From positions 1-14,509 of the forward strand of contig JBMSQQ010000085.1 of the NCBI GenBank assembly GCA_049423385.1: a stretch of 14,509 bases of DNA. Reading direction: 5' to 3'. The position numbers and the translations under genes are program-made. The stretch is from Silvanigrellaceae bacterium. Its GTDB lineage: Bacteria > Bdellovibrionota_B > Oligoflexia > Silvanigrellales > Silvanigrellaceae. Below are positions 1 through 14,509 of the stretch, in pieces (position 1 is the first letter of the stretch; each line of letters starts with the position of its first letter). Under the pieces are notes generated by a model. The model was not told the DNA's origin. It made no database searches and saw only the letters and a program-made list of their open reading frames with translations.

Positions 1-225
1 TTCGCCGGCGGTCCCAATTTGAATTGGATTTGTTTCAAGGACCGCGAAGAGCGGCTGCCACGATCTTGAAATCCGTTGGGCGGCATCGGCGGCCGACTGG
101 CTTCCTTCATATTCAATGGTGAATTTGACGGGCACAACTTTGCCATTTTGGCGCGCCTGCATCGAGCACGCCATGCAGTGCAACAAACCTGTGATGATCG
201 GAATCCAGTTCATGTGGCGGAGCAT
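1..225 (-). CDS. Putative lipoprotein/exported protein, 5' part only (runs off the left edge; not in the ORF track)
   Basis: ATG at 225 preceded by AAGGAGAG 8 nt upstream on the minus strand. 75 open codons to the window edge: MLRHMNWIPIITGLLHCMACSMQARQNGKVVPVKFTIEYEGSQSAADAAQRISRSWQPLFAVLETNPIQIGTAGE. Basic N-terminus, hydrophobic stretch and lipobox-like (C)MAC. Divergent from the LysR gene. Confidence 0.7.
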   Translation of the reverse strand, partial: MLRHMNWIPIITGLLHCMACSMQARQNGKVVPVKFTIEYEGSQSAADAAQRISRSWQPLFAVLETNPIQIGTAGE

Positions 226-342
226 TCGACAGTCTCTCCTTGTCTCTTGTCAAGGTTCGGATTTTCCTCTGGGAACTCGAGCGCTTTTGCTGAATTTTTC
301 GTGGAATCATGGGGTTGTCTTGAAGCAAATACCGAAGTCTGC

Positions 343-376
343 TTGAGTTTTTCTCGAACTGCAGCTTATAAGCCGC
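343..376 (+). promoter_or_regulatory. Candidate sigma70 promoter for the LysR gene overlapped by a 16-bp near-palindrome (possible operator)
   Basis: TTGAGT (343-348)-N18-TATAAG (367-372). GCAGCTTATAAGCCGC (361-376) is a palindrome with one mismatched pair, centred on the -10-like hexamer, in the divergent intergenic region. Confidence 0.35.
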
Positions 377-400
377 TCATCCATGAGAGGGCTTCTCGGC

Positions 401-1351
401 GTGTCGGATTTGCAGGATATTCACAGGTTACAGGCGTTTGTTGCCGCAGTTGATGAGGGAAGTTTGTCGGCCGCTGTTCGCCGTCTGCACATCACCCAGC
501 CAGCACTCTCGGCCCGTCTCAAATTATTGGAAGAAGGTCTCGGATGTCAGCTTCTGGAACGCACGGGCCGCGGCGTACGGCCCACTCCCATGGGACAAAT
601 GGTCTATAAAAACGCAGTTGATATCCTTTCGCGCATGCAGCACCTTTCCCAGTTGGTCAAAAACCATCTTGAATTGCGCGATGGGTGGATTCACCTGGGT
701 GGCGGTGCAACAGCCGTGACCGGAGTTTTTCCAGACGCCATTGCATCTTTTCGTGAATCTTTTCCCGATGTGCAATTCACTTTGGCGGAGCAGGATTCGA
801 AAGGCGTGCTGGAGGCTGTCAGGAGTGGTGTCATTGATATTGGAATCATTACTCTTTCTTCCGACACGGTTTCAGGTTCCGATCAAGAAACAGAAGGCTT
901 GCGCATCCACGGGGAAATTCAGGACACATTGCAGGTGATTGCCAGTCCGCAACATCCACTCGTCAAAGTTGGAAGAATGCTTGAAGACAGTGGCAAGAGG
1001 TTGTTGCCAATGCACCTCAACAAGCAGCACATGATTTTGTTCGACGAAGGTTCAACTGTTCGCTCGATCATAGATGATGAATTTCGCCGACATTATGTTC
1101 ATCCTCGCATCGTCATGACCCTGCGCTCGACACAGAGCATGTTGCGCATGGTCGAAAAAAACATTGGCTTGAGCATTGTGAGCCGGTTGTCGATGACAGC
1201 CGACGCGCAAGTTCAAATTTTGCCCGTGGCTGGCTTGCAGATGGAGCGCAAATTGGTTCTTATTTCTGCCGAGGACCGGACTCTCCCGCCGGCTGCCGAC
1301 GCCTTTTTGAAAGTTCTTTGCCGGAACTCCGGAGCGAATCCTGCGCCATAG
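401..1351 (+). CDS. LysR-family transcriptional regulator (effector domain resembles CysL/CbbR-type)
   Basis: HTH signature LQAFVAAVDEGSLSAAVRRLHITQPALSARLKLLEEGLGCQLLERTGRGVRPT. PBP2 motifs FRESFPDV, IDIGI, EGSTVR, MVEKNIGLSIVS, LPPAADAFL. The ORF track starts at ATG 383; GTG 401 is preferred because GAGAGGG lies 9 nt upstream and it places the HTH at the N-terminus. Confidence 0.95.
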   Translation: MSDLQDIHRLQAFVAAVDEGSLSAAVRRLHITQPALSARLKLLEEGLGCQLLERTGRGVRPTPMGQMVYKNAVDILSRMQHLSQLVKNHLELRDGWIHLGGGATAVTGVFPDAIASFRESFPDVQFTLAEQDSKGVLEAVRSGVIDIGIITLSSDTVSGSDQETEGLRIHGEIQDTLQVIASPQHPLVKVGRMLEDSGKRLLPMHLNKQHMILFDEGSTVRSIIDDEFRRHYVHPRIVMTLRSTQSMLRMVEKNIGLSIVSRLSMTADAQVQILPVAGLQMERKLVLISAEDRTLPPAADAFLKVLCRNSGANPAP

Positions 1352-1826
1352 CGATCATCTCGAGAAGTTCCAAACGAAGCTTCCACAGCCGTTGGACGCG
1401 CAAAGCCTCGATTCGCATTTCCTGCATGGGATTGGCAGACAAATCATCCTCGTTTTCGAAACCAAGATATTTGCGGTCGGGTTCCTCTTCGCTTGAAAAG
1501 CGTTCAACCGAACGCGCAAGCTGTTTCAATTGAACGAGTTGATCCACCGATTCTGAAACGAGCGTGTGGAGTTCATTGCGTCCATGGTCGGCAATCAATC
1601 GATGAAGATCGGAATTTTTGAAGCCATCGGGCGCACTCTCGCGGATCTGCTCGGGCGTAGGGCCCATCCAGCTGGAATACGGGGAAATTCTGTTGCTCAT
1701 GTCATTCAACGATGAAAATCCAAGGCCAGAATCATCACCTCCACGGCGACGCCCTGGCAGGTTGCTCCTGCCTCGGTGAAAGCTGACACCACGGATTCTG
1801 TTGCGGGTAAAGAGCCGACTGGCCAC
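1260..1826 (-). CDS. Hypothetical helical protein
   Basis: 188-aa ORF. GTG start with GGAG 6 nt upstream, 13 nt after the stop of the upstream DUF4175-like gene; alternative ATG at 1700. Amphipathic helical segments (LHTLVSESVDQLVQLKQLARSV; MRIEALRVQRLWKLRLELLEMI). The 3' end overlaps the LysR gene by 92 nt. Confidence 0.7.
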   Translation of the reverse strand: MASRLFTRNRIRGVSFHRGRSNLPGRRRGGDDSGLGFSSLNDMSNRISPYSSWMGPTPEQIRESAPDGFKNSDLHRLIADHGRNELHTLVSESVDQLVQLKQLARSVERFSSEEEPDRKYLGFENEDDLSANPMQEMRIEALRVQRLWKLRLELLEMIAMAQDSLRSSGKELSKRRRQPAGESGPRQK

Positions 1827-1839
1827 GCTGCGCTCCGTT

Positions 1840-4014
1840 CTATCTCAATCGTGATTCGAGATATTGGATGGCAGGTGAATCCGATGGTTCGCCCGAAGCT
1901 CTCAGCCGTGCAATTTCATCGAGGATTTGCCTGCGCCAACCCATGTCGAGTTGACCTTGTGCTGCAAGGGCTTCCTGTGCACTTCTGAAGTTTTGTCCGT
2001 CCTGCTCCTGTTGACTCTGACGCTCAGCTTCTTCTTCATCCTGCAATGCGGCCAGGGCTCGCACGATTCCATCCTGTGCTTCGTCCATCCCTGACTCCAT
2101 TTCCTGGTTGTTGCCTGTTTGCGCTCCCTGGCGAGCTTTTTGGTTTCCTTTTTGCGCGTCGCGGGCGGCATCCTGGAATTCGTTTGAAATGTCTGGAAGC
2201 GAGTCGAGATCCTGTTGTGATTTGCGGAGTGCATCCTTGGATTGTCCTTGGTTGCGGCGTGCATTCTGCAATTCGCTGTCGGCACGGGTCAGTCTTTCAC
2301 GCGCGTCGCGCATGGCCCGCTGTCTTGCCTGTTGCAGCATGGAAAGCACTCCACCCAGATGCTTCTGTGCATGCTCGAGTGTCGCTTGCGACTTGTTCAC
2401 CGAATCGGTCTGTTTGGATTGCTTCAGGGTTTGTTCGAGGTCCTTGAGATTTCCGGGAGTGTTGTCCATCTGCAATTCTCCCAGAGCAGTCTGTTTCTCT
2501 TGCAGTGTGAGGCCTGAGTTTGGCTTTTCAACCATTGCCGAAAGTTGTTTTTTGAGATTTGCCGCGGAACCGCGAAGTTCGTCGGCATCCTTGCCCAACT
2601 GTGGCAGTTGTTCAGGCGAGGCGCGTTGGATGGAAAGCTTGAGGTTTTGCAGCCGGGCCAAAAGATTTTGGATTTGGCTGGAAGTTTGTTCGCGCTTGAG
2701 CCGTTCGAGCAGGTTCTTGATTTTTTTCTCTGTCTGTTGCGCTGCCTGATCCCTCGGATTTTCGATCTTTTCTGCCGAACGTGAGATTTGTTCCGTTTGT
2801 TTTGCAGCGGCGCTTTGTGATCCCATCTGCTGCGCCGATTCGCGGGCTTTAGCCAACTCGCGAGACAATGTCTCTTTCAACTGTGATTTTGAGGTGGATT
2901 GGCTTTGCAGTGCCTGCAAAGATTTTTCGAGCGCCTGGATCAGATCCTGACGAATGCTTTCGCGGGTGATGATTTCAAATTTCAATTCTTCGGATTCACC
3001 TTGAATGGATTCAGCCACGGTCTTTGCAACAGCCTTGATGAAAAGCGTGTCTTTTGCCGAGAACGGAATGCCGGTGGTGTTGAATCCAATGCGGTTGCCA
3101 TCGAACGTTTGTTCATTCGCGTTGGCAAATTCGGCGACAGGCTTGACCATGCGGTATCCGGATGCTGTCCTCACATGGAATTCAACTGAGGCCAGTGGGA
3201 TTTTTGATCTCACTTTCACATCCAGAGGAACACTCCCCTCGCGTTCCGGTCCGCCGTTTGATTTGCTCAATTCCACCTGTGGTTTGGGTTGCGGTGTGAA
3301 CACCAGCGTTTGTTTTGCGTATTCCTGGTTGTTCTTCTGCACCAGAAGTTCGACCTTGTGGGCTTCCCGGGGGTCGAGAGAAAGTTGTTCCAGTATTGCC
3401 CTCGCACTGTGACCAAACTGCGCTGATGCCGGCAAGGAGACAGGCTTGGCATTTGCTGCAGATGTTTGAGGACGAAAAACCAAGGACCATTGGGAAGACT
3501 GCTTTCGGAACCTAATCTCGATCGACACGTAAGCATCCGCGTCTATTTCAAGTTCGTCGCTGACAATACCCTTGAGTTTTGTCTCCTTGGCCTGGGTGTC
3601 CACATAACTTGGATACTCAACCCTCAGGAAGACTTGTTCGCTGCGCAGTTTTTTTTCGAGCCATGTCAGCAGGTCTCGTCCCTTGGGGGCCAAGGGCGGA
3701 AGCGTTGCGATGCTCCACATCGTCAAAAGTCCGCATGCGAATACGAATCTTCTGCGGCCGAGTTTGCGGCGATCAAGTTTTCGGGTCTGCAGGTTGAGGT
3801 CGAGTCTTTCAGCTCCGATTGTTTGTTCAATCTTCAGGGGATGAAGCACCAGGAGATTCCAGGCTCCGGCAACCAGCAAGCCCAGAAGTGCGCCCAACCA
3901 GAAGAAGTCGCCACGGCTCGAGGTTGCAACCGATGACGAAGTGAACCCAACAAAAAAAAGGGTCCACGCCAAACTTCGCAAATCCATTTTCGAGATCATT
4001 TTTTCGCGGTCCAT
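1840..4014 (-). CDS. DUF4175 (TIGR02302)-like membrane-anchored protein with long Gln-rich coiled coil
   Basis: Two to three N-terminal hydrophobic helices, a beta-rich region (VEYPSY, P-P-V-L motifs), then about 350 aa of Q/E/K/L heptads. The C-terminus RRQILDEIARLRASGEPSDSPAIQYLESRLR resembles the remembered DUF4175 tail (RxILxExxxR...YLERL). ATG 4014 preferred over 4068: GGAGAG 8 nt upstream and no overlap with the exonuclease. Confidence 0.8.
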   Translation of the reverse strand: MDREKMISKMDLRSLAWTLFFVGFTSSSVATSSRGDFFWLGALLGLLVAGAWNLLVLHPLKIEQTIGAERLDLNLQTRKLDRRKLGRRRFVFACGLLTMWSIATLPPLAPKGRDLLTWLEKKLRSEQVFLRVEYPSYVDTQAKETKLKGIVSDELEIDADAYVSIEIRFRKQSSQWSLVFRPQTSAANAKPVSLPASAQFGHSARAILEQLSLDPREAHKVELLVQKNNQEYAKQTLVFTPQPKPQVELSKSNGGPEREGSVPLDVKVRSKIPLASVEFHVRTASGYRMVKPVAEFANANEQTFDGNRIGFNTTGIPFSAKDTLFIKAVAKTVAESIQGESEELKFEIITRESIRQDLIQALEKSLQALQSQSTSKSQLKETLSRELAKARESAQQMGSQSAAAKQTEQISRSAEKIENPRDQAAQQTEKKIKNLLERLKREQTSSQIQNLLARLQNLKLSIQRASPEQLPQLGKDADELRGSAANLKKQLSAMVEKPNSGLTLQEKQTALGELQMDNTPGNLKDLEQTLKQSKQTDSVNKSQATLEHAQKHLGGVLSMLQQARQRAMRDARERLTRADSELQNARRNQGQSKDALRKSQQDLDSLPDISNEFQDAARDAQKGNQKARQGAQTGNNQEMESGMDEAQDGIVRALAALQDEEEAERQSQQEQDGQNFRSAQEALAAQGQLDMGWRRQILDEIARLRASGEPSDSPAIQYLESRLR

Positions 4015-4036
4015 GAGCTCTGCTCTCCGTGTTGGA

Positions 4037-4720
4037 TCAGAGCTGCGCCATTTGCTCCTGCCAGGCATTCAGGTCGGCCAATGTCTGCAGCTCGGGGCGC
4101 TCTTTCAGCATGTTCCAGAGCACCTCAGCGGTCACCAGAATATCGCCGATGGAGCGGTGGCGCGACTCGAACGTCAGATTATAGTGTGCGGCCAGAGCAT
4201 CGAGGTTCTTGCGTTCGGATTGCACGAGTGCACGGGCCATCTTGAGCGTGCAAATTACGTGATACTGACAACTCATTCCTAATCTTGCACTTTCATGAAG
4301 CATTACGTTGCAGTCGAATTCTGCATTGTGGGCAACGCCAAGGCTTCCGCGCATGAACTCATGAAAATCGTAAAAAACGTTCTGGAGGCTGGGTGCGTCG
4401 GCCAGCATCTCATCGTTGATTCCCGTCAATCCAAACGTTTCGGGTGGAAGTTTTTGGCCTGGATTTACAAGCGTCGTGAATCGGCCAATTTCTTTCCGGT
4501 TGCGATACTTGATCGCGCCAATTTCAATGATTCTTGCTGTTTTTACATCGAGTCCGGTGGTTTCAAAGTCGAAAACCACAATTGGCAGCTCGCTGAGTTG
4601 AGCGCTTGGTGCAAAAGAAGAGCCACTGACTCCGCCCATGATGGCCAAAGGAGCGACCTGACGCGCGGAGCGTCCGTTCAAAAGCTGATGAAAAATGCTG
4701 TTTTGAAACGCAGAAGCCAT
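4037..4720 (-). CDS. DEDDh 3'-5' exonuclease (DNA polymerase III epsilon-like / PolC exonuclease-domain-like)
   Basis: ExoI VVFDFETTGLD, IIEIGA, LTGINDEML, ExoII VAHNAEFD, CTLKMAR, ExoIII HRSIGD. RBS GAGGT 9 nt upstream of the ATG. Not named dnaQ because orthology cannot be shown from sequence alone. Confidence 0.95.
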   Translation of the reverse strand: MASAFQNSIFHQLLNGRSARQVAPLAIMGGVSGSSFAPSAQLSELPIVVFDFETTGLDVKTARIIEIGAIKYRNRKEIGRFTTLVNPGQKLPPETFGLTGINDEMLADAPSLQNVFYDFHEFMRGSLGVAHNAEFDCNVMLHESARLGMSCQYHVICTLKMARALVQSERKNLDALAAHYNLTFESRHRSIGDILVTAEVLWNMLKERPELQTLADLNAWQEQMAQL

Positions 4721-4765
4721 TGTGTCGGTACCTCTTTGAGTTTTTTCCTAGCACGAAATCAGGAG

Positions 4766-4807
4766 CAAGAAAAAGCCGCCCATCCTCTTGCAAAGGGTTG
4801 GGCGGCT
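4766..4807 (-). terminator. Intrinsic terminator-like hairpin, minus strand
   Basis: Perfect 9-bp stem AGCCGCCCA (4774-4782) / TGGGCGGCT (4799-4807) with further imperfect inner pairing, followed on the minus strand by UUUUUCUUG. Confidence 0.6.
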
Positions 4808-4829
4808 ATTGTAAACGAACGTCTCACGA

Positions 4830-4905
4830 GGGCGGTTAGCTCAGTTGGGAGAGCGCAGCAATGGCATTGCTGAGGTCGTCGGTTCGATCCCGATACCGTC
4901 CACCA
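4830..4905 (+). tRNA. tRNA-Ala(GGC)
   Basis: 76-nt cloverleaf: acceptor GGGCGGT/ACCGTCC with the G3:U70 Ala identity pair, D arm GCTC-AGTTGGGA-GAGC, anticodon arm CAGCA-ATGGCAT-TGCTG (anticodon GGC, with the A32-U38 typical of tRNA-Ala GGC), T arm GTCGG-TTCGATC-CCGAT, discriminator A, encoded CCA. Confidence 0.98.
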
Positions 4906-4934
4906 TTCTTCGCCGGTTCACGGCGCACAAAGTT

Positions 4935-6050
4935 TCACTTCGGAAGTCTATAAATCCTGCGGGCGTTTTCGCTCATGACAGCGCGTGCCTGTTCGAGGCT
5001 GTAACCAACACGGTCCATGCTCTTCAGTGTCAGCTGAACGTATTGTCCTGTTGCGCCCGGTTGCCCGGAAGCATCCGACCCATAAAGGATGCGGTCGACA
5101 ACGTTCATGTCTTTTAAACGGCGGAGGGCTCCGTCCATGAATTTCCCATCCTTGTCGTACATGGCAAGGCCAAATGCACTGATCTCAAAATACACATTGG
5201 GATATTTCTCAGCGAGTTTGTAAACCTCCTCCGAAAAATCAACTCCTTCCTTGTTGAAGTCGAAACCCATGTGGCCAAGGATGAAAGGCACATTGGGGTA
5301 CTTGGCGATTGCCCATTCGAGCGCTGTTGGATCTGCAGCTCTGAGGTAGTTCTTGCGTGCGTCGTCCGATGGGAAGTCCTTCATGCGGCGAATCGGTGAT
5401 GTGCCGATGTGATGATAGACGGGAACGTTCAGCTCTTGAGCCACCTTGTAGATTTCGTCGAATTGCTGATCATCCATCGGCAGCTCGTTGTGAACAAAGG
5501 CGAGCTTGATGCCCTTCATCCATGGGTGGGCCAATGCCTTGCGCAAGTTCGCAATTTCCTCGCTCGCATTGTCCGGAAAACGGTGAACGTTCAGGCTGGC
5601 CATGCCAAAGAAATACGACAGTTCGCCATTTGGTCCACGATTGCGCACGTCGTCGATGATTTTGATGATCGAATCGTTGTCGTAGGTGCCCCACGTGAGA
5701 GGGGCGTAAACCGCCATCAAACCGCACATGCTGAGTCCCGCGCTGATGCAGCTGGCACGCGTCCCGAAAATCGGGGTGTAGGGCTGAAGCACGAGATTGG
5801 CGTAGGTATCGAGGCTCCAGTTTTTGAAACCCATGGGAAGCCAATTTGGCAAGTTGCTCAGCACAAATTGCTTGCCCAGGGGACCCATGGTGCTCGCGTC
5901 GCCCACGTGTTGGTGAATATCGATCACTTCCACGGATTGTGAGCGGTATTGCGGAACCTTGAACGATGCCCGGGCCGAATTGAGTGGTGCAAAAAGTGCA
6001 AACAAAATAATCAACGGAATCTGCACAAAGCCATGTGTCAGGATTTTCAT
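4935..6050 (-). CDS. Amidohydrolase-family (Amidohydro_2-type TIM-barrel) metal-dependent hydrolase with N-terminal signal peptide
   Basis: Motifs IDIHQH (HxH), GIKL, PVYHHIG, ILGHMG, YPNVYFEIS, RILYGSD, ENARRIY. The N-terminus MKILTHGFVQIPLIILFALFAPLNSARA is Sec-like. RBS GGAGG 10 nt upstream. Confidence 0.92.
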   Translation of the reverse strand: MKILTHGFVQIPLIILFALFAPLNSARASFKVPQYRSQSVEVIDIHQHVGDASTMGPLGKQFVLSNLPNWLPMGFKNWSLDTYANLVLQPYTPIFGTRASCISAGLSMCGLMAVYAPLTWGTYDNDSIIKIIDDVRNRGPNGELSYFFGMASLNVHRFPDNASEEIANLRKALAHPWMKGIKLAFVHNELPMDDQQFDEIYKVAQELNVPVYHHIGTSPIRRMKDFPSDDARKNYLRAADPTALEWAIAKYPNVPFILGHMGFDFNKEGVDFSEEVYKLAEKYPNVYFEISAFGLAMYDKDGKFMDGALRRLKDMNVVDRILYGSDASGQPGATGQYVQLTLKSMDRVGYSLEQARAVMSENARRIYRLPK

Positions 6051-6157
6051 ATCGTCGATTGCCTCCGATTCTTTGGAAGTGTGCTAAGTTAGAACGGTCA
6101 AATGGTCAAATGATTTTGATAAGCCTTGATGTTTTCAAGGGGAGTTGAGGCGGGGCG

Positions 6158-6850
6158 ATGATGTTCTCTGGAAAGTTCGTATTTTCGAGTCTTTTTGTGG
6201 GTTTGCTGATGTCCAATGGTGGAGTGGCAATCGCTTCCCAGACGCCGGCCAATGGGAACCAGAGCAACACTTCAGCCAAGCCCGAGGCCGCCAAGACCGG
6301 TTCGACCGCCAGCCAATCTCAAGACAAAGACGATGACATGGATGCGGGCGATATCGATGATCGATTCGCAACCGAGGGGTACGTTGGCGCCTATGTGGCG
6401 GGTCTTCAGGGCACAATCCCGTCCTTGGGCGTCACTGCGTCGGTCTTTTTGGATGACGATTTCCGCGCGGGAATCGATATTTGGAAAGGGCAATCGAAGG
6501 CTTTCTTCAGTTCCTTCAAAAGTCAGGGCGCAGGATTGTGGAGCGCCTGGGAGCTCAATGGTCAATTTTGGTTGAAGGGCGGATTGAGCTATTTGAGTCT
6601 CGAGCGCCCGACGGGGCAGGATCCCCTGCCTGCATTGACGAAAGCGAACGACACCACCGAAAAGTCTTCGACGCGTATCGACTCCATTTCCCTCGATGCT
6701 TCGATAGGGCAACTCTGGACGTTCTCCAAATTCAGCATTGGAGCAGATTACGTTGGATTCTCTTTGCCATTCATGACGTTGGTGGGAGAAAAGAAGTCCC
6801 TGTTCAACGTCCACGCGCTGCGCTTCGAGTTTCTCTACGATATCGACTGA
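6158..6850 (+). CDS. Exported protein, probable small outer-membrane beta-barrel
   Basis: Sec-like signal (..LFVGLLMSNGGVAIA), polar/acidic N-terminal linker, then amphipathic Gly/aromatic strands (LGVTASVFL, FRAGIDIW, FWLKGGLSYLSL, LDASIGQLWTF, FSIGADYVG, LRFEFLYDID). Confidence 0.75.
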   Translation: MMFSGKFVFSSLFVGLLMSNGGVAIASQTPANGNQSNTSAKPEAAKTGSTASQSQDKDDDMDAGDIDDRFATEGYVGAYVAGLQGTIPSLGVTASVFLDDDFRAGIDIWKGQSKAFFSSFKSQGAGLWSAWELNGQFWLKGGLSYLSLERPTGQDPLPALTKANDTTEKSSTRIDSISLDASIGQLWTFSKFSIGADYVGFSLPFMTLVGEKKSLFNVHALRFEFLYDID

Positions 6851-6862
6851 TTGATACCGTTT

Positions 6863-7567
6863 TTAGAGAAGATCCAGCAGATAGCTTGTCTTCATTTGAG
6901 TTGATTTGTCTTCGTTGCCAAGCACAAACGAAATGGATTCGAATGACGGCGGACCCGGAGGCGGAGTCAGCCGGGGCTTGCCGTTTTCAGAGAATGCGAG
7001 TCCCTCTTTGGGAATTCCAAACAGGTTATAGTTGAGTTTCTTGTCTTTGTTTTCGTCGTGCCATCCGGCGATTGCGTATGTTCCTGGCGGAAGATTTTGG
7101 ATTTGAACGTCGAACGACTTTTCAGCCACTGCAAAACATTCGGCGACAATCGCTTTTTCAGCTGAATCTGGGAATCCTTCGGAAGATGCGAAAATCGACA
7201 TGCAAAAGTTACCAGACACGCTGTGGAGATCTCTGATGCTCACGGTCAACACCGCGCGAGGCGGATTCAACGGACTGTTTCCGTTTCCCGAATTGTCGCC
7301 ATTTGTGTTTCCGCTGCCTGCTCCAGTCGGCTGGGAAGAGCCGCCAGCGCCTGAGAGATCATTTGAAGGCTTTTGATTGTCGGCAGAAACCGACGGGGTC
7401 TGCTGCGGGTTGGTTGGTCCTGGAACCTGGATGGGATTGACGGTGATCGGAACTCGAGGATCTTTTCCGACCGTCTCTCCGGATTTTTCTCCGCAGCCCG
7501 TTTGGGTGGTGAGCAAGAGAACGAATGCGCTGAACAACGGACACAATTTGCTTTCGAAAGCTTGCAT
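6863..7567 (-). CDS. DUF2141-domain lipoprotein with low-complexity Pro/Gly/Ser/Asn linker
   Basis: C-terminal LTVSIRDL..SG...GFP...LPPGTYAIAGWHDENKDKKLNYNLFGIPKEGLAFSEN...GPPSF is the DUF2141 pattern. Start moved from 7732 to ATG 7567: GGAGG upstream, it gives the signal MQAFESKLCPLFSAFVLLLTTQTG-C, and the longer version would run through a terminator. Confidence 0.88.
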   Translation of the reverse strand: MQAFESKLCPLFSAFVLLLTTQTGCGEKSGETVGKDPRVPITVNPIQVPGPTNPQQTPSVSADNQKPSNDLSGAGGSSQPTGAGSGNTNGDNSGNGNSPLNPPRAVLTVSIRDLHSVSGNFCMSIFASSEGFPDSAEKAIVAECFAVAEKSFDVQIQNLPPGTYAIAGWHDENKDKKLNYNLFGIPKEGLAFSENGKPRLTPPPGPPSFESISFVLGNEDKSTQMKTSYLLDLL

Positions 7568-7654
7568 AGGTGGCGGTGCCTCCGGCGCAGGAAATGCGGA
7601 CCGATGAAATGTCGAGTCAGCAGGCGCGAATCCGGACCCTAACATCACCCACTG

Positions 7655-7694
7655 AAAACAAAAAGAAAAAGCCGGCAGGGATGCCGACTTTTTT
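7655..7694 (-). terminator. Rho-independent terminator of the porin-like gene
   Basis: Minus-strand RNA AAAAAA-GUCGGCA-UCCC-UGCCGGC-UUUUUCUUUUUGUUUU. The stem is fully paired (one G:U) on the minus strand but has a C-A mismatch on the plus strand. Begins about 35 nt after the stop at 7729. Confidence 0.88.
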
Positions 7695-7728
7695 GGAATC
7701 ATCAAGGAGTCCGGGCTATTGAGAGTGC

Positions 7729-8952
7729 TCAATAGTCGTAGCGAATCCTCATCCCGAATGCGTGTTCGCTTTTCGCAGCCTTGCGGTCGGCACCGGAGAC
7801 CAGGATCTTTCTGTCTGCCAGTGCGTCACCCGTGGTGTTGCCGGTGTTCGCTTGCGCGCGGTTGGAATTGAAGAAGTTGTAGGATGGAATAAAGCTGAGC
7901 TTCTCATCCAGGAAATATTGGCCTGCCAACACCAGCGATGCTTCGCTCGCAGAGGACACCAGTGGCGAGTTTTCTGCCGTGAAGTCCTTGAATCCATCAG
8001 ATGGAAGTTTGAGCGAACGCCAGCCGACTTCTCCAATCAGCGTCAGCTCTTTGGGAAGAAGATCGTATTTTGCACCCACCAGAGCCGTGGTCGCAATCTT
8101 GTTTGCAGCAACGAGGTTGCCATCGCTGAGTTTTGTTGTTGCATAAGCGTCGTATGCAATGCCGTATTTCAGTTTCAGGTCGTCCACTTTGCTTTCGGCG
8201 ACAACATGAATGAAGTTGTCGTATTTGATTTTGCTGGAATCGCTCAGGCTGAGCCATTTGCCCTGTACACCAACCCCAAGTTCAACTTTTGTCGCGTCAT
8301 CGATTGCAACGTTGCTCGACAATTTGTGATACCAGGTGGTGTTGGAAGGCTTTTGTCCGAGCGTGTATTCATTCTGGTCTGGATTGCGGGCCACGTGATA
8401 GGTAACTTTGGATTTGTCATCAATAGCGTATTGTGCACGGTAACCTTCCACTCGGCCCATGTGACCTGTGAACGATGGAGATTCAACCACGTTCGTGCTC
8501 TTGGGCTTGTCTGTATAGCCATACAGGCCAGGCTCCATCTCACGAACATAGCCCAACTCAAGTCCATCGACCTGAGGAACCTTGAACAGCAAGTGGAAGT
8601 ACTTGAGTGTGCCTGTATTGACGATCGACTTGTTGTCGTCATTGTTGGTTACATACCAAGGTTTCTTTTGCGAGTTTTCGCGGCTTTCGAACTCATGCAG
8701 GCGAACTTCGACGTCGGCCTTGCTGTATTTTCCGAATTCACGTTCGAACATCAAACGGAACGATTCGAGTTTCGGAATTTTGTAGTTTTTTGCGGCATCG
8801 TTTATATTTTTGTAGAAGGGGTCCAGGTGTGCACGCATGCCAATCTTGGTGCTGGTGTCGGCTTTGGCTGCCGGAGTGGCAGCGGGTGTTGAATCTGCGA
8901 GGGCCAGAGAAGAAACCAAAGAAAATGCGGACAAACCAATCAAAGATTTCAC
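7729..8952 (-). CDS. Outer-membrane beta-barrel, porin-like
   Basis: GTG start with AAGGAGG. Sec signal MKSLIGLSAFSLVSSLALA-D. Many amphipathic strands with aromatic girdle residues (VELGVGVQG, LKLKYGIAYD, LVGAKYDL, LIGEVGWR, LAGQYFL, FIPSYNFF). C-terminal beta-signal HAFGMRIRYDY. Has its own terminator. Confidence 0.88.
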   Translation of the reverse strand: MKSLIGLSAFSLVSSLALADSTPAATPAAKADTSTKIGMRAHLDPFYKNINDAAKNYKIPKLESFRLMFEREFGKYSKADVEVRLHEFESRENSQKKPWYVTNNDDNKSIVNTGTLKYFHLLFKVPQVDGLELGYVREMEPGLYGYTDKPKSTNVVESPSFTGHMGRVEGYRAQYAIDDKSKVTYHVARNPDQNEYTLGQKPSNTTWYHKLSSNVAIDDATKVELGVGVQGKWLSLSDSSKIKYDNFIHVVAESKVDDLKLKYGIAYDAYATTKLSDGNLVAANKIATTALVGAKYDLLPKELTLIGEVGWRSLKLPSDGFKDFTAENSPLVSSASEASLVLAGQYFLDEKLSFIPSYNFFNSNRAQANTGNTTGDALADRKILVSGADRKAAKSEHAFGMRIRYDY

Positions 8953-9141
8953 ATCGCCTCCTTAAGACGGTTTTTGCAAAAACTGCTTTAACTAACAAAG
9001 ACAGTCCTTTTCGAAAAAATGCAACCGTCCATACCTTCGTGACCCTGAATTTCACGCAAGAGTCACAGAATTGGTCGCGTCTGCTTGTTAAATGTTCAAA
9101 TTGTTGAAACCATCTATTCCTGAAAGCTTCAGGAGTTTCCC

Positions 9142-10233
9142 GTGTGGAACAAAAAAGCCATTTTTGTTTTGTTTGCATGTGTGGCTGCGCAACCTGCTCA
9201 AGCCATCATGTTGATGGAAGATGAACTGAATCCGAAGCCTCAGTTTTCAGAACGGCTGCCGGGTCGTGGAGGAGCGGGATTCTCTGCCCGGCTTTTGACC
9301 AGCATTGGTCAGGATGTGGTCGAAACCACAATCAATGAGCAGACCGAAAAAAGGCTTTTTGCTGCTTTGGGTCTGGCGGCGCAGGCTTTTATTCCCTTCA
9401 CCGACAAAATAAGGCTCGATGTCGCTGCAAGTGCGGTGCGTGCGAGTGGAAGCACCCTTGTTGAAGAAAATTCCGGTTGGAAAAAAGCCGACACGCAGTC
9501 GGAAGTCATGACACGGGGACATGCTCATTATCAATTGAATGATGGCCTTCGTATCGGTGCAGGCGCAGTTTGGGTCATGCGTCCTGCGGCCCAGGAGACA
9601 TTTGAATTTGCCGGTCAGTCGGCGATGAAACGATTGTCGGGTTACTCCTTTTGGACGCCGGATTTTTCGGCTGGAAAGGAAGGCAGCGGATGGAGCGCTG
9701 GTCTGGGATGGCGTCCACGAGTCACCCAAAGCCGAACCTTCGTTCGTGAGGGTGCCGATGAGACGGTTGAGGTCAGCGAAGATGTTTCGTTGGATGAACT
9801 GTGGTCAATTGGTATTGTCTCACAACTGGGGGGGAGTCGAACCCTCCGCCTTGACGTGAACCTTCATGGAAGCAATTCGTCGCAAACGCGTGAGACTTCG
9901 TCGAGCGATGGCTCAACTTCAACTTCAACCTCGGAAGACAACAGTCGTCGACGCTACGAAGTCGGAATCATCCTGAGCCTTGCTGAATTTGGCGGTCACA
10001 GTTGGAGTCTGGGCGGATCATACCAGTCGATTGGATACAGCGACCAAAGCAACGTGACTCCGCAGAATATTCCATTGTGGGGAGTGTTGCTTCGCGACGA
10101 ATTCAAGCAGGCTGATGTCAACATGTTCGTGGATGGCTTGTTCGGATTGGGAACAGACCTGCAAAGTCTTCCGGATTTGAACGCAAAATACAAAAGAACG
10201 ATTTTCTCTATGCAGACCGGGGTTCGCTTTTAA
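9142..10233 (+). CDS. Outer-membrane beta-barrel protein (first gene of plus-strand operon)
   Basis: GTG with AGGAG 6 nt upstream. Signal MWNKKAIFVLFACVAAQPAQA. Amphipathic strands (HAHYQLNDGLRIGAGAVW, WSAGLGWR, WSLGGSYQ). C-terminal FSMQTGVRF beta-signal. Ser/Thr-rich loop SSSDGSTSTSTSED. Confidence 0.85.
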   Translation: MWNKKAIFVLFACVAAQPAQAIMLMEDELNPKPQFSERLPGRGGAGFSARLLTSIGQDVVETTINEQTEKRLFAALGLAAQAFIPFTDKIRLDVAASAVRASGSTLVEENSGWKKADTQSEVMTRGHAHYQLNDGLRIGAGAVWVMRPAAQETFEFAGQSAMKRLSGYSFWTPDFSAGKEGSGWSAGLGWRPRVTQSRTFVREGADETVEVSEDVSLDELWSIGIVSQLGGSRTLRLDVNLHGSNSSQTRETSSSDGSTSTSTSEDNSRRRYEVGIILSLAEFGGHSWSLGGSYQSIGYSDQSNVTPQNIPLWGVLLRDEFKQADVNMFVDGLFGLGTDLQSLPDLNAKYKRTIFSMQTGVRF

Positions 10234-10244
10234 GGGGAGGGTCC

Positions 10245-10910
10245 ATGAAGAGCGTGTTGCTGAAGACAGCAATCCCGTTGGTGCTGTTGGTTGCTGGATT
10301 GGCGGCCTGCCGCTTGAAGTCCACTCTGACGGAATCAAGCGAGTCAGCTGCTGTTGACGCAATTCCATTTGCCAAGGCTGGAGGCGAAGATGCTGTTGGG
10401 CTGGCCCGTGTGCATGCCGAGTCGTTTGCATCTGCGCCAGCAGCGATCCGTCCTGATCCCGATTTGTATGCCCGAAGGTTGATCCGGCAATTCCGCAGCG
10501 ACGGCAACACCATGGCAAGGCAGCTTGGGCTTGTTGAGCAGTACCGCTTGATGCTGGGTGGTGCCTCCGACGATTTCCGCACTGTTCCCCAGGATACCTA
10601 CGACGCAACCTCGCTTCTGACTCTGCAGAAAGTCGCCCAGGAAATCTGTATTTCACTTGTCGCGCCAACGTCATGGAGACAGCCCGGATGGTCGACCGTT
10701 CTCACGGAGCCGCCTGCGCAGGTTGAAGCCAATGTTCGATCATTGATGAAAAGAATGCTGGGGATTTCCGAAAATTCACTCGATGCCACTGCGGTTGCCG
10801 ATTTGGTTGCCATGGTCAACGCCGAGCCTGTGGATGGCAAGATTGCGAATGAAAGCTACATCACGGCCTGCACCGCAATTGCCATGGATGCGGAGGCACT
10901 GTTGTTGTGA
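10245..10910 (+). CDS. Lipoprotein, helical, function unknown
   Basis: GGAGG RBS, start 11 nt after the previous stop. Canonical lipobox LAA-C22. Two further Cys (QEICISL, TACTAI). Its stop overlaps the next start (GTGA). Confidence 0.88.
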   Translation: MKSVLLKTAIPLVLLVAGLAACRLKSTLTESSESAAVDAIPFAKAGGEDAVGLARVHAESFASAPAAIRPDPDLYARRLIRQFRSDGNTMARQLGLVEQYRLMLGGASDDFRTVPQDTYDATSLLTLQKVAQEICISLVAPTSWRQPGWSTVLTEPPAQVEANVRSLMKRMLGISENSLDATAVADLVAMVNAEPVDGKIANESYITACTAIAMDAEALLL

Positions 10911-12568
10911 AGTTGTCATTCTTTTATCAAACATTATTTATTTTCCTGTTCTCTGTGTTGTGGTCTGTTGATGCCCAGGCAGCAAGTTCGCGGTCTGTGC
11001 GTCGTGCAACCCAGTTGTTGTCGGGCCGGATGCCAACCGATGCAGAAATCTCATCGGCCACAGCGTCGGATACCGGCTATCGAACACTTGTCCGTAGTCT
11101 TGTCACAAGTGATCAATTTTACGACGCTGCACTCCGCTACCATGAGCGTGTGTTGGGAGTTGGCCTTCCCGAGGAATACCTCAAGGAACTCGAACGCGAT
11201 GACATCGACGGCAAGTCGCAAAAAGTGGCCAAGCTCACCTGCAAGAGATCGACGAACAACAGACTCTACTGTGCATGGAAAAACTCCGATAAACGCACAA
11301 CATCTACTTGTCTTGCCGCAGAGCAACACCCCGTCGCACCCTTCTGGAAATCGGGTCTCGTTCTCTGGGTGTGCCCGAGCGTTTCGCATGCCTGTGGCGC
11401 AGACCTCAGCAAGTGCAGCATTGAGTTTCCCGAGAATGCCGCGGAGGCACGTCACTCGGAGATTGGCACCACCGATGTCTTCGATTCTCGCCGCAGCATG
11501 CTCAAGAGTCTTAGTCGACAAGCAGCCGGTATTGCCACGGCAGTGGCGGTGGCGAATTACCCCTACACAAAAATTCTCGCGCCCGGGCTTACAGCCGTTG
11601 ATGGTATTCTTTCTGTCTTTCTGCAGCAGAATTTTCAATTCGATGTCACCAAGGTTCATGCAAATGAATCCTTGCTGAACCAGATAAAGGCGATTCCTGC
11701 ATCACAAAGTCGCTTTCAGTTGATCTACACGGGCAATGCCTATGAAACGGCAGGGGTGTTGTCGACTTTTGGATGGCTCCGTCGCTACGAGAAAAACCGG
11801 ACGCGCGCCAATCAACTTTACGAACGGTTGTTGTGCAGAAAATTCACTTCTGAATTGCCGCGCGTATTTCCACAGGATCCGGGTAATCTGCGAACCACAC
11901 CTGGCTGCAGCGGATGTCATGCAACACTGGATCCTCTTGCAGACTTTTTTGGTGTATGGGGCGAGGGTGGAGGATTGTATGCAGGATTGTCTGCCAGTCG
12001 GGATGCAAGTTTCATCGGAAAAACCGGAACGAGTTTGGCTGACCTGGCCAACATCATCACGGCCGACGAGGCCTTTGCGACCTGCACGGTCAACAATGTT
12101 TTTGAATACCTCATGGGCCGGAAATTTCGTATTGCAGAATCTGATTTACGGCAGTCCCTGACGGATTACTTCATTGCCAGCAATTTCAGTTTCCGCGAAT
12201 TGATGTACGCGGTGGCAACCCATCCAGGCTTCACGGTCAACACCCGTGCGGATGCCAACATCACCGACCCCCTTGAACAACCTGCATTGGGCAAGGTTCC
12301 AGAGCCAAGCCTGCCGGCTTGTTCCAAGACGATTGACTTCAACACCGATATTGCACCGCTGATATCTGCATGCACTTCGTGTCACCGCAGTGGTGCTCCT
12401 CGTCAGGCTTTGGAAACATCTGCACAGTGGAAAACCTGGGGCAGCCAGGCAGTCTCGATGATTTCGATTGGACAAATGCCACCTGGGATGCAAGGAGCGC
12501 CAGCAACCGGAAGTGCAATGTACAATTTGAAGGAAGCCGTGCGTTGTTGGTTGACCCAAAATCCTTGA
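10907..12568 (+). CDS. Exported two-CxxCH c-type cytochrome-like protein (DUF1549/DUF1588/DUF1585-like core plus C-terminal cytochrome c domain)
   Basis: Sec signal ending AQA. Motifs RRATQLLSGRMPT; GVLST..WL.....NRTRAN..Y..LLC; CSGCHATLDPLA (CxxCH at 11906-11920); FATC..VFEYLMGR..FSFRELMYAV; IDFNTDIAPLISACTSCH (CxxCH at 12371-12385) with distal GQMPP. GGAGG RBS and 4-nt GTGA overlap with the lipoprotein gene. Confidence 0.88.
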   Translation: MKLSFFYQTLFIFLFSVLWSVDAQAASSRSVRRATQLLSGRMPTDAEISSATASDTGYRTLVRSLVTSDQFYDAALRYHERVLGVGLPEEYLKELERDDIDGKSQKVAKLTCKRSTNNRLYCAWKNSDKRTTSTCLAAEQHPVAPFWKSGLVLWVCPSVSHACGADLSKCSIEFPENAAEARHSEIGTTDVFDSRRSMLKSLSRQAAGIATAVAVANYPYTKILAPGLTAVDGILSVFLQQNFQFDVTKVHANESLLNQIKAIPASQSRFQLIYTGNAYETAGVLSTFGWLRRYEKNRTRANQLYERLLCRKFTSELPRVFPQDPGNLRTTPGCSGCHATLDPLADFFGVWGEGGGLYAGLSASRDASFIGKTGTSLADLANIITADEAFATCTVNNVFEYLMGRKFRIAESDLRQSLTDYFIASNFSFRELMYAVATHPGFTVNTRADANITDPLEQPALGKVPEPSLPACSKTIDFNTDIAPLISACTSCHRSGAPRQALETSAQWKTWGSQAVSMISIGQMPPGMQGAPATGSAMYNLKEAVRCWLTQNP

Positions 12569-12584
12569 AGTGGAGAACCTTCCA

Positions 12585-13892
12585 ATGGATCGCCGATCTT
12601 TTTTGGAGTCTGGAATCAGCTTGAGCGCAACATTTGCACTGTCGCGGCTCTTTTCGGGAACTCCTGCGTTTGCCCAGACCGGAAGTGAAGAGTTTCCGGT
12701 ATTGCGCAGGCTTGTTTGGATTCATATGGGAGGCGGTTGGGACATCCTGGAAACAGTCGATCCAAAGCAGGCCTCAACTTCCAAGCTGGACATGGTCTAT
12801 GATTACGGATTGGCCAACGCACTGAGCGGGGCGAGTCAGGATGTCCGGTTGGGAAGATGGTGGCCAAACACGGCCCGTCATGGGAAGGATTTGATTCTGG
12901 TGCGTGGATTGGCCATGGGCACCACTTCACACGATGCTGGCAGCGTGTACGCAGACACTGGAGTTCTATCCAACAGCGGCAATGTTAACGCGGCATCGAT
13001 TCCGACAATTGTTGCTTCGCAAAGCGGTGCCACGATTCCGCTGATCCAACTTTCGGGTGGCGACAACCCGCGGCTGGACCGAGGCCTGTTGAAACCCGTT
13101 TCCGTGGTGCGGGCGAACGACCTGGGTGTGTATCAAAATTTGTTTCCCCAGAATCAACAAGCCATCGATGCGAGTTCGCGCATCCTGGAATATTCACGTC
13201 GTTCCCTGCTTCGATTTCAATCTTCGGTGGGTTCCAACGACAGGGCTGCACTGGTTGAGGCTGCCCGCAGCAAAATCCAGGGACAGATCGACGCCGGAGT
13301 CGGCAGCAAGCTTCAACTGAATGCGTCAGATCGCCAGCCTTTTGTCTCGGCCCTGGGCACCGACGCAGCAACTTCACCGGCGCGCGGTTCGGTGGACAGT
13401 TTTGCGCTTGCAGTGAAACTTTTAAAAAATGATCTGGTGACTTGCATCAACATGGGTGTTGGTGGATTCGACACACACACCACGCAGGATCGCAGCCTGA
13501 TGCCAATTCTCACCGGCTTCGATGCACTGTTTGCAACGTTTCTTTCGCAATTGAAGGCGAATGATCTGTTGTCCAAAACCCTGGTGGTGCTCTATTCCGA
13601 TTTTGGTCGCACGCCCAAGGTCAACCGTTCCGCGGGCCGTGATCACTGGCCAATTGGTGGTGCCTTGATGGCTGGAGGCGGCCTGGATGGCGGTCGAGCC
13701 GTGGGTGCGACCGATGAAAATCTCCTGGCATTGAACGTCGATCCTTCAACGGGTCTGATCTCCAATTCTGGTGTGCAGCTGAGCCCGGTTCATCTGGGTG
13801 GCAGCGTTCTCGAATTGACCTTGGGATCGGGTTATTTGTCCAAGCGACCTTATCTTGAATCGATTCCTGCGCTCACACGCCTGAAGTCTTGA
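12585..13892 (+). CDS. DUF1501-family protein with twin-arginine (Tat) signal
   Basis: ATG 12585 (GGAGA 8 nt upstream) gives MDRRSFLE...TPAFA. DUF1501 motifs IHMGGGWD..ETVDPK, TTSH, GGFDTH, YSDFGRTPKVN, GRDHWP, MAGGG..GGRAVGATD. Confidence 0.93.
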   Translation: MDRRSFLESGISLSATFALSRLFSGTPAFAQTGSEEFPVLRRLVWIHMGGGWDILETVDPKQASTSKLDMVYDYGLANALSGASQDVRLGRWWPNTARHGKDLILVRGLAMGTTSHDAGSVYADTGVLSNSGNVNAASIPTIVASQSGATIPLIQLSGGDNPRLDRGLLKPVSVVRANDLGVYQNLFPQNQQAIDASSRILEYSRRSLLRFQSSVGSNDRAALVEAARSKIQGQIDAGVGSKLQLNASDRQPFVSALGTDAATSPARGSVDSFALAVKLLKNDLVTCINMGVGGFDTHTTQDRSLMPILTGFDALFATFLSQLKANDLLSKTLVVLYSDFGRTPKVNRSAGRDHWPIGGALMAGGGLDGGRAVGATDENLLALNVDPSTGLISNSGVQLSPVHLGGSVLELTLGSGYLSKRPYLESIPALTRLKS

Positions 13893-13906
13893 AAGAGGAC
13901 AATGTC

Positions 13907-14509
13907 ATGTGGTTTCCTGTCGATCTTCCCATGCCGAGTGAGCATTTTGTCTTGCGGACTCAAACCCAGCAGAGCAACACACCATTCACCAAGGGAATGT
14001 TGCTGCCGTTGTCCTGGCGAACACTGGATACGAATTCGAGTTCAAGTGCCACCCAGAACGGAACGTCAACCTCACAAACGTCTTATGCGAAGACGATCAA
14101 GCGCAACACAGGCTTGGCGTTTTCACCCTCATCGGGACTCTGGTTCTCGGCATTGTTCAACGAGGATGTGACCTCCTTGCGGAGCGTGCCTGAAACTGGA
14201 ACTTATCGGGTGAGCGGCGCACTTGAAGAGTTCACGGTCCGGGAGGTTCTGGCCCGGGTTGGGCTCGATTTGAATGCCGCCTGCTCGGTTGGAATTGCCT
14301 TGCGAGGGCAAAGCGTGAAAGGCGATATTCTTGGAAATTTCAGCGTGGCTCCAGACGAACGGACTCTCTATTCGGGACAACGGATGGGAGTTGCAGGGGC
14401 GGCAATGATCAATTGGCAGCAGTTGAAGGGGGCTGTTCGTTATGAGTCTCCTTTGACTGGGAAGGTTTCCATCGGCGGGGAAAGCAAAGTCAGTTCGGCA
14501 CCCGGATAT
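13907..14509 (+). CDS. Probable beta-strand-rich / beta-barrel-like protein, 5' part only (runs off the right edge; not in the ORF track)
   Basis: AGAGGA 7 nt upstream of ATG 13907; 201 open codons to the edge. Amphipathic strands TGLAFSPSSGLWFSALF, VLARVGLDLNAACSVGIALRG, MGVAGAAMINW, LKGAVRYESP. No recognisable signal peptide. Confidence 0.75.
   Translation, partial: MWFPVDLPMPSEHFVLRTQTQQSNTPFTKGMLLPLSWRTLDTNSSSSATQNGTSTSQTSYAKTIKRNTGLAFSPSSGLWFSALFNEDVTSLRSVPETGTYRVSGALEEFTVREVLARVGLDLNAACSVGIALRGQSVKGDILGNFSVAPDERTLYSGQRMGVAGAAMINWQQLKGAVRYESPLTGKVSIGGESKVSSAPGY

Follow-up and report, generated by a model that had tools for sequence, protein, structure and literature searches.

The locus described here raises the question of whether five closely packed genes, found at positions 9142-14509 of the window (the whole 14,509-nt stretch of DNA that was analysed), constitute a single system and which task such a system could perform. 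All five lie on the + strand. Gene 1 (9142-10233) encodes a 363-aa predicted barrel protein with a Sec-type hydrophobic N-terminus, gene 2 (10245-10910) a 221-aa lipoprotein, and gene 3 (10907-12568) a 553-aa protein with two heme-c motifs and, again, a Sec-type hydrophobic N-terminus. Gene 4 (12585-13892; ATG start, alternative GTG at 12570) encodes a DUF1501 protein of the Tat route, and gene 5 (13907-14509; ATG start, alternative TTG at 13889) is cut by the window end after its first 201 codons. When the ATG starts are used, the intergenic gaps are 11, -4, 16 and 14 nt, exactly as given for five co-directional genes in a preliminary description of this DNA, the negative value being a 4-nt overlap (GTGA) between the gene 2 stop and the gene 3 start. 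The ribosome-binding sites claimed for each gene are also present, a GGAG/GAGG-type motif being located 6-15 nt upstream of all five starts. The claim that no terminator is evident between the genes agrees with a terminator scan of the region, which detected four terminator-like sites against 7.7 expected from shuffled sequences and no convincing internal one in genes 1-5; the sole + strand site within them (11748-11764) is weak. The three export routes that had been announced can be recognized in genes 1 to 4 (Sec N-termini in genes 1 and 3, a lipobox in gene 2 and an RRSFL Tat motif in gene 4). The gene 5 of the window has no signal peptide, so that an export signal is carried by only four of the five proteins.

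The conservation of this arrangement was followed through 58 related loci collected from public genomes, mostly from Oligoflexia, Silvanigrellales or Bdellovibrionota, only the assessable loci entering the count of each gene. Gene 2 was found in 51/51 loci, gene 4 in 54/55, gene 1 in 44/48 and gene 5 in 43/48, and the complete set was present in 35 of the 43 loci that are fully assessable, colinear and on one strand in 34 of them. The synteny of the lipoprotein and of both barrels with the heme/DUF1501 pair, chosen in advance as a test of the proposed system, is thereby upheld. The relatives that keep the gene order have gene 3 proteins sharing 47-56% identity with that of the window, and the genes outside the five vary by lineage: RecJ and a solute-binding protein flank them in the Oligoflexales loci, a 407-aa protein, a DUF2141 protein and an amidohydrolase in the clade of the window. 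The stop/start overlap of genes 2 and 3 recurs in 20 of 31 loci besides the window, and the other 11 show gaps of 7-27 nt. A few loci (L018, L019, L027, L031, L045 and L046) are exceptions, in which one of the barrel genes is missing or insertions or an inversion are present. The five-gene arrangement is far above chance and recurs in dozens of genomes, and on these genomic grounds the five genes are predicted to form a conserved envelope operon of Oligoflexia-type bacteria. A full-text literature search found no paper describing the set.

At E <= 0.01 gene 1 matches nothing in Pfam or NCBIfam, and its assignment comes from an AlphaFold2 model (mean pLDDT 82.5, pTM 0.77) that is all-beta past residue 46, with 18 DSSP strand segments read as 14 strands. 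When this model was compared with the PDB using Foldseek, ranks 1-24 were occupied by FadL, TodX, TbuX, a P. aeruginosa FadL homologue and 9hiv_F (best E-value 4.6e-12, TM by query 0.52-0.69). The transporting FadL, TodX and TbuX proteins hold ranks 1-18, while 9hiv_F, at rank 19, is a chain of a Bacteroides BAM complex; porins appear from rank 29 down, with TM values of 0.25-0.5. The protein terminates in ...GVRF. The hatch of FadL carries an NPA motif, and the titles of PDB 2r4o, 2r4l and 2r4n, which are among the gene 1 matches, name NPA, P34A and N33A mutants; the motif is found in 0/43 members of the gene 1 family. The modelled gene 1 product is an outer-membrane beta-barrel with a FadL/TodX-like fold.

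The proposal of a barrel-like gene at each end of the cluster stands for gene 1 by this confident model and for gene 5 by homology only. Full-length relatives of gene 5 reach 360-404 aa, from which a protein of about 360 aa would be expected in the window. Its barrel-like nature is suggested by weak Pfam porin and OMP matches among the relatives, by a profile-profile comparison that aligns about 270 columns with the gene 1 family (probability 82% and 66%; E 1.1e-5 and 5.6e-5) and makes the two genes distant paralogues, and by language-model look-alikes whose recognition value, 2156, lies under the tool's reliability mark of 2300. Outside the clade of the window, NPA is found near the N-terminus in 31/36 homologues and a hydropathy threshold predicts a signal peptide in 28/36. 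Neither feature was found in the 10 loci of the clade or in the window, where the top 10-residue hydropathy within the first 70 residues is 0.87, compared with 2.7-3.0 in genes 1-3. The ATG-TGG start of the window is the same in all 10 of these loci, with an in-frame stop 1-50 codons upstream, and dN ranges from 0.25 to 0.62, dS being saturated. These comparisons indicate that the clade's gene 5 has neither signal peptide nor NPA, yet is maintained under purifying selection. Since the gene 5 product of the window has no export signal, gene 1 encodes the sole barrel of this genome for which targeting to the envelope is demonstrable. Gene 5 is missing altogether in 5/48 loci, and in two of these its place is taken by an unrelated signal-peptide protein resembling outer-membrane proteins.

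Gene 2 encodes a protein with a LAAC lipobox, and its Cys22, together with C135 and C209, is invariant in 32/32 aligned homologues. No credible Pfam match was obtained for the family, the only hits being to four unrelated families, with one member each (E 0.007-0.12). At E <= 0.001, relatives are limited to 44 cluster representatives among 1.84 billion; nearly all are of 276 aa or less, and the two longer ones, of 1088 and 428 aa, give weak matches only. By these sequence comparisons, gene 2 represents a narrow, unnamed and new lipoprotein family. Under the sorting rule of E. coli lipoproteins, the absence of Asp at position +2 predicts an outer-membrane location; such an Asp occurs in 0/32 homologues, and this location is therefore predicted for the gene 2 product.

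DUF1800 and DUF1549/DUF1553 genes had been named in the preliminary description as the common partners of DUF1501 genes. Gene 3 is of neither the DUF1800 nor the full DUF1549/DUF1553 type; its profile matches describe a compact protein of the PSD2/PSCyt3 type with two heme-c motifs, of which the N-terminus is weakly DUF1549-like. Pfam PSD2 (DUF1585) matches residues 371-442 (E 6.2e-10, 39.1 bits for a cut-off of 25.8). PSCyt3 is found below threshold in 18/18 family members (best E 1e-4), PSCyt2 in 9/18 and Cytochrome_CBB3 in 8/18, also below threshold, and DUF1800 in only 2/18, at E >= 0.089. The two CxxCH motifs previously noticed are confirmed. The first, CSGCH (residues 334-338; 11906-11920, + strand), lies within the invariant PSCyt3-like block GCSGCHATLDPLADFF; the second, CTSCH (residues 489-493; 12371-12385, + strand), belongs to a small C-terminal cytochrome-c-like domain with an invariant M524-P525 downstream. 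C334, C337, H338, C489, C492, H493, M524 and P525 are invariant in 91/91 aligned homologues. A cytochrome c fold of the C-terminal domain is only weakly suggested, by sub-threshold Cytochrome_CBB3 matches in 20/31 C-terminal fragments (best E 0.001) and by PDB profile matches at E <= 10, 25/29 of them to c-type cytochromes, with NapB as the best (E 0.0047). The predicted model of gene 3 (pLDDT 52) is too poor for use, and its 218 homologues at E <= 0.001 are all unnamed or annotated as 'hypothetical'.

The DUF1501 identity of gene 4 is secured by a Pfam match with E 1.7e-34 (120.1 bits for a cut-off of 27). R3-R4 of its MDRRSFL N-terminus are invariant in 35/35 sequences, as are D53, T113, S115, H116, N130, D296-T297-H298 and D353-H354; the nucleophile and metal ligands are presumptive, being assigned by motif resemblance. 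Its PDB profile matches at E <= 10 are weak (best E 0.0068), and 24/26 are to sulfatases, one phosphonate monoester hydrolase or ENPP4, all of the alkaline-phosphatase superfamily. The formylglycine motif C/S-x-P/A-x-R is absent from the gene 4 of the window and occurs at no conserved column of the family. Its profile matches place gene 4 in DUF1501 and give it a core of the alkaline-phosphatase/sulfatase type, in which the formylglycine motif is missing.

The region upstream of the cluster contains a conserved non-coding block at 9051-9089 (+ strand), composed of TTCACGCAAGAGTCACAGAATTG, 7 nt and CTGCTTGTT and located 53-91 nt before the gene 1 start, between this gene and a divergent 407-aa gene. 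The block aligns in 7/7 intergenic regions of the clade. Its 15-mer AGAGTCACAGAWTTG (9059-9073) is single-copy in the window (expected 0.01) and occurs once in each of 7/58 loci, every time a short distance before gene 1. The block is a candidate promoter or operator, and its TCAC...GTCAC pattern has an 11-nt period that we take to resemble sites of OmpR/PhoB-type regulators. The divergent gene (7729-8952, - strand) encodes a protein with a signal peptide, ending in ...RIRYDY, whose sequence resembles that of outer-membrane proteins. It has no Pfam match at E <= 1 and no similarity to the gene 1 and gene 5 profiles (probability 0.2% and 0.1%). It adjoins gene 1 in only 10 loci, all closely related, and its membership of the five-gene system is uncertain.

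The preliminary description had left the barrels a choice between importing a substrate and exporting or anchoring subunits. The FadL/TodX-like fold favors the import of a hydrophobic substrate over these broader options, and we tentatively propose that such esters are taken up by FadL-type import and processed in the periplasm by the hydrolase/two-heme pair, a possible reading rather than a probable one. A hydrophobic or amphipathic ester, for example a lipid-like phospho- or sulfo-ester, would enter via the FadL-type channel or channels. It would meet in the periplasm the gene 4 metallohydrolase, folded and metal-loaded in the cytoplasm before its Tat export. This enzyme would act with the two-heme protein of gene 3, which may be translationally coupled to gene 2 and is probably retained at the membrane through the gene 2 lipoprotein; the hemes might serve in electron transfer, in the oxidation of substrate or product, or in sensing. 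Several observations speak against a channel: gene 1 lacks both the NPA motif and a Toluene_X match, and the gene 5 product of the window lacks an export signal.

FadL homologues are not always transporters, BamG and PorV being two that have protein-binding roles (PMC12578637). The barrels could likewise be protein-docking or shuttle subunits that hold, assemble or expose at the surface the products of genes 2-4 at the outer membrane. The roles of PorV in type IX secretion and of BamG in the Bacteroidota BAM complex (PMC12578637) offer precedents, to which can be added the BAM chain at rank 19, the absence from gene 1 of the NPA of transporting FadL proteins and the adjacency of a barrel gene to a lipoprotein gene without +2 Asp. 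This explanation nevertheless appears unlikely, given that the top structural matches are the transporters, that NPA is retained in most gene 5 relatives and that no surface-export signal or secretion-system gene is found within the five genes or their flanks. Phosphorus or sulfur scavenging, in which soluble esters would enter through barrels serving as general porin-like routes and be attacked by the DUF1501 protein as a Tat-exported phosphatase, phosphodiesterase or sulfatase of the non-formylglycine kind, with the heme protein as an accessory, would suit the weak matches of gene 4, its invariant Asp, His and Thr residues and the periodic TCAC...GTCAC block. It is decidedly unlikely: the barrel fold is FadL-like and differs from general porins, neither a Pho box nor a known regulator was identified, the neighbourhood contains no genes for phosphate or sulfate transporters, and the strictly conserved heme protein would be left without explanation.

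A barrel gene and a heme-c-motif gene in one cluster also recall the MtrAB- or Pcc-type conduits of extracellular electron transfer, and sub-threshold Pfam MtrC/MtrF domains are indeed detected in 4/18 full-length and 6/31 C-terminal gene 3 sequences. These matches are however confined to the CxxCH neighbourhood (E >= 0.017), and gene 3 consists mainly of non-cytochrome PSD/PSCyt-type sequence. Only two heme motifs, small FadL-like barrels of about 360 aa (14 strands as read in gene 1) and the lack of a large sheath barrel lead us to reject a likeness to multiheme wires, as anticipated in the preliminary description, and such a conduit is very improbable. It is just as hard to believe that the five genes are mere neighbours without common function. 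The few loci with a missing barrel, insertions or an inversion would allow it, whereas the order kept in most loci despite divergent gene 3 proteins and differing flanks, as well as the frequent stop/start overlaps, argue strongly in the opposite direction.

The proposed import and processing of esters can finally be set against known systems. MtrAB and PccH/Pcc resemble this locus in that one operon holds both a barrel and a heme-motif gene, and differ by their many hemes, whereas here two heme motifs and small FadL-like barrels are accompanied by a hydrolase-type enzyme and a lipoprotein. Among the FadL/TodX/TbuX channels for hydrophobic compounds, whose genes often lie next to those of enzymes acting on what is imported, the gene 1 model finds its best superpositions (TM by query <= 0.69), and a signal peptide with an N-terminal NPA extends the FadL likeness to most gene 5 relatives, the window's excepted. 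Unlike OmpP1/FadL/Toluene_X proteins, neither gene 1 nor the gene 5 family gives a Toluene_X Pfam match, and about 24 residues precede the first strand of gene 1, compared with roughly 40 in FadL. The DUF1800-DUF1501 pairs of Proteobacteria (PMC5122149) are similar in that the gene for a twin-arginine DUF1501 protein and that for a partner whose function is unexplained form a conserved unit of two genes; gene 3 is not a DUF1800 protein, however, and the chitin-synthase genes with which those pairs travel (PMC5122149) are absent at the locus of the window. The closest relatives are the conserved modules of a PSCyt/PSD cytochrome-like gene and a DUF1501 gene in Planctomycetes, Verrucomicrobia and Lentisphaerae. 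In the accessible portions of the reports, the DUF1501 genes of Planctomycetes and Verrucomicrobia lie in clusters together with PSCyt and PSD genes, DUF1501 being found with PSCyt1/PSCyt2/PSD1 and PSCyt3 with DUF1552, and no function is known for the DUF1501 proteins, which bear twin-arginine motifs (PMC3542564; PMC5615132). From the same portions, a Tat-motif DUF1501 protein adjoining a signal-peptide CxxCH protein with PSD/PSCyt domains is common to both, the partner here being a compact 553-aa PSD2 protein with sub-threshold PSCyt3 and a small C-terminal cytochrome-like domain, whereas flanking FadL-like barrels and a dedicated lipoprotein are not described there. The host lineage also differs, being Oligoflexia/Bdellovibrionota. 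What is new here is that two FadL-like barrels, together with a lipoprotein that is itself new, are joined to a heme/DUF1501 pair already known but functionally unexplained.

Five adjacent genes on the + strand close the window, whose G+C content is about 52% over 14,509 nt. They were called as gene 1 (9142-10233), gene 2 (10245-10910), gene 3 (10907-12568, 553 aa), gene 4 (12585-13892, with an ATG start and an alternative GTG at 12570) and gene 5 (13907-14509, with an ATG start and an alternative TTG at 13889), the last being cut by the window end. The gaps of 11, -4, 16 and 14 nt given in the preliminary description were reproduced with ATG starts, and a GGAG/GAGG-type ribosome binding motif precedes each of the five starts, as had been proposed. 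The absence of an evident terminator was likewise confirmed by a consensus scan, which returned 4 terminator-like sites versus 7.7 expected by chance, the sole + strand site within the five genes being weak. A sigma-70 consensus scan of positions 8700-14509 gave no promoter site, and neither a riboswitch nor a leader was detected upstream of gene 1 with Rfam at E <= 1, where the matches consisted of a tRNA and two hits at chance level. The export signals were recovered in part: genes 1 and 3 encode Sec-type signals, gene 2 a lipobox and gene 4 a twin-arginine motif, while gene 5 carries none.

The distribution of this arrangement was investigated starting from gene 3, for which 218 homologues were found at E <= 0.001 among 8,000 candidates scored. 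The 120 matches listed are 50-94% identical and all unnamed or annotated as 'hypothetical', and the source labels of the homologues include Bdellovibrionota and Oligoflexales. A locus scan limited to one genome per species, using as query an alignment of 18 gene 3 homologues, produced 58 loci. Of these, 37 are labelled Oligoflexus, Oligoflexales, Silvanigrellaceae/Silvanigrellales, Pseudobacteriovorax or Bdellovibrionota and the other 21 bear generic labels such as 'Pseudomonadota bacterium'; a single cultured carrier, Oligoflexus tunisiensis Shr3 (locus L022), is present. ORFs were called in all loci and assigned by iterated profile searches seeded with the proteins of the window, a locus being considered assessable for genes 2 and 4 when its flank measured 400 nt or more, and for genes 1 and 5 when it measured 700 nt or more. 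Gene 2 was present in 51/51 assessable loci, gene 4 in 54/55, gene 1 in 44/48 and gene 5 in 43/48. The complete set was found in 35 of the 43 loci assessable for all five genes, so the synteny of both barrels and the lipoprotein with the cytochrome/DUF1501 pair, anticipated in the preliminary description, extends to other genomes. The genes are colinear on one strand in 34 of these 35 loci.

The departures from this organization are varied. One locus (L033) breaks after gene 3 and continues into unrelated sequence, another (L018) has an inverted gene 1, and two contain insertions, of 1.5 kb before gene 5 (L019) and of 1.1 kb between genes 1 and 2 (L045). Gene 1 is missing from L027 and L046, and L048 offers only a weak candidate, a 280-aa ORF matching the gene 1 profile at E 1.5e-5. 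Gene 5 is missing from L020 and L031, and in L034 (8858-9934) and L047 (10001-11113) its place is taken by another protein, about 360 aa long and equipped with a signal peptide. These two replacements share 28% identity (E 4e-49), resemble outer-membrane proteins and have no match to the profile of gene 1 or of gene 5. It can be mentioned separately that gene 3 of L045 is read as two overlapping ORFs (6965-8661), pointing to a frameshift or an assembly error. Beyond the five genes the surroundings change with lineage: in Oligoflexales the set is preceded by RecJ and followed by a family-5 solute-binding protein; a 407-aa protein, a DUF2141 protein and an amidohydrolase accompany it in the clade of the window (the window and loci L002, L003 and L005-L012). 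Because the genes outside are lineage-specific, it is the five genes that form the conserved unit. A 4-nt overlap joins the stop of gene 2 to the start of gene 3 in the window and in 20 of 31 loci, and gaps of 7-27 nt separate them in the other 11, under a rule that takes the first start codon from 12 nt before the gene 2 stop onward and favours an overlap where one exists. From this layout, the lipoprotein gene is predicted to be translationally coupled to the heme protein gene.

Several features of the neighborhood deserve a description of their own. The 407-aa protein, which has a signal peptide and belongs to no known family, is encoded divergently from gene 1 (7729-8952, - strand). Its gene is followed further upstream by those of the DUF2141 protein (6863-7732, -), of a 230-aa protein of no family (6158-6850, +) and of an Amidohydro_2 protein (4935-6050, -), and all four are kept upstream in close relatives only. 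The possibility that the 407-aa protein is a third barrel paralogue was discarded, as it has no profile similarity to gene 1 or gene 5. Between its gene and gene 1 lies a strongly conserved non-coding block (9051-9089), a candidate operator or promoter that includes TCAC...GTCAC at an 11-nt period. A single copy of the 15-mer AGAGTCACAGAWTTG is present in the window (0.01 expected) and in each of 7 related loci, in every case upstream of gene 1. More distally, a tRNA-Ala with anticodon GGC (4830-4905, +) overlaps the end of a 192-aa ORF (4295-4873) that is probably spurious. ORFs of 742 aa (1840-4068, -) and 188 aa (1260-1826, -), both devoid of Pfam or NCBIfam matches, are adjoined by the genes of a DnaQ-like exonuclease (4037-4720, -) and a LysR regulator (383-1351, +). 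On the other side, a + strand gene starts about 70-125 nt after gene 5 in the three closest relatives whose sequence extends far enough (L002, 6819-8126; L003, 11178-12566; L006, 11161-12513), a region that the window ends too early to include. The N-terminus of its product, of about 450 aa, resembles a lipobox; the protein matches VWA_2 very weakly (E 0.044), and no match to it was detected in loci L007-L012.

The two CxxCH motifs announced for gene 3 were verified as CSGCH and CTSCH, starting at residues 334 and 489 respectively. Between them lies a PSD2/DUF1585 domain (PF07624, residues 371-442, 39.1 bits versus a cut-off of 25.8), which is found in 18/18 members scanned. The other assignments are fainter. 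PSCyt3/DUF1588 (PF07627) reaches 13.8 bits on the protein of the window, under its cut-off of 27 and limited to residues 328-346 around CSGCH, and it is weak and sub-threshold in 18/18 members (best E 1e-4); PSCyt2/DUF1549 is sub-threshold at the N-terminus of 9/18 (best E 3.8e-6) and Cytochrome_CBB3 at the C-terminus of 8/18. Across 91 sequences, twelve cysteines are invariant, both CxxCH pairs among them, together with H338, H493, H79, H439 and M524-P525. The C-terminal 89 residues, in which CTSCH is followed by the invariant M524-P525, may form a cytochrome c domain, as weakly suggested by Cytochrome_CBB3 matches in 20/31 C-terminal fragments (all below cut-off, best E 0.001) and by PDB profile matches, 25/29 of which, weak ones with a best E of 0.0047, are cytochromes c. 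With the gene 3 profile, PDB sequences gave no meaningful match (HACE1 and a pilin at E ~0.3). The AlphaFold2 model of gene 3, built on an 18-sequence alignment, is too poor for structural claims (mean pLDDT 52.2, pTM 0.36); Foldseek gave no match to it at E <= 0.001, cytochromes c6, c5 and c554 appearing only at E ~3.

The assignment of gene 4 to DUF1501 is firm (PF07394, E 1.7e-34, 120.1 bits versus a cut-off of 27, residues 46-384 on profile positions 2-339 of 390). The protein starts with MDRRSFLE, and R3 and R4 are invariant in 35/35 sequences; passages in two articles report that a twin-arginine signal is frequent in the DUF1501 family (PMC3542564, PMC5122149). Searched as a single sequence, gene 4 found nothing meaningful in the PDB. 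As a profile it matched, at E <= 10, sulfatases, phosphonate monoester hydrolase or ENPP4 in 24/26 cases, and these matches are weak (E 0.0068 to 2.8), each covering a single segment of about 35-100 residues. The invariant positions are D53, T113, S115, H116, N130, D296-T297-H298 and D353-H354. By comparison with the motifs of the alkaline-phosphatase superfamily, we read these Asp, His, Thr and Ser residues as a putative metal site in which a Thr or a Ser would be the nucleophile. In type I sulfatases, C/S-x-P/A-x-R is the motif converted to formylglycine. This motif does not occur in gene 4 of the window, which is therefore not classified as a type I (formylglycine) sulfatase; it is found somewhere in 10/35 homologues, with no aligned column shared by more than 6 sequences.

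The product of gene 2 is a predicted bacterial lipoprotein, with a lipobox L-A-A-C whose Cys22 is invariant in 32/32 homologues and preceded by small residues in most of them. C135 and C209 are invariant as well, a strongly conserved block reads PAxIRPDPDL..RRLL, and Asp at position +2 occurs in 0/32 sequences. Pfam searches of the 32 homologues at E <= 5 returned four unrelated single matches and no credible family, and an NCBIfam scan at E <= 0.01 returned no match. When 1.84 billion cluster representatives were searched exhaustively with the gene 2 profile, only 44 reached E <= 0.001, and 26 of them E <= 1e-30; their length is 41-276 aa in nearly all cases, and the matches of two longer proteins (1088 and 428 aa) are weak. 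Gene 2 thus defines a narrow, stand-alone family. Two other origins were considered and rejected: a domain split off from gene 3 (profile comparison probability of 0.1%) and a piece of the long PSCyt3 proteins, the exhaustive search having given almost only short stand-alone proteins. A likeness to PSD2/PSCyt3 proteins suggested by structural neighbours in the Atlas (TM ~0.5 for a query model of pLDDT 0.56) is an unconfirmed lead.

The barrel proposed at each end of the operon was upheld for gene 1 by its model and superposition on FadL. Built on a 28-sequence alignment, the AlphaFold2 model (mean pLDDT 82.5, pTM 0.77) is all-beta over residues 46-362, where DSSP delimits 18 strand segments that are read as 14 strands with breaks. 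Foldseek retrieved 275 PDB matches at E <= 0.001. Ranks 1-24 (E 4.6e-12 to 2.4e-8, TM by query 0.52-0.69) are occupied by E. coli FadL and its mutants, TodX, a P. aeruginosa FadL homologue, TbuX and chain 9hiv_F, from a Bacteroides BAM-complex entry; general porins appear only from rank 29 on, with TM values of 0.25-0.5. The predicted structure therefore has the fold of the FadL/OmpP1/Toluene_X channels, a barrel of about 14 strands. At E <= 0.01, gene 1 matched no family of Pfam, Toluene_X (PF03349) included, and none of NCBIfam. The N-terminal hatch of FadL-type proteins carries a conserved NPA motif, and PDB titles among the structural matches of gene 1 name NPA, N33A and P34A mutants; the motif is present in 0/43 homologues of the gene 1 family.

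Full-length relatives of gene 5 measure 360-404 aa. They are related to the gene 1 family by profile-profile comparison over about 270 columns (probability 82% and 66%, E 1.1e-5 and 5.6e-5). A Pfam/NCBIfam scan of gene 5 of the window at E <= 0.01 was empty, and weak Pfam matches to OMP_b-brl (6/30) and Porin_4 (4/30) were obtained with its relatives. Language-model neighbours of its orthologue in L002, a locus of the same clade, belong largely to Toluene_X/FadL clusters, which is weak evidence because the recognition value of 2156 falls below the tool's mark of 2300. Outside the clade of the window, NPA is found in 31/36 gene 5 homologues, 20-63 residues from the ORF start, and 28/36 pass the hydropathy threshold for a signal peptide. 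Gene 5 is accordingly taken as a second FadL-like paralogue.

Within this clade, the second barrel of the preliminary description departs from expectation: in the window and in 10/10 clade loci, gene 5 lacks both the signal peptide and NPA. The protein of the window begins with MWFPVDLPMPSEHF; over its first 70 residues, the hydropathy of 10-residue segments peaks at 0.87, versus 2.7-3.0 for genes 1-3. Across the clade the N-terminus reads MW(F/A/Y)P..., with a maximum of 1.14 or less. The start is ATG-TGG in all cases, with a ribosome binding site and an in-frame stop 1-50 codons upstream. These close stops, found in all 11 sequences, rule out a signal peptide hidden by an upstream or frameshifted start. 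The ORF is intact, with about 360 codons, and in pairwise comparisons dS is saturated and dN is 0.25-0.62, close to gene 1. The signal-less gene 5 is therefore maintained by selection.

The interpretation of the operon in the preliminary description, a candidate outer-membrane complex, is thus supported in part. The reading preferred here is offered tentatively: a hydrophobic or amphipathic ester would be taken up through the barrels, since FadL-type channels admit hydrophobic molecules, and would be processed in the periplasm by the DUF1501 enzyme together with the lipoprotein-tethered heme protein. The superfamily in which the enzyme would be placed comprises hydrolases and transferases of phospho- and sulfo-esters, and the Tat export of the enzyme suggests that a cofactor may be loaded in the cytoplasm, as also argued for DUF1501 in a passage of PMC3542564. 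The main rival, rather unlikely in our estimation, holds that the barrels dock or shuttle proteins, as do PorV and BamG; the latter, a 14-stranded subunit of the Bacteroides BAM complex, is called a FadL homologue in part of PMC12578637. Scavenging of phosphorus or sulfur from soluble esters is compatible with the same enzyme superfamily and is rated somewhat lower still. A porin-cytochrome conduit of the MtrAB/Pcc type would account for a barrel next to a heme protein and is very improbable: two CxxCH in 553 aa do not make a multiheme protein, and a FadL-like barrel of 363 aa is no large sheath. On these grounds, an Mtr-like conduit was rejected. Just as little credence is given to a chance adjacency of the five genes, found together as they are across genomes.

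A bolder version of the ester reading is regarded as improbable. It supposes a route from outer membrane to periplasm dedicated to a hydrophobic phospho- or sulfo-ester and, within the clade of the window, a signal-less gene 5 product with an unconventional route to the envelope or a non-membrane role; it might, for example, be carried with the folded Tat substrate encoded just upstream. If such a dedicated route exists, it would provide a first substrate class for the DUF1501 and planctomycete PSCyt/PSD families, which are very large; Oligoflexus tunisiensis Shr3, a cultured carrier of the cassette, would then serve as a tractable model. A lesser puzzle, concerning change in outer-membrane protein families, is posed by the conserved barrel homologue that lacks a signal peptide. 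More generally, the cassette places the DUF1501-PSCyt/PSD pair in a fixed context in another lineage, with two FadL-like barrels and a dedicated lipoprotein, and hydrophobic ester uptake and processing is therefore a testable idea. Two large families devoid of assigned function would thereby gain a functional context and a cultured model.

The five-gene set was not found in the literature on DUF1501, DUF1800, the PSCyt/PSD families, Silvanigrella/Oligoflexia and FadL/PorV, a scope that stops short of the supplementary locus figures of PMC3542564 and PMC5615132, where DUF1501-adjacent barrels or lipoproteins are possibly shown. Portions of PMC3542564, and of PMC5615132 with its preprint, describe DUF1501 paired with PSCyt/PSD proteins of unknown function in Planctomycetes, Verrucomicrobia and Lentisphaerae, and according to the same portions of the two articles the partners of DUF1501 in these modules are PSCyt2-type genes, those of the PSCyt3 type being associated with DUF1552. 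DUF1800-DUF1501 pairs, also of unknown function, are mentioned for Proteobacteria in a passage of PMC5122149. Compared with the PSCyt-DUF1501 modules of the PVC bacteria, the cassette described here belongs to a different lineage, its heme protein is a compact hybrid, and it adds a dedicated lipoprotein and two flanking FadL-like barrels.
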